Shown here: positions 1 to 64,000 of the stretch, one piece after another
Numbering within the stretch: position 1 is the first letter of the stretch
Layout: each line of letters opens with the position of its first letter
From: Longimicrobiales bacterium
Lineage (GTDB): Bacteria > Gemmatimonadota > Gemmatimonadetes > Longimicrobiales > Gaopeijiaceae
Length of the DNA stretch: 64,000 nucleotides
Direction of reading: 5' to 3'
NCBI GenBank assembly: GCA_965202805.1
Contig: OZ241869.1
Coordinates: 1,024,001-1,088,000 of the forward strand
Program-made: the position numbers and the translations under genes
Notes under the pieces: generated by a model
Databases searched by the model: none
Seen by the model: the letters and a program-made list of their open reading frames with translations, nothing else
Told to the model about the DNA's origin: nothing

Positions 1-1667
1 GCTACGAGCTGCCCTTCATGGGCCGGGTTTGGGAACTCGACGCGCTGCACGACAACGGCGCGATGTCGATGTACGCCACCATCACCTCCATCAGCGAGAG
101 CCCGGTTCAGGAGGATGCACTGTATGTCGGGACGGATGACGGGCTGATCCACTTCAGTCCGGACGGGGGCGGCAGCTGGAGCGGTGCGACGGCGCTTCCC
201 GGGGTTCCGGAGCGCTCCTTCATCAACGATGTCGAGGCGAGCCAGCACGACGCGGCGACGGTGTTCGCGGTCGCGGACGCGCACAAGATCGGCGACTACT
301 CTCCCTACATCTTCAGGAGCGACGACAACGGCCAAAGCTGGTCGTCCATCTCCGGGGACCTGGAGGATGGAACCATCGCGTGGGCGATCCAGCAGGACCA
401 CGAGAACGCCAACCTGCTCTTCCTCGCGGCGGAGTGGGGCCTCTACTTCTCGCCCAACGGGGGCGCGAACTGGCACCGGCTTCCGGGGGCGCCCACCATC
501 GCGTTCCGCGACCTGAAGCTGCATCGGCGGGACGAGGACGTCGTGGGAGCCACCTTCGGCCGCGGCTTCTACGTGCTCGACGACTACTCGCCGCTGCGCG
601 AGATCGCGGGCGGGGCGCTGGAGGCGGATGGCGGCGCGGGGGTATGGCCGGTGCGGGACGCCTGGTGGTACATCCCCAGCGTTCCCAACCAGGCTCCGGG
701 CCGCCCGACGCTCGGAACCGACGCCTACTCCGCGCCCAACCCGCCCTTCGGGGCGACGCTCACCTATCTCCTCCCCGAGGTGCCTTCGACGGCCGGAGCC
801 CAGCGCGAAGAGCGGGAACGCGAGATGCGCGAGCTGGGCGCCGACGTGCCCTTCCCCGGATACGAGACGCTGCGCGCCGAAGCCGCCGAGAGCGGGCCCA
901 GGGCACTGGTCCGGGTGTCGGATGCGAATGGCGAGCCCGTGCGCTGGGTGGAGGGTCCCGCGCGCGCCGGTTTGCATCGCATCGCCTGGGACCTGCGGAG
1001 ACCCGCGCCGAACCCCATCGACCTCTCGACTCCCGGATTCATCCCCCCGTGGGCGTCCGCTCCGGCCGGGCCGCTGGCTCCTCCCGGCGAGTACTCGGCG
1101 CAGTTGGTGCTGGTCACCGCCGACGGCGTGGAGGAGGTCGGCGGGGCGAGGAGCTTCCAGGTGAAGCCGGTTCCGAGCGCGCCTCCGGGCACCGACTTCG
1201 TGGCGGTGGCGGCCTTTCAGCAGCGCGTAAGCGAGCTGCAGCGGCGGATCGGGGTGGCGGGTTCCGAGCTCGGGCGCCAATCCGGGCGGCTTGGTTACAT
1301 GCGCGCCGCACTGCTGCGCACGCCCGCCGCGGGCGCCGAACTCTTCGGCCGCATCGACGAGGTCGAGCAGGCCTTCGCCGGCATCCGCCTCCGGCTCCAG
1401 GGCGACCAGCTGCGCGGATCGCTCAACGAGCCCGGCGTACCGTCGGTCGCCAACCGGGTGGGCAACGTCGCGGGAGGTCACTGGCAGACGCGCCAGAACC
1501 CGACCGCGACCCAGCGACGCAACATCGAGATCGCCGAAGGGGACCTCGCGGGCCTCGAGCGGGACATCGCCGGCATCATCGACGGGCCGCTGGCCGAGCT
1601 GGAAGAGGCGCTGGCCGCCGCGGGCGCGCCCTGGACGCCCGGACGGCCGGTCGGCCCGCCGCGCTGA
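1..1667 (+). CDS. BNR/Asp-box repeat (VPS10/sortilin-like) beta-propeller glycosyl hydrolase-like protein, 5'-partial
   Basis: Frame open from base 3; Asp-box motifs SPDGGGSW, SDDNGQSW, SPNGGANW; YVGTDDG and ATFGRGFYVLDD motifs; helical C-terminal tail. Confidence 0.85.
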   Translation, partial: YELPFMGRVWELDALHDNGAMSMYATITSISESPVQEDALYVGTDDGLIHFSPDGGGSWSGATALPGVPERSFINDVEASQHDAATVFAVADAHKIGDYSPYIFRSDDNGQSWSSISGDLEDGTIAWAIQQDHENANLLFLAAEWGLYFSPNGGANWHRLPGAPTIAFRDLKLHRRDEDVVGATFGRGFYVLDDYSPLREIAGGALEADGGAGVWPVRDAWWYIPSVPNQAPGRPTLGTDAYSAPNPPFGATLTYLLPEVPSTAGAQREEREREMRELGADVPFPGYETLRAEAAESGPRALVRVSDANGEPVRWVEGPARAGLHRIAWDLRRPAPNPIDLSTPGFIPPWASAPAGPLAPPGEYSAQLVLVTADGVEEVGGARSFQVKPVPSAPPGTDFVAVAAFQQRVSELQRRIGVAGSELGRQSGRLGYMRAALLRTPAAGAELFGRIDEVEQAFAGIRLRLQGDQLRGSLNEPGVPSVANRVGNVAGGHWQTRQNPTATQRRNIEIAEGDLAGLERDIAGIIDGPLAELEEALAAAGAPWTPGRPVGPPR

Positions 1668-1739
1668 GGGGAAGGGTTCGCGGCTCAACCCGACTCATCG
1701 CGCCGAGGAGCCCGGGTCCCCGCACCGGGGCCCTGACAC

Positions 1740-1745
1740 TATAAT
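1740..1745 (+). promoter_or_regulatory. Candidate sigma70 -10 box (TATAAT) for the acyl-CoA operon
   Basis: Perfect TATAAT about 50 nt upstream of ATG 1797 in a GC-rich background; no clear -35 box; GC hairpin at 1714-1733 just upstream. Confidence 0.5.
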
Positions 1746-1796
1746 TGTGCCGCCCATGCCGGATCCCACCACATCATCCATCAGGGAGAAACCCGA

Positions 1797-2597
1797 ATGA
1801 CCGACCAGACCCTGGTCCACTACGACGTCCAGGACGGCGTCTGCATCCTGACCCTCGACGATCCTCCGGCCAACACCTACACCTACGAGATGATGCAGCA
1901 GCTGGACGCCTGCATCCTGCGCGCGCGCATGGACGAGGACGCGCACGTCATCGTGCTCACCGGCAGGGGCGAGAAGTTCTTCAGCGCCGGTGCCAGCATC
2001 CAGATGCTCAACGAGGTGACGCCGACCTTCAAGTACTTCTTCTGCCTCCATGCCAACGAGACGCTCAACCGCCTCGAGCACACCCCGAAGCTCACCATCG
2101 GCGCGCTCAACGGGCACACCGTGGGCGGCGGGCTCGAGATCGCGATGGCGTGTGACCTGCGGGTCGCGCGCGCCGGCGGGTCGCGCATCGGGCTGCCGGA
2201 GATCAACCTGGGCGTGCTGCCGGGCACGGGCGGCACCCAGCGGCTGGCGCGTCTGGTCGGCAAGTCGCGCTCCATCGAGATGATGACCACGGGACAGCTC
2301 TTCGGCTTCGCCGAGGGCCTCGACCACGGCATCATCAACCGCGTGATCGAAGCCGACTCCGGGGACGACTTCATGGCGAAGGTCCTGGAGTTCGCGGGCG
2401 GCTTCACGCCGCCAGGGAAGGCGTCGAAGGCGGTCGGCCTGATCAAGAGGTCGGTGCAGACCGGGGCCGAGATCCCCTTCGAGACCGGCCTGGCCGTCGA
2501 GCGGGAGCTCCAGCAGCAGCTCTTCCAGAGCGAAGACGCCACAGAGGGCATCGCCGCCTACGTCGAGAAGCGCCGCGCCAACTTCCAGGGGAAATAG
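1797..2597 (+). CDS. Enoyl-CoA hydratase/isomerase (crotonase family)
   Basis: FFSAGA, VGGGLEIAMACDLR, GLPEINLGVLPGTGGTQRL; GGAGA RBS upstream. Confidence 0.92.
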   Translation: MTDQTLVHYDVQDGVCILTLDDPPANTYTYEMMQQLDACILRARMDEDAHVIVLTGRGEKFFSAGASIQMLNEVTPTFKYFFCLHANETLNRLEHTPKLTIGALNGHTVGGGLEIAMACDLRVARAGGSRIGLPEINLGVLPGTGGTQRLARLVGKSRSIEMMTTGQLFGFAEGLDHGIINRVIEADSGDDFMAKVLEFAGGFTPPGKASKAVGLIKRSVQTGAEIPFETGLAVERELQQQLFQSEDATEGIAAYVEKRRANFQGK

Positions 2598-2613
2598 AGG
2601 AGACGAATCCGCG

Positions 2614-4067
2614 ATGAACGACATGCGCGCGCGCGGGCTCTGGATCGACAACGAGAGCGTGCCCTCCGCCTCCGGGACCACGTTCGCCACCATCAACCCC
2701 GCGACCGGCGAGGTGCTCGCCGAGGTCGCGGAGGGGACTGCGGAGGATGTTGCGCGGGCGGTGGAGTCGGCACAGGCCGCGCTCGCGTCGAAGGCGTGGC
2801 GACGCACCGACGCCCACAAACGGTCGCGGCTGCTCTGGCGGCTGGCCGACCTGATCGAGCGCGATGCCCGGCTGATCGCCGAGACCGAGACGCGCGACAA
2901 CGGCAAGCCCATCTTCGAGTCGCGCTACGTGGACGTGCCCAGCGTGGTGGAGAACTTCCGCTATTTCGCGGGGCTGGCGGACAAGATCCAGGGCGAGACC
3001 ATCCCGGTGAAGGGGCCGTTCCTCAACTACACCCTGCGCGAGCCGGTGGGGGTGGTCGGGTGCATCGTGCCGTGGAATTTCCCGCTCTCGCTCGCGACCT
3101 GGAAGGTTGCCCCGGCGCTGGCGTGCGGGAACGCGGTGGTCCTGAAGCCCGCAATGGAGACCCCCCTGACGGCCCTGCTGCTGGGCGAACTGGCCGCGGA
3201 GGCCGGCTTTCCGCCGGGCATTCTGAACGTCGTCCCGGGATGCGGAACGCGCGCCGGCGCGGCCCTGGTGCGCCATCCCGGCGTGGATGCGATCGCCTTC
3301 ACGGGCTCGACCGAAGTGGGCAAAACCATCATGCGGGAGGCGGCGGACACGCTGAAGAAGGTCTCCCTCGAGCTGGGCGGCAAGTCGCCCAACATCGTCT
3401 TCGCGGACGCCGACCTGGGCAGCGCCGTGCGCGGCGCGAACACCGGCATCTTCTATGGAAAGGGCGAGGTGTGCGCCGCCGGCTCCCGCATCCTCGTGCA
3501 GGAGGCGGTCTACGAGGAGTTCCTCGACGGGCTGGCCGCCCGCGCGGGCAGGATGGCGGTGGGAGACCCCATGGGCCCGAAGACGCGCATGGGGGCGATC
3601 GTCAGCCGGAAGCAGCGGGACGTGGTGCTCGGCTACATCGAGGCCGGCAAGGCCGACGGCGCCCGACTGGTGGCGGGAGGCGAGGCGGCCACGGTGAACG
3701 GCAGGGGCAACTTCGTGCAGGCGACCATCTTCGCGGACGTCACCCCGGAAATGCGGATCGCACGGGAAGAGATCTTCGGGCCGGTGGCGGCGGTCATCCC
3801 CTTCACCGACACGGCCGACGCCATCGAGAAGGCCAACCGGACCATCTACGGGCTCGCGGCCGGGATCTGGACCCGCGACGTGGGCCGGGCGCACCGCATC
3901 GCCCGGGAAGTCCGTGCCGGCACCGTGTGGATCAACACCTACAACCAGTACGACTCGGGGTCGCCCTTCGGCGGGTACAAGCAGAGCGGGTTCGGCCGCG
4001 ACCTGGGCTACCAGGCGGCGCTGGACAAGTACACCCAGGTGAAGAGCGTGTGGGTGGCGCTGGACGG

Positions 4068-4071
<4 letters not shown>
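2614..4071 (+). CDS. NAD(P)-dependent aldehyde dehydrogenase
   Basis: PWNFP, FTGSTEVG, LELGGKSP, catalytic Cys in GEVCAAGSR, EEIFGP, PFGGYKQSG. Confidence 0.95.
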
Positions 4072-5264
<1,193 letters not shown>

Positions 5265-5285
5265 CCGCCGTGGACTGCTAGCCCC

Positions 5286-6158
5286 ATGGCAACCCGGATC
5301 GAGCGCGTGACCGTCCTGGGCGCGGGGGTCATGGGTCACGGCATCGCCCAGGTGGCGGCCATGGCCGGGCACCGGGTCACCCTCCACGATCCCGACGCGG
5401 CGGCGGCCGAACGCGGCCTGGCCCGCATCCGCGCCAACCTGGACAAGGGCGTCTCTCTCGGAAAGGTGCGCGCGGAGGAGCGGGCAGAGGCACTCGACCG
5501 CATCTCTCCGGCGCCGTCGCTGGCGGCGGCCTGCGCACGGGCGGAGCTGGTGGTGGAAGCCGCCCCCGAGCGCATGGAACTGAAGCGGAGCCTCTTCCTC
5601 GAGGTGGAGGCCGCCGCGTCTCCCTCCGCGCTGCTGGCCACCAACACCTCCTCCCTCAGCATCGACGCGATCGCCGAGGTGCTCGCCGAGCCCGGTCGCT
5701 TCCTCGGGGTGCACTTCTTCAACCCGGTGCACCTGATGGCCCTGGTGGAAGTCGTGCGCGGCAGCCGTACGGACGCGGCCGTCCTGGACGCCGGCGTCGC
5801 ATTCGCGCGCGGCCTGGGCAAGGAGCCCATCGTCGTCCGGGACGCCCCCGGCTTCGCCTCCTCCCGCCTCGGCGTGGCCCTGGGGCTGGAAGCCATGCGC
5901 ATGGTGGAGGAGGGCGTGGCCGAGCCCGCCGCCATCGACAGGGCCATGGAGCTGGGCTACCGGCACCCCATGGGGCCGCTCCGCCTCACCGACCTCGTGG
6001 GGCTCGACGTGCGCCTGGCGATCGCCGAGTACCTGCACGAGAAGCTGGGCGGAGAGCGCTACCGTCCCCCCGCCATCTTGCGACGCATGGTGGAAGAGGG
6101 GAAGCTCGGAAGGAAGACGGGCGAGGGATTCTACCGCTGGGACAAGGGGGCACGGTGA
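5286..6158 (+). CDS. 3-hydroxyacyl-CoA dehydrogenase (PaaH/Hbd-like)
   Basis: GAGVMGHGIA Rossmann motif, TNTSSLSI, HFFNPV, HPMGPLRLTDLVGLD. Confidence 0.93.
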   Translation: MATRIERVTVLGAGVMGHGIAQVAAMAGHRVTLHDPDAAAAERGLARIRANLDKGVSLGKVRAEERAEALDRISPAPSLAAACARAELVVEAAPERMELKRSLFLEVEAAASPSALLATNTSSLSIDAIAEVLAEPGRFLGVHFFNPVHLMALVEVVRGSRTDAAVLDAGVAFARGLGKEPIVVRDAPGFASSRLGVALGLEAMRMVEEGVAEPAAIDRAMELGYRHPMGPLRLTDLVGLDVRLAIAEYLHEKLGGERYRPPAILRRMVEEGKLGRKTGEGFYRWDKGAR

Positions 6159-6210
6159 CAGCCGGACGACGGATTGCGTGGGCGGGGACCGCAACGGAGG
6201 CCGTAGCCCG

Positions 6211-7086
6211 GTGACTGCGCGCGGACCTGCCGATGGCGAATCGAAGCGGAACGCCGACGGTGGACCAGCGGCCGGCGGTGGACCGGTGACAGCGTCCGCG
6301 GGCGCACCCGGGTACCAGACCATCGTGGTCGAGCGCGAGGGCACGGTCGCGACCGTGCGCATCAACCGGCCCGACAAGCTGAACGCCCTCAACGCGGCAG
6401 TGCGGCGCGAAATCGCGCAGGCGATGGACCGGCTGGCCCACGACGACGGCGTGCGGGTGGCCGTCCTGTGCGGCACCGGCGAGAAGGCCTTCGCTGCGGG
6501 GGCCGACGTCGCCGAGTTCGCGGGGCGCACTCCCGGCGAACAGCGCCAGGTCTACCGGCGCCGGCGCGTGTACGACGCGGTGGCCGCCTTCCCCAAGCCC
6601 GTCATCGCCGCCATCCACGGCTTCTGCCTGGGAGGCGGGGTCGAACTGGCGCTCGCCTGCGACGTGCGCGTGGCCGACCCGAGCGCCCGCTTCGGCCAGT
6701 TCGAGATTCGCCTGGGGCTGATTCCGGGCGCCGGCGGAACCCAGCGCCTGGCGCGGCTGGTGGGGCCGGGACAGGCCGCGCGCATCGCCCTGAGCGGCGA
6801 CGTGGTCGACGCCGCCGAAGCCCACCGCATCGGCCTCGTCGAGATCCTCGCGGACGAGGGCGAGCACCTCGCCCGGGCCCGGGAGCTGGCCGGACGCATG
6901 GCGCGCTGGAGCCCCGTCGCGCTCGGGCTGGTCAAGGAGTCGCTCAGGGCCGCCGCCGAGACCCCGCTGGCCGAGGGGCTGGCGCTCGAGAAGGAGCTCT
7001 TCCTCGCGGCCTTCGCGAGCGACGATGGCCGGGAGGGCGTGCGCGCCTTCGTAGAGAAGCGCCGCCCGGAGTTCCGCGGACGATGA
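6211..7086 (+). CDS. Enoyl-CoA hydratase/isomerase (crotonase family)
   Basis: NRPDKLNAL, AFAAGAD, GGGVELALACD, GLIPGAGGTQRL. Start uncertain: GTG 6211 (GGAGG upstream) or GTG 6286. Confidence 0.9.
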   Translation: MTARGPADGESKRNADGGPAAGGGPVTASAGAPGYQTIVVEREGTVATVRINRPDKLNALNAAVRREIAQAMDRLAHDDGVRVAVLCGTGEKAFAAGADVAEFAGRTPGEQRQVYRRRRVYDAVAAFPKPVIAAIHGFCLGGGVELALACDVRVADPSARFGQFEIRLGLIPGAGGTQRLARLVGPGQAARIALSGDVVDAAEAHRIGLVEILADEGEHLARARELAGRMARWSPVALGLVKESLRAAAETPLAEGLALEKELFLAAFASDDGREGVRAFVEKRRPEFRGR

Positions 7087-7382
7087 ACCTCGTGAAGCTG
7101 GTGCGCGCCGCGACCACGATCTACTTCGTGCTGTTCCTGGTCTTCGTCACCTGGCCGGGCTTCGTCCCCTTCAACCGCCCGCTGCCGCTGGTGCTGGGCC
7201 TGCCCTTCAACATGGCCATGATCGCGCTCTGGGTGGGGTTCGGGGCGGTGGTGCTCTTCGTGCTGGACCGCTCGGAGGAACGGCACAGGGCCGCGGCGCG
7301 ACCCGGATCCGGACCCCGGCGCACGCCGTCAGGCCGACGCGGTCGGGCCGGACACGAAGCCCGCAGCGGAGGAGCCACCTAG
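7083..7382 (+). CDS. Small two-TM partner of a sodium:solute symporter (DUF3311-like)
   Basis: ATGA overlap with the crotonase stop; MNLVKLVRAA...PLVLGLPFNMAMIALW with two hydrophobic segments; abuts the SSS gene. Confidence 0.75.
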   Translation: MNLVKLVRAATTIYFVLFLVFVTWPGFVPFNRPLPLVLGLPFNMAMIALWVGFGAVVLFVLDRSEERHRAAARPGSGPRRTPSGRRGRAGHEARSGGAT

Positions 7383-8951
7383 ATGGAGCGCTGGCAGCTG
7401 ATCGCGGGCCTGATCCTGGTCTATCTGGCGGTGACGCTGGGGATCGGGCTGATGGCGGGCCGGCGCGCCTCCCGGAGCGTGACGGGCTATGTAGCCGGAG
7501 ACCGTCGCTTCGGGCTTCTCGTCATGTACTTCGTCACCGGGGCGACCGTCTTCTCGGCCTTCGCCTTCCTGGGCGGGCCGGGCTGGGCCTATTCCCGCGG
7601 CGCCGCCGCCTTCTACATCCTCTCCTACGGCGCCCTCGGAATCGCTCCCTGGTACTTCATCGGGCCGCGCGCGGCCGCACTCGGGCGGCGCTTCGGCTAC
7701 GTCACCCAGGCTCAGCTGCTGGTCGGACGCTTCCCCTCCCGCTTCCTCTCGGCGCTGATGGCGGCGCTCTCCGTGGCCGCGTTCGTACCCTACATCACCC
7801 TGCAGATGCAGGGGGCGGGCATCGTCATCGAGGCGGTCACCGACGGCCACGTCCCGCTGGCCGTGGGGGCCGCGATCGCCTACGGCATCGTGGCGCTGTA
7901 CGTGCTGACCAGCGGTGTGGCCGCGGTCGGATGGACCAACACCTTCCAGGGCATCTTCATGGTCACGATCGCCTGGTCGCTCGGCATCTATCTGCCGTTC
8001 CGCCTGTACGGCGGGGTGGGAGAGATGTTTGAGCGCATCCTGGCCGAGCGCCCGGAGATGCTCTCCGTCCCGGGCCTCACCGCCGCGGGCGATCCCTGGA
8101 GCTGGGGGGGCTACTCGAGCGCCATCCTGGTGAGCGCGATCGGGCTCATGATGTGGCCCCACCTCTTCATGAAGGCCTTCACCGCGCGCGACGACCGGAC
8201 GCTCCGCCGCACCGTGGTACTGTTCCCGACCTTCCAGCTCTTCCTGATCCCCGTCTTCCTGATCGGCTTCGCCGGAGTGCTGCTGCCGGAGTCTCCTCCC
8301 GGAGCCGACTTCATCCTCCCCTTCCTCATCCTGCGCTCCGAGCTGCCCGTGCTGGTGGTGGGCCTGTTCTGCGCGGGCGCCCTCTCGGCATCGATGTCGA
8401 CCGGGGACGCCCTCATGCACGCGGCGGCATCCGTGACCGTGGAAGACGGCGTCGGCCCCTTCCGCCGGCTGAGCGACGCCTCGCAACGCCGCCTCATGCA
8501 GGCGCTGGTCCTTGTGGTGGGGGTGGTCGCGTACGGGTTCGCGCTGGACGAGGACTCCTCGCTGGTGGTGCTGCTTCTGACCGCCTACGGGATCATCTGC
8601 CAGTTCGCGCCCCCCATCTGCGCCGCGCTCTTCTGGCGGCGGGCCACCACCCCGGGCATCGTGGCCGGCCTGGTCGCAGGCTCGGCGACGGCGGTCTTCT
8701 TCTTCACCACCGGGTACCTGGGGATGGAACTGCGCCCGCTCGACCTGCACGAGGGCATCCTGGGGCTCATGGTCCACATTCCGGTGCTGGTGGGGGTCAG
8801 CCTCGCGACGCAGCCGCAGGACCGTGACCACACCGAGGCCTTCCTGAACCCGCGCGGTTCGACGGATACCGCGGGCTCCCATGGCGCCGTTTCCGCGGAT
8901 GGCGCCGTTTCCGGGGGCACTGGCCCCGCGCACGATACCCGGCGCGGATGA
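7383..8951 (+). CDS. Sodium:solute symporter (SSS family)
   Basis: Multi-TM protein; FSAFAFLGGPGWAY, YITLQMQG, WTNTFQG, GALSASMSTGD. Confidence 0.92.
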   Translation: MERWQLIAGLILVYLAVTLGIGLMAGRRASRSVTGYVAGDRRFGLLVMYFVTGATVFSAFAFLGGPGWAYSRGAAAFYILSYGALGIAPWYFIGPRAAALGRRFGYVTQAQLLVGRFPSRFLSALMAALSVAAFVPYITLQMQGAGIVIEAVTDGHVPLAVGAAIAYGIVALYVLTSGVAAVGWTNTFQGIFMVTIAWSLGIYLPFRLYGGVGEMFERILAERPEMLSVPGLTAAGDPWSWGGYSSAILVSAIGLMMWPHLFMKAFTARDDRTLRRTVVLFPTFQLFLIPVFLIGFAGVLLPESPPGADFILPFLILRSELPVLVVGLFCAGALSASMSTGDALMHAAASVTVEDGVGPFRRLSDASQRRLMQALVLVVGVVAYGFALDEDSSLVVLLLTAYGIICQFAPPICAALFWRRATTPGIVAGLVAGSATAVFFFTTGYLGMELRPLDLHEGILGLMVHIPVLVGVSLATQPQDRDHTEAFLNPRGSTDTAGSHGAVSADGAVSGGTGPAHDTRRG

Positions 8952-8969
8952 ACGGGATGCCCATCGTGG

Positions 8970-9332
8970 ATGAACCGGATGCCCGGAATGGCTGAAACGG
9001 CGGGAACGGCCGGCACGCCGGAGGAGCAGCTCGCCCGCATGCGGGATGTAATGGGCGAGGTGACCGACCGGCTCATCGCGCTGATGGGGGAACGCCGCAG
9101 GCTCGCCATCGAGATCGGCAGGATCAAGGAGGAGCTGGGACTCCCGGTCCTCGACCCCGCGCGGGAGGCTCGCGTGGTGCGTCAGGCGGCCGAGCGGGCG
9201 CGCGAACTGGGCGTGGACCCGGAGATGGCGCGCGACATCCTGTGGCGCATCATCGCATCGGCGCGCGAGGCCCAGGGAGGCCGCCGGCCGGGATGGCCCG
9301 ACCCGCCGCCGTCGGAAGGCAGCGGCCGCTAA
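8970..9332 (+). CDS. Chorismate mutase (AroQ/CM type 2), stand-alone
   Basis: LARMRD...DRLIALMGERRRLAIEIGRIK...PVLDPAREARV; start may be ATG 8988. Confidence 0.85.
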   Translation: MNRMPGMAETAGTAGTPEEQLARMRDVMGEVTDRLIALMGERRRLAIEIGRIKEELGLPVLDPAREARVVRQAAERARELGVDPEMARDILWRIIASAREAQGGRRPGWPDPPPSEGSGR

Positions 9333-9387
9333 CCCGGAGCTGGTGCCGGTAACCCGGGCTGGTGCCGCTAGCCCGGGCTGGTGCTAG
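9329..9387. repeat. About three imperfect 19-20 nt tandem repeats between convergent genes
   Basis: ctaacccggagctggtgccg / gtaacccgggctggtgccg / ctagcccgggctggtgctag. Confidence 0.85.
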
Positions 9388-9635
9388 TTCGGGTTGACCG
9401 AAACGAACTGGCGGTTCCTGCGCCGCTCGAACTTCACCACCCCGTCGACCAGCGCGAACAGGGTGTCGTCGCCCCCCCTCCCCACGTTGGTGCCGGGATG
9501 GAAGCGGGTGCCGCGCTGGCGCACGAGGATGCTGCCCGCGGTCACGGGCTGTCCGCCGTAGCGCTTGACGCCCAGGAACTTCGGATTCGAGTCCCGTCCG
9601 TTTCGGCTTGAACCGACGCCTTTCTTGTGTGCCAT
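9384..9635 (-). CDS. rpmA: 50S ribosomal protein bL27
   Basis: [24 protein letters not shown]...RQRGT. Confidence 0.99.
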
Positions 9636-9677
9636 CTCGATTCCTTCCCCGCTCGGCGTCCAGCAGCCCGCGGACTG

Positions 9678-9992
9678 CTAGGTGACGATCTCGTCAATGC
9701 GCACTTCGGTGAACTTCTGGCGATGCCCCTGCTTCTTGCGGTATCCCTTGCGGCGCTTGCGCTTGAAGATGATGAGCTTCCGGTCCTTGCCGTGCGCCAG
9801 CACCTCGGCCCGCACCGCGGCGCCTTCGACCGTGGGCGTCCCGACCTCCGGATCGCCGTCACCCCCGCCGGTCATCAGCACGCGGTCGAAGGTGACCGTG
9901 GAGCCCTCCTCGGCGGCGAGCGCCGGAATCCGCACCCGGAGGCCGGGCTCGGCCCTGAACTGCTTTCCGCCGGTTTCGAACACCGCGAACAT
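9678..9992 (-). CDS. rplU: 50S ribosomal protein bL21
   Basis: MFAVFETGGKQF...KRKRRKGYRKKQGHRQKFT. Confidence 0.99.
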   Translation of the reverse strand: MFAVFETGGKQFRAEPGLRVRIPALAAEEGSTVTFDRVLMTGGGDGDPEVGTPTVEGAAVRAEVLAHGKDRKLIIFKRKRRKGYRKKQGHRQKFTEVRIDEIVT

Positions 9993-10059
9993 GCCTGCCT
10001 CTTCGTGTTGCTGGAGATACCGGACACGGGATTGTGCTACGAAGCTCCGCAGCCCGAAA

Positions 10060-10087
10060 AAGCTACAGAGTCCCCCCGCGAGGTCAA
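10060..10087 (-). promoter_or_regulatory. Candidate sigma70 promoter of rplU-rpmA
   Basis: Minus strand TTGACC-N16-TAGCTT, about 70 nt upstream of rplU. Confidence 0.6.
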
Positions 10088-10104
10088 GGGGAAGTCTCGG
10101 ACCG

Positions 10105-11619
10105 CTAGACGGTAGCGTACTTCCCGGTCACGTCCACCTGCGCCCGCCCGGAGAGCAGACGGAACTGGTCTTCGCCCAGCAGGGGATCGTCCCGCAAGCT
10201 GATCTCGAGGCCGGTCGCGCTCGACACCCGCTTGCGGAAGTCCGGCTCCGAGTCGAGCACGTGCAGCGCCACTTCGGGATGGATGCGCACCGTAAGAACG
10301 CGCTCGCTCCTGGCGGCCGCGACGCGCCTGAGGCTGCGTTCCACCCGGCGCATCACGGTGTCGGGCGCGAAGACGCGGCCCAGCCCTCCGCAGTGGGTGC
10401 ACGGCTCCGTGATCGAGGTGAAGATCGACGGGCGCACCCGCTGCCGGGTCATCTCGATCAGCCCGAGTTCGGACACGGCGAACGCGCGGGTGCGGGCCCG
10501 GTCGCGCCCCAGGTGGGTGCGGAGTTCGTGCAGCACCCGGTCGCGGTCCTTCTGCGTGTCCATGTCGATGAAGTCCACGACCACGATTCCGCCGACGTCG
10601 CGGAGCCGGAGCTGGCGGGCGATCTCGCGCGCCGCTTCCAGGTTGGTCTTCAGGATGAGCGAAGCAGGATCGTTCTTCTTCCTGCCGGCGAAGCGCCCGG
10701 TGTTCACGTCGATCGACACCAGCGCCTCGGTGGGCTCGATCACGAGATGGCCGCCGGACTTGAGCCCGACCTTGCGCCGGAAGGAGCGGTGGATCTCCTC
10801 CTCGATGCCGCGGACGTCGAACAGCGGCTCCTGGTCCCGATAGAGCTTCAACCGGTCCAGCAGATCGGGCGCCACGCTCCGTACGTAGTCCTCGATCTCG
10901 CCGAAAATGACGGGCGAATCCACCGTGAGCGAGTCGAACTTGTCGCTGAACAGGTCCCGGATGACCCCGCTGATCAGGCGCGCTTCGCGGCGCACGACCC
11001 CGGGCCCGGAAGCGGCCTTTGCGGTCCGCTGGATCTCCAGCCAGCTTCCGCGCAGGCTCTCGAACTCGCGCGCGAACCGCTTCTCGGTCGCCTCCTCCCC
11101 CACCGTGCGCACGATCACCCCGCCTGAATCGGCCGGAACCACCTTGCGGGCGAGGGCGCGCAGCCGCGACCGCTGCCTGCGGTCCTCGATCTTGCGGCTC
11201 ACGCCGACGCGCGACGAGAACGGCATGTAGACGAGGAAGCGGCCGGCCAGCGAGACCTGGGCGGTCAGACGCGCGCCCTTGGTGCCGATGGGCTCCTTGG
11301 TGACCTGCACGGTGACCCGGTCGCCCTTGTTCAGCAGCTTCTGAATCGAGCGCTGCTCGCCATCGCGGCCGTTCCTGGACGGTTCGCCGTCCTCGTGAAC
11401 CACATCCGAGACGTGCAGGAATCCCGCTTTCTCGACACCGATGTCCACGAAGGCGGCCTGGATGCCGGGTAGTACCGCCTCCACGCGCCCCAGGAATACG
11501 TCGCCCACCAGCCGACCCTGGTCCGGACGGTCCAGCATCAGCTCTACGAGTCTCTTGTCTTCCAGCAGCGCCACCCGCGTCTCGCGCGAGGACGCGCCGA
11601 TGATGATCTCTCTCCTCAA
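10105..11619 (-). CDS. rng: Rne/Rng family ribonuclease (RNase G-sized)
   Basis: S1 domain (QAAFVDIG, KEPIGTKGARLT), IDVNTG, RQLRLRDVGGIVVVDFIDM, CxxC. Confidence 0.92.
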   Translation of the reverse strand: MRREIIIGASSRETRVALLEDKRLVELMLDRPDQGRLVGDVFLGRVEAVLPGIQAAFVDIGVEKAGFLHVSDVVHEDGEPSRNGRDGEQRSIQKLLNKGDRVTVQVTKEPIGTKGARLTAQVSLAGRFLVYMPFSSRVGVSRKIEDRRQRSRLRALARKVVPADSGGVIVRTVGEEATEKRFAREFESLRGSWLEIQRTAKAASGPGVVRREARLISGVIRDLFSDKFDSLTVDSPVIFGEIEDYVRSVAPDLLDRLKLYRDQEPLFDVRGIEEEIHRSFRRKVGLKSGGHLVIEPTEALVSIDVNTGRFAGRKKNDPASLILKTNLEAAREIARQLRLRDVGGIVVVDFIDMDTQKDRDRVLHELRTHLGRDRARTRAFAVSELGLIEMTRQRVRPSIFTSITEPCTHCGGLGRVFAPDTVMRRVERSLRRVAAARSERVLTVRIHPEVALHVLDSEPDFRKRVSSATGLEISLRDDPLLGEDQFRLLSGRAQVDVTGKYATV

Positions 11620-11669
11620 ATCCCTGGTTTCTCCGCGAGTCGCGGGGCCCGGGACCGCCCGAGGGCTCC

Positions 11670-12914
11670 CTACCCCGCCTTAAGCTCTGCGGCTCTTCCG
11701 CTTCCGCCGGCCTCGCGCACCAGGTGCCGAGCGATCAGCAAGCGCTGGATCTCGCTCGTGCCCTCTCCGATCTCGCACACTTTCGCGTCGCGAAACATCC
11801 GTTCCACCGGGTAGTCGTTCGTGTACCCGGCGCCTCCCATGAGCTCGACCGCTTCCGTGGTGGCGCGCATCGACAACTCCGAGGCGAACAGCTTCGCCAT
11901 GGAGGCTTCCTTCGAGAAGGGGCGTCCCTGATCCTTGAGCCAGGCCGCGTGGTACGTCAGGTGCTTGGCGGCCTGGATCCCCGTGGCCATGTCGGACAAG
12001 CGGAATTGAACCGCCTGAAAGTCGTAAATCCTGTGCCCGTAACGTTTCCGTTGCAACGTATACTCCAGGGCGGCGTCAAAAGCTCCCTCGGCGATGCCGA
12101 GCGCCAGCGCGGCGATCCCTATGCGTCCGGAGTCGAGGGTGCGCATGAAGTTGACGAAGCCCTCGCCCTCGGCCCCGAGCCGGTTCCCGGCCGGTACGAA
12201 GACATCGTCCAGCACCAGCTCGCGGGTGTCCGAAGCCCGCCACCCCATCTTGTCTTCCTTGCCGCCCGCCCGAACGCCCGCGGTGAAGTCCAGTTCCGCG
12301 CTGTGTCCCACCCCCAGACGGCGGGCCGTCTCCAGGTCGCACGTCGGCTTGGTGACGATGAAGCTGGTGATGCCGCGGGTGCCCCGCGCCGGATTGGTGA
12401 GCGCCGTGATGGTGAAGATCTCCCCGACGCCGGCGTGGGTGATGAAGATCTTGGATCCGTTGATGCGGTAGCCGTCTCCCTCTCGCACCGCGCGCGTGCG
12501 GGTGCCCGCCGAATCCGAACCCGCCGCCGGCTCGGTGAGCCCGAAGCCCCCCAGCACGCGGCCGCTGGCGAGCAGGGGCAGGTACCTCCGCTTCTGCGCC
12601 TCCGTGCCGAAGGTCAGGATCGGGCTGGCCCCCAGCGTGGTGTGCGCCGACACCGTGATGGCGTGGCTGGCGTCGTGACGCGCCAGTTCCTCGACAACGA
12701 GGATGTAGCTCAGATAGTCGCGTCCCATCCCCCCGTACTCTTCCGGGATGGGAACCCCCAGGAGCCCCATCTCGCCCATGGCGCGCACGTTCTCCCACGG
12801 GAAGGTCTGGCTGCGGTCGATCTCGCCGGCGATGGGCGCGATGTGTTCGAGGGCGAAGGCTCTGACCCGTTCGCGCAGGTGGGTGTGTTCCGGACGGAGA
12901 TAGGCTTCCATCAC
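11670..12914 (-). CDS. Acyl-CoA dehydrogenase
   Basis: [52 protein letters not shown]. Confidence 0.95.
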
Positions 12915-12923
12915 TCCATCTCC

Positions 12924-12995
12924 AATTCATGTGTTACTTCATGTGATATACGGTAACTCATTTATTATTTCATGTTTATATGATGTACAACATAA
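12924..12995. promoter_or_regulatory. AT-rich upstream region with a 21-nt direct repeat (31-nt period)
   Basis: aattcatgtgttacttcatgt (12924) vs aactcatttattatttcatgt (12955), 17/21 identical; directly upstream of the acyl-CoA dehydrogenase. Confidence 0.6.
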
Positions 12996-13125
12996 GGACA
13001 ACGAAGGCCCGTATCCGGGTTGGAGGGGGCGCAACACATGTGGAAATGTACACCGCGGGCGTCGATAGGATGCGGGCGAGCCGCGCTGGCGCGCGGTTGC
13101 CGCGACCCGAGGCGCGGGGTGCCGG

Positions 13126-14283
13126 TCAGGGGATGAAGCCGATCTCCCAGATGCCGACGCGGAGGTGGCCCGCGCCCAGAAACTCGCCCGCCCACAGAGC
13201 GTCGTCCCCCAGGAAGTCGACAACCACGACTCCTTCCATCCTGGTGCGGGCGATCACGGTCGCCGTGGTGAGGTCGATGACGTCGATGTGGCCGTCCATC
13301 CGGTCAATGGTCTCGAGGCCGGGCTTCATCTCGAGCGTTACGCGCCCGTCGGGTCCGCGGCGCTCCTCCATCATGTCCAGCCAGTCGTCCCGGAGCTGCC
13401 ATGACATCACCCATAGCCGATCCTCGGAATCGACGCGCAGTGCGCGAATCGTGCTGGAGGGAGGGTTGTCCGGGGACTCCGGAGCTTCCGGGTCGCGGGG
13501 CGGATCGTTGAACCCGGGCTGGAGGAAGCCCGTGACTCGGCGGCCTTCCTCGTTCCACACCTCGATCTCGTAACGGCGGTATACCGGCGAAGAGAAGGTC
13601 CGGTCCGCGGCGTCCGTGGTGATGATCCGGTGGAACTGCGTCGAAGCCGACCGATCATTCGCGAGGACGATCCTGCCCCCGAAGGATCCTGCGATCTCTG
13701 CACCGAGCAGTATGTGGAGAGGCAGGTCGCGGGCATCGGGAGTGGGGTGCTCCATGTTCAGCACCCACCGCTCGCCATCCCCGAGGGGACGAACGGCGTG
13801 GATGAACCCGGGCAGTCTCTCGTCCTCGATGAGCGCGAAGTCCGGACCTACTACGCTATGGCGGAAGTTCCCGTTGTCGAAGATGTGTATGCGACCCTCC
13901 CGGTCCGTGTGCACGGGCATTGCGTTTTGCCATTCCAGAGGGCCCTCGCCTGCGCGGCCGACTTCTCCCACGTACTCGCCGGACGCGTCGAAGACCTTCA
14001 CCGCCTCGTACTGACCGAACCAGTAGTTGCCGGCGCTGTCGCGCACCATGTGGAACGCTGCGCGCAGATACCCGTCCCCGATCGTGTCGCCCAGGACAAG
14101 CACCCGCTCGAGGGTGATGCAATCCTCGCACAGGGACTCCGATTCGCGGATCAGGCGCATCTCGGTGCTGTCGGTGACGTCGGTCCAGTGGGCGCGGGGG
14201 GGCTCGTCGGGCTCCGAGCAACCGAGGAAGAGGCAGGGAGCGACGAGGGTCGCGAAGACGGCGACGGACCTGGAGATGCTCAT
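13126..14283 (-). CDS. Putative lipoprotein, 6-bladed beta-propeller-like
   Basis: Signal peptide with LFLGC lipobox; VGRAGEGPLEW motif typical of NHL/6-blade propeller lipoproteins. Confidence 0.7.
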   Translation of the reverse strand: MSISRSVAVFATLVAPCLFLGCSEPDEPPRAHWTDVTDSTEMRLIRESESLCEDCITLERVLVLGDTIGDGYLRAAFHMVRDSAGNYWFGQYEAVKVFDASGEYVGEVGRAGEGPLEWQNAMPVHTDREGRIHIFDNGNFRHSVVGPDFALIEDERLPGFIHAVRPLGDGERWVLNMEHPTPDARDLPLHILLGAEIAGSFGGRIVLANDRSASTQFHRIITTDAADRTFSSPVYRRYEIEVWNEEGRRVTGFLQPGFNDPPRDPEAPESPDNPPSSTIRALRVDSEDRLWVMSWQLRDDWLDMMEERRGPDGRVTLEMKPGLETIDRMDGHIDVIDLTTATVIARTRMEGVVVVDFLGDDALWAGEFLGAGHLRVGIWEIGFIP

Positions 14284-14588
14284 GCCATGGGAATCCTGAG
14301 TGGAGTTGTCACGAGGGAGTTCGCGGCCTGAGCCGGAGCCCGTCGTGGGTGGGCAGCGGCCGGACCTTGAGCCGTCCTGGTGGGCGTCACCACCTCTGCC
14401 GCTCCTGCGGGGCGCGGGAAGGGCTCGGGCCTGCGGGCGTCAAGGTAGGGGACAGCCCTTCGGGTTCGCCACCGGATGGCGCGCGGATCGGCCCTGGTGC
14501 CCTGCGCGTCCTCGCGTCATCACCCGCGTATTACGGTTGTATTACACTCCTTGCCGCGATGCGCCGGGTCGGCCCCTTCCTGCAACGG

Positions 14589-16100
<1,512 letters not shown>

Positions 16101-16369
16101 GGACCTGAAAGCTCGGCGCGGAGCCGGGGCGCTTCCATGGCCGGAGGGGACGATCTGCCCGAGGTGCCACGCCAGGAACGCGATCCTGGAAGGCAACACC
16201 GGCCGCATCGCATCGATGCCCCGGGAGTATCGATGCTCCGGGAGCGGTGCCTGTCCCGAGCGCGAGTTCTATACTGGATGCGCTGCTTGCGAAACGCGCC
16301 GCCGGTGACCCGACACGCTGGTCGGGCGAAACGGGTGCGGACCACGGCATCTACCGAGGAGAGAGGGCT

Positions 16370-17623
16370 ATGCGATATCGAACCATCCGGACCCGCGTGT
16401 TGCTGGCTGGAGGACTTGCTGCCGTGGCGGGGGCGCTGGCCTGCGCGCAGGATCCCGGGCAGGGCGCCCCGGGCGACGCCGGCGCGCTCGACGCCGATGC
16501 CGGCAACGGCGACGAACCCGTCCACTCCTCCGCGCGCCACGACTTCCGCGTGGTTACGGTCGCCGAGGGCCTCGACCACCCCTGGTCCATGGCGTGGCTG
16601 CCGAGCGGCGAGATGCTGATCGTCGAGCGGCCCGGGCGCCTGCGCGTGGTGCGCGACGGCGTGCTCCAGCCGGAGCCGGTGGCGGGCTGGCCGGAGGTCT
16701 ATCGGGACGAGGGCCAGGGGGGGTTCATGGACATCCTCCCCCACCCCGACTTCGCGGACAACCGCTGGCTCTACCTGAGCTACGGCAAGCCCAGCGAGGA
16801 CGGGGCCGAGGGCACCACTACGGTCGTGAGAGGGCGCTGGGACGATGGCCGGGTCACCGAGGTGGCAGAGATCTTCGAGTCCGATGCCTGGCATGGCAAC
16901 AACAACCACTTCTCGGGGCGCATGGCCTTCGGCCTGGACGGCTACCTGTACCTGACCGTCGGCGACCGCATGTTCGACCCCGACATGATGGCCGACCACC
17001 CGGCGCTGGACGTGACCAACCACATGGGCACCATCGTGCGCCTGCACGACGATGGCCGGGTGCCCGACGACAACCCGTTCGCGGGGGGCGGTGACGCGCT
17101 GCCCGAGATCTGGAGCTACGGACATCGCAACCTGCAGGGCCTCGCGGTGGATCCGGGCACCGGGGATGTCTGGTCAAACGAGCACGGGCCCCGGGGCGGC
17201 GACGAGCTCAACCTGATTTCGGCAGGAGGCAACTACGGCTGGCCGGTGGTCTCCCACGGCATCAACTACGACGGCACGGTCTACACGACGGCGGCATCCG
17301 GGGACGGGGTGGAGTCCCCGCGCTTCGTGTGGACGCCGTCCATCGGCATCTCCGGCATGATGATCTACCGCGGCGACGCGTTCCCCTGGTGGAAGGGCAG
17401 CGCGTTCGCGGGCGGCATGGTGGGCGAGCAGCTCGCGCGGGTCACTCTCGAGGGCACGGACGCGCTCGGGGTCGAGACGCTGCTGCACGGTGAGCTGGGC
17501 CGCATCCGGGACGTGCGCGAGGGTCCCGACGGGCTCATCTATCTCGCTCTGGAGCACGCGGAGGAGCTTACCGCGGTCGTGCGGCTCGAGCCCGTGGCGA
17601 GCGATGTGATGCCGCCGGAGTAA
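16370..17623 (+). CDS. PQQ-dependent sugar dehydrogenase (GSDH/YliI family), lipoprotein
   Basis: ATG 16370 with RBS; ALAC lipobox; GLDHPW, GQGG, SYGHRNLQG, EHGPRGGDELN, NYGWP, RIRDV. Confidence 0.92.
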   Translation: MRYRTIRTRVLLAGGLAAVAGALACAQDPGQGAPGDAGALDADAGNGDEPVHSSARHDFRVVTVAEGLDHPWSMAWLPSGEMLIVERPGRLRVVRDGVLQPEPVAGWPEVYRDEGQGGFMDILPHPDFADNRWLYLSYGKPSEDGAEGTTTVVRGRWDDGRVTEVAEIFESDAWHGNNNHFSGRMAFGLDGYLYLTVGDRMFDPDMMADHPALDVTNHMGTIVRLHDDGRVPDDNPFAGGGDALPEIWSYGHRNLQGLAVDPGTGDVWSNEHGPRGGDELNLISAGGNYGWPVVSHGINYDGTVYTTAASGDGVESPRFVWTPSIGISGMMIYRGDAFPWWKGSAFAGGMVGEQLARVTLEGTDALGVETLLHGELGRIRDVREGPDGLIYLALEHAEELTAVVRLEPVASDVMPPE

Positions 17624-17704
17624 GCCTCACCTGCGGCGACGACTGTGTGACGACGCTGCGGGGTCCGCTCGCCTCCGCCTGATGCTGCCCGGAAAATCTC
17701 TTTG

Positions 17705-18832
17705 CTATTCCGGGAAGCCAGCCTCGGGCATGTTGGGGATGATCCGGAGCGCGTTCGCGTAGTACACTTTGCGCAGAACGTCATCCGGAAGCCCCATGCC
17801 GTAGAGCTTCCAGAAGGCGTGGTAGTTCCGGTAGTAGTCGAAGTACTCGTCCTCGGTCTCGAAGACGCGCCAGTAGTAGGGATACTCGTCCGGCTGGAAG
17901 GAATCCTTCCCGAACAGGATGCGGTCCTGGTACCTGACGAAGAAATCGCGCGCGAAGCGGGGCTGGCGCCCGAGATCGTACAGCACCGCCCCGACTTCCC
18001 CGTGGACGTTCGGGAAGCGGTCGAAGAGGTCGCCCAGGCGCGCGAGATCCTGGGTATGCCATCCCATGTGCGCCAGCACCCAGGTCGTGTTGGGATGCTT
18101 CGCCAGCATCCGGTCGCGCTCGGCCATCAGCTCCTCGAAGGACGGGAAGCGTTCGCGGTCGAAGAAGCGGCGGTTGGGGAAGATGGCCAATTCGAGCCAG
18201 CGCTCGTTTTCGTAGTCGAGGGGCTGGAAGAACTCGGCGGGATCGGCCGTGTGGACGAAGACCGGGATCCCGAGGCGGGCCGCGGTCTCCCACACGATGT
18301 CGAGTTCGGGGTCGTCGAGCTGGAGGCGGGTGCCGTCGGCCTTGCGAGTCGTGAGCCCGAACTGCTTGCCGATCTCGCCGATGCCGACTGCCCCGGCGCG
18401 CACGTCCTCTTCCAGCCGGGCCGCGATGCGGGCACCCGAGCCGGGACCCACGTTGCGCAGGTCGAGGGTGGTGAAGAAGACGAAGCGATCCGCGTGGCCG
18501 GCGGCGCGCACCGCTTCGATCTGCCGGGTGAGGCGGCTGCCGGAGCTGCCCCGCGCCTGGACGATGACCTGCAGGTTCAGGTCGTCCATTGCGGCTACGA
18601 CCCGCTCGATGGTGGCCGGGTCGGCGAGCGACGGGGGATGCCCGTGGAGGTCGACAACCGGGAATTTCGCCCGCGGCACCGGGTTCTCGGGGACTACCAG
18701 GGTGGAGCGCGGCTGGTATTCGGTGATGCTCGGCGGCGGGAGGGTCGGCTGCGCGAAGTTCGGCCGACGGCCCTGCGCGGCCAGCGTGGCGGGCAGGAGA
18801 AGCAGCGCGGCGATCGGTGCGGTTCGGCGCAT
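17705..18832 (-). CDS. Secreted amidohydrolase-family protein
   Basis: Signal peptide from ATG 18832; VVDLHGH, VHTADP, LAHMGW, ILFGKD, VYYANA. Confidence 0.85.
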   Translation of the reverse strand: MRRTAPIAALLLLPATLAAQGRRPNFAQPTLPPPSITEYQPRSTLVVPENPVPRAKFPVVDLHGHPPSLADPATIERVVAAMDDLNLQVIVQARGSSGSRLTRQIEAVRAAGHADRFVFFTTLDLRNVGPGSGARIAARLEEDVRAGAVGIGEIGKQFGLTTRKADGTRLQLDDPELDIVWETAARLGIPVFVHTADPAEFFQPLDYENERWLELAIFPNRRFFDRERFPSFEELMAERDRMLAKHPNTTWVLAHMGWHTQDLARLGDLFDRFPNVHGEVGAVLYDLGRQPRFARDFFVRYQDRILFGKDSFQPDEYPYYWRVFETEDEYFDYYRNYHAFWKLYGMGLPDDVLRKVYYANALRIIPNMPEAGFPE

Positions 18833-19030
18833 GGGCGGGTGCTCCGGCGTGAGAGTGATCGGACACTCGGGGCGAGACGCGGATTGCGTTCGCGGCACGG
18901 AGACCGCGGGCCCCGGACGCATTCTGCAACTTGGCGAGAGGAGGCGGCGCCAGCCATGCCCGCCGGGCGTCTCCGCGGGCAGGAGGACCGGCTTCCTGAC
19001 TCTGGCGGAGTTGCCTTCGCCTGCCAAGCC

Positions 19031-19076
19031 AGTCTTTTGTCCGCCATTTCTTGCCGAAAGTGGCGGACAAAAGAGG
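19031..19076. repeat. Palindromic dispersed repeat (REP-like), copy A
   Basis: tcttttgtccgcca-N14-tggcggacaaaaga with perfect 14-bp arms; related copy at 50771-50816. Confidence 0.75.
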
Positions 19077-19218
19077 TCGTCGGCGCCAACCCCCCGCCGG
19101 GGCCGCCGAGAGTTGGCCCGTTGCGGGAGACCCGTGCCATGTTGTGGGTGACCCCTTCCTCGAACCCCATGGTGGCCGGGACGCCCGGTCCGGGCCCACC
19201 GCAGTACCGGAGGTCGTC

Positions 19219-20301
19219 ATGACCAGTTCGTCGTTGCCACGGAGCACGCCCGCCTCGGTGTTGCCGTTTCTGCTGCTCGGGGTCGTTCCGCCCGCCGCCG
19301 CCCAGGAGCCGGTGGCCTGGGGGGAGGACCTGGTGTTCAACACCTTCTCGATCGTCGGCATCGACCCGGAGACGGGGGAGTCCGGAGTGGCGGTCACCAC
19401 GCGGGTGGCGTGTGTCGGCAACGCCGTCCCGTGGGTGCGGCCGGGGGTGGGGGCGGTCGCGACCCAGGGCGGCACCCGGCTCGAGTACGGGCACGACCTC
19501 CTCGACCTGCTGGAGCAGGGCGTCGCGCCCCGGGAAGCGATGGACCGCGTGGTGGCCGCGGATGAAGGCCGGGAGCGCAGGCAGGTCGGCGTCATCGACA
19601 TGCAGGGCCGGTCGGCGCAGTGGACCGGATCCGGCCAGTACGGGGCCGAGGACCGGGGCGACTGGGTCTGGGAGCGCACGGGCCTCAACTACGCCGCGCA
19701 GGGCAACGCGCTGGTGAGCACCTCGGTGGTCGACTCGGTGGCGGTCGCGTTCGAACGGACGGAGGGGTCGGGGCGCCATCTCGCCGACCGGCTGATCGAG
19801 GCCCTCTACGCCGGGCAGGTGCTGGGCGGGGACGGTCGCCACGGCCGTACGCAGTCGGCGGCGGTGCTGGTCGCGGATCCGCGGCCGGGCATGTCACGCC
19901 GCCAGGACGGGGTCACGACCGACATCAACGTCTGCGAACACCCGGAGCCGATACGGGAGGTGCGGCGCATCTACGACACGATCTCGGAGACGCTCGGCTT
20001 CCGCAGCCTCCAGCAGTTCGCCGGCCGCGACGTCCTCCAGCTCAAGGTGATGCTGCACGCGCTGGGGTACTACCGGCCGGATTCGGCGCCGCCCTCCACG
20101 GAAATGACGGACGCGCTCCTCTACGACCGGGAGACGGTGGAGGCGGTGGACGCCTTCCGCGCGGCTCAGGCCTGGCAGACCGCCGTGCCCGGGTGGGTGG
20201 ACGACAACACCATCGCGCGCCTGTGGAGCCGGCTGGAGGAGGCGGGGATCGCCGACGAGGTGCGCCAGCGGCTGCGCGAGGTGGTGCGGGTGAGGCGGTA
20301 G
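19219..20301 (+). CDS. DUF1028 (Ntn-hydrolase-like) protein with C-terminal peptidoglycan-binding-like domain
   Basis: GGAGG RBS, signal peptide; TFSIVGIDPETGESGVAV, GVGAVATQ, AAQGNAL, GGDGR..QSAA; VLQLKVMLHALGYY. Confidence 0.85.
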   Translation: MTSSSLPRSTPASVLPFLLLGVVPPAAAQEPVAWGEDLVFNTFSIVGIDPETGESGVAVTTRVACVGNAVPWVRPGVGAVATQGGTRLEYGHDLLDLLEQGVAPREAMDRVVAADEGRERRQVGVIDMQGRSAQWTGSGQYGAEDRGDWVWERTGLNYAAQGNALVSTSVVDSVAVAFERTEGSGRHLADRLIEALYAGQVLGGDGRHGRTQSAAVLVADPRPGMSRRQDGVTTDINVCEHPEPIREVRRIYDTISETLGFRSLQQFAGRDVLQLKVMLHALGYYRPDSAPPSTEMTDALLYDRETVEAVDAFRAAQAWQTAVPGWVDDNTIARLWSRLEEAGIADEVRQRLREVVRVRR

Positions 20302-20456
20302 GAGAAGAACTCAGCGATGCTCGCGGCGCAGCACGACGCCCGGTCGCTGGCGGGCGGTGCGGCGAGCGGGGCACGTACAACGGCCGGGGTTGGGCGGCGT
20401 TATATTGGAGGATTGGGCGAGCAATCGGAAGCGTGGCGATGCGGCATGGTGGAGAG

Positions 20457-21650
20457 ATGAGCGAATCAATCCGGGAGAACGGCGCGGGCACCCGCGTCCT
20501 CGACTACCTGCACGCCGCCCGTGACCGGATGCGCGACCTGCTGGAGCGGCTGGTCGAGCTCGAGTCGCCCTCCATGATCGCCGCCTCCCAGCGCCCCGTG
20601 CAGGCCCTGCTGCGCGAGGCGATGAGCGACATCGGGTACCGATCCCGGGTCCTCCCAGGGCGTACGACCGGAGGCATCCTGTATGCCTCCCCGCGCGAGC
20701 GCCGCCATCCGGCTCCCTACCAGCTCATCATCGGGCACACGGACACCATCTGGCCCGTGGGCACCCTGAAGGGGATGCCCCTGCACGTGGAGCGGGGACG
20801 CCTTTATGGACCGGGTACCTTCGACATGAAGGCGGGCCTGGTGCAGGGCGTCTTCGCCGTGGAAGCACTCAGGCACTGTATCGGCGACCCCGAGGTTACA
20901 CCGGTCTTCGTCTACAACTCCGACGAGGAGATCGGCAGCCCGGATTCCAGGGAGCATATCGTTCGGCTGGCCATGCGTGCGGATCGGGCGCTGGTGCTGG
21001 AGCCGTCCCTGGGCGAGAGCGGGAAGCTGAAGACGACGCGGAAGGGGGGCGGGGACTTCACCGTCCACGTGACCGGGGTGGCCGCGCACGCGGGGCTCGA
21101 ACCGGAGAAGGGCGTGAGCGCGATCCTGGAACTCGCGCACGTGATCCGGCAGCTGCACGCCCTCAACGACCCGGTGCGGGGTGTGAACGTGAACGTGGGA
21201 ACCGTCGAGGGCGGGATTCGTCCGAACGTGATCGCGCCGGAGGCGAGCGCCGAAGTGGACGTGCGCGTGCCGACCCTCGCCGACGCGCGCCGGGTGGAAC
21301 AGGCGATTCGCGCCATCGAGGCCGTGGCGCCCGGGGCTTCGGTCGAGATCCGGGGCGAGATGGACCGTCCTCCCATGGAGCAGACGCCGGGCAATCGCCG
21401 GCTCTGGGAGCTGGCGCGGGACGCGGGGACGCAGCTGGGGCTGGAGATGGAAGAGGCCGGGTCCGGCGGAGGGTCGGACGGCAACACCACGAGCCTGTAT
21501 ACGCCTACGCTCGATGGGCTGGGCGCGGTCGGAGCGGGGGCGCACGCGAGCCACGAGCACGTGGTGCTGGAGCGCATGCCGGAGCGTGCCGCGCTGGTCA
21601 CGCTGCTGCTTGCGGCGCCGTCGATGCAGCCCTACGGGGCCGAGGCCTGA
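20457..21650 (+). CDS. M20 family metallopeptidase (carboxypeptidase G2-like)
   Basis: GHTDT, GTFDMKAG, SDEEIGS, AHAG, GGGSDGN, AHASHE. Confidence 0.9.
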   Translation: MSESIRENGAGTRVLDYLHAARDRMRDLLERLVELESPSMIAASQRPVQALLREAMSDIGYRSRVLPGRTTGGILYASPRERRHPAPYQLIIGHTDTIWPVGTLKGMPLHVERGRLYGPGTFDMKAGLVQGVFAVEALRHCIGDPEVTPVFVYNSDEEIGSPDSREHIVRLAMRADRALVLEPSLGESGKLKTTRKGGGDFTVHVTGVAAHAGLEPEKGVSAILELAHVIRQLHALNDPVRGVNVNVGTVEGGIRPNVIAPEASAEVDVRVPTLADARRVEQAIRAIEAVAPGASVEIRGEMDRPPMEQTPGNRRLWELARDAGTQLGLEMEEAGSGGGSDGNTTSLYTPTLDGLGAVGAGAHASHEHVVLERMPERAALVTLLLAAPSMQPYGAEA

Positions 21651-21726
21651 GGACCGGCGGGCTTCCGGGCGGGATCCCGGGCGAGTCCGCGCGAGCAGCC
21701 GGAAGAGGCGGGCGGACGCGGCCGGA

Positions 21727-21951
21727 TCAGAGTTGCCCGGCGCCCTCGTCGTCCGCGCCCTGGCCACGGACGCGCAGGTGGCGCAGCGCCAGTCCCGCGA
21801 GCAGCGCGGCCAGCGCAATCCAGATCAGCCAGGCGATATCGAGCAGCATCCCCGTCAGTCCCAATCCCGCTCCCACACACAAGAGCGCGACGCGCAGGTG
21901 CAGGTAGCGGTCCTCACGGGAACGGGACCGGCTCGCGAAGATGAACAGCAC
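21727..21951 (-). CDS. Small two-TM membrane protein
   Basis: GTG right after the crotonase stop; two hydrophobic helices; 74 aa. Confidence 0.55.
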   Translation of the reverse strand: MLFIFASRSRSREDRYLHLRVALLCVGAGLGLTGMLLDIAWLIWIALAALLAGLALRHLRVRGQGADDEGAGQL

Positions 21952-21952
21952 G

Positions 21953-22729
21953 TCAGTCCCGATTCCTGCGTTCGAGGAACCGCCGCACCCCTTCCCGGCA
22001 GGTGTACGTAAGTCGGGCGGCGACGTTGATCTGGGCAGCCCGCGCAATTCCCTGGTCGAAGTCGAGGCTGTCGAGATCGTAGAGCAGCGTCTTGGAAAGA
22101 GCGACGGAGGAGGGAGCACGGCGGGCGAGTTCCCTCGCGTACGCCATGACCGTCGCTTCAAAGCCGTCCGCGGAGATCACCCGGGTCGCGATGCCCCAGG
22201 CCAGGGCGTCGGCGGCGGAGAAGCGGTCGCCGAGCGTGGCCAGTTCGAAGGCGCGCGCCTCCGACACCTTGCGCCGCAACAGGGTCATCACCAGGGCGGG
22301 GACGAAGCCCAGGTGCACTTCCGGGTAGCCCAGTTCCGCTTCCTCGTGCACCAGGACCACGTCGCACGCGGTCGCCAGGCCACAGCCGCCGCCGAGTGCC
22401 CGGCCGTGCACCGCCGCCACCACGGGCTTCGTCAACTGGCGCATCTGACCGAAGAGATTGCCCATGCGCAGCGCGTCCGCATGGATCTTCTCGGGCCCCA
22501 TGCTGGTGATCCGTTCCATCTCGGCGAGATCAGCGCCGGCACAGAAGTCCACGCCGGCCCCCCGCAGGAGTACGACGCGCACGGAAGAGTCGTTGCGCGC
22601 TTTGGTGAGCGCGGCCTTCAGCGACTGCACCATGTGTGAATCGAGCGCGTTGCGCTTGTGCGGACGGTTGAGTGTCAGCGTCAGCACCCGGTCCCCGACC
22701 CGGGAAAGAAGTCGCTCTTCCACGCTCAT
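21953..22729 (-). CDS. Enoyl-CoA hydratase (methylglutaconyl-CoA hydratase/AtuE-like)
   Basis: ATG 22729 in ATGA overlap; NRPHKRNAL, FCAGADL, GGGCGLATACD, YPEVHLGFVPA. Confidence 0.9.
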   Translation of the reverse strand: MSVEERLLSRVGDRVLTLTLNRPHKRNALDSHMVQSLKAALTKARNDSSVRVVLLRGAGVDFCAGADLAEMERITSMGPEKIHADALRMGNLFGQMRQLTKPVVAAVHGRALGGGCGLATACDVVLVHEEAELGYPEVHLGFVPALVMTLLRRKVSEARAFELATLGDRFSAADALAWGIATRVISADGFEATVMAYARELARRAPSSVALSKTLLYDLDSLDFDQGIARAAQINVAARLTYTCREGVRRFLERRNRD

Positions 22730-23115
22730 GAGTGTGTTTCGTCCTCTTCCCGGTCCCGGGGTATCCTGCCCCGCCCCCGGACACGCCTGGCGACCTCGTC
22801 GGGCACCTCCACCTCCATGCGCAACAGCGCAGTGGAAAACACCTTGCCCTGGGCGTCCATCATCAGGGAAACGGTCCCACCGCCGCCGAGCGCTCGGGGC
22901 AGCACGAAGTTCAGGGCGTTCAGGTTGGGAAGCTCGTAACGGGCGACCGTCCCCTTCACCATGTCTCCGAAGTGGTCCTGCACGCGGCCGGGAGTCAGCG
23001 CCTCGGCGAGCAGCGGATAGTGCTCGGGCTCGTAGGCGATCACGCCGATGTTGACCACGTCGCCCTTGTCGCCCGAGCGCGCGTGCGCGAGTTCGACGAG
23101 TTGGACGGCCGCCAT
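22726..23115 (-). CDS. Small AtuA-related protein (AtuA C-terminal-like domain)
   Basis: LAHARSGDKGD..NIGVIA, RYELPNLNALNF, LGGGG..SL..DAQGK. Confidence 0.85.
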   Translation of the reverse strand: MAAVQLVELAHARSGDKGDVVNIGVIAYEPEHYPLLAEALTPGRVQDHFGDMVKGTVARYELPNLNALNFVLPRALGGGGTVSLMMDAQGKVFSTALLRMEVEVPDEVARRVRGRGRIPRDREEDETHS

Positions 23116-23245
23116 GGTCAACGCCTCCGGGGGGTTCCGCGCCCGCCTGTGCCGATACGGCATGCGAGCGCCCGAGAGAAGATTGCAATCCCAGGCTCGG
23201 AAGGGAAACGTCCGGCCATCTTCGACGGCCGCCATGCCGGCGCGT

Positions 23246-24676
23246 TCATGCCTCCCGAATGTCCACATGCACAAAGGGCTCCACCGCCTCGCGCGGCACC
23301 AGGGCCGGCCAGAAGGCGGCCACTTCGCGCACGCGCGGGCGCCCCTCGCCGAAGCCGGTCACCGAGGGCGGGCCGGTCAGCACCAGCGGAGCGATCTCCC
23401 GGGTGAAGCGCGCCACCGGAGCCCGCTCGCGGCTGCGCACGGCGACCCGCAGCTGTACTTCGGGCAGGTCCGGCGGCGGCGGGCCCGCCAGCGCCCCGTG
23501 CGTCGAGTCCCACCCGACGAGGTCGGTGCGCATCTCGTCGAAGCGAAGCCCGAGCCGGTCCAGGCGGGCCCGCAGGACGCGGGCGGCCGCGCGCGCCTTG
23601 GCGGCCGCGTCCGGCCAGGCGTACACGAGCGTGCCGACGGCCCTCCACCCCCCCGAGTACACGATGGACGCCTTGAGCCAGCCGTTGGGCGGGCGGCCGC
23701 GCGCGCCCGTCACCCGCACCCGGTCCTTCCCCGCCCCGCTCAGGCGGACGGTGGTGAAGTCCGCGACCACGTCCGGCGTGGCATAGGCGGCCGGGTCGCC
23801 GATCTCGTAGACGATCTGCTCGGTGACGGTGGCGGGGCTCACGCGCCCCCCCGACCCCTCGTGCCTGGTGACCACGAACTCGCCGGAGGGCTCGGCCTCG
23901 ATGATGGGAAAGCCGACCCGGTCGAGGTCGGGGATGCTCCACCACTCGGCCAGGCAGTTCCCCCCGGTGCACTGGGCGCCGCACTCGTTGACGTGGCCCG
24001 CCACCACCCCGGCGGCCAGACGGTCGTAGTCGTCCGCCGCCCAGCCGAACTCGTGCAGCAGGGGCGCCATCGTGAGGGCGGCGTCCACGCAGCGGCCGGT
24101 CACCACCACGTCGGCGCCCCGCCCCAGAGCCTCCGCGGTCGGGAACGCGCCCAGGTAGACGTTGGCCCCCGTCACCCGCTCGCGGATGCTCGCCAGCGGC
24201 TCGCCGGTCTCCATGTTGCGCAGCTCGTGGCCGCCGGCGAGCAACTCGTCCAGCCGGGGCATGAGGTCGTCGCCGGTCACCACCCCCAGCCGCACGCGTC
24301 CGCGCACCCCCGCCCGCCGGGCCGCGCGCGCCACCTCCGCGGCGCATCCTCCGGGATTCACCCCCCCGGCGTTGGCGACCACCCGGATGCCGCGCTCCAG
24401 GCAGGCGGGCAGGATGCGCTCCATCAGCGAGACGAAGTCGCGCGCGTACCCGGCCTCCGGATTGCGGGCCCGCTGCTTGTGCAGGATCGACATGGTCACC
24501 TCGGCCAGGTAGTCCATGACCAGGTAGTCGATCGGTCCCTCCTCGACCTGGCGCACCGGCGCGTCCAGGTCGTCGCCCCAGAAGCCGCCCGCGCCCGCGA
24601 CCCGCACCGGGCGCGCGCCGCCGGACCCGCCGGGCCGGGAAGCGCGCGTTCCCCGGGGGACTCCGGATGCCGTCAC
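23246..24676 (-). CDS. Acyclic terpene utilization AtuA family protein (DUF1446)
   Basis: GFWGD, DYLAEVTM, NAGGVNP, ANVYLGA, VVTGR, AGHVNECGAQCTGGN, EQIVYEIGDP. Confidence 0.9.
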   Translation of the reverse strand: MTASGVPRGTRASRPGGSGGARPVRVAGAGGFWGDDLDAPVRQVEEGPIDYLVMDYLAEVTMSILHKQRARNPEAGYARDFVSLMERILPACLERGIRVVANAGGVNPGGCAAEVARAARRAGVRGRVRLGVVTGDDLMPRLDELLAGGHELRNMETGEPLASIRERVTGANVYLGAFPTAEALGRGADVVVTGRCVDAALTMAPLLHEFGWAADDYDRLAAGVVAGHVNECGAQCTGGNCLAEWWSIPDLDRVGFPIIEAEPSGEFVVTRHEGSGGRVSPATVTEQIVYEIGDPAAYATPDVVADFTTVRLSGAGKDRVRVTGARGRPPNGWLKASIVYSGGWRAVGTLVYAWPDAAAKARAAARVLRARLDRLGLRFDEMRTDLVGWDSTHGALAGPPPPDLPEVQLRVAVRSRERAPVARFTREIAPLVLTGPPSVTGFGEGRPRVREVAAFWPALVPREAVEPFVHVDIREA

Positions 24677-24680
24677 GGCC

Positions 24681-26441
24681 TCACGCCACGCCCGGGGGCA
24701 GGTGGAACGCCCCCAGGTGCGGCCCCGGGTTGTTGAGTGCCGCCCGCAGCAGCAGCGCCAGCGCCCCGCGCAGTTCCCCGGGCAGCACCACCTCGTCCAC
24801 GAACCCGCGGGCGCCGGCAAAGCGGGCATCCAGCTGGCGATCGTAGTCCTCCCGCACCTCGTCCATGCGCGTGCGCAGCTCCTCGTCCGGCACCTCGCCG
24901 CGCTCGCGAAGCTCCTCGAGCTGCCGGCTGAAGAGCGCCATGACGGCGCTCTCGCCCTCCATCACCCCCATCCTCCCCGTGGGCAGCGACAGGATGAAGT
25001 CCGGATCGAAGCCCTGGCCCGCCATGGCGTAGTAGCCGGCCCCGGAGGCGTGGTTGAGGGTCAGCACCAGCTTGGGCACGGTGGCGGTCGCCATCGCCTC
25101 CACGAAGTGTGCGCCCGCGCGGATGATCCCCGAGCGCTCCGCCTTCGGCCCCACCATGAAGCCGGATACGTCCTGTACGAAGAGCAGCGCTCTGCGGCGG
25201 CGATTCATGGTCTCGATGAAGCCGGCAACCTTCTCCGCGCTCGTCGTATAGACGATGCCCCCGAACCGGGGCGGCCCGCCTTCCGCGTCGCGCACCATGC
25301 CGCGGGCGTTGGCGATGACCGCGATCCGCATCCCCCGGATGGCGCCGGTTCCGCACATCATCTCGGGGGCGTAGTCGGGCTGGTACTGCACCAGCCCCGG
25401 CTCGTCCAGGATGCAGCGCAGGACCTCGGGCATGTCGTAGGGATGCCGGTGATCGTCGGGGAGGAGGTCGTAGAGGTCCTCGGCAGGCCGGGCCGGGCCG
25501 ATGCGGGAAGGTGCGCGCTCAGTCGGAGATCCCCGGGATTCGCCCGACGCCACCCCCTGTCCGGCCCGGTCCACGCCCGGGCGCGACGCATCTCCGGACA
25601 CGGCCCCGGCCCCGGCCCCGCGCGGGAGGGCCTCGATCAGCACGCGAATCTTCTCGATGCAGGCCGGATCGTCCTTCGCCAGGTAATGCGCGACCCCGCT
25701 GACCGATGTGTGCATGCGCGCGCCCCCCAGCTCCTCCGCCTCCACCGTCTGCCCGATGGCGCCCTTGACCAGGTTGGGACCCCCGAGCCCCATGAAGCTG
25801 GTGCCCTCCACCATCACGATCACGTCGGAGAGCGCGGGCAGGTAGGCGCCCCCGGCGATGCACGGACCCATGACCGCGGCGATCTGGGGGATTCCCAGGT
25901 AGCGGCGCATGAGGGAGTTGTAGTAGAAGATGCGCGCGGCTCCGTATTTTCCCGGGAAGACGCCTCCCTGGTACGGCAGGTTGACCCCCGCCGAGTCCAC
26001 GAGATAGACGATGGGGATGCGGCAGCGCATGGCGATCTCCTGCGCGCGCAGGATCTTGGCGATGGTCTCGGGCCACCACGCTCCCGCCTTCACGGTCGCG
26101 TCGTTGGCGACCACGACCACCTCGCGGCCGTGGACCCGGCCCACGCCGGTGACCACCCCGGCGGCGGGCGCGCGCCCGTCGTAGAGGTCGTGCGCCACCA
26201 GGAGGCCGATCTCGACGAAAGGCTCGCCGGGGTCGAGCAGCGCGGCGACCCGCTCGCGGGCCGTCCACTTGCCCCGGGCGTGCTCGCGCTCGATGCGCTT
26301 CGGCCCGCCACCCAGCCGCAGCCGCGCCCGCAGATCCTCGAGCTCCTCGGCGAGCCGGCGTACCCGATGGACGCCCGGGCCCCCGGCGGAGCCGCGCCCG
26401 CCGCTCCCGGCGCGAGCCGACCCGGCGCCGCGTGGGCTCAC
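24681..26441 (-). CDS. Acyl-CoA carboxylase carboxyltransferase subunit (MccB/LiuB/AtuC-like)
   Basis: GTG 26441 overlapping the upstream stop; [35 protein letters not shown]. Confidence 0.9.
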
Positions 26442-26860
26442 GTCGCAGCCCGCGCCGACGAAGCGAACCACTCGCGGATGTAGCGGACCGCGTCCCTGGT
26501 GCGCGTGCCCGGCCCGAAGAGCCGGCCGATCCCCGCGGAGTGGAGGGCGTCCGCATCCTCGTCGGGGATGATGCCGCCTCCGGTGACCAGCACGTCGCCC
26601 AGTCCCGTCTCGTCGAGCAGCGCCTTCACCCGGGGCAGGAGGGTCATGTGGGCGCCCGAGAGAATCGACAGCGCCACCACGTCCGCGTCCTCCTGCAGGG
26701 CGGCTTCCACGATGGTCTCCGGCGTCTGGTGAAGACCGGTGTAGACGACCTCGAAGCCGGCGTCGCGGAAGGCGCTCACGATCACGCGCGCCCCGCGGTC
26801 GTGGCCGTCGAGTCCCGGTTTCGCCACCAGGACGCGGATCCTGCGGTGTGATGTCGTCAT
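26438..26860 (-). CDS. Cobalamin-binding domain protein (acyl-CoA mutase small subunit)
   Basis: [12 protein letters not shown] (DxHxxG), SILSGAH, GGIIP; 140 aa. Confidence 0.93.
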
Positions 26861-27885
26861 GGGTCCTCGTCCCCGGACAGGATACCTCCCCCGGCGAGCA
26901 AACGCCGTGCCGCTTCGTACACCGACTCCCGCCCGCCCGCCACCCTCCGCGCCGCCTCCGCAAAGCCGCCGTCCCCCGCCACCCGGCCCAGGTGAGCCTC
27001 CAGGGCGGTGCGCACCTCCGCCCGGATGCGTGCCTCCGCGCGGGCGAGGCGGCGTGCCTCCAGCGCCCCCGAGCCCGCGAGGCTGCGGCGGTGGTCCTCG
27101 ATGGCGTCCGCGATGGCGATGATCCCTTCGCCCGCCGTGGCGACCGCAGTGAGCACGGGGGGTTCCCACCCGGCGACCGCGCTGTCCCCCGCGGTGCGGC
27201 GGCGACCCAGCCCGACCGCGTCGCGCAGCTGTCGCACCAGCGCGCGTGCACCCGGTCGATCCGCCTTGTTCACCACGAGGACATCCGCCACTTCGGCCAG
27301 CCCGGCCTTCATGGCCTGTACTTCGTCGCCCGATTCGGGGGTGAGCACCACCACCACCGTGTCGGCGGCTTCCGCCACGCCCAGCTCGGTCTGGCCGACC
27401 CCCACCGTCTCCAGGAGGATGCGGCCGAACCCGCTCCCCTCCATCAGGTCGACGACGTCGTGCACCGCTTCGGCCAGGCCGCCGCCCGCCCCGCGCGTCG
27501 CCATCGAGCGGATGAAGACGCCCTGGTCGAGCTGGAGCGGCGCCATGCGCACCCGGTCTCCCAGAAGCGCGCCCCCGGAGTACGGCGACGTGGGGTCCAC
27601 CGCGACGATCGCCACCTCCTCTCCCGCGCCGCGGAAAGCCCGGGCCAGCGCCGCCACCAGGGTCGACTTCCCAGCCCCGGGCGGCCCGGTGATCCCCGTC
27701 CGATGGGCCCGGCGGCCGCGCCCCGCCACCTGCGCCAGCAGCTCGCGGAAGCCCGGGCGCCGATCCTCGACCACCGAAATGGCCCGTGCCAGCGCCGCCC
27801 GCTCACCCGCGCCGCACCGCTCCGCAAGCGACCGCCCCGCTACGGCCGCCACGGTCCGCGCCCCCTGGCCCGCTACGGCCGCCAT
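26857..27885 (-). CDS. meaB: Methylmalonyl-CoA mutase-associated GTPase MeaB/ArgK
   Basis: [45 protein letters not shown]. Confidence 0.93.
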
Positions 27886-29543
27886 CGACGCGATCCAAGC
27901 CCGCGCGCGTGGCGCAACGGGTTGTCCAGCAGATGCGCGGGGACGACCAGCACGACCAGGAACAGCACCAGGGCGGCAAGCAGCCCGGCGGCCAGGACCC
28001 ACACGTTGTCGAGCGAGATGTAGATGATTGCCGAGATGAGCGCGGTGGAGGCGGCGAAGATCGACAGCAGCAGCCGTCGGCCCAGCAGGGTGAGGGAGCG
28101 CTCGATGCCCTGGATGTCGCGCGGATGCACCCGCACCCGCAGGTTCTCGCGTTCGGCCCGCACCAGCAGCTCGCGCGCGGACCGCACCAGCCCGCTGGTC
28201 TCGGACCACATGTCCCTGGCGATGGCGACCGGTTCCCGGCCCGCCGTGCGCAGAATCTCGCCCCGGTGGGCGCCCACCACCCTGCGGAAGACGGCGAAGG
28301 AGTCGAAGCGGGCGTCATAGGCGGCTCCGATGCCCTCGAGCAGCACGAGCGTGCGGAACAGGTAGACGAGTTCGCGCGGGAGCATGAGGGGCCAGGTGTA
28401 GAAGGTGTCCAGCACCTCGCGCACGCTGTCCTGAACGCGCCGCCGGCCGGCCTGTCCGTTCTTGCGCGCGCCCTCCACCACCCGCACGATCTCCGCAGCC
28501 GCCTCGCGGATCTCCCCGCGCGACACCTCCGGGCCGATCATCCCCAGCCGGTACATCGCGCCTATGGCGCCGTCGATGTCTTCGCGCATGACCGCCATCG
28601 ACAGGCCGAGGAGGCTCTGGCGGGTCCAGCGCGGCACCTCGATGACGGCGCCCCAGTCTAGCACCACCAGCGACCCGTCCTCCGCCACCAGCAGGTTCCC
28701 CGGATGGGGATCGGCGTGCAGGAACCCGTCCATCATCATCATGCGCAGGTATACCGAGGACAGCCGTTCCATCAGCAGGCTCGCCGAAGGGCGTCCCCGC
28801 CGCACGCGGTCTCCCAGGCGATCGATGCGGATGCCCTCCATGTACTGCATCACCATCACGTGCCTAGTGGTCATGTCGTCGAAGACGCGCGGCGCCCTGA
28901 CGGCGCGGTCCCCGGCGAAGGCGCGCCGGAAGCGCCTGGTGTTCTCGGCTTCCACCCGCAGATCCATCTCTTCCCGCACCTTCACGGAGAATTCGCGAAT
29001 CACGTTGGCCAGCGCCCGCATGTGGTGGTTGGGGAACAGCACGTTCAGCCAGAAGACGATCCGGAACGCGGTATCCACGTCCAGCGCGACCCGCTGTTCC
29101 ACGTGCGGACGGAGCACCTTCACCGCCACGTCGCGTCCGTCGAGCCGGGCCCGGTGCACCTGTCCGAGGCTGGCTGCCGCCATGGGCTCGCGGTCGAAGC
29201 TCTCGAACAGATCCGGGAGCCTGCCGCCGAGCTCCTTCTCGATCACGCCCACGATCGCGTCCGGGGAAGCGGGCGGCACCTGGTCGCGGAGCGTGCCTGC
29301 GGACGTCAGATAGGGCTCCGGAAGGATGTCGGCGCGCGAGGCGAACATCTGCCCCAGCTTGATGAAGGCAGGTCCGAGGGCAGCGATGGTCCCGACCAGC
29401 CGGGCGGCGCGGCGCTCGTGGTGTCGCGGCCCTCGGCGCGCAGGGCGTCCGACCACGATCCAGCGTCGGCGGTCGCGCAGGAACGCGATCAGGAACGGCA
29501 GCAGACGAAGCAAGACCCACGCAAATCGTGCGATGCGCCTCAT
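27873..29543 (-). CDS. AarF/UbiB/ABC1 family atypical kinase
   Basis: LGPAFIKLGQ, AAASLGQVH, VAVKV, HADPHPGN, LDWG; two C-terminal TM helices. Confidence 0.92.
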   Translation of the reverse strand: MRRIARFAWVLLRLLPFLIAFLRDRRRWIVVGRPARRGPRHHERRAARLVGTIAALGPAFIKLGQMFASRADILPEPYLTSAGTLRDQVPPASPDAIVGVIEKELGGRLPDLFESFDREPMAAASLGQVHRARLDGRDVAVKVLRPHVEQRVALDVDTAFRIVFWLNVLFPNHHMRALANVIREFSVKVREEMDLRVEAENTRRFRRAFAGDRAVRAPRVFDDMTTRHVMVMQYMEGIRIDRLGDRVRRGRPSASLLMERLSSVYLRMMMMDGFLHADPHPGNLLVAEDGSLVVLDWGAVIEVPRWTRQSLLGLSMAVMREDIDGAIGAMYRLGMIGPEVSRGEIREAAAEIVRVVEGARKNGQAGRRRVQDSVREVLDTFYTWPLMLPRELVYLFRTLVLLEGIGAAYDARFDSFAVFRRVVGAHRGEILRTAGREPVAIARDMWSETSGLVRSARELLVRAERENLRVRVHPRDIQGIERSLTLLGRRLLLSIFAASTALISAIIYISLDNVWVLAAGLLAALVLFLVVLVVPAHLLDNPLRHARGLGSRRWRP

Positions 29544-29966
29544 GGTGGAGTCGTAGCCTCTTCGTCGCAGCGTGAAAGGGACGGGATGCCGTTGAGGCCG
29601 CGAGCTCCCGCGCCAGCGGACGAGGGGACCGGCCCCGGGCGGAATCCCCGAACGTGGAGACACCCGGTGCTGCAAAGCTGGCCGCAACCTGCCGGCTTCG
29701 TCTACCCCGGAGGCTGCACGGGGATCACGGAGCCGGATTCCGGGAAGCCGTCGGGCACCGGAAGGCGACCCTCCCGGTGGACGAGTCCGCGGCTGCGGCG
29801 CATCTTGGTCCCGGCCCGTGCAACCACGCGGACACTGTTCGAGTCCCAGGGAAGAGCCGACTGCGGGCTGCGTCGGCTTCTCGACGCCGCCATCGACCGT
29901 TTGCACCTTGTTGCGGACGAGTCCGGTCGCGTTTTCCTCAACTGCTCACGGAGGTTCCTCGAGACC

Positions 29967-31193
29967 ATGAACGCCAAGGCCGAACGCATCCGTTTCGGAT
30001 ATCCGACCAGGCTCGCGCTGCAGGGAATCGGCGCTACCGCCGCGCTGGTCCTCGCCGGAGCCTGTGGCAGCGAGGGCGCCGAAGGGGATCGCACCGGCCT
30101 CGGTCCGGTGCAGGCGGCGCTCGAACACGAGTTCGCCGTAATCCAGACCGTGCGCGAGCTGCCGGAGGGGCGCGTGCTGGTGGCCGATCCGCTGGGGCAG
30201 ACGCTGCTGGTGGTCGACATGGAGGCCGGAACCACCGCCTCCATCGGGCGCGTGGGCGAGGGCCCGGAGGAGTACCGCCAGCCGGACGCGGTATGGCCGC
30301 TGCCGGGCGACAGGTCGCTCCTCGTGGACCTGGGCAACGGGCGCCTGACGGAAATGGGCGCGGACCTGAGCTTCGGGGACACGCGGCCCTACATGCTGGG
30401 CTCCTTCCAGATGGGTGCGCCCCTGATGCTCGCCATTCCGCAGGGCGTGGACGGCCGCGGGGGGATCTTCTTCCAGGGCTTCGGGATGACTGCGGGCGGG
30501 GACGTCGCGGACTCCTCGCAGGTGCTCCGCTACGACCTGGAGACAGAGGCGGTGGACACGATGGCGAGCGTCAAGCTGACCGACCGCACCCGCCGCACCT
30601 CGGGCGGTCCGAACAACCAGAACGTGTCGATCTCGCCGATTCCACTCTCCCCGTCAGATTCGTGGGGGGTGGCGGCGGATGGCCGGGTGGTGGTCGCCCG
30701 CTCGGTCGCCGGATCGGAGGAGTTCTGGGTGGAGTGGTTCGCGCCGGATGGCGAGGTGACGCGCGGGCCGCCCTATCCGTACGCCCCGGTGGACATCGGG
30801 AGGGCGGAGATGGAGGAGTGGCGCGACGCCCAGGCCGAGACCGGCGGCGGCATGACCATCCAGGTCACCGGGGTCAACGGCAGAATGGACATGCGCGCGG
30901 GCCGCGGCGGGGCCCCGGGCAACGACGACCTGGACAGCTACGAGTGGCCCGAGAGCAAGCCGGCGTTCCAGGGACGCATTCCCGTCGACCCGACGGGACG
31001 CGCCTGGGTGCGGCGGCATACCGCGGCGGGCGATGCCCCCGTCTACGATCTCTTCGACGGCTCCGGGACGCGCACGGCGACCATCGAGCTGCCGATGGAG
31101 CGCCGGGTGGTGGCGTTCGGCGACGGCGTGGTCTACGCGGTGCGCATGGACGAGTTCGACCTGCAGTACCTGGAGAGGTACGGGCTGCCATAG
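29967..31193 (+). CDS. Putative lipoprotein, 6-bladed beta-propeller-like
   Basis: LAGAC lipobox; IGRVGEGPEEY; C-terminal DEFDLQYLERY. Confidence 0.75.
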   Translation: MNAKAERIRFGYPTRLALQGIGATAALVLAGACGSEGAEGDRTGLGPVQAALEHEFAVIQTVRELPEGRVLVADPLGQTLLVVDMEAGTTASIGRVGEGPEEYRQPDAVWPLPGDRSLLVDLGNGRLTEMGADLSFGDTRPYMLGSFQMGAPLMLAIPQGVDGRGGIFFQGFGMTAGGDVADSSQVLRYDLETEAVDTMASVKLTDRTRRTSGGPNNQNVSISPIPLSPSDSWGVAADGRVVVARSVAGSEEFWVEWFAPDGEVTRGPPYPYAPVDIGRAEMEEWRDAQAETGGGMTIQVTGVNGRMDMRAGRGGAPGNDDLDSYEWPESKPAFQGRIPVDPTGRAWVRRHTAAGDAPVYDLFDGSGTRTATIELPMERRVVAFGDGVVYAVRMDEFDLQYLERYGLP

Positions 31194-31390
31194 GCGAGGT
31201 GGCTGGCTGGGCGGGCGAAATAGCGGGGATGAAGCAAGGCTTACCGGAACCGTCAACATCTCTGCGGCACTAGCTTAGCTAAGCTAAGACAAGTCTAAAG
31301 AGGGGCGCTGAAGTACCTGTCACCGCCACTGGGCAAGTGAGTTCGTGGAGCGGATCCGCACGGCGCTCAAGCAGTAGGACCGGCCTGAGG

Positions 31391-31711
31391 CTATTCTGTT
31401 TCGGCGATACCGGCCAGCTCGATCGGTGGCCGGTCGGGGAACCTCGCGATCAACGAGAGGCTGCCTCCCATTGCCTCGACGGTCTTGCGCAGCGTCGAGA
31501 GGAGGAGGTCGCTGCGCTGCTCCATCCTGGAGATGCCCTCCTGGCCGATGCCAAGTTCACGAGCCAGGCTGACTTGTGTGAGCTTACGGGCTTTGCGCAG
31601 TTCGCGCAGCGTCATCTCCTCCGCAATGAGTTCGGCAGCGCGCTCCTCAACCCGGCCCCGCCGCGTAGGGTCAAGTCCTTCGATCAGGTCGTCCACGTTC
31701 AATGCCATCAT
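31391..31711 (-). CDS. XRE-family HTH antitoxin (HigA-like)
   Basis: LRELRKARKLTQVSLARELGIGQEGISRMEQRSDLLLSTLRK; AGGAG RBS. Confidence 0.88.
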   Translation of the reverse strand: MMALNVDDLIEGLDPTRRGRVEERAAELIAEEMTLRELRKARKLTQVSLARELGIGQEGISRMEQRSDLLLSTLRKTVEAMGGSLSLIARFPDRPPIELAGIAETE

Positions 31712-31722
31712 GTTTCTCCTTC

Positions 31723-31824
31723 CTAAGCCAGTGTTGCCAAGTGTCGCTCGAAGCGCTCGTCGACCTTGCGGAGCACATGGAACTCGGGCGCGAACTCATC
31801 GGCGATCTCGACCGTCCAGTTCAT
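31723..31824 (-). pseudogene. Internally deleted RelE/HigB-like toxin remnant (33 aa)
   Basis: Own translation MNWTVEIADEFAPEFHVLRKVDERFERHLATLA* joins the typical N- and C-termini of this toxin family; sits directly upstream of the antitoxin. Confidence 0.72.
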
Positions 31825-31831
31825 CGTTGCA

Positions 31832-31851
31832 ATATGTCTTCGACGACATAT
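31832..31851. promoter_or_regulatory. Palindromic operator of the TA module
   Basis: ATATGTC-N6-GACATAT, 8 nt upstream of the toxin remnant ATG. Confidence 0.7.
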
Positions 31852-31875
31852 GCTGGCAATGGGCGGGGCATCCTT

Positions 31876-32307
31876 CTAGCGCACACTCACCCGAACAGCC
31901 GCTCTCCCAGCCCCCGCTCGCACGTGCCCATACCCTCCGTTGCCGCCCCGCATCCGCTCGAATCCTTCCACACCCACATCGATCAGGGGGATGCTCGGGT
32001 AGCCCAGTTCCTCGGCGACCAGAACCCCCAGCACGAGGATGGCGTCGGTGGAGCCGAGGACGATGGCGGCCGGTGCGACGTCGTTGCGCAGCAGCTCGAG
32101 CATGATGGCGCTGGAGGAACTGGAGCCGATCGCGCGCTCCATGACCAGGATGCGGCCGCTCAGGGATTCGCCGTATTGCGGGTGCCGGGGATCGGAGACG
32201 CGTCCGGTTTCGGGATCCACTCCTCCCCAGAAGCTGAGGGGGCGCTCGAGCACGAGCAGCCGGCCGCGGCCTTCCCCAGGGTGTACGGGGATGCCGGTCA
32301 GCTCCAC
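31876..32307 (-). CDS. Aconitase X small (swivel, DUF126) subunit
   Basis: PLSFWGGVDPETGRV.DPRHPQYGESLSGRILV...GSSSSS; start GTG 32307 (alternative 32334). Confidence 0.88.
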   Translation of the reverse strand: MELTGIPVHPGEGRGRLLVLERPLSFWGGVDPETGRVSDPRHPQYGESLSGRILVMERAIGSSSSSAIMLELLRNDVAPAAIVLGSTDAILVLGVLVAEELGYPSIPLIDVGVEGFERMRGGNGGYGHVRAGAGRAAVRVSVR

Positions 32308-32374
32308 AGGCCCTCCGCGCGCGCCTCGGTGCACCGTCGCCCGCCTCGTTCCCCCGCGAACATGGACCGCCCTG

Positions 32375-33679
32375 TCAGCTCCACAGGCCCTCGTCGCGGG
32401 TGACGCGTCCGGTCACGGCCGAACGCACGCAGTCCTCCAGGCTGCCGTAGACGACGTCGTAGCCGGTGGTGGCGGGGGTGTAGTGCGCGAACTTCCCGGA
32501 GTTGGTCATCAGCGCGCTCCCGCGGGCGGGCAGAATGGGCGCGACCACGACGCAGGTGTCGGCCACGATCTCGACCCCGGCCTCCTCGAATCGCGGCAGG
32601 CGTCCGCTCGCCTCCAGCCGCTGGACCTCGACCCTTCCCGTGCAGACGTAGAAGGGAATCCTGAAAGGCTCCTGCGGAAGCAGCCCCTCGAGGAGTGAGA
32701 ACTCGTCCCGCGAAAAGTGCGGGCTGCCCAGCGCCACCGCGTCGATCTGCTCCGTGCCCGTTGTGCTGAGCGCGTCCCGCACCCGCCGGAGTTCGCTTGC
32801 GCCGGGGGCGAGAACGGCGTCTGGTGCCTCCCCGCCGAGCGCCGCCGCGAGATCCGGGGCCTCCGGGGTGACGCCTTCGACGTGGAAGAGCCCGACCGCG
32901 CCGGACGACGCCGACGCCGCCCCCATCGCCTTCAACTGGTCCTCGGTCACGGTCTCGGGGAGTCCGGTGACGACCGCGACCCGCTCGCCGACCGTGGCCC
33001 CGAGCCAGGTGCCCAGCACCGGGTAGAACACGTCACGCTCCTTGAGCACCGGGTTGATCGCACCGGTGTCCACCACCACCGTGGCCCGCCGGTTCTCCTC
33101 GAGGTGGAGGCCGGTGCGGGGTGCGCGGCCCGCCAGCGCACAGCAGATGTCCATGAAGTCGCCGTAGCGGTTGGTGCGGCCGCCGAGCACCGAGTTGGCG
33201 AAGACCACGGCGTTGCTCTCTCCCCAGGCGACGTCCTGACCGCGCCGCGGCCGGTGCCCCGCCTGGTAGGGCGCGCAGGTCCAGGTCGGGCGGCAGCCCA
33301 GGTTCTCGTAGGCCCTCATCTGGCGGAGCGCCATCTCCCGGCGATGGCCGGCGGAACGCACCCGGCGCGGGTGGAGCAGGTCGAGGGCCCCGACGTTCAG
33401 CGTGGTGGGCACGGCCACCTTCCCGCCAAGGGAGACGAGCCGCTCGGCGAACTCGACGCCGCCGTCGCCGTGATGGAGGCAGCCGTCGATGTGGGCGGAG
33501 GCCACGGGCACCAGCTCCCGGGCCCCGAGGATGCGCGCCATGCGCACCACGATGCGCATCGCCAGCTGCGGCGCGGGACCGCGTGCGCCGCTCAGGACCG
33601 CGCGTTCTTCGTCAGAGAGGGTCGGGGAGGCCGGCGCCGTGATCACGGCCTGGTCGCGTGCGCGCATCTCAGGACTCAT
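32375..33679 (-). CDS. Aconitase X large (catalytic, DUF521) subunit
   Basis: SAHIDGC, TCAPY, WGESNAVVFANSVLGGRTNR, LGSPH, ADTC, TNSGKFAHY. Confidence 0.9.
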   Translation of the reverse strand: MSPEMRARDQAVITAPASPTLSDEERAVLSGARGPAPQLAMRIVVRMARILGARELVPVASAHIDGCLHHGDGGVEFAERLVSLGGKVAVPTTLNVGALDLLHPRRVRSAGHRREMALRQMRAYENLGCRPTWTCAPYQAGHRPRRGQDVAWGESNAVVFANSVLGGRTNRYGDFMDICCALAGRAPRTGLHLEENRRATVVVDTGAINPVLKERDVFYPVLGTWLGATVGERVAVVTGLPETVTEDQLKAMGAASASSGAVGLFHVEGVTPEAPDLAAALGGEAPDAVLAPGASELRRVRDALSTTGTEQIDAVALGSPHFSRDEFSLLEGLLPQEPFRIPFYVCTGRVEVQRLEASGRLPRFEEAGVEIVADTCVVVAPILPARGSALMTNSGKFAHYTPATTGYDVVYGSLEDCVRSAVTGRVTRDEGLWS

Positions 33680-33698
33680 TGCTCTCCGGTGAACGGCC

Positions 33699-34961
33699 TC
33701 ATTGCTTTCCGGTGAACGGCGCCCGGTCGTACACCTCCCCACCCCGCACCACGGTCCGGCAGGGGTTGGCGCCGATCCAGTAGCTCAACTCCGCCGGATG
33801 GTCCACGTCCCAGAGCGCCAGGTCCGCGCGCATGCCCGGCGAAACTACGCCCACCTCCCCCTGCAGGCCCAGCACCGGCGCGGCGTGACGCGTCATCCCG
33901 GCCAGCGCTTCCTCGGGCGTCAGGCCGAAGAGGACGCAGGCCATGTTCATCGCGAGCAGCGGGGATGTGACGGGCGACGAGCCGGGGTTCAGGTCGGTCG
34001 CGACCGCGATGGGCACGCCGTGACGCCGCAGCGCGTCCACGGGCGGCCGGCGGGACTCGCCCAGAGTGTAATACGCCCCGGGCAGAAGGACCGCAGTGGT
34101 CCCCGCGGCGGCCAGTGCACGGCAGCCGGCGTCCGTCGCGTACTCCAGGTGGTCGGCGGAGCGGGCGCGATACCGGGCGGCGAGTTCGGCCCCGCCAAGG
34201 GATGAGAGCTGGTCGGCGTGCAGGCGCACCGGCAGCCCATGGGCGGTGGCTGCTTCGAAGACGCGCGCGCACTCCGCCGGAGTGAAGGCGATGCCCTCGC
34301 AGAACCCGTCCACGGCGTGCGCGAGGCCTTCGGCGGCCGCGCGCGGGATGACCGTCCCGCATACCAGGTCGAGATAGGCGTCACGGCGGTCCTCGTACTC
34401 GGGCGGCAGCGCGTGCGCGGCGAGGAGAGTGCGCGATACGCCTGCGGCGAGGCGTTCTCCCAGGGTGCGGGCTACCCGCAGCATCCTCAGCTCGGTGTCG
34501 ACATCAAGGCCGTAACCGGACTTTATCTCAACCGTGGTAACGCCATGCGCGACAAGAGCTTCAAGTCTCCATGACGATGTATTGTAGAGCTGCGTTTCGG
34601 TCGCTGCCCGGGTCGCCGCCACGGTCGAACGGATGCCGCCACCAGCCCGTGCGATCTCCTCGTAGCTGCTGCCCCGCAGGCGCATTTCGAATTCACCCGC
34701 GCGCGTACCCGCAAATACGAGATGGGTGTGACAGTCGATGAGCCCGGGGGTAAGCCACCCACCTGCTCCGTCCAGGGTGCGGGAAGCGCCCGCAGTCGCC
34801 TCGCGGGGAGCCGCGCGCGCAGCCCCAACCCACGTGATTCTCCCACCGGCGACCGCCACCAGTCCATCGCGCACCACGCCGTATGCCTCGCCCGTGTCCG
34901 CCATGGTGGCGACATGGACGTTGCGGATCAGCAGGTCCGGCGCGCCGGGCTTCCCGTTCAG
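33699..34961 (-). CDS. hutI: Imidazolonepropionase
   Basis: [47 protein letters not shown]; start uncertain (CTG 34961 after GGGAGG, or ATG 34904). Confidence 0.93.
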
Positions 34962-34972
34962 ATCATCCTCCC

Positions 34973-35022
34973 GTCTGCCATTTTGGCAGACTTTTTCGCG
35001 TAGCCTGCCATTTTGGCAGACT
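34973..35022. repeat. Two copies of an 18-nt palindromic unit in the hutI/hutF divergent region
   Basis: ctgccattttggcagact at 34975 and 35005 (30-nt period); each contains ctgcca-ttt-tggcag. Confidence 0.85.
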
Positions 35023-35234
35023 CCATGACCGTTGTCTGCGCGCCGCGCCAGCGCAAATGCCAACCCGGCGCCACGACACTTGTTCAAGATAGCGCGTGCC
35101 CCGGGTTCGTCCCGCAGGCGCGTCGCGGCCGCCCTGTCCGGCGCTTCCCTCACCGAACCCGACGTCTCGACGTGTCGGGCGCGCATGAACCTTGTTCGTT
35201 GACCGCACCCCCGTTCCCGAGTACCGTCCCGCCC

Positions 35235-36614
35235 ATGCACGCCCTCTACTTCGATCTGGCGCTGCTGCCCGGCGGCTGGGCGCGCGATGTGCGCGTCGAG
35301 CTGTCCCCCAACGGTGATTTCGGGGAGATACTGCCCGGCGGAACCCCGGAAGGAACACAACGCGTCGCCGGCGCGGTCGTTCCCGGCATCCCCAACGTGC
35401 ACTCCCACGCATTCCAGCGGGCGATGGCGGGTCTCACAGAGCGCGGCAGCACGGCCGAATACGGGTTCTGGAGCTGGCGCGAGCAGATGTACGCCTTTCT
35501 GGCGCATCTTTCGCCGGACGATGTGCAGGTCATCGCGTCGCAGCTCTATGCCGAGATGCTGCGCCACGGGTACACCGCGGTGGCCGAGTTCCACTACCTG
35601 CGCAACGACCCGGGGGGGCGGCCCTACGCCATGCCCCACGAGATGGCCCTGCGCCTTCACGAGGCCGCAGCCGCCGCCGGGATCGGGCTGACGCTGTTGC
35701 CCGCGCTCTACCGGGTCGCGGACTTCGGGGCGGACGCGCCGCTTGCGGAGCAGCGCCGGTTTGTCGCCACGGTCGACGAGATCATCGCCGACAGCGCCGC
35801 GCTCCGGCGGGAGGTCGCGGGGGACGGCAATCGCCGCATCGGCCTGGCGCTGCACTCGTTGCGGGCGGTGCCCCCCGGTGACCTGACCGACGCCGTCACG
35901 GCACTGGAGGCAGCCGACGCCGACGCCCCCATACACATCCACGTCGCCGAACAGGTGACCGAGGTGCGGGCGTGCCTGTCCTGGAGCGGGGCGGCCCCGG
36001 TCGAGTGGCTGCTCGACCACGCGCCGGTCGACGGCCGCTGGTGCGCGGTGCACGCCACCCACATGACCGGGGAGGAGACGCGCGCTCTGGCCGCCTCGGG
36101 CGCGATAGCGGGGCTCTGCCCGACCACCGAGGCCAACCTGGGCGACGGGGTCTTTCCGCTCGCGAGCTATCTGGTCGCCGGCGGCCGGTGGGGGGTGGGG
36201 AGCGACTCCCACGTCAGCGTCAGCCCGGTTGCGGACCTGCGGATGCTCGAGTACTCGCAGCGGCTCACCATGCACGAGCGCAACGTCGCCGGAGGTCGCA
36301 AGGCTCACTCAACGGGGCGGGCCCTGCTGGAGGGCGCCTGGGCGGGGGGCGCTCAGGCGAGCGGACGGCGGCTGGGCGCGATCCGACCGGGATTCCGCGC
36401 CGACCTGGTCGTCCTCGACACCGACCATCCAGCCCTGGTGGGGAAGGATGAGGACCGGCTGCTCGACGCCTGGATCTTCAGCGGCGAGGACACCCCCGTG
36501 CGCGACGTGATGGTGGGCGGCGCCTGGGTGGTGGAGGACGGGCGCCACCGCGGGCAGGAGGAGATCGCGACCGCGTACCGGGCGGTAGCGCGGAAGCTCG
36601 CCGCCAGCCTCTAA
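35235..36614 (+). CDS. hutF: Formimidoylglutamate deiminase
   Basis: [57 protein letters not shown]. Confidence 0.95.
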
Positions 36615-36699
36615 GTTAGCTAGATTAGCTAGATCGCCTGGAAGCAGCGTTCCAGCGAGATCTGTCTCGGGAGGGTCGTGTCGGGCGCGCCTCGCTACG

Positions 36700-37353
36700 C
36701 TACCCCTGCATCGGCACGCTCTGCGTGCGCACGATCAGCTCGATGTCCCAGATGGCCTCGGCCACCGCTCGCCCGATCAGCTCCATGCGGCGCACGTCGC
36801 TGATCCGCGACTGGACGTTCTTCAGTTCGCGTTTAGACAGCAGCCACTTGAAGATCCCGCAGGCATCCGCGAGCGCGATGATCACGATGTCGCGCGGATC
36901 GGGGATCATGTCGCTGAAGAGCACCTCCATGATGCGCAGCTTCACCTCGCGTTCCGCCTTGCCGTCCACGACCGGATAGCGCCGCGAACGGAAGACCCAC
37001 AGGAAGCGCTCGTCGTGGCGCGCCAGGATGCCCTTCGAAACCAGCCGCTCGAGCGCGGTCTCGCGGATGTCGGCGGCGCGGCCCGCGGCGTGTTCCACCC
37101 AGTAGCGCGCGTCGTGGGCGTCCTCGGCGCGTGCGATCTCCTCCAGCATCGGATCCAGCAGGCTGTCGCCGAGCGGCGTCGCGTCGACCAGGTAGAGCCT
37201 CTCCAGATCGGTGTCGACGCGGTTCTCGAGCGCCAGGTCCATCAGCACGCCTCCCCCGAGGGCGTAGTTGAGCGACCAGCTGGGGACGTGCGCGAACGTG
37301 CCGTTCTCGTCATCGAGCAACAGCAGCAGGATCTCCTCGGCGAATCTCAACAC
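36700..37353 (-). CDS. GPP34/GOLPH3 (Vps74) family protein
   Basis: LRFAEEILLLLLDDENG, GGVLMDLALENRV, LGDSLLD, LVSKGIL...FLWVFRSRRYP; start GTG 37353. Confidence 0.8.
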   Translation of the reverse strand: MLRFAEEILLLLLDDENGTFAHVPSWSLNYALGGGVLMDLALENRVDTDLERLYLVDATPLGDSLLDPMLEEIARAEDAHDARYWVEHAAGRAADIRETALERLVSKGILARHDERFLWVFRSRRYPVVDGKAEREVKLRIMEVLFSDMIPDPRDIVIIALADACGIFKWLLSKRELKNVQSRISDVRRMELIGRAVAEAIWDIELIVRTQSVPMQG

Positions 37354-37402
37354 GGCGGCTTCTCCCCTGGGGTCTTTGGCGCCGAAAAAGCAACTGCGGT
37401 CA

Positions 37403-38347
37403 TTATGCCTTGTTTCCCGATGAACGGGAACCCGTTCCCTCTCCGGGTCGCAAGCCCCGGCCCCGGGACTCCGGTCGCAGCGACTCCATGAATCCGTCCG
37501 ACAACCGCCCCGCCGCCACCGCCTGCACCGGCCCCAGCAGCGTGACCTCCAGCTCCCGGGAGACATTCACCTGCAGCGTGCCGCCCTCCATGCGCACCTC
37601 GATGTCGCCGTAGTCCACCAACCCGCGCCCGGCCGCCGCCACCGCCGCCGCACACGAACTGGTCCCGGAGGCCCGGGTGTACCCGACACCCCGCTCCCAG
37701 ATGGCGATTTCGACGCAGCCGCGCGCGACGGGCCGGGCCAACTGCACGTTCACGCCCGCCGGGAACGCTTCGTGGGCCGTCAGGAAGGGACCCAGGCGGG
37801 AGAGCGCGGCAGCGGACAGGTCGCCGGTGAACACCACGCAATGGGGGTTGCCGACGCTCACCGGGCTGCAGTCGAGCGTCCCCTCCGCCGGGTGGGCGAG
37901 CGGCCGCCCCCGCCACTCGGACGCAAGCCCCGCATCGGCGGGGTCCAGCGACGCGCGTCCCATCTCGACCGATACGTCGTGGACGCCACCTCCCAGGCTC
38001 CTCTCCACGCGCATGCGCACGCGGTCCCCCCCGACCTCCACCGCGAAGGCCTCGCCCCCGACCCAGCCCCGCGACGCCGCGTACGCCGCGAAGACGCGCA
38101 GCCCGTTGCCGCTCCGCTCGAACTCCGAGCCGTCCGGATTGAACATCCGCAGGCGCCAGGGACGCTCCTCCGGCGGCGAGTGCAGGACGATGCCGTCGGC
38201 ACCCACGCCCCGCCACCGGTCACAGACGGCGCGCACCGCCCCCGGCGATGCGGCCCATCCGTCCCCGAACGGAAAGACGAGATAGTCGTTGCCCAGGCCG
38301 TGGCCCTTGAAGAAGCCGGCCCCCGCGCGCGGGCGGCCAGCGGTCAT
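37403..38347 (-). CDS. dapF: Diaminopimelate epimerase family protein with Ser at both catalytic positions
   Basis: KGHGLGNDY, GVGADG, FNPDGS, SGNGLR, VGNPH, WERGVG, ASGTSS; ATG 38347 overlaps the pdxH stop. Confidence 0.85.
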   Translation of the reverse strand: MTAGRPRAGAGFFKGHGLGNDYLVFPFGDGWAASPGAVRAVCDRWRGVGADGIVLHSPPEERPWRLRMFNPDGSEFERSGNGLRVFAAYAASRGWVGGEAFAVEVGGDRVRMRVERSLGGGVHDVSVEMGRASLDPADAGLASEWRGRPLAHPAEGTLDCSPVSVGNPHCVVFTGDLSAAALSRLGPFLTAHEAFPAGVNVQLARPVARGCVEIAIWERGVGYTRASGTSSCAAAVAAAGRGLVDYGDIEVRMEGGTLQVNVSRELEVTLLGPVQAVAAGRLSDGFMESLRPESRGRGLRPGEGTGSRSSGNKA

Positions 38348-38997
38348 GGATGGAGCCGCCGGGTGCTCCACCCGTCCTCCTCGCGCTGGAATACCAGCCG
38401 GTCATGGAGCCGATCCGCGCGCCCCTGCCAGAACTCGATGCGCTGCGGATCGAGCCGGTAGCCGCCCCAGAAATCGGGCAGAGGCACGTCCCCGCCCTCG
38501 AACCTCCGCTCCAGCTCGCGCACCCGCCGCTCCAGCGCCGCACGCTCCTCCAGCGGCTCGCTCTGCCGCGACGCCCACGCGCCGATCTGGCTCCCGCGCG
38601 GCCGGGTGCGGAAATAGGCGGCCGCCACCTCGGGACTCAGCTGCTCCACCCCGCCCTCGATGCGCACCTGGCGCTGGAGCACGCCCCAGTGAAAGCAGAG
38701 GGCGGCCCGGGGGTTCGCCGTCAACTCGTCCGCCTTGCGGCTGCCCAGGTTGGTGTAGAACTCGAACCCGTCCTCGCCGAACCCCTTGAGCAGCACCATG
38801 CGCGCGCTGGGAGCGCCATCGGCGGACGCGGTTGCCAGCGTCATCGCCTCGGGCAGCACAATGCCGGCCTTGCGCGCGGCGTCGAACCACTGCCCGAAGA
38901 GCTCGACGGGATCCAGTCCCGGATCCACATCCGGGAGCCCGCGGGTCAGGCCGCGTCCAAGCGAGAAGACCAGGCGCAGGTTCGATTTGAGCGACAT
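38344..38997 (-). CDS. pdxH: Pyridoxamine 5'-phosphate oxidase
   Basis: AMTLAT, ARMVLLK, FYTN..SRK, RQVRIEG, EFWQGR.DRLHDR. Confidence 0.95.
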   Translation of the reverse strand: MSLKSNLRLVFSLGRGLTRGLPDVDPGLDPVELFGQWFDAARKAGIVLPEAMTLATASADGAPSARMVLLKGFGEDGFEFYTNLGSRKADELTANPRAALCFHWGVLQRQVRIEGGVEQLSPEVAAAYFRTRPRGSQIGAWASRQSEPLEERAALERRVRELERRFEGGDVPLPDFWGGYRLDPQRIEFWQGRADRLHDRLVFQREEDGWSTRRLHP

Positions 38998-39006
38998 GAC
39001 AGTATG

Positions 39007-40263
39007 CTATCGTCGAAAACGCGCCGGGCAAAACGGCTCCAGGCGCGGGTCCCCGGCACCCGCAACCTGGTTGGCGACCATTTCGCCCGTAACCGCCGAC
39101 AGCGTGAGCCCGAGGTTGCCGTGCCCCACCGCCGCCGAAAGGCCGGCCACGTCGCCGAGAGGGCCGACGAAGGGCAGCCCGTCCGGCGACATCGGCCGCA
39201 GACCGCACCACTCCGACACCGGCGGAGCGTCGCCGAGGGCGGGCAGCCAGGCACGGGGCTTCAGCGCAAGCTGCTCGAGCCGGACGGGGTTCAGCTCCAG
39301 GTCGTAGCCGGCGAACTCCATCGTCCCCACGAAACGCACCCGCCCCTCCAGCGGCGTACAGATGATGCCCGTCTCGCGGTTGGTGCAGGCGACGCGCATG
39401 GCGGGCGCGCCCCCGGGGCCCACCCCGACCTCGCGGTGGTACCCTTTACCGGGCTGAACGGGGAGACGGCACCCGGCCTGCCGGGCGAGCGCCAGGCTGA
39501 AGGGACCGGTGGCCAGCACGACCGCGTCGGCCGTGACCCGCTCGCCATCGGCGGTCTCCACCCCCCGCACCGCCCCACCCGCGAAGGTGATGCGCCGCAC
39601 CGCCACGCCCTCGCGGATGGAGACGCCCCTTCGCCGGGCGGCATCCGCCAGACCGAGGAGGAAGAGCCAGGGGTCCAGGATCCGGGTCTCCGGGAACAGG
39701 ACGCCACCCGCCACCCGGGGACCGAGCGCCGGCTCCAGCTCACGCGCCTGACGGCCGTCCACGACCTCGGGGTGGTAGCCGTGCTCCCGCATCAGCGCGG
39801 CGTCCTCACGCGCCTTCGCCATCGCCTTCCCGCCGACGCAGACCTCCAGGTAGTGCCCGCGCCGGTAGTCGCAGGCGATGCCTTCCTCTTCCACGATGGC
39901 GTCGAAGCACGCGAGCGTATCCAGTCCCAGCGGCGCCAGCGTCTCCAGGCAGTGCCGTTCGTGCCGGCGGGTGCAGTGCCGTGCGAACGCGGCCAGCCAT
40001 CGCCAGACGTCCATGTCCCGCCGCGCACGCACGTACAAGGGACTCCGCGCATCGAAGATGTGCGGCAGCGCCTGCCGGACCTTGCCCGGCCGGTTCAGCG
40101 GAGGATGCCCGGCGGCCACGATCCCGGCGTTGCCCCGCGAGGCGCCGGCCCCGATCCCGTTGCGCTCGAGAACGACCACATCCGCCCCGCGTCGCGCCAG
40201 ATACCAGGCCGAGCAGAGGCCGACGAGGCCTCCGCCTGCGACGACGACGCGGGAAGTGGACAT
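39007..40263 (-). CDS. FAD-dependent D-amino acid dehydrogenase-like oxidoreductase (DadA family)
   Basis: GGGLVG, ASRGNAG, QPGKGY, GTMEF, WCGLRPMSPDGLP, GHGNLGLTL. Confidence 0.88.
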   Translation of the reverse strand: MSTSRVVVAGGGLVGLCSAWYLARRGADVVVLERNGIGAGASRGNAGIVAAGHPPLNRPGKVRQALPHIFDARSPLYVRARRDMDVWRWLAAFARHCTRRHERHCLETLAPLGLDTLACFDAIVEEEGIACDYRRGHYLEVCVGGKAMAKAREDAALMREHGYHPEVVDGRQARELEPALGPRVAGGVLFPETRILDPWLFLLGLADAARRRGVSIREGVAVRRITFAGGAVRGVETADGERVTADAVVLATGPFSLALARQAGCRLPVQPGKGYHREVGVGPGGAPAMRVACTNRETGIICTPLEGRVRFVGTMEFAGYDLELNPVRLEQLALKPRAWLPALGDAPPVSEWCGLRPMSPDGLPFVGPLGDVAGLSAAVGHGNLGLTLSAVTGEMVANQVAGAGDPRLEPFCPARFRR

Positions 40264-40400
40264 GGCGGCTGCGGGAGGCTGTGGGTGATCGGGGTGCGTC
40301 CGCCCGCCCTACCTTGGGCGCCCGCAGGCTGTTCCCTCCTCGGCACAACGGGGCGCGCGCCGCACTTCGGCGGCGTCGCCGATCTCCCTGTCACGGTGGC

Positions 40401-40502
40401 GAGCAGGTGGCGGAAGACGGGCGTGACGCGGTATATAGTACGCTCTGGATGCCAATCAACCTGAACACGGCCACGCGCGATGAAATCCTGCCTTTTCCCG
40501 GC
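40401..40502 (+). pseudogene. Fragment resembling a ComEA-type helix-hairpin-helix protein
   Basis: Frame reads EQVAEDGRDAVYSTLWMPINLNTATRDEILPFPG; overlaps the next gene's start in another frame. Confidence 0.45.
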
Positions 40503-41655
40503 GATCCTGCTCCTTGCAGCCTGCAGCCCCTCCGCCGCCTCGACACCGGACGGCCAGACGCCGGGACCGGGACCCGTGGCGGGGGGCAGCCCGGAGCAGG
40601 TCGCGCACCAGGTGGTGACCGTGGTTGACGGCCTGAGCAACCCGTGGGCGGTGGCCTGGCTTCCCGACGGGGACATGCTGGTGACCGAGCGGCAGGGCCG
40701 GCTGCGCATCGTGCGTGACGGAGCGCTCCTGCGCGACCCCGTCGAAGGCGTGCCGGAGGTGCGGGCGCGCGGACAGGGCGGCCTGCTGGACGTGGCGTTA
40801 CACCCGGACTTCGAGAGCAACCGCCTGCTCTACCTGAGCTTCGCGGCGCAGCACGACGACGGCGGCTCCAGCACCGTAGTCGCCCGGGGCCGCTTCGAGA
40901 ACGACGCGCTCACCGGGGTCGAGGAGGTCTGGGTCGCGCAGTCCCGGGGCCGCGACCACTTCGGTTCGCGCCTGGCCTTCGATGCCGACAACTACCTCTA
41001 CATCACCGCGGGCGACCGGCAGGTCTCACCCCGGGGCGGGCTCGCGGAGCTGTCGGCCCACCCGGCGCAGGACCTCTCCACCCACCACGGCGTGGTGGTG
41101 CGCCTGCACGACGACGGGCGCATCCCGGCGGACAATCCGTTCATCGGGCAGGACGGGGCGCTCGACGACATCTACAGCTACGGTCACCGCAACGCCCAGG
41201 GCATGGCCTTCCACCCGGAGACCGGCGACCTGTGGCTCAACGAACACGGGCCGCAGGGCGGAGACGAGGTCAACCTGATCCTGCCGGGCCGCAACTACGG
41301 CTGGCCGGTGGTCGGATACGGGGTCAACTACGGGAGCGGGTCGCGGATCCACGTGGGCAGCCACCGCGACGGAATGGAGCCGCCGGTGCACTACTGGGTG
41401 CCCTCCATCGCCACGTCGGGACTGCTCATCTACACCGGCGACCGCTTCCCGGAGTGGCGCGGCTCGATGTTCGTGGGCGGGCTGGCCGGCCAGCAGCTGG
41501 CGCGCCTGACCCTGGACGGGCACACGGTCACCGGCGAGGAGACGCTGGTCCGCCGCCAGGGCCGCATCCGCGACGTGCGCCAGGGTCCGGACGACCTCAT
41601 CTACCTGGTGTTCGACCGGCCCGGCATGGTCGCCCGCCTGGAACCGGGCAGCTAG
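40480..41655 (+). CDS. PQQ-dependent sugar dehydrogenase (GSDH/YliI family), lipoprotein
   Basis: LAAC lipobox; GLSNPW, GQGGLLDV, SYGHRNAQG, EHGPQGGDEVN, NYGWP, RIRDV; paralog of 16370-17623. Confidence 0.92.
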   Translation: MKSCLFPAILLLAACSPSAASTPDGQTPGPGPVAGGSPEQVAHQVVTVVDGLSNPWAVAWLPDGDMLVTERQGRLRIVRDGALLRDPVEGVPEVRARGQGGLLDVALHPDFESNRLLYLSFAAQHDDGGSSTVVARGRFENDALTGVEEVWVAQSRGRDHFGSRLAFDADNYLYITAGDRQVSPRGGLAELSAHPAQDLSTHHGVVVRLHDDGRIPADNPFIGQDGALDDIYSYGHRNAQGMAFHPETGDLWLNEHGPQGGDEVNLILPGRNYGWPVVGYGVNYGSGSRIHVGSHRDGMEPPVHYWVPSIATSGLLIYTGDRFPEWRGSMFVGGLAGQQLARLTLDGHTVTGEETLVRRQGRIRDVRQGPDDLIYLVFDRPGMVARLEPGS

Positions 41656-41677
41656 CCCCGCCGGCGGGCGCCCCTCC

Positions 41678-43306
41678 ATGACGGATCACGACAAACAGAC
41701 CAGCCCGCGCGCGCGCGCCATCGGGTTCTGGCTCGGGGCGGGCTGCTTCCTGCTGCTGCTCGCCTTCCCCATCGATCCGGGCAACCTGCCCGCGAGCCGC
41801 CTCGCCGCCGTCGCGAGCCTGATGGCGATCTGGTGGGTGAGCAACGCGCTTCCGCTCTTCGCGACCGCCATTCTTCCGCTGGTGCTCTTCCCCCTGCTGG
41901 GCATCATGTCCGGGAACGATGTCGCGCCGGTCTACTTCAACAGCACGATCGTCCTCTTCCTCGGAGGGTTCATGATCGCGCTGACGATGGAGAGGTGGAA
42001 TCTCCACAAGCGCATCGCCCTCGGCATCATCCACGCGGTGGGCGGCGGACCTCCGCGCATCATTCTGGGCTTCATGGTGGCGGCCGCCTTCCTCTCCATG
42101 TGGATTTCCAACACGGCCACCGCGGTGATGATGGTGCCGATCGGGCTCGCGATGGTGCTCCAGGTCGAGGAGACCGCCGGCGCCCGGCAGTCGCGCACGT
42201 TCACCATCGCCCTCATGCTCGGCATCGCGTACGGCTGTTCGATGGGCGGGCTGACGACGCTGGTCGGAACCCCTCCCAACCTGTCCTTCCAGCGCATCTT
42301 CCAGATCATCTTCCCCGAAGCGCCTCCCATCGACTTCGGCACCTGGATCGTGCTGGGCCTGCCGATCGGGGTCACGATGCTCGCGGTGGCCTGGCTGCTG
42401 CTCACACAGGTCCTCTATCGCCCATCGCCGGAAATCCGGATCGAGCGGGATGTGCTCGAGCGCGAACGCGCCGGCCTGGGCCCGATCTCCTTCGAGGAGC
42501 GCTCCGTGGCGACCGTCTTCGCCATGACCGCGCTGCTCTGGGTCTTCAGGCGGGATCTGGAGCTCGGTTTCGCCACCGTTCCCGGCTGGTCGAACCTCCT
42601 CCCCTTCCCCGGGATGATCGACGACGGCACCGTGGCGATCGCGATGGCGTCGGTGCTGTTCTTCATCCCGACCCGCAACCGGGCGCCGCGCGATGCCGGC
42701 GTCAAGGCTCCGGACGCGACCTCGCGGTGGCGGGCGCTGATTCGCTGGGCGACCCGTTTCGGGACCGCGAACCGCGTAATGGGCGCCGAGGTGATCCCGC
42801 GCCTGCCCTGGAACATCGTCCTCCTCTTCGGCGGAGGGTTTGCGCTCGCGGCCGGCTTCCAGGGCACCGGGCTCGCCAACATCATCGGGAATCAGTTCCA
42901 GGGACTCGGCGGGCTGCCGGACTTCGTCGTCATCCTCCTGGTGTGCCTGACCCTCACCTTCCTCACCGAGCTGACCAGCAACCTGGCCACCACGGAGATG
43001 ATCCTCCCCATCCTCGCCTCGGTGGCGGTGCTCACCGGGATGAACCCGCTGATGCTGATGGTTCCGGCGACGCTGTCCGCCTCGTGCGCGTTCATGATGC
43101 CGGTCGCGACGCCTCCCAACGCCATCGTCTTCGGCAGCGACCGCATTTCGGTTGGGGAGATGGCGCGCGCGGGCATCTTCCTGAACCTGATCGGGGCGCT
43201 TGTGATCGCCACCCTTGTGCTGACGCTGGGAGAGACCGTCTTCGGCATCGAATCGGGCGTGATGCCGGAGTGGGCGACGGAGATGGCGGGCGAGGTCGGC
43301 GGCTGA
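41678..43306 (+). CDS. SLC13/DASS family sodium:anion symporter, copy 1
   Basis: LFLGGF, WNLHKRIAL, SMWISNTAT, GTPPN, LLFGGGFAL, ELTSN, PVATPPNAI. Confidence 0.93.
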   Translation: MTDHDKQTSPRARAIGFWLGAGCFLLLLAFPIDPGNLPASRLAAVASLMAIWWVSNALPLFATAILPLVLFPLLGIMSGNDVAPVYFNSTIVLFLGGFMIALTMERWNLHKRIALGIIHAVGGGPPRIILGFMVAAAFLSMWISNTATAVMMVPIGLAMVLQVEETAGARQSRTFTIALMLGIAYGCSMGGLTTLVGTPPNLSFQRIFQIIFPEAPPIDFGTWIVLGLPIGVTMLAVAWLLLTQVLYRPSPEIRIERDVLERERAGLGPISFEERSVATVFAMTALLWVFRRDLELGFATVPGWSNLLPFPGMIDDGTVAIAMASVLFFIPTRNRAPRDAGVKAPDATSRWRALIRWATRFGTANRVMGAEVIPRLPWNIVLLFGGGFALAAGFQGTGLANIIGNQFQGLGGLPDFVVILLVCLTLTFLTELTSNLATTEMILPILASVAVLTGMNPLMLMVPATLSASCAFMMPVATPPNAIVFGSDRISVGEMARAGIFLNLIGALVIATLVLTLGETVFGIESGVMPEWATEMAGEVGG

Positions 43307-43373
43307 CCGCCGGCCGGACGACCGCAGCCCGTCGGACCGCCGGCAGGCCCGGGCTCGCCCAGGGGGCGACACC

Positions 43374-45005
43374 ATGACGGATCATCGACCACCGACCAGC
43401 CGCCGGACGCAGGCGATCGGCTTCTGGCTCGGCCTGGGCTGCTTCCTCCTGCTGCTGGCCTTTCCGGTGGATGCCGCCAACGCGCCCGCAAGCGGCCTCG
43501 CCGCCGTCGTGAGCCTGATGGCGATCTGGTGGGTGAGCAACGCGCTCCCGCTCTTCGCGACCGCCATTCTTCCGCTGGTGCTCTTCCCCCTGCTCGGCAT
43601 CATGTCCGGGAATGAGGTCGCGCCCGTCTACTTCAACGGCACGATCGTCCTCTTCCTGGGAGGGTTCATGATCGCGCTCTCCATGCAGAGGTGGAACCTG
43701 CACAAGCGCATCGCCCTGGGCATCATCCACGCCGTGGGCGGGGGACCGGCGCGCATCATTCTCGGCTTCATGGTGGCGGCCGCCTTCCTCTCCATGTGGA
43801 TCGCCAACACCGCCACCGCCGTGATGATGGTGCCGATCGGGCTCGCGATGGTGCTCCAGGTCGAGGAGACCGCCGGCATCAGGCACTCGCGCACGTTCAC
43901 GGTCGCCCTCATGCTCGGCATCGCCTACGCCTGTTCGATGGGCGGTGTGACGACGCTGGTGGGAACCACTCCCAACCTGTCCTTCCAGCGCATCTTCCAG
44001 ATCATCTTCCCCGAAGCGCCCCCGATCGAGTTCGGCACCTGGATGGTCCTGGCCACGCCCGTCGGGATCACGATGGTCGCGGTGTGCTGGTTCATGCTGA
44101 CCCAGGTCCTCTATCGCCCATCGCCGGAAGTGCAGATCGACCGGGACGTCCTCGCGCGCGAGCGCGCCGGGCTCGGTCCGATCTCGTTCGAGGAACGCTC
44201 CGTGCTGATCGTCTTCGCCATCACCGCGGTGCTGTGGATCTTCCGGCGGGACCTGGAACTCGGCTTCGGAACGATTCCGGGCTGGTCCAACCTCCTTCCC
44301 TTCCCCGGGATGATCGACGACGGCACCGTGGCGATCGCCATGGCGGCGGTCCTCTTCTTCATACCGACCCGGAACCAGCCGCCGCGCGGGCCGACCGGGG
44401 CGACGGCCGCCCGCGTCCCCGGGTGGCTGAAGCCGCTGCGCCGGGCAGCCCGTTTCGCAAGCGCAAACCGTGTCATGGGCGCGGAGGTGATCCCGCGTCT
44501 GCCGTGGAACATCGTGCTCCTCTTCGGAGGAGGCTTCGCGCTCGCGGCCGGTTTCACCGACACCGGGCTCGCGAACATCATCGGGAATCAGTTCCAGGGA
44601 CTGGGCGGGCTGCCGCCCTTCGTCGTCATCGTCCTGGTGTGCCTCACGCTCACCTTCCTGACCGAACTGACCAGCAATCTGGCCACCACGGAGATGATCC
44701 TCCCCATCCTGGCTTCGGTGGCGGTGGTGACGGAGATGAATCCGCTCACGCTGATGCTCCCCGCGACACTGTCCGCGTCGTGCGCGTTCATGATGCCGGT
44801 CGCGACGCCGGCCAACGCCATCGTCTTCGGCAGCGACCGCATATCGGTCGGAGAGATGGCGCGCGCGGGCATCCTGCTGAACCTGATCGGGGTGGTCGTG
44901 GTCACCACGGTGGTGATGCTGCTGGGAGAGGCGGTCTTCGACTTCGACCGGGGGGTCATGCCGGACTGGGCGACGGGGGCCGCCGGGGGCGAGGTCGGCG
45001 GGTAG
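43374..45005 (+). CDS. SLC13/DASS family sodium:anion symporter, copy 2
   Basis: Colinear tandem paralog of copy 1 with SMWIANTAT, GTTPN, PVATPANAI. Confidence 0.93.
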   Translation: MTDHRPPTSRRTQAIGFWLGLGCFLLLLAFPVDAANAPASGLAAVVSLMAIWWVSNALPLFATAILPLVLFPLLGIMSGNEVAPVYFNGTIVLFLGGFMIALSMQRWNLHKRIALGIIHAVGGGPARIILGFMVAAAFLSMWIANTATAVMMVPIGLAMVLQVEETAGIRHSRTFTVALMLGIAYACSMGGVTTLVGTTPNLSFQRIFQIIFPEAPPIEFGTWMVLATPVGITMVAVCWFMLTQVLYRPSPEVQIDRDVLARERAGLGPISFEERSVLIVFAITAVLWIFRRDLELGFGTIPGWSNLLPFPGMIDDGTVAIAMAAVLFFIPTRNQPPRGPTGATAARVPGWLKPLRRAARFASANRVMGAEVIPRLPWNIVLLFGGGFALAAGFTDTGLANIIGNQFQGLGGLPPFVVIVLVCLTLTFLTELTSNLATTEMILPILASVAVVTEMNPLTLMLPATLSASCAFMMPVATPANAIVFGSDRISVGEMARAGILLNLIGVVVVTTVVMLLGEAVFDFDRGVMPDWATGAAGGEVGG

Positions 45006-45020
45006 CCCGCACTGCCCGCG

Positions 45021-45581
45021 CTAACGCCCCTGGGCGTCCCTCTTGCGCCGTCCCGCGACGGCGCCGCGGATGGCGTCCTCGAGGCGCCGGGGATGATCGC
45101 TTCCCACGTAGAGCCGGCGGCCCTCCTCGAGCCCGATCACGACCGCGCGATCGCCGCGTGCGGTCCAGGCCTTCTTCTTGCCCGCACCGCGAACCCCCCA
45201 GCCTCCGAACTCCACCAGCGGCCGGTAGCGCACGCTCTCCAGCGAGACGATGCTGTCGAAGGGCACCATCTTGCGCACGAGCCGCACCGATCCCAGGTGC
45301 ATCACGATGCGGGTGTCCTGCACCAGCACCGTCAGCCCGCCCAGCACCATGCGCAGGCCCCATCCCGCGGCGAGGATGGCCGCGACCACGGCCAGCCGGA
45401 AGAGGATGCCGCCCCCCGAGGTGACGAACACGGAATACGCGCACGACACGATCGCCCCGCAATAGATGAGATCCACCCAGGACGCCCAGGGCGTGCGTTC
45501 GCGGTAACGGGTCTGCTCCTCCGTGGTCACTTTGCGCTCCGGTCCGGATGCGGTGAGGGGGAACGCTCCTTCGGCAGTCAT
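45021..45581 (-). CDS. Hypothetical membrane protein (two TM plus small cytoplasmic domain)
   Basis: ATGA overlap with the Nudix stop; YRPLVEFGGWGVR and LYVGSDHP motifs. Confidence 0.7.
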   Translation of the reverse strand: MTAEGAFPLTASGPERKVTTEEQTRYRERTPWASWVDLIYCGAIVSCAYSVFVTSGGGILFRLAVVAAILAAGWGLRMVLGGLTVLVQDTRIVMHLGSVRLVRKMVPFDSIVSLESVRYRPLVEFGGWGVRGAGKKKAWTARGDRAVVIGLEEGRRLYVGSDHPRRLEDAIRGAVAGRRKRDAQGR

Positions 45582-46159
45582 TCTACCATTCCTCCACCGT
45601 TGCCGCCCGCCGCCGGCCGGAGCTCTGCCAGCCGGCTCTTCAGGAAGCGCTGCAGGATGCGGTACGTGAGCCCCCATACCGGTTGTCCCGCAACCCGGTA
45701 GCAGGGGAATTTCCGCTCTCCCGCAGGCGTCTCCACCGCCACCTCCGAGCGCGCCCCGGGGGCACCGAGGTCGGCGACGGGCACCCAATATACGGCCGCG
45801 ATCTCGGTGCTGGCCACGTGCGCGTCAGGGCCTTCCGACAGGAGGAACACGAAGGGGGCGATCACGAGCCGGGGGATCGCGCGCGATGTCGGCTTCAGGT
45901 CGGGAAGCCGGCCCACCAGCACGCCCGAGCGGTCCAGGTCAATCCCGACTTCCTCGCGTGTCTCCCGCACCGCGGTCTCGCGCAGGTCGGCGTCCTCCGG
46001 ATCCCGGCGCCCCCCCGGGAGCGCCATCTGCCCCGACCAGGGATCGCGCGCGGACCGCGCCCGGCGGACGAGGAGGATGGCAGGGGCGGGCTCCCGGCGC
46101 ACCACGAGGGCGACCGCAGCCTGCATTCTCGGGCCCCTGCCGGCCGGGATCCCGCTCAC
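45578..46159 (-). CDS. Nudix hydrolase, CoA pyrophosphatase-like
   Basis: WSGQMALPGG...AVRETREEVG, VWGLT. Confidence 0.9.
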   Translation of the reverse strand: MSGIPAGRGPRMQAAVALVVRREPAPAILLVRRARSARDPWSGQMALPGGRRDPEDADLRETAVRETREEVGIDLDRSGVLVGRLPDLKPTSRAIPRLVIAPFVFLLSEGPDAHVASTEIAAVYWVPVADLGAPGARSEVAVETPAGERKFPCYRVAGQPVWGLTYRILQRFLKSRLAELRPAAGGNGGGMVE

Positions 46160-46232
46160 CGGCAGGAAGCCCGGGCCATCCGCGACGCCACCGAGAGCTC
46201 GGGAAGGCGGGGAGCAGTCCGTCCGCGGCCGG

Positions 46233-49127
46233 CTAGCTCACCACCCTCCTCTTCGCCCGGGGGCCGTCCTTCTGCTGCAGGTACGGCACGCCCTTCGTGA
46301 TCCAGTCGGGCGCCGGCTCACCCTTCAGGTAGTGGCCGAACCACTCCAGGATGCGCGTCTGGTAGTCCAGCTGGTTGGGCTCCTCGGCCAGCCCGTGGTT
46401 CTCGCCCTCGTAGACCAGCATCACCATCTGCTTCCCGGCCCGGCGCGCGGCGTTGTAGAACTCGACCCCCTGGTTGAACTCGACCGCCCCGTCCTCGGTC
46501 CCGAACATCATGAGCAACGGCGTGTTGAGCGTCTCGATGTGGTGTACCGGCGAGTTGTTGAAGTACGAGTCCCAGTCCTCCCACCAGGGCACCTGCATGC
46601 GTCCCTGGCTGATCTCGAAGATGCGCGCGTCCGTGCCGCCGCTGTTCCAGTAGAACGACAGGTACATGCTCATCAGGTTCGTGAGGGGCGCACCCGCCAC
46701 CGCGCTCGCGAACAGGTCGTCCTGGGTGACGAAGAAGGTCGTCTGGTAGCCGCCCCAGGAGTGTCCGATCAGCCCGACCCGCTCCCGGTCGACCAGCCCC
46801 GTCTCCAGCACGGCCGCCACCGCCGGGCGCAGCGTCTCAACGTTCGACTGCCCCGGTCTCCGGTCCCGGTAGACGATGTCCGGGCGGAAGACGAAGTATC
46901 CCTCGTGGGTCCAGATCTGCTGGTTGTAGTAGCGGGTCGGATCCGGCACCTGGTACTGGTGCAGGCCCTGCGACAGCAGCTCGTAGTGATAGACGATCAT
47001 CGGGTACTGCCGTCCCGGCTCGTAGCCGGCGGGGTAGGTCAGCGCTCCCTGCAGGCGCCGTCCCCACTCGTTCTCGTACTCGACGAGCTCGGTCCGTCCC
47101 CAGGCATAGTCGTCCTGGAAGGGGTTGGTGCGCGTGACCTGGGTAGCGTCGTCGAGATCCGGCCCGGACGCGAAGTAGTCGGGCGAGTCGTCGAAGCGCT
47201 CGCGCCGGAAGACGAAGAGGTCGGCGTCCCGGGCCTTCCTGAGCGTGGCACGGAAGGAACCGTAGGAGGCGTCGTCCCACACCAGGACCTCGGGGTCGCT
47301 GCCCGGCCGGGCCCGCGAGAAACCTGCCTCCTTGGTCCACTCGCTGTAGGTCGAGTAGTAGATGGGCTCGCCGGCATCGAAGGCCTCGGCTTCGGCATTC
47401 GGTTGAACGGCGCGGTAGCGCACGTCGGCCTCGGCCCCCTTCGTGAGGCGCCGGCCGCCCGAGCCGTCGGCGCGTACCTCCCACACGTCCCAGCGGTCGT
47501 TGATCAGCACGGCCCGGTCGTCCTCCGTCCAGCCGGCCAGCCCGAACGCGGGCATCTGCTCGCGGGTCGGTGTCAGGTCCAGGTTCACGAAGGTTCCGCC
47601 CAGGTCGGCCGTGATGTTGCGCGTCTCGTCGCTGGAGAGGTCATGGGTCCACCAGTCCTCGCCCTCGAACCAGATCGCGTAGCGGCCCTCCGGGCTCCCC
47701 TGGGCCGCGAGCGTGATCCGCTCCCGAACCGGGGACTCGGCGCCCGAGCGCGCGTCCACCGCGTAGAGGTCGTAGAACTGCTGGTTGAACATCGCGTCCA
47801 CGTCGTAGGGGGTCTCGTCGCGGTTGAGGACGTGGCCCCCTCCCTCCAGCAGCGTGGTCTGGTCGGCGTGTTCGCCGCCGAGCATCAGGAAGCGCCCGTC
47901 CTCCAGGTGCCACGCGCCGATGTGGTTGCGTTGCCGCAGCTGACGCTCTCGCACCCGCTGCTGAGGGACGGGATCGACGTCGAGCGAGTGCCAGATCTCC
48001 ACGCCGGCGCGCTCCTCCTCCTCGTCTTCACCTGCCTCGCCCCCTCCTCCTTCGCCTTCCCCGTCCTCTCGATCCCCCTCCGCATCGCCCTGCCCCTCAT
48101 CGCCCTCTGCTTCATCGCCCTCTGCTTCATCGCCTTCATCCGCCCCGCCCTCGCCTTCGCCCTCATCCTCGGGCACGGGGATGCGCTCCTGATAGCCGAG
48201 GAAGAGAATGGAGCCGTCCTCGGACCAGGAGGGCGCGCGGTGCTCGACCACGCGCTGTCCCGGGAGAAGCCCCGGCGAGGAGCGCGGATCGAGGACGAGC
48301 GCCGTGCCGTCGCCCTCATCCAGTTCCCGCCAGGCCAGGACGACATGCGCCGTGTCTTCGTGTTCGTCGTCGGTGTAGGTCTTGAGCACGGCCAGGTCCG
48401 CTGCCTCCTCGCGCCAGGAGAGCTCCCGGTACTCGGCCTCGTCCGTGTCCAGCGAGCGGATGCGGCCCGCCACCGGATCGTAGAGGCGCACCCCGTTGCC
48501 GACGCGGTCGGCGGCATCCACCGTCATCGCCAGCAGGTGCCCTTCGTCCTGCCACGCGAGCACGGCGACGTTGCCGAAGCTGATCGAGGTCCCCGAATCC
48601 AGATCGCGCACGATGGCATCCGCGCCCGCGCTCTCCTGCTCCTCCGGCTGGTAGCGTCGCAGCGCCAGATGGCGCCCGTCTCCCGAGAACGAGAACGACG
48701 AGATCTCCTCGATGGTCTCCTGCTCGCCCGTGCGCAGGTTCAGCAGCCCCATGTCGTTGCGCACCGGCTCGCGCCGCTCCTGGAGCGCCTCCCGCTCGTC
48801 GGGGGAGATGCCGATGACATAGGCGAGCCAGGCCCCGTCGTCGCTGAACCGCGGGCTCCGGCCGAAGGGAACCACCACCACCGAGTCGGAATCGGTGCGG
48901 TGGATGCGCAACTCGTCCTGGTCGTCGACCCGGCTGATGCCGACCGCGAGCCACAGTCCATCGGGAGAGAGCACTGCCTGGCCCAGCGTCTCCCACTGGC
49001 CGTAGTCGTCGGGTGTGAGGGTGGGCTTCTCTTGCGCGGATGCGGCGGACGGGAGGCCCGGGTGGGCCGCCAGTCCCGCGACGGCGACGAGGACAAGGAA
49101 CAGGCGCTGGGGAAACGGGGGCGTCAT
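46233..49127 (-). CDS. Secreted S9 family (prolyl oligopeptidase-like) peptidase
   Basis: Signal peptide from ATG 49127; propeller region; GHSWGG, EDGAV, GENHGL; acidic low-complexity insert. Confidence 0.92.
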   Translation of the reverse strand: MTPPFPQRLFLVLVAVAGLAAHPGLPSAASAQEKPTLTPDDYGQWETLGQAVLSPDGLWLAVGISRVDDQDELRIHRTDSDSVVVVPFGRSPRFSDDGAWLAYVIGISPDEREALQERREPVRNDMGLLNLRTGEQETIEEISSFSFSGDGRHLALRRYQPEEQESAGADAIVRDLDSGTSISFGNVAVLAWQDEGHLLAMTVDAADRVGNGVRLYDPVAGRIRSLDTDEAEYRELSWREEAADLAVLKTYTDDEHEDTAHVVLAWRELDEGDGTALVLDPRSSPGLLPGQRVVEHRAPSWSEDGSILFLGYQERIPVPEDEGEGEGGADEGDEAEGDEAEGDEGQGDAEGDREDGEGEGGGGEAGEDEEEERAGVEIWHSLDVDPVPQQRVRERQLRQRNHIGAWHLEDGRFLMLGGEHADQTTLLEGGGHVLNRDETPYDVDAMFNQQFYDLYAVDARSGAESPVRERITLAAQGSPEGRYAIWFEGEDWWTHDLSSDETRNITADLGGTFVNLDLTPTREQMPAFGLAGWTEDDRAVLINDRWDVWEVRADGSGGRRLTKGAEADVRYRAVQPNAEAEAFDAGEPIYYSTYSEWTKEAGFSRARPGSDPEVLVWDDASYGSFRATLRKARDADLFVFRRERFDDSPDYFASGPDLDDATQVTRTNPFQDDYAWGRTELVEYENEWGRRLQGALTYPAGYEPGRQYPMIVYHYELLSQGLHQYQVPDPTRYYNQQIWTHEGYFVFRPDIVYRDRRPGQSNVETLRPAVAAVLETGLVDRERVGLIGHSWGGYQTTFFVTQDDLFASAVAGAPLTNLMSMYLSFYWNSGGTDARIFEISQGRMQVPWWEDWDSYFNNSPVHHIETLNTPLLMMFGTEDGAVEFNQGVEFYNAARRAGKQMVMLVYEGENHGLAEEPNQLDYQTRILEWFGHYLKGEPAPDWITKGVPYLQQKDGPRAKRRVVS

Positions 49128-49267
49128 GGCTGTCTTCTCCTCATTTGCGCGGATTGAGGGCGGGGGGCCGACGGGTTGTGGGTGAGTCTGCGCGGGCGAT
49201 GTGGCTGACTGAAGCTTACTTTTACGCATTTTACGCATTTTGTGTAATTCGCAGCCGCCCTCTGGTA

Positions 49268-50203
49268 CTACTGGGTCGACCGCACGCGAGCCAGAAAATC
49301 GTTCGCCGTTTCGCAGTCGACGATCGCCGCGGCAACTCGATCCGCATGTGCCGCATCCGTGCCGACCGCGAGAAGGCGCGATAACTCATCGGCGGCCTTC
49401 GGCCCGAACTTCCTTGCGGTCTGCCGGGTCAGGATCGCCACGATGCCTTGCTCGCGCCCCTGCCGGATCCCGTGCCGCCGCTCCTTGCGCTTCATCTCAT
49501 CCAGACTGCGACGAAACGCGACCGCCACAGTGTCCATCCTCATCGCCTCCTCCAGTTCACCGCCAGCAATCCCCATCGAACGTAACATCGCCCGCACCGC
49601 GCGAGCCACGAACCGGTCGTAATCCTCGTTGCCGCACGCCCGCGTCGCATCGCGTAACGCATATAGCCTGATGCGCATCCGATCCGCCGCACCCGCGGCC
49701 GCCACCCCGGCCAACTCCGCAGCCAGGTCCGGTTCCGCCGCCGAAGGGGCTTTCGCCCGTCGTGGCGCGACCAGCCTGTAGGCTTCCGGTGCCGAATCTC
49801 CGTAGAGCTCGCGCACGCGCTTCGGGGCGGTCCACGGCCTCTCGCCGTGGTGCAGGACGACGGCGAACACGGCCAGGGAAGTCCTGCCGCGCCGGAGTTC
49901 CTCGTCCTGCTCGATGAAGCGCTGGGCGGCGAGACAGCAATAGATGGTGGTTCGGAGCGCCATCGCCCGCTCCGGTCTGGCCTGGAACTCGACGATCAGC
50001 AGGTAGTTGGTTCTCCTGTCAAGGGATCGGACACGCCAGACCGTGTCGCTGTAGCGCAGCCCGAGTCGGTCTGTGACGTGTTCGGTGGGAAAGGCTTCCA
50101 AGGTTGCGAAGTCGGCTGTCCCGGCCCATTCGGGGAGGTGGCGGCGGATTAGGTTGTCGATCGTCAGTGAATGCCCGAACACCTGCTTGAGAAACGCATC
50201 CAC
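49268..50203 (-). CDS. Rpn/YhgA-like PD-(D/E)XK nuclease family protein
   Basis: DAFLKQVF, DFATLE, SDTVWRV, LLIVEFQ...MALR, VVLHHGERPW, C-terminal GIRQGREQG...RKFG; start uncertain (GTG 50203 or 50263). Confidence 0.8.
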   Translation of the reverse strand: MDAFLKQVFGHSLTIDNLIRRHLPEWAGTADFATLEAFPTEHVTDRLGLRYSDTVWRVRSLDRRTNYLLIVEFQARPERAMALRTTIYCCLAAQRFIEQDEELRRGRTSLAVFAVVLHHGERPWTAPKRVRELYGDSAPEAYRLVAPRRAKAPSAAEPDLAAELAGVAAAGAADRMRIRLYALRDATRACGNEDYDRFVARAVRAMLRSMGIAGGELEEAMRMDTVAVAFRRSLDEMKRKERRHGIRQGREQGIVAILTRQTARKFGPKAADELSRLLAVGTDAAHADRVAAAIVDCETANDFLARVRSTQ

Positions 50204-50422
50204 CCGGGACTCTGTCCTTATGGCACGGGCGCGGATTGGCCCCGCTGGGGCCCGGTACACCAAGGTGGGCCCGGTTCGCGGGCGTATCCATAGCGGGATG
50301 GGACCGATGACCCAACGGCTTGGAGCAAACGGACTTACACGCGCACTCGGTCTTCAACCGCATTCCCCCTGCGGGGCAGCTACCCGGAACAGCCGGGCCG
50401 ATGGGCCGGTAGGATCGCGCTA

Positions 50423-50704
50423 ATGAGAGATTTCGTCACCTTCATGATCACGATCTTCGTCGCGGGCTGGGGTTCGGCCGTGATCTACACGGTGCTGCGC
50501 TTCTTCTGGAAGAGGCAGAACCAGAGTGCCCTTCCGCGCGGTGACGAGCGCATGCTCGCAGCGATGCGCGAAGAGTTGGATTCGCTCGAAACCCGGCTCA
50601 CACGGGTTGAGGACGAGACCCGTTTCGCGGCCGAGCTGAGGGCTCCCCACGTCCCGAAGCGGCTGGATACGGGAGAAGGGCGCGCACCACCCCCGAGTGG
50701 TTGA
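50423..50704 (+). CDS. Small membrane protein with C-terminal coiled coil
   Basis: N-terminal TM helix; LAAMREELDSLETRLTRVEDETRFAAEL. Confidence 0.7.
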   Translation: MRDFVTFMITIFVAGWGSAVIYTVLRFFWKRQNQSALPRGDERMLAAMREELDSLETRLTRVEDETRFAAELRAPHVPKRLDTGEGRAPPPSG

Positions 50705-50770
50705 ACCAGGCGGAACGGACGGCGCGAAGCCTGCCCAGACCCTCAGTCGCGGCCCCCCTCCTGCCCGGAC

Positions 50771-50816
50771 CCTCTTTTGTTGGCCAGTCAGGGCCGATTG
50801 TGGCGAACAAGAGAGG
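50771..50816. repeat. Palindromic dispersed repeat (REP-like), copy B
   Basis: cctcttttgttggcca-N14-tggcgaacaagagagg; 33/46 identical to 19031-19076 without gaps. Confidence 0.7.
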
Positions 50817-50835
50817 GGAGGCGAGGAGAGCGTTT

Positions 50836-52734
50836 CTATCCGCCCGGTACGAGCCTGCGGTGCTCGAACCCTGCGCTCGTGTGGGCGACGAGTTCCAGCC
50901 GGCCGTTCAGAAGGTCGTGCATGAGGTGCGTGGTGAGCGGAATCGCGCGGGTGACCTCGGTGACGTCCGGCCCGGCCAGGCGGAGCACCACCACCCCGCC
51001 CCCCTCCCCATCGGCCGCCGGGATCCGCCGCAGGACCACCCCCAGCGCGTCCTCCGGCTCGACCCCCGCCAGCGCGAGGCGGTAGGACAGCGTGCCGGTC
51101 GGCAGATCCAGCAGGAAGGTCCCCTCCGCCAGGAGGTTCCCGTCCACGCTCCCCTGCGGCGGGTCGAGCGCGACCAGCACGGGATCCGGCGGGCGTCCCC
51201 TTTCGAGCGGCGGCGTCCGGAGCGGTGCCCGCCGCCTGGGGCTGGCCGTCTCGAGCGCGTAGGCGAAGGCGACCAGGCGGGCGTCGTCGAGCGCGCGGCC
51301 GAGCAGCTCGAGCCCCGCCGGCACCTCCGTCTCGGTGAACCCGGCCGGCACGGTGAGCGCCGGCAGCCCGGTGTTCGCGCTCAGCGAGCAGGTGGAGCCC
51401 ACCGGGGCCGCCCCGATGAGCGCGGTCTCCTGGCGCATGGTCGGGTAGGCGAGCGCGTCCAGTTCCTCGGCGTCCATGAAGCCGAGCACCGCGTCCCGGA
51501 GGGCGCCCCGGCGCGCCATCGCTTCCTCGTACTCGTCCGTGGGCCGCTCAGTGCGGGCGATGCGCCGCCGGAAGTTGGCGTCCAGCGCCTCGTGGTGCAG
51601 GCCGGCCTCCACGATCTCCTCGAGCGTCGCGACCGGAGCGTCCGGAACCCCGGCGAGGTAGTCCATCAGGTCGAACTTGAACTCCAGGTCGATCAAGCCC
51701 GTGTTCGCGAGCAGGCTGTCCAGGTCGGGGATGGTCACATCCACCACCTCGGCCCCCAGCGAGTCCATCTCGGCCAGGGCGGCGCGCACGACCTCCGTGA
51801 TCCGCCCCCCGCCCCCGTCCTCCTCCAGCCAGTCGGCCAGCACGCCGATGCGGGCGCCCTCCAGCGCGGCCGGGTCGAGAGCGGCCTGGAAGTCGGGGGT
51901 CGGGCGCCCCTCCAGCACGGCCGTGGCGGGATCGGCCGCGTCCGGCCCGACCGTCGCGTCCAGCGCGATCGCCAGGTCGGCCACGGTGCGCGCGAGCGGC
52001 CCGCCGGTGTCCTGCGAGTGCGAGAGCGGCAGGATGCCGTCGATGCTCGACAGCCCCTTGGTGGGCCGCAGCCCGAACAGGTTGTGCACCGCGGCCGGGA
52101 TGCGGATCGAGCCGCAGGTGTCGCTCCCCCACCCCACCGCCGCAAAGCTCGCGGCCACCGCCGCCCCCGTCCCCCCCGAGCTCCCGCCCGGGTTGCGCGC
52201 GGGCTCGTAGGCGTTGCGGCTCTGCCCGCCCAGCGAGCTGACGGTGGTGATCCCGGCCGCAAGCTCGTGCAGGTTGGTCTTCCCCACGATGACCGCGCCG
52301 GCCTCCCGCAGCCGCGCCACCTGGAAGGCGTCGTCGGGCGGCCGAAGCCCCGAGAGCGCCAGGCTCGACCCCGTGGTCGGCATCCCGGCCACGTCGTAGT
52401 TGTCCTTCATGAGCACCGGAATGCCGTGCATCGGCCCGCGCACCGTCCCCGCCGCCCGCTCCCGGTCGAGCGCGTCGGCCTCCGCGCCCGCCTGCGGATT
52501 GAGCCGCGTGACGGTGTTCAGCTCCGGCCCGGCGACGTCGTAGGCCGCGATTCGGTCGCGGTAGAGGTCGACCAGCTGGCGCGAGGTGACCCGCCCTTCC
52601 GCCAGTGCCTCCTGCAGCTCGAGGATGGAGGCTTCCGCGACCTCGAACTCCGAATCCGCGCTCCCGACCCCGCCGCATCCGGTGACGGCGAGCGTGGCTG
52701 CGGCCAGCAGCAGGCCATGTACTCTTGTGCGCAT
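50836..52734 (-). CDS. Amidase-signature family lipoprotein with C-terminal CHRD-like domain
   Basis: VTGC lipobox; KDN, GKTNLHE, PGGSSGG, GSDTCGSIRIPA; extra ~120-aa C-terminal domain. Confidence 0.88.
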   Translation of the reverse strand: MRTRVHGLLLAAATLAVTGCGGVGSADSEFEVAEASILELQEALAEGRVTSRQLVDLYRDRIAAYDVAGPELNTVTRLNPQAGAEADALDRERAAGTVRGPMHGIPVLMKDNYDVAGMPTTGSSLALSGLRPPDDAFQVARLREAGAVIVGKTNLHELAAGITTVSSLGGQSRNAYEPARNPGGSSGGTGAAVAASFAAVGWGSDTCGSIRIPAAVHNLFGLRPTKGLSSIDGILPLSHSQDTGGPLARTVADLAIALDATVGPDAADPATAVLEGRPTPDFQAALDPAALEGARIGVLADWLEEDGGGGRITEVVRAALAEMDSLGAEVVDVTIPDLDSLLANTGLIDLEFKFDLMDYLAGVPDAPVATLEEIVEAGLHHEALDANFRRRIARTERPTDEYEEAMARRGALRDAVLGFMDAEELDALAYPTMRQETALIGAAPVGSTCSLSANTGLPALTVPAGFTETEVPAGLELLGRALDDARLVAFAYALETASPRRRAPLRTPPLERGRPPDPVLVALDPPQGSVDGNLLAEGTFLLDLPTGTLSYRLALAGVEPEDALGVVLRRIPAADGEGGGVVVLRLAGPDVTEVTRAIPLTTHLMHDLLNGRLELVAHTSAGFEHRRLVPGG

Positions 52735-52784
52735 GGAGACTCCCCGTGTGGGATACGATGCCGGTGGCCGAGGGCAGCCGCCGG

Positions 52785-53453
52785 TCAGGGGTGGACCTCC
52801 CCTCCCGGTTTCCGCAGCAGCGCCCCCTTGCCACCCACGCGAACGAAGGGCAGACCGTGCCGGTCGATGAACTCGCGGCAGGCCTGCAGAGCACCGTCGC
52901 ACCAGGCGGGCTCCACGCAGTCGTCCAGAACGACGCCGCCGCCGGGAACAATCCGGGGCCAGAGCTCCTCCAGCGTCACCGCCGTGGGCAGGTACAGGTC
53001 GACATCCAGAAAAACCGCGCCGATCGGGCCGATTTCCTTCCAGTCCACCTTCGAGCAGTCGCCCTCGATGATGCGGTAGTTGCTGTAGCCGAGACGTGCG
53101 AGGCTGTAGTCGAAGACGCGGGCGCTGCCATAGGAGTAGTCGGAGAGCTCGCCGGCGCGCTTCCGCCTGTTCTCGACCTCGTAGTCGATGCTCTCCCGGG
53201 TGAAGCCGGCGAAGGTGTCGACCAGCACGAGGGTCCGCGGATCGCCGGTGGTTCTCAGGTGCTCGAGCAGAAAGACGGAAGTGTCTCCCCGCGCCACGCC
53301 GATTTCGACGATCACTCCTTCGGTGCCGCGGGTGGCGTCGATCAGCCCGATCATTGCCGAGAGTTCGCCCGGGTCCACCCAGTAGCGGTACTCGGGAAGC
53401 ATCGCGTTGCGGAGCCCGGGCAGCCGGTAGACGACGCGCTTGATCAGGGTCAT
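52785..53453 (-). CDS. TylF/MycF-family SAM-dependent O-methyltransferase
   Basis: GVIVEIGVARG, DTFAGF, LDVDLY, VPGGGVVLDD. Confidence 0.8.
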   Translation of the reverse strand: MTLIKRVVYRLPGLRNAMLPEYRYWVDPGELSAMIGLIDATRGTEGVIVEIGVARGDTSVFLLEHLRTTGDPRTLVLVDTFAGFTRESIDYEVENRRKRAGELSDYSYGSARVFDYSLARLGYSNYRIIEGDCSKVDWKEIGPIGAVFLDVDLYLPTAVTLEELWPRIVPGGGVVLDDCVEPAWCDGALQACREFIDRHGLPFVRVGGKGALLRKPGGEVHP

Positions 53454-53579
53454 GAGCCCGCGCGCCCGCCGGTTCAGGACGCGCACCAGGGAAATCGAGG
53501 CGCCGACACCGGGGCTCCGTGGCACGCGCGGCGCGGATGGGGTGGGAGAGGACGGCATGGTCCGGGAATTGGAGGTTGA

Positions 53580-53621
53580 AGGGGGCTCGCCCGCGTCGCG
53601 AGGAGGCTCACCCGCATCGCG
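53580..53621. repeat. 21-nt imperfect tandem duplication, intergenic
   Basis: agggggctcgcccgcgtcgcg / aggaggctcacccgcatcgcg. Confidence 0.7.
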
Positions 53622-53829
53622 AAGATGCGCGCCTTCCATGATTGCAGGAAAGGCGGGCCCGGAAAAGATGCAGCAGCGGCGAGGGATCGCGCTCCCTGCA
53701 ACAACGGCATCCTGTACGGCCGCCGGCGCATGTGGTTCGGCGTCGGCGTCGTCCCGTGACTGGCGCGACCCCGCGGGCGGCGTCACTGTCTTCTGGAGCG
53801 AACCCCAGGCACCCGAACCCCGCACTCCC

Positions 53830-55302
53830 ATGAGCGACGACGCCGCGAACCGCCGACAGCAAGCCGGACGCGACTCCGGGCCCGAAGAACACGCAACCGA
53901 AGCACCTCCCGCCCTGAACCGCCGCGATTTCCTGAAAGCCGGTGCGCTGGGCGTGGCGGCCGGCGCCACCGCCGGGTGCACCGAGCCCGGAGCCGAAGCG
54001 GCCACAGTATGGGCCCAGGCCTCGACCCCGGCCACCGACGTCATCCCCCAGGAACTCCCCGCCCCGCCGGCCCGGCCCCTCGCCGCCCCTCCCGTCGACC
54101 CGGTGCGCATCGGGTTCGTCGGCGTGGGCGGGATGGGCACGGCCCATGTCCGCAACCTGGTCCGCATCGACGGGTGCGTGGTTACGGCCGTCTGCGACAT
54201 CCGCGCGGAGCACGCCGAGCGCGCCGCCGCCCTCGTCGAGGAGGCGGGACACCCCCGTCCCACCCTCTACACGCGCGGCGAGCGCGACTTCGAGCGCCTG
54301 TGCGCGGAGGAGGACCTCGACCTGGTGTACACCGCGACGCCCTGGCGCTGGCACGTCCCCGTCTGCGTGGCCGCCATGGAGAACGGCAAGCACGCCGCTA
54401 CCGAGGTCCCCGCCGCCTACACGCTGGACGACTGCTGGCGGCTGGTGGAGACCGCCGAGCGCACCGGGCGCCACTGCGTGATGATGGAGAACGTGAATTA
54501 CGGACGCGCCGAACTCCTCTGCCTCAACTTGGTGCGCCAGGGGCTGCTCGGGGAGGTCCTGCACGGGGAGTGCGGCTACCTGCACGACCTGCGCGAGATC
54601 AAGTTCGCCGACCAGGGCGAGGGGCTGTGGCGGCGCGCGCATTCGTGGACCCGCAACGGGAACCTCTATCCCACCCACGGCCTGGGCCCGGTGGCCAACT
54701 GCATGGACATCAACCGGGGCGACCGCTTCGCCTCGCTGGTGTCGATGAGCAGCCCGTCGCGGGGCCTGCAGGAATGGGCCGCCACCCACTACGGCGAGGG
54801 ACACCCCAAGCGCGCCGAGACCTTCGCGCTGGGCGACGTGAACGCGAGCCTCATCCAGACTGCCCTCGGGCGCACCATCTACGTCGCGCACGACACCAAC
54901 CTGCCCCGCCCCTACGACCGCATCAACAAGGTCCAGGGCACGCGCGGGATCTTCCAGGGCTACCCGGACCGGGTCTACATCGAGGGCAGCAGCCCGTCGC
55001 ATCGGTGGCAGGACGCCGAGGCGTACTACGACGAATTCGAGCACCCGCTCTGGAGCGCGCTGCGCGAGGCGTCCATCGGCGCCGGCCACGGCGGCATGGA
55101 CTTCATGGAGGACTACCGGCTCGTCGAGTGCCTGCGCCGCGGCGAGCCCACCGACATGAACGTCTACGATGCCGCGGCTCTCAGCGCCGTCTGCGAACTG
55201 TCGGAGATCAGCGTCGCCCAGGGAAGCGCGCCGGTCCCCTTCCCCGACTTCACCCGCGGGAAATGGATGGACTGGCAGCCGTGGCCCATCGTCACGGCGT
55301 AG
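53830..55302 (+). CDS. Tat-exported Gfo/Idh/MocA protein, GH109 (alpha-N-acetylgalactosaminidase-like)
   Basis: NRRDFLK Tat motif; GVGGMG, ATPW..H, ATEVP, MMEN, YLHDLR, YPTHGLGP, INRGDR, GHGGMD. Confidence 0.9.
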   Translation: MSDDAANRRQQAGRDSGPEEHATEAPPALNRRDFLKAGALGVAAGATAGCTEPGAEAATVWAQASTPATDVIPQELPAPPARPLAAPPVDPVRIGFVGVGGMGTAHVRNLVRIDGCVVTAVCDIRAEHAERAAALVEEAGHPRPTLYTRGERDFERLCAEEDLDLVYTATPWRWHVPVCVAAMENGKHAATEVPAAYTLDDCWRLVETAERTGRHCVMMENVNYGRAELLCLNLVRQGLLGEVLHGECGYLHDLREIKFADQGEGLWRRAHSWTRNGNLYPTHGLGPVANCMDINRGDRFASLVSMSSPSRGLQEWAATHYGEGHPKRAETFALGDVNASLIQTALGRTIYVAHDTNLPRPYDRINKVQGTRGIFQGYPDRVYIEGSSPSHRWQDAEAYYDEFEHPLWSALREASIGAGHGGMDFMEDYRLVECLRRGEPTDMNVYDAAALSAVCELSEISVAQGSAPVPFPDFTRGKWMDWQPWPIVTA

Positions 55303-55405
55303 CGGGATCCGCGATACCCCCTGACCAACATTCTGCCCAGCCGCTTGCGCGGGCGCGCTGACCACGCCCGCCAGGTCGCCGCATCCTGCCATCCACGGAG
55401 GAACC

Positions 55406-56638
55406 GTGACATCTCCTGAACGCCCGACTATCCCGCGCCTTGTTGCCACACTGTCCGCAGCGGCGCTCCTCGCAGGCTGTGACGGCACGCCCGCCAACGA
55501 CCCGGACGCTCCGCTCGAGCTGAGCGCGGCCGATATCGAGGTACTTGGCGCCTCCGAGTCCCTCGCCGTCGTACAGGACATGGAGGTACTGCCCGACGGC
55601 TCCGTCTGGGTCTTCAATTCGGTCGAGCCCTACTTCATCGGGTTCGGCCCGGATGGCGAATCCCTTGGCACGCACGGACGCGCCGGAGGCGGACCCGAGG
55701 AGTTCCCGATGCCCTCCGCCTTCCTCGCGGGAGGATGGGAGGGTGAGGCGTGGGTTTTCGACCTCAGGCGCCACGCCATGATCCGGATCTCCCGGCCGGA
55801 CGAGGACTGGACGGAGATTCCCCTGCGGTCGGAGTCCCTCCCGCCCGGCAGCATACGGGGCGGAATGAACCTGATGAGCGCCGCGGTGCGAACCGCAAGA
55901 CTCGGCGGCGAGATCATCGTGCCCCGCCCGCGCCCGCCGGAAGAGGGGGGCATGCTGCAGCTCCGCCTGTCGCTGTTGGGCGCCGATCTGGTGGCGGTCG
56001 ATCCGGACGCAGCCGGGATCCGAACCCTCGTGACCCTGGGTGCGGTGCTCGACGATCCGTCAGGGGACTTCATGCCCAGCGAGGGCGGCTTCCCGCAGTG
56101 GTACCGACTTTGGGCTCCCTGCGGCGACAACCTCGTGCGCGTCTATGATCGGGTGCGGAATCAGCTTCGCGGCTTCGACGGATCGGGAGCCGAGGCAGGC
56201 CCCATCGATCTTCCACCCGTTCCCTTCACTGAGGTCAGCCCCCGACAGTTTGCCGGCGCGGTCTTCGAGCTGAGACAGGCCGAGTTGACGGGCGACGTGA
56301 GAGGAAGGCTCGGCGAAACGGACCGCCAGCGGCTCCTGAATCAGATGGCCCGGGGGGTCAGCGGGAGCCCGCAGGAGCTCGCGAGCTACCTGCCGCGGTA
56401 CGTGGACTTCCGGTGCAGCGAAGACGGGACGATGTGGCTGCACCCGTTCGATCCCGACGCCGGCGGGCTGAACGGGGGGCCGGTATGGCTTCGGATTTCG
56501 CCGGAGGGCGTCGCGCGGGAAGTGCGCCTCCCCGACCGGTTCGACGCCCTGCGCTTCTCCGAGTCGCGGATATGGGGCGTGTACCGGGACGAACTTGACG
56601 TCCCGTCCGTCGCATCCATCCCGTTGCCGGCGGGTTGA
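55406..56638 (+). CDS. Putative lipoprotein, beta-propeller-like
   Basis: GGAGG RBS plus GTG; LLAGC lipobox; HGRAGGGPEEF; C-terminal GVYRDELDVPSV. Confidence 0.75.
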   Translation: MTSPERPTIPRLVATLSAAALLAGCDGTPANDPDAPLELSAADIEVLGASESLAVVQDMEVLPDGSVWVFNSVEPYFIGFGPDGESLGTHGRAGGGPEEFPMPSAFLAGGWEGEAWVFDLRRHAMIRISRPDEDWTEIPLRSESLPPGSIRGGMNLMSAAVRTARLGGEIIVPRPRPPEEGGMLQLRLSLLGADLVAVDPDAAGIRTLVTLGAVLDDPSGDFMPSEGGFPQWYRLWAPCGDNLVRVYDRVRNQLRGFDGSGAEAGPIDLPPVPFTEVSPRQFAGAVFELRQAELTGDVRGRLGETDRQRLLNQMARGVSGSPQELASYLPRYVDFRCSEDGTMWLHPFDPDAGGLNGGPVWLRISPEGVAREVRLPDRFDALRFSESRIWGVYRDELDVPSVASIPLPAG

Positions 56639-56661
56639 GGGACCAATCTGGCCCGCGTCCG

Positions 56662-58821
56662 CTACCTCCTCCCCTCCGTCGCCACCGCCGCACCGCCCAT
56701 CAGGTAGCGGTCGAAGAAGCCGTCCGTCGCGCCGAAGGTGGTCAGCCAGCGCTCGTGCAGCAGGAAGTCGTGCACGTCGTCCGGGAAGACGATCAGTTCG
56801 TGGGGCACGCCCTGCGCCCGCAGCAGCTGCACCAGCCCGACGGTCTGCGAGAAGGCCACGTTGCGGTCGTCGTCTCCGTGGATGAGCAGCACCGGCGAGG
56901 TCCAGTTCTCGATCTCCGAGATCGCGGATGACTGGTACGACACCGACTCCGGGTCGATGGAGTTGCCCCACAGGTGCACGCCCGCGATGTCCACGCCGGC
57001 CGCGAAGAGATCCGAGTCGCGCGCCAGCCCCTGTGCCGTGAGGATGCCTCCGTACGACAGCCCCCAGAGGCCGATGCGCGCCGGATCCACGTCGGCGCGG
57101 TCGCGCAGGTACTCGCCGGCGGCCCGGATGTCCTGATACTCGGTGTTGCCCTCGCGTCCCCGCCCGGGCGCGTTGCGGAATTCGCGCCCGTAGCCGATGC
57201 CGCTCCGGTAGTTCACCGACAGGACCACGTAGCCCTTGTTCGCGAAGTACTGGTTGATGGCGTAGGCCATGTGATAGAAATGCATGTAGTGGTAGCCGAG
57301 CAGCATCTGGCGCCGGGATCCCCCGTGGATGAAGATGAGCGCCGGGCGCCGTTCGCCGGGCTCGAGGTCCGGGGGCAGGAAGAGCTGGTTGTAGAACTCG
57401 AAGCCGTCCTCGGCGTTGAGCGTGACCGCCCCGGGGACGACGTGCTCGGCTAGGGGGTAGCGGGCCGGAAGCTCGCGGATGGTCCGTGCCTCGCCGCCGG
57501 AGGCCGGCACGACCGCCACCGTAAGCGGATGGCTCGCACCGGCGGCGAGCAGCGCGACCTCGTCCCCGCTCGCCAGCGCCGCCGGCCAGGTCTCGACGCC
57601 GTCGCCCCGGGTGAGCTGCCGCGTCCCCCCGCCCGCCGTGGGCACCCTCCACAGGTGGCGCCGGTCGATGTCGCCCGCGTTGGTGGCGTAGAAGAGGGTG
57701 CGCCCGTCCGCCGAGAGCGAGATGTACTCGGCGATGCCGTCGCCGGGCGTGAGCTCGACCGGGTCGCGCGTGCCCCCGGCCGCCGCGACCGAGTAGTAAC
57801 GGCGCCACCCGTTGGGCTCGGCCTGGAAGATGATGTGATCGCCGGCCCAGATGACCTCGCGCACCTCGCGGTAGATGCTGTCGCCCGGCGGGCTGTGCCA
57901 CACCTCCACCGCCTCCCCCGTGCGCGCGTCGCCCACCCAGATGGAGAAGTCGTACCCGCCGGCGAAGCGGGCCTCGGTCATCCCGGCGGGCCAGACGTCG
58001 TCAGCCTCGCCCTCCCCGGGGGCGCCGCCCCGCTCCGCCCGCGCGCCGAAGGGCAGCCCGGGCCTGCGGATGAAGGCGACCCGGGTCCCGTCCGGCGACC
58101 AGGTGGGGCTGGCGTCGCGGTCGACCGCCGGGCCCAGGTATGTGATGCCGGGACGCTCGGTGTCATAGATGCCGATGAAGCCGTGGTCCTCGCGGTCGCT
58201 CACGAACGCCAGCCGACGCGAGTCCGGCGACCAGGCCGGGTCGCCCTGGCTGCCGAACACGCTGAAGAGCGGCTGCTCCGGGTCGCCGGTCGCGACCCCG
58301 GGGTTCACCGGCGCCCGGTAGATGTCGCCATCGCTCTCCCAGGCGATCCATTCGCCGTCCGGGGAAAGCGCCACGTTCCAGGCCTCCGCCACCCGCCAGG
58401 GCTCGCCGCCTGCGGTGCTCACCGCCCAGGCGGCCCGCTCGGCGCCCCGGGGATCGCTGGCCGGGTTGGCGATCCACCCCTGCCGGTTGGGGGTGTGTCC
58501 GCGCAGGAACACCAGCGTCGAGCCGTCATCCGAGATGCGCAGGTTCGACAGGTCGCGCCCGTCATCGTCCTCGAAGCGTGTCAGACGCACCGGCGCGAAG
58601 TCCGGCGCGGCGGCCGTGTACACGTTGCGCTTCCCCTCCTCGTATTCGATCCAGGCGATGCGGTCGGCCGCCCGGGCCGACACCAACTGCACCGGATACC
58701 CGGGGCTGAGCACGTCCTCGATCGAGAAGCGCTGCGCCTGGACGGGCAGGGCGCCGAACGCGACGAGAGCCGGGAAAGCAAGCAGAGCGAGTGCCGGGAA
58801 CAGCAGTCGAGCGCGCGTCAT
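56662..58821 (-). CDS. Secreted S9 family peptidase (DPP IV-like, PD40 repeats)
   Basis: Signal peptide from ATG 58821; PAWSPD repeats; HGG, GLSYGG, DDRNV, DDVH. Confidence 0.92.
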   Translation of the reverse strand: MTRARLLFPALALLAFPALVAFGALPVQAQRFSIEDVLSPGYPVQLVSARAADRIAWIEYEEGKRNVYTAAAPDFAPVRLTRFEDDDGRDLSNLRISDDGSTLVFLRGHTPNRQGWIANPASDPRGAERAAWAVSTAGGEPWRVAEAWNVALSPDGEWIAWESDGDIYRAPVNPGVATGDPEQPLFSVFGSQGDPAWSPDSRRLAFVSDREDHGFIGIYDTERPGITYLGPAVDRDASPTWSPDGTRVAFIRRPGLPFGARAERGGAPGEGEADDVWPAGMTEARFAGGYDFSIWVGDARTGEAVEVWHSPPGDSIYREVREVIWAGDHIIFQAEPNGWRRYYSVAAAGGTRDPVELTPGDGIAEYISLSADGRTLFYATNAGDIDRRHLWRVPTAGGGTRQLTRGDGVETWPAALASGDEVALLAAGASHPLTVAVVPASGGEARTIRELPARYPLAEHVVPGAVTLNAEDGFEFYNQLFLPPDLEPGERRPALIFIHGGSRRQMLLGYHYMHFYHMAYAINQYFANKGYVVLSVNYRSGIGYGREFRNAPGRGREGNTEYQDIRAAGEYLRDRADVDPARIGLWGLSYGGILTAQGLARDSDLFAAGVDIAGVHLWGNSIDPESVSYQSSAISEIENWTSPVLLIHGDDDRNVAFSQTVGLVQLLRAQGVPHELIVFPDDVHDFLLHERWLTTFGATDGFFDRYLMGGAAVATEGRR

Positions 58822-58966
58822 GATTCGCCTCCGGGAGATTGGGCGAGACGTTGAGGGACCGCGGAATGTCAGGATGACACCACGCCACCCATCCGGCAAC
58901 GTCCCGAACGCGCATCCCCGCGCCCGGCGTGCGGCCCCGCGGGCTGGCGCGTTCCGGACTGCGAGT

Positions 58967-61900
58967 TCAGCGCCGCTCGTTCCCCGCGTCCGGTATCCCG
59001 CGGCTGAAGAGGACCTCGAACCCCTGTCCCCCGGCCGCTGCAGCGGCTCCCGCGGCCGGGGCCGCTCGAGGAGGACCCTCCAGGATGCCGCGGATCCGGC
59101 CCGTCGCGGCATCGCGAAGGATCGTGACGGGAGCGTCGGTATTGCGGCCGAGGATCGCCGAGCCTCCCGGACCCTGGAGCGAAATGCTCGCCAGTTGCCC
59201 GGTCCACGTCACCGGCAGGGCCAGGGTAAACCCCGCGTGGTCATCTTCCGTGTCGGTATACTCCGCCATGCCGAGCGACACCGAAAAGAGCTCGGCACCG
59301 GCGGCATCCCGCCCGGTGAGCCACCAGGCGCCGCCGGACGAGGGCAGCGCCGGCGGGGCATCGATGAAGAAGGCCGGCTCGAGGTACGGGGCGCCTTCGC
59401 CGTCGAGGCCGCCCCAGACCAGAAGGGTCCGGGAGGAAGCCGCCGCACGGGTGTCCGCGGCCACGACGATGATGGAGCTGGTCTCCGTCTCCAAGCGGTA
59501 CCGGAGCGCGTTCGTGAACTGGTAGTCGCTGGTCCACGTCGGCGTGCAATAGGACATGAAGTCCGGCTGCTCCGGCGGGACGAGTTCGCCGGCGCGGAAG
59601 TCGTACCCCCAGGCGCCGATGCTGCCGTTCCGGTAGGGATAGTATCGATCCGGGCCTGCGGCTCCGCCGCACGGCGCGTGATACAGGTTGCGGTTGTGGC
59701 CGAATTCGTGCGCGATGGTTTCGGAATCGAGTACCGAGAAACTCGACCAGTTGCCGATGTCGTTGGCGACGCCGCGGAGATCGCTGGGCACCGTGGGTCC
59801 GGCCATCAGGCCCAGGTAGTGGCCGCGCCCGCCCTCGGCGACCCGGATCATCTCCGTAAGCCGCAGGATTTCGAAGCCGTTGTTGGTCGGCGAAGCCACT
59901 GCCGCGTGCGCCGTCACGTCCATCTGCGCAACCGGAAGCAGCAGGTGTGTCCGTTCAAACAGTTCGTGCCCTGCCGGGTCGGCGGCCATGGCCGCCGTGA
60001 TCTCCACAATGGAGGAGTCCGGATTCTCCTCCCAGATGAAGGGCACGAGCGTGACCTCGAACACCGGCATCGCCCGCACGTCGACCGCCATCCGGCCGGT
60101 CGCGGGGATGCGCCCGGCCACGCCAAGTGCGGGGTCCAGCGTCCCCTCCGGATCCGGTTCGATCACGACCTCCAGCTCCGGCTGGACGACCCACCCGGGG
60201 ATCTCGGCGTTTACCGACTTCGAAAGCGAACTCTCGTCGACCGACGCCGGGATGGGGTCCTGCGTCGCCGGGATGTCGAGTTCGTACGTCACGGCCCCGT
60301 CCTGGTAGAAGGTGGCGCGGACGGGAGGCATGGTCGCGTCGTTTGCCTGTTTCGCCGTGACGAATACCCGCAACAGCGCCGGCTCGCCCGCGACCAGCGG
60401 CACCGGGAACTCGCGGGACTGGACAGCCTGAGTGAGATAGGCGGCCGCGTCGCCGCCGCGGTCGCAGAGCGCCACCCGCTGCCGCGTCACGCCTTCCAGC
60501 CAATCGAGAAACGCCGGGTCTGCCGGCGCACACAGCTCGGTCCCGGCGGTGTGCAGATCCTCGAGGACCTCCAGCGCCGTCAAGTCCAAAGGCAGGGCAC
60601 CGGTCAGCCCCACGTTGTCGGCAAGGCTCAGGCTGGTGAGGCCCGTGAACTCGACCAGCCCCGCCGGCAACGGGCCGCTCAACTCGTTGGACGAGACATC
60701 GAGAATCTCCAGGCGCGCAAGGCCGCCGAGTCCTGGCGGAACGTCGGTCAGCCCGTTCCCGTCGAGTTCCAGTTGCCTGAGGTTGCCCAGCTCGGCCAGC
60801 GCCCGGGGGAAGGACGCGAACTCGTTGGACGAAAGATCCAGGACGCGCAGGCCTGGATAGCCGCCAGGTTCAACCGCCATGTCGGTCAGCCGGTTTCCAA
60901 CCAGGACCAGCCGCCGCAAGCGGGTCAGTGCGCCCAGGTCCGGCGGGATGAACGCCAGCTGGTTTGATTCCGCCCAGAGGATCTCAAGACGCTTCAGCCC
61001 GGCCAGTTCCGCCGGAAGGGACGTCAGCCGGTTCTCGTCGAGATCCAGCTCCTTCAGGTTGCCCAGTTGGCCCAATTCCGGGGGGATGGTCGTCAACTCG
61101 TTGGACCAGAGCCCCAGTGCCTCGAGCCTGGAGAGGCGTCCGAGTTCCGGCGGGAGGGACGTCAGTCGATTGAAGTTGAGAACCAGCTCTCTCAGGTTGC
61201 CCAGCTCCCCCAACTCCGGCGGGACGGACGTCAACTCGTTTCCGTCAAGGAAGAGTCCTTCAACGCTGGCCAACCCGCCTATCTCCGCAGGGACGGGTCC
61301 CGAGAGCTCGTTCCCCGAGAGGTCCACGAGCCTGGCCCTGGCCAGCCCGCCCAGCTCCGCCGGAATCGGTCCCTCCAGCCCGTTCGCCCGGAGGTCCAGG
61401 CTCGTGACCCGCCCATCCGCATCCGTGCGCACGCCATGCCAGGCCCCGAGCGGAGCGAGGGTGAGCCAATTGCCCGATTCACTCCAGTTCGGTCCGCCCG
61501 TCGTCTTGTAGAGGACTCCGAGGGCCTCGCGGTCAGGAAAGAGAGCGCACTCCTCGCCCGTGCCCTCGTGCGACGGAATGCCGCCCAGCCATGCCCGGAA
61601 CACCTCCTCCGCCGGGGCGCACAGCTCCGTGCCGGAGTAGTGAAGGGTCCGGAGGGAGAGACCGGCAAGCGAGAGCGGCAGACGGCCGGAGAGGTCGGCG
61701 TTGTCCGCGATCCTGAGCTCGGTCATTTGAGCCAGTTCGCCCATCTTCCAGGAGAGGCGCCCGGACAGGCCGTTGCCGGTAAGGTCGAGCGCGGTCACGC
61801 GACCGAGGGAATCGACGCTGACGCCATGCCATTCCTCCAGCGCGCCAGCGCCCAGCCAACCCTCCGGGTCCGTCCAGTTCGCGCCGCCCGCCAGTTCATG

Positions 61901-63271
61901 CAGCGAAACGAGGGCGGCCCTGTCGGCCGCGTTGCACAACGGCCCCTCGTACCGCTCCACCCGGTTCAGCCATTCGACGAACCCCGTGGTTCCCGGCGCA
62001 CAGAGTCCCGCGTTTCCCGGGAACCAGAACTCCCTCAACTCGTCCAGTTGCAGGAAGCTGGACGGGATGGAGCCCGTAAGGCCGTTCGAGGCCAGCCACA
62101 GCCGCTGCAGGTTGGCGAGGCCGCCCAGTTCCGGTGGGATGGAGCCCGTAAGGCCGTTCGAGGCCAGCCACAGCCGCTGCAGGTTGGCGAGGCCGCCCAG
62201 TTCCGGTGGGATGGAGCCCGTAAGGCCGTTCGCGCCCAGCGACAGGTTCTCCAGGGTGGCGAGTCCGCCCAGTTCCGGCGGGATGGAGCCCGTCAGGCCG
62301 CTCGAGCCCAGCAACAGGTTCTTCACGCTGGCGAGGCCGCCCAGTTCCGGCGGGATGGAGCCCGTCAGGAGGTTCGGGCCCAGCGACAGCGTCTGCAGGT
62401 TGGCGAGTCCGCCCAATTCCGGCGGGATGGAGCCCGTCAGGGCGTTCAGGCCCAGCCACAGGCTCTCCAGGTTGGCGGGTTCGCCCAGTTCCGGCGGGAT
62501 GGAGCCCTCCAGGTCATTCGCGCTCAGCGACAGCGTCTCCAGGCTGGCGAGTCCGCCCAATTCCGGCGGGATGGAGCCGCTCAGGCCGTTCCAGCCCAGC
62601 GATAGCGTCTTCAGGCTGCCCAGTCTGCCCAGTTCCGGCGGGATGGAGCCCGTCAGGTCGTTCACGGCCAGCGACAGGACCTCGAGGTTCGCGAGGCCGC
62701 CGAGTTCCGGTGGGATGGAGCCCGTCAGCTCGTTCCAGCGCAGCGACAGCGTCTTCAGGCCGGCGAGTTCGCCCAGCCCGGGCGGGATGGAGCCGGTCAG
62801 GTCGTTCCGGCCCAGCGACAGCGTCTCCAGGCTGGCGAGTCCGCCCAACTCGGGCGGGATGGAGCCCGTCAGCCCGTTCCGGGCCAGCGACAGCGTCTCC
62901 AGGTCGCCGAGCCCGCCGAGCTCCGGCGGGATGGAGCCGGTGAGGCCGTGTGTAGCCCATTCCTGGGTGGCCCGGTCCAGCTCGCCGGCGAGATCCAGAC
63001 CCACAACCCGTCCGGAGGCGTCCGTCTCCACCCCGTACCACTCGCCCGTCGGCGCGTCCGTCAGCCAGTTCTCGCTGTCGACCCAGTTCGGCCCGTCGGT
63101 CGCGTTGTAGAGCGCTATGAGGATGTCACGATCGCTCATCGTTGTGGCCGACGGCGACGCGCTCGATTCGGAAGCGGACACGACGGCCTCCGGGGGAGCG
63201 ACCACCGGCTCGTCGCCGCACGCTGCAAGGAGCACCATCGTGAGCACGGACCCGCGTCTCCCCGGAGTCAC
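58967..63271 (-). CDS. Large leucine-rich-repeat lipoprotein with C-terminal zinc metallopeptidase (M66-like) domain
   Basis: GTG 63271 overlaps the upstream stop; LLAAC lipobox; three capped LRR blocks; HEFGHNRNLYHAPCG and DFMSYC. Confidence 0.88.
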   Translation of the reverse strand: MTPGRRGSVLTMVLLAACGDEPVVAPPEAVVSASESSASPSATTMSDRDILIALYNATDGPNWVDSENWLTDAPTGEWYGVETDASGRVVGLDLAGELDRATQEWATHGLTGSIPPELGGLGDLETLSLARNGLTGSIPPELGGLASLETLSLGRNDLTGSIPPGLGELAGLKTLSLRWNELTGSIPPELGGLANLEVLSLAVNDLTGSIPPELGRLGSLKTLSLGWNGLSGSIPPELGGLASLETLSLSANDLEGSIPPELGEPANLESLWLGLNALTGSIPPELGGLANLQTLSLGPNLLTGSIPPELGGLASVKNLLLGSSGLTGSIPPELGGLATLENLSLGANGLTGSIPPELGGLANLQRLWLASNGLTGSIPPELGGLANLQRLWLASNGLTGSIPSSFLQLDELREFWFPGNAGLCAPGTTGFVEWLNRVERYEGPLCNAADRAALVSLHELAGGANWTDPEGWLGAGALEEWHGVSVDSLGRVTALDLTGNGLSGRLSWKMGELAQMTELRIADNADLSGRLPLSLAGLSLRTLHYSGTELCAPAEEVFRAWLGGIPSHEGTGEECALFPDREALGVLYKTTGGPNWSESGNWLTLAPLGAWHGVRTDADGRVTSLDLRANGLEGPIPAELGGLARARLVDLSGNELSGPVPAEIGGLASVEGLFLDGNELTSVPPELGELGNLRELVLNFNRLTSLPPELGRLSRLEALGLWSNELTTIPPELGQLGNLKELDLDENRLTSLPAELAGLKRLEILWAESNQLAFIPPDLGALTRLRRLVLVGNRLTDMAVEPGGYPGLRVLDLSSNEFASFPRALAELGNLRQLELDGNGLTDVPPGLGGLARLEILDVSSNELSGPLPAGLVEFTGLTSLSLADNVGLTGALPLDLTALEVLEDLHTAGTELCAPADPAFLDWLEGVTRQRVALCDRGGDAAAYLTQAVQSREFPVPLVAGEPALLRVFVTAKQANDATMPPVRATFYQDGAVTYELDIPATQDPIPASVDESSLSKSVNAEIPGWVVQPELEVVIEPDPEGTLDPALGVAGRIPATGRMAVDVRAMPVFEVTLVPFIWEENPDSSIVEITAAMAADPAGHELFERTHLLLPVAQMDVTAHAAVASPTNNGFEILRLTEMIRVAEGGRGHYLGLMAGPTVPSDLRGVANDIGNWSSFSVLDSETIAHEFGHNRNLYHAPCGGAAGPDRYYPYRNGSIGAWGYDFRAGELVPPEQPDFMSYCTPTWTSDYQFTNALRYRLETETSSIIVVAADTRAAASSRTLLVWGGLDGEGAPYLEPAFFIDAPPALPSSGGAWWLTGRDAAGAELFSVSLGMAEYTDTEDDHAGFTLALPVTWTGQLASISLQGPGGSAILGRNTDAPVTILRDAATGRIRGILEGPPRAAPAAGAAAAAGGQGFEVLFSRGIPDAGNERR
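62064..62945 (-). repeat. 72-nt coding tandem repeat (about 12 units of 24-aa LRR)
   Basis: gggatggagcc recurs every 72 nt; 62064-62232 is a perfect 72-nt-period repeat. Confidence 0.92.
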
Positions 63272-64000
63272 TGCGGACGGCCCGTTGGCGGGGGGGAGAC
63301 GACCCGGACCCGCATGCCCGGGCTGCGGTCGGCCGACTCCCGGGCACCGGACGCCCCGGTGATCGTCAGGCGAACACCCTCCGAGCAGTTGTTGCGCGCG
63401 TCGAACTCCTCCATCACCGGATCGACGCACACGCCGATGTAGACCGTTCCCCGGGCGCTGCCCCGGTCAGCCGAGATCGCCAGCAGGAATGTGTAGTCCT
63501 GCGAGGGCGCAAGCGGTGGAAAGGGGGCTGAACGGAGTTCGGTGTCGCGAATGCTGATAGTGGGGTTCGTCGACCGCATGGCGCGGATCGTCGTTGCCTC
63601 CGACACATCGGAGCCCTGGTTGCGGATGCCGAACGTCAACGTCGTCGAATCGCCCGGCGTCAGCGTAGCGGCGATCGGCGACCGGGCCGTGAACGCCAGG
63701 TCCGGACCCGGCGCGACGACAGCGATGTGGCCGCTCAGGGTATCGCCGAGGCCGGAGGGGTCGGTGGCCGTCACCTCGATCGTGACCGAACCCGGGGACA
63801 GGGCGGTGATCGTCACTTCCGAGCCGGAGACGGAAACCGCAGCCACCGCCGGGTCCGACGAGGACACCGCGTAGCTGAGCGCGTCGCCGTCAGGGTCGGC
63901 GAAGTAGGGCGATACGTCGAGTCTGGCCGTGTCGCCGACCAGCACCGTCCGGTCCTCGATCGCGCCCGCCGCCTCCGGCGCCCGGTTGGGGACGGTGGCC
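63268..64000 (-). CDS. Ig-like/cadherin-like plus CARDB-like domain surface protein, 5'-partial
   Basis: Frame open to the window edge; VPNRAP...FADPDGDALSY...VTATDP; PDL...IRNQG...VCVDPV.E....NNCS. Confidence 0.8.
   Translation of the reverse strand, partial: ATVPNRAPEAAGAIEDRTVLVGDTARLDVSPYFADPDGDALSYAVSSSDPAVAAVSVSGSEVTITALSPGSVTIEVTATDPSGLGDTLSGHIAVVAPGPDLAFTARSPIAATLTPGDSTTLTFGIRNQGSDVSEATTIRAMRSTNPTISIRDTELRSAPFPPLAPSQDYTFLLAISADRGSARGTVYIGVCVDPVMEEFDARNNCSEGVRLTITGASGARESADRSPGMRVRVVSPPPTGRPQ

Follow-up and report, generated by a model that had tools for sequence, protein, structure and literature searches.

Both gene junctions of a hutI-acnX(large)-acnX(small) operon in a sponge-dwelling Longimicrobiales bacterium (G000; genome of 4.02 Mb, 68% G+C) have been expanded by local repeats, and each expansion holds a micro-ORF, here termed a relay, that starts at the stop of the upstream gene and ends at the start of the downstream gene. 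Expansions of this kind have probably been filtered by selection for termination-reinitiation, at both junctions and genome-wide, with ribosomes presumably crossing each of the two junctions by way of its micro-ORF. Taken alone, the locus is modest; it is the genome-wide excess of relays, together with a 17 to 1 result among orthologous junctions, that makes the selection reading testable.

Two expanded junctions in one operon

The window analysed (64,000 nt; contig OZ241869.1, positions 1,024,001 to 1,088,000) is contained in sequencing runs that are mostly sponge metagenomes. Two RNA runs contained a 0.05 share of its words. All three genes lie on the minus strand (Table 1), and their first-assigned identities were borne out by a TIGR01224 match above its cut-off for hutI and by PF04412 and PF01989 for the large and small subunits of aconitase X (AcnX). 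The split of PF04412 and PF01989 into two polypeptides is the arrangement of aconitase X type II; passages of PMC5144071 and PMC8184944 describe type IIa in bacteria as a two-gene form and the archaeal enzyme as a heterodimer.

Table 1. Genes, repeat copies and micro-ORFs of the operon (positions in the window)
Feature	Positions	Strand	Remarks
hutI, imidazolonepropionase	33699..34904	-	TIGR01224 451 bits (cut-off 298); ORF; 5' end uncertain, 34904 or as far as 34961
hutI TGA, first stop of junction 1	33701-33699	-	
Junction 1, copy 1 of 23-nt unit	33698..33720	-	hutI 3' end with ATGA
Junction 1, copy 2 of 23-nt unit	33675..33697	-	GGAG before ATG at 33679
Relay micro-ORF 1, MRPFTGEQ*	33676..33702	-	ATGA overlap at either end
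Aconitase X large subunit, type II split form	32375..33679	-	PF04412 456 bits
Junction 2, copy 1 of exact 19-nt repeat	32374..32392	-	Large-subunit 3' end and ancestral small-subunit start
Junction 2, 58-nt spacer	32316..32373	-	Read as decayed copy of small-subunit 5' end
Relay micro-ORF 2, 28 aa	32298..32384	-	10-nt overlap with large gene (start) and small gene (end)
Junction 2, copy 2 of 19-nt repeat	32297..32315	-	Adjoins true GTG at 32307
Aconitase X small (swivel) subunit	31876..32307	-	PF01989 98 bits; NF003046 match from residue 1

At junction 1, the 23-nt tandem duplication announced by the first-pass annotation is present at its coordinates, though its copies are identical at 22 of 23 positions and not exact. 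The ATG at 33702 opens the peptide MRPFTGEQ*, whose TGA overlaps the AcnX-large ATG. Copy 1 matches, around the stop, the single junction of two congeners (G013 and G005), and the one difference of copy 2, at 33684, is what made its GGAG. Shine-Dalgarno (SD) energies indicate a comparable ribosome-binding site for a second in-frame ATG of the large subunit, at 33667. At junction 2, a perfect 19-nt repeat, 77 nt apart, yields an open 28-aa ORF (32384-32298) with its GTG in copy 1 and its end in copy 2. The coordinates, repeats and peptides described earlier, this micro-peptide included, were all reproduced, but the relay stop had been said to overlap the AcnX-small GTG codon, and that GTG, preceded by GGAGG at 32316-32312, is 7 nt ahead of the stop's first base (an ORF overlap of 10 nt). 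This is also the geometry of the single junction in 16 congeners. Stop and start thus overlap at all four hand-over points of the operon, in two ATGA and two 10-nt overlaps.

An assembly artefact is ruled out, as short-read contigs from other studies (four runs from four studies) span both junctions. The junction 1 duplication is spanned with both copies by contigs of runs X3 (record 12) and X4 (record 23), and the junction 2 insert by those of X4, X8 and X10 with its frame open and no indels. The contig of run X10 is without the 23 nt of junction 1 and differs at 21 further positions within about 1 kb. The junction 1 duplication is young, and this one strain of the species lacks it.

In the proposed mechanism, a tandem duplication of a stop/start junction would leave the old start in its old upstream context and, because that context is intact, ribosomes ending the upstream gene would still re-initiate there. 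With a unit length of 2 mod 3 and an open frame, they would then terminate at the duplicated stop, overlapped by the true start, and restart once more. A unit of 0 mod 3 would give the downstream gene an N-terminal extension, and one of 1 mod 3 would uncouple it and be mostly purged by selection, a loss that the statistics bear out across the genome and not at this locus. The peptide sequence would be irrelevant, the micro-ORF being a tolerated by-product that keeps the genes coupled, aided by a stronger SD at second starts. The earlier view of 2 mod 3 as the sole relay phase holds for copies of the same junction; relays ending on an 8-nt overlap (L177 and L181) can use another spacing. According to passages of PMC10666635, a spacing of about 20 nt nearly abolishes coupling and, in E. 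coli, 80-100% of it is lost at 38 nt; for re-initiation, the final 15 nt of the upstream gene are enough. With so steep a dependence on distance, genes separated by the 19- and 67-nt gaps would no longer be coupled and a bridging ORF would matter; as the last 15 nt suffice, copies of 23 and 19 nt could restore a working second junction.

Relay phase across the genome

Older work on phase bias at near-overlaps exists. In G000, a self-trained gene caller gave 3049 genes, whose uncurated starts were used here, and 346 co-directional neighbours have the -4 spacing, which is dominant in the genome. Each gapped co-directional junction was scored for a start overlapping the upstream stop and for a stop overlapping the downstream start, and neither focal junction is among the relays counted. 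Across all gapped junctions, these two features were associated in the relay phase (105/53/169/230, odds ratio 2.7, p 3e-7) and not in phase 0 (24/47/139/197, odds ratio 0.72), with 92 exact relays in 1401 junctions compared to 59.8 ± 6.0 by permutation. Once every junction in which an in-frame start lay close to the upstream stop had been removed (1091 left), the relay phase gave 94/40/155/176 (odds ratio 2.7, p 5.5e-6), compared to 24/43/128/172 in phase 0 (odds ratio 0.75); this stricter set held 83 relays, where 43.3 ± 5.2 were expected and the maximum in 2000 permutations was 62. Chance would account for about half of the relays in the genome.

The excess was robust to omission of the SD term from the caller and persisted in high-scoring genes alone. 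By start codon, the phase effect was seen for ATG (31/48 vs 4/17) and GTG (48/74 vs 16/43), and was much smaller for the non-start control CTG (79/164 vs 42/111). The SD of relay starts was not stronger than that of chance starts (p 0.97). Indel errors or deletion bias were rejected as the source of the excess, since either would also lift the one-sided classes, and these hardly vary between phases (40 vs 43). In G006, for which 1.6 of 4.8 Mb were covered, relays numbered 24 of 405 compared to 12.4 ± 2.9, and the phase-0 odds ratio was likewise about 2.5 (p 0.08). No significant excess was found in two more remote genomes, G026 (0 vs 0.8) and G051 (4 vs 2.2), at the low power of 400 kb each and with a caller trained on G000.

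A comparison between genomes covered 526 orthologous junction pairs, of which 44 had a direct overlap in one genome only. A start at the upstream stop was kept in 19 of these 44, as a relay in 17, in phase 0, the phase incompatible with a relay, in one and in phase 2 in one (relay vs phase 0, p about 1e-4, by hand). Relay-type states were common to G000 and G006 at 20 junctions, a further argument against indel errors or deletion bias, and 17 relays of G000 had an uncoupled orthologue in G006. Among relay junctions with a changed length in G006, 6 of 31 were in phase 0 compared to 30 of 85 others (p 0.12), a weak avoidance.

The spacing of repeats across coupled junctions, for which a depletion of the 1 mod 3 class had been predicted, runs in that direction on small numbers: the 11 recognisable coupled-junction duplications in G000 comprise seven at 2, three at 0 and one at 1 mod 3 (7 vs 1, p about 0.07, by hand), and all seven at 2 mod 3 are open relays. 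Repeated stops without a start numbered 7, 5 and 7 in the same order. A coarser scan (638 repeats with score ≥15, 21 rows with a stop; 11/5/5 for 2/1/0 mod 3) is too crude, and some of its rows repeat a locus. A duplication can be recognised in only a minority of relays, so other routes, such as frame changes in N-terminal extensions and moved stops, contribute.

Relatives, ribosome-binding sites and alternative readings

Among loci with hutI upstream (n = 16), junction 1 is direct in ten, a relay in four and uncoupled in two (G001 and G006), so that coupling is kept in 14 of 16. The relays are three unrelated micro-ORFs, of 8 aa (G000), 11 aa (G013 and G005) and 24 aa (G012). At junction 2, where relatives were expected to have single junctions, 16 of 18 same-genus loci do so, each with a direct 10-nt overlap, as do all six other-genus loci holding both genes; the insert occurs in G000 and G013 only. 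A wider set of 80 loci (78 with both genes; three of the 80 duplicate loci of the genus set) gave 69 direct junctions, one with neither state and eight relays by a permissive count that takes in wide offsets and chance cases. The clear duplicated junction among the eight is that of L173 only, where this 10-nt junction has undergone a separate duplication, of 50 nt, with an open 19-aa relay.

A neutral footprint at this locus is the strongest of the alternatives, though unlikely: the duplications would have uncoupled the genes, SD gains would allow de novo initiation, and the micro-ORFs would be incidental, each with a one-in-three chance of falling in phase. Two repeats both at 2 mod 3 would then be a chance of 1 in 9, and two congeners, G001 and G006, live without coupling at junction 1, the latter with a start nearly devoid of an SD (-1.1). 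Pairing with the 16S tail is consistent with such a footprint, as the true starts of G000 pair better than the relay starts at both junction 1 (-6.6 vs -3.5 kcal/mol) and junction 2 (-10.0 vs -6.4 kcal/mol), so that de novo initiation could drive them. At junction 1, of the 69 single changes possible, the copy 2 substitution behind this gain gives the best anti-SD pairing, and at junction 2 the second start of G013 has likewise reached -9.1 kcal/mol from an ancestral value of about -6.4. However, the SD gain can mean either improved re-initiation or independence from the relay, and fits a relay too, given that an SD also helps re-initiation (passages of PMC12548453). The relay starts, moreover, retain their full ancestral upstream context, and independent relays occur at both junctions even where the second SD is weak (-3.0 to -3.6 kcal/mol at the relay-reached start of junction 1 in G013, G005 and G012); the genome-wide excess and the orthologue result also speak against neutrality. 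A mutational footprint filtered by selection, one of two readings offered by the first-pass annotation, is favoured by the single junctions of relatives, the recurrence of independent relays, and the enrichment of phase both genome-wide and among orthologues.

The second reading offered was a tuning device, in which the extra stop and restart would have been selected to lower or regulate the levels or stoichiometry of the AcnX subunits, and it now appears very improbable. In its favour, the junction 2 spacer is as similar between G000 and G013 as its coding flanks (54 of 58 identical, 93%, with the frame open and no indel), the frame is also open in the three contigs that span the insert, and the four differences compare to about nine expected from four-fold sites (p 0.044), on a neutral baseline that is thin (one 10.6-kb contig, with two non-coding stretches 56% identical and two part-aligned ones 93-97%). 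Against this stand the restriction of the insert to 2 of 18 congeners, the variability of junction 1 among strains, relay-start SDs no better than chance, and the difficulty of favouring an attenuating step between the subunits of a probable heterodimer. The spacers also lack a stable fold (weaker than shuffles, z +1.2 to +1.9), Rfam matches (0 at E ≤ 1) and any promoter- or terminator-like site, and on fold and Rfam neither an integron attC/attI site nor a structured cis-regulatory RNA is recognised at the junctions. Peptides change freely, and those at junction 2 of G000 and G013 differ at 3 of 28 residues. Relay frames have a mean codon score of -0.23 compared to 0.46 for genes, with 4 of 62 above 0.2. 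Functional small proteins were rejected as a candidate, as the relay class scores as non-coding and there are three unrelated peptides at junction 1 and two at junction 2.

A shade less probable again is that junction 2 is the scar of a foreign fragment, either a MIRU-like element or the 5' end of a foreign acnX-small, with the 19 nt as a target repeat. The spacer differs by 50% from its neighbour yet by only 7% between G000 and G013, and its translation is like the GR..F.GE starts of distant small subunits. It is, however, identical in register to the small-gene 5' end at 29 of 58 positions (shuffles 18.4, p about 0.0007) in a gapless alignment, the signal weakening when gaps are allowed (p 0.03-0.06), and at the nucleotide level it is closest to starts of small genes from within the genus (24-34 of 58; mean 21.6 and maximum 33 against other loci). 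No foreign donor was found among 100 small-gene starts, and no second copy of the unit in the genome; in 18 congeners the spacer matched only the orthologous junction, plus one weak 52-nt match in G007. Of 55 relay spacers, eight have another genomic match, all partial. The in-register identity, the gapless alignment, the lack of a second copy and the genus's own best matches lead us to read the duplicated unit at junction 2 as the whole 77 nt, a decayed tandem copy. At a codon that reads CCN in the five-genome clade of G000, the spacer retains the GCG of most congeners, and this one codon hints that the duplication may predate the clade and have been lost later in three of its members. A dispersed mobile element is ruled out, no copies of the units occurring elsewhere.

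Known systems and consequences for operons

Overlaps of the ATGA and TGATG types are known to couple genes by termination-reinitiation (passages of Huber et al. 2019, PMC6728339, and Huber et al. 2023, PMC10666635). Junction 1 has the same overlap geometry, in a genome dominated by the -4 spacing, but ribosomes here would make two serial hand-overs through a non-coding micro-ORF; the 10-nt overlap of junction 2 falls outside the tests in the abstract and sections 6-7 of PMC10666635. MIRUs (mycobacterial interspersed repetitive units) are short intergenic units with an ORF coupled to the downstream gene, which is thought to make their insertion tolerable (passages of Brown and Wade 2025, PMC12548453). 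Downstream coupling at -4 is likewise found at junction 1, with a 10-nt overlap in its place at junction 2. MIRUs form a dispersed, apparently mobile family, whereas the junction units are single-copy local duplicates and so are not MIRUs. The original description of MIRUs is said to be that of Supply et al. 1997.

Integron ORF-11 and the short ORFs of attC sites transport ribosomes across an intergenic stretch by termination-reinitiation, independently of the peptide, according to passages of PMC8876359. Those ORFs are parts of recombination sites, with ORF-11 initiated de novo from an SD of its own, in contrast to the junction relays, which start at the upstream stop and arise by duplication. 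uORF delivery, bicistronic designs and the axe-txe minigene (passages of PMC12548453 and PMC8708949) likewise employ a short ORF acting in cis on the next gene, but these ORFs are coupled at the 3' end only, whereas the junction relays lie within an operon and are coupled at each end. Among enterobacteria, a survey of intergenic ORFs found many near one neighbour, and doubly coupled ORFs are not treated in its passages concerned (PMC11188072). In open-access main texts, no genome-wide study of intergenic micro-ORFs coupled at both ends was found, nor one of junction duplications or of relay ORFs derived from them. The principle of a short ORF delivering ribosomes is already known from MIRUs, integrons and bicistronic designs.

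Operon junctions in the genus expand and contract constantly, and relay micro-ORFs are a possible way for an operon to survive expansion of a junction beyond about 20 nt. The frame rule, by which 0 or 2 mod 3 would be tolerated and 1 mod 3 purged, can be applied to any set of genomes, and the locus lends itself to testing, since natural alleles of one junction include single, relay and uncoupled forms. It is quite possible, though short of probable, that disposable micro-ORFs which mediate serial termination-reinitiation form a routine layer of operon organisation under selection. About 40 junctions above chance (some 2% of co-directional neighbours) would then be coupled across gaps of 6-200 nt by non-coding ORFs overlapped at both ends, and the coupled share of genes would be underestimated by counts restricted to short overlaps. 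Some seemingly separate genes may therefore still be coupled and, if this is true, each expansion would seed a translated peptide between genes that could serve as raw material for novel small genes.

Junction duplications and candidate relay ORFs

One ATGA junction in the window carries an imperfect 22-nt duplication, which falls at 1 mod 3, the phase incompatible with coupling. This duplication is the sole 1 mod 3 counter-example among the 11 junction duplications of the genome, and its counterpart in G011, a same-genus relative, is a direct overlap. At the ABC1-kinase/MeaB junction, an exact 16-nt repeat with copies 33 nt apart duplicates the stop codon together with an upstream ATG.

Two further micro-ORFs were noted as candidate relays. 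The shorter, VRP*, lies 5' of an AtuA-family gene and arises from a GTGA that recurs after 11 nt; G011 possesses one GTGA only at this site. The longer (19 aa) is flanked by two co-directional genes and is absent in G011.

Features of the window
Positions	Strand	Feature	Pfam
6156-6220	+	19-aa candidate relay ORF	
8949-8985	+	Imperfect ATGA junction duplication	
24683-24670	-	Candidate relay VRP*	
27836-27884	-	Repeat at ABC1-kinase/MeaB junction	
31391-31866	-	HTH_3 antitoxin-like gene and preceding short ORF	
31859-31831		Promoter-like site	
36700-37353	-	Gene for a bacterial member of the GPP34/Golgi phosphoprotein 3 family	PF05719
41678-45005	+	Tandem pair of paralogous transporters, sodium:sulfate symporter family	PF00939

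Other genes

The HTH_3 antitoxin-like gene and the short ORF preceding it, which had no Pfam match, are possibly a truncated toxin-antitoxin pair, and a promoter-like site likewise lies ahead of the HTH_3 gene. The GPP34 gene is located downstream of a diaminopimelate epimerase gene.

The AcnX region in related genomes

The link between hutI and acnX looks lineage-specific, as hutI was missing within 1.5 kb upstream of the acnX large-subunit gene both in three congeners (L016-L018) and in the other genera (L020-L026). At the AcnX large-small junction, three loci from related genomes (L177, L179 and L181) are bridged by ORFs of 9-11 aa, the ends of which overlap by 4 nt in one locus and by 8 nt in two, differences indicating that the relay outlasted a change of phase.
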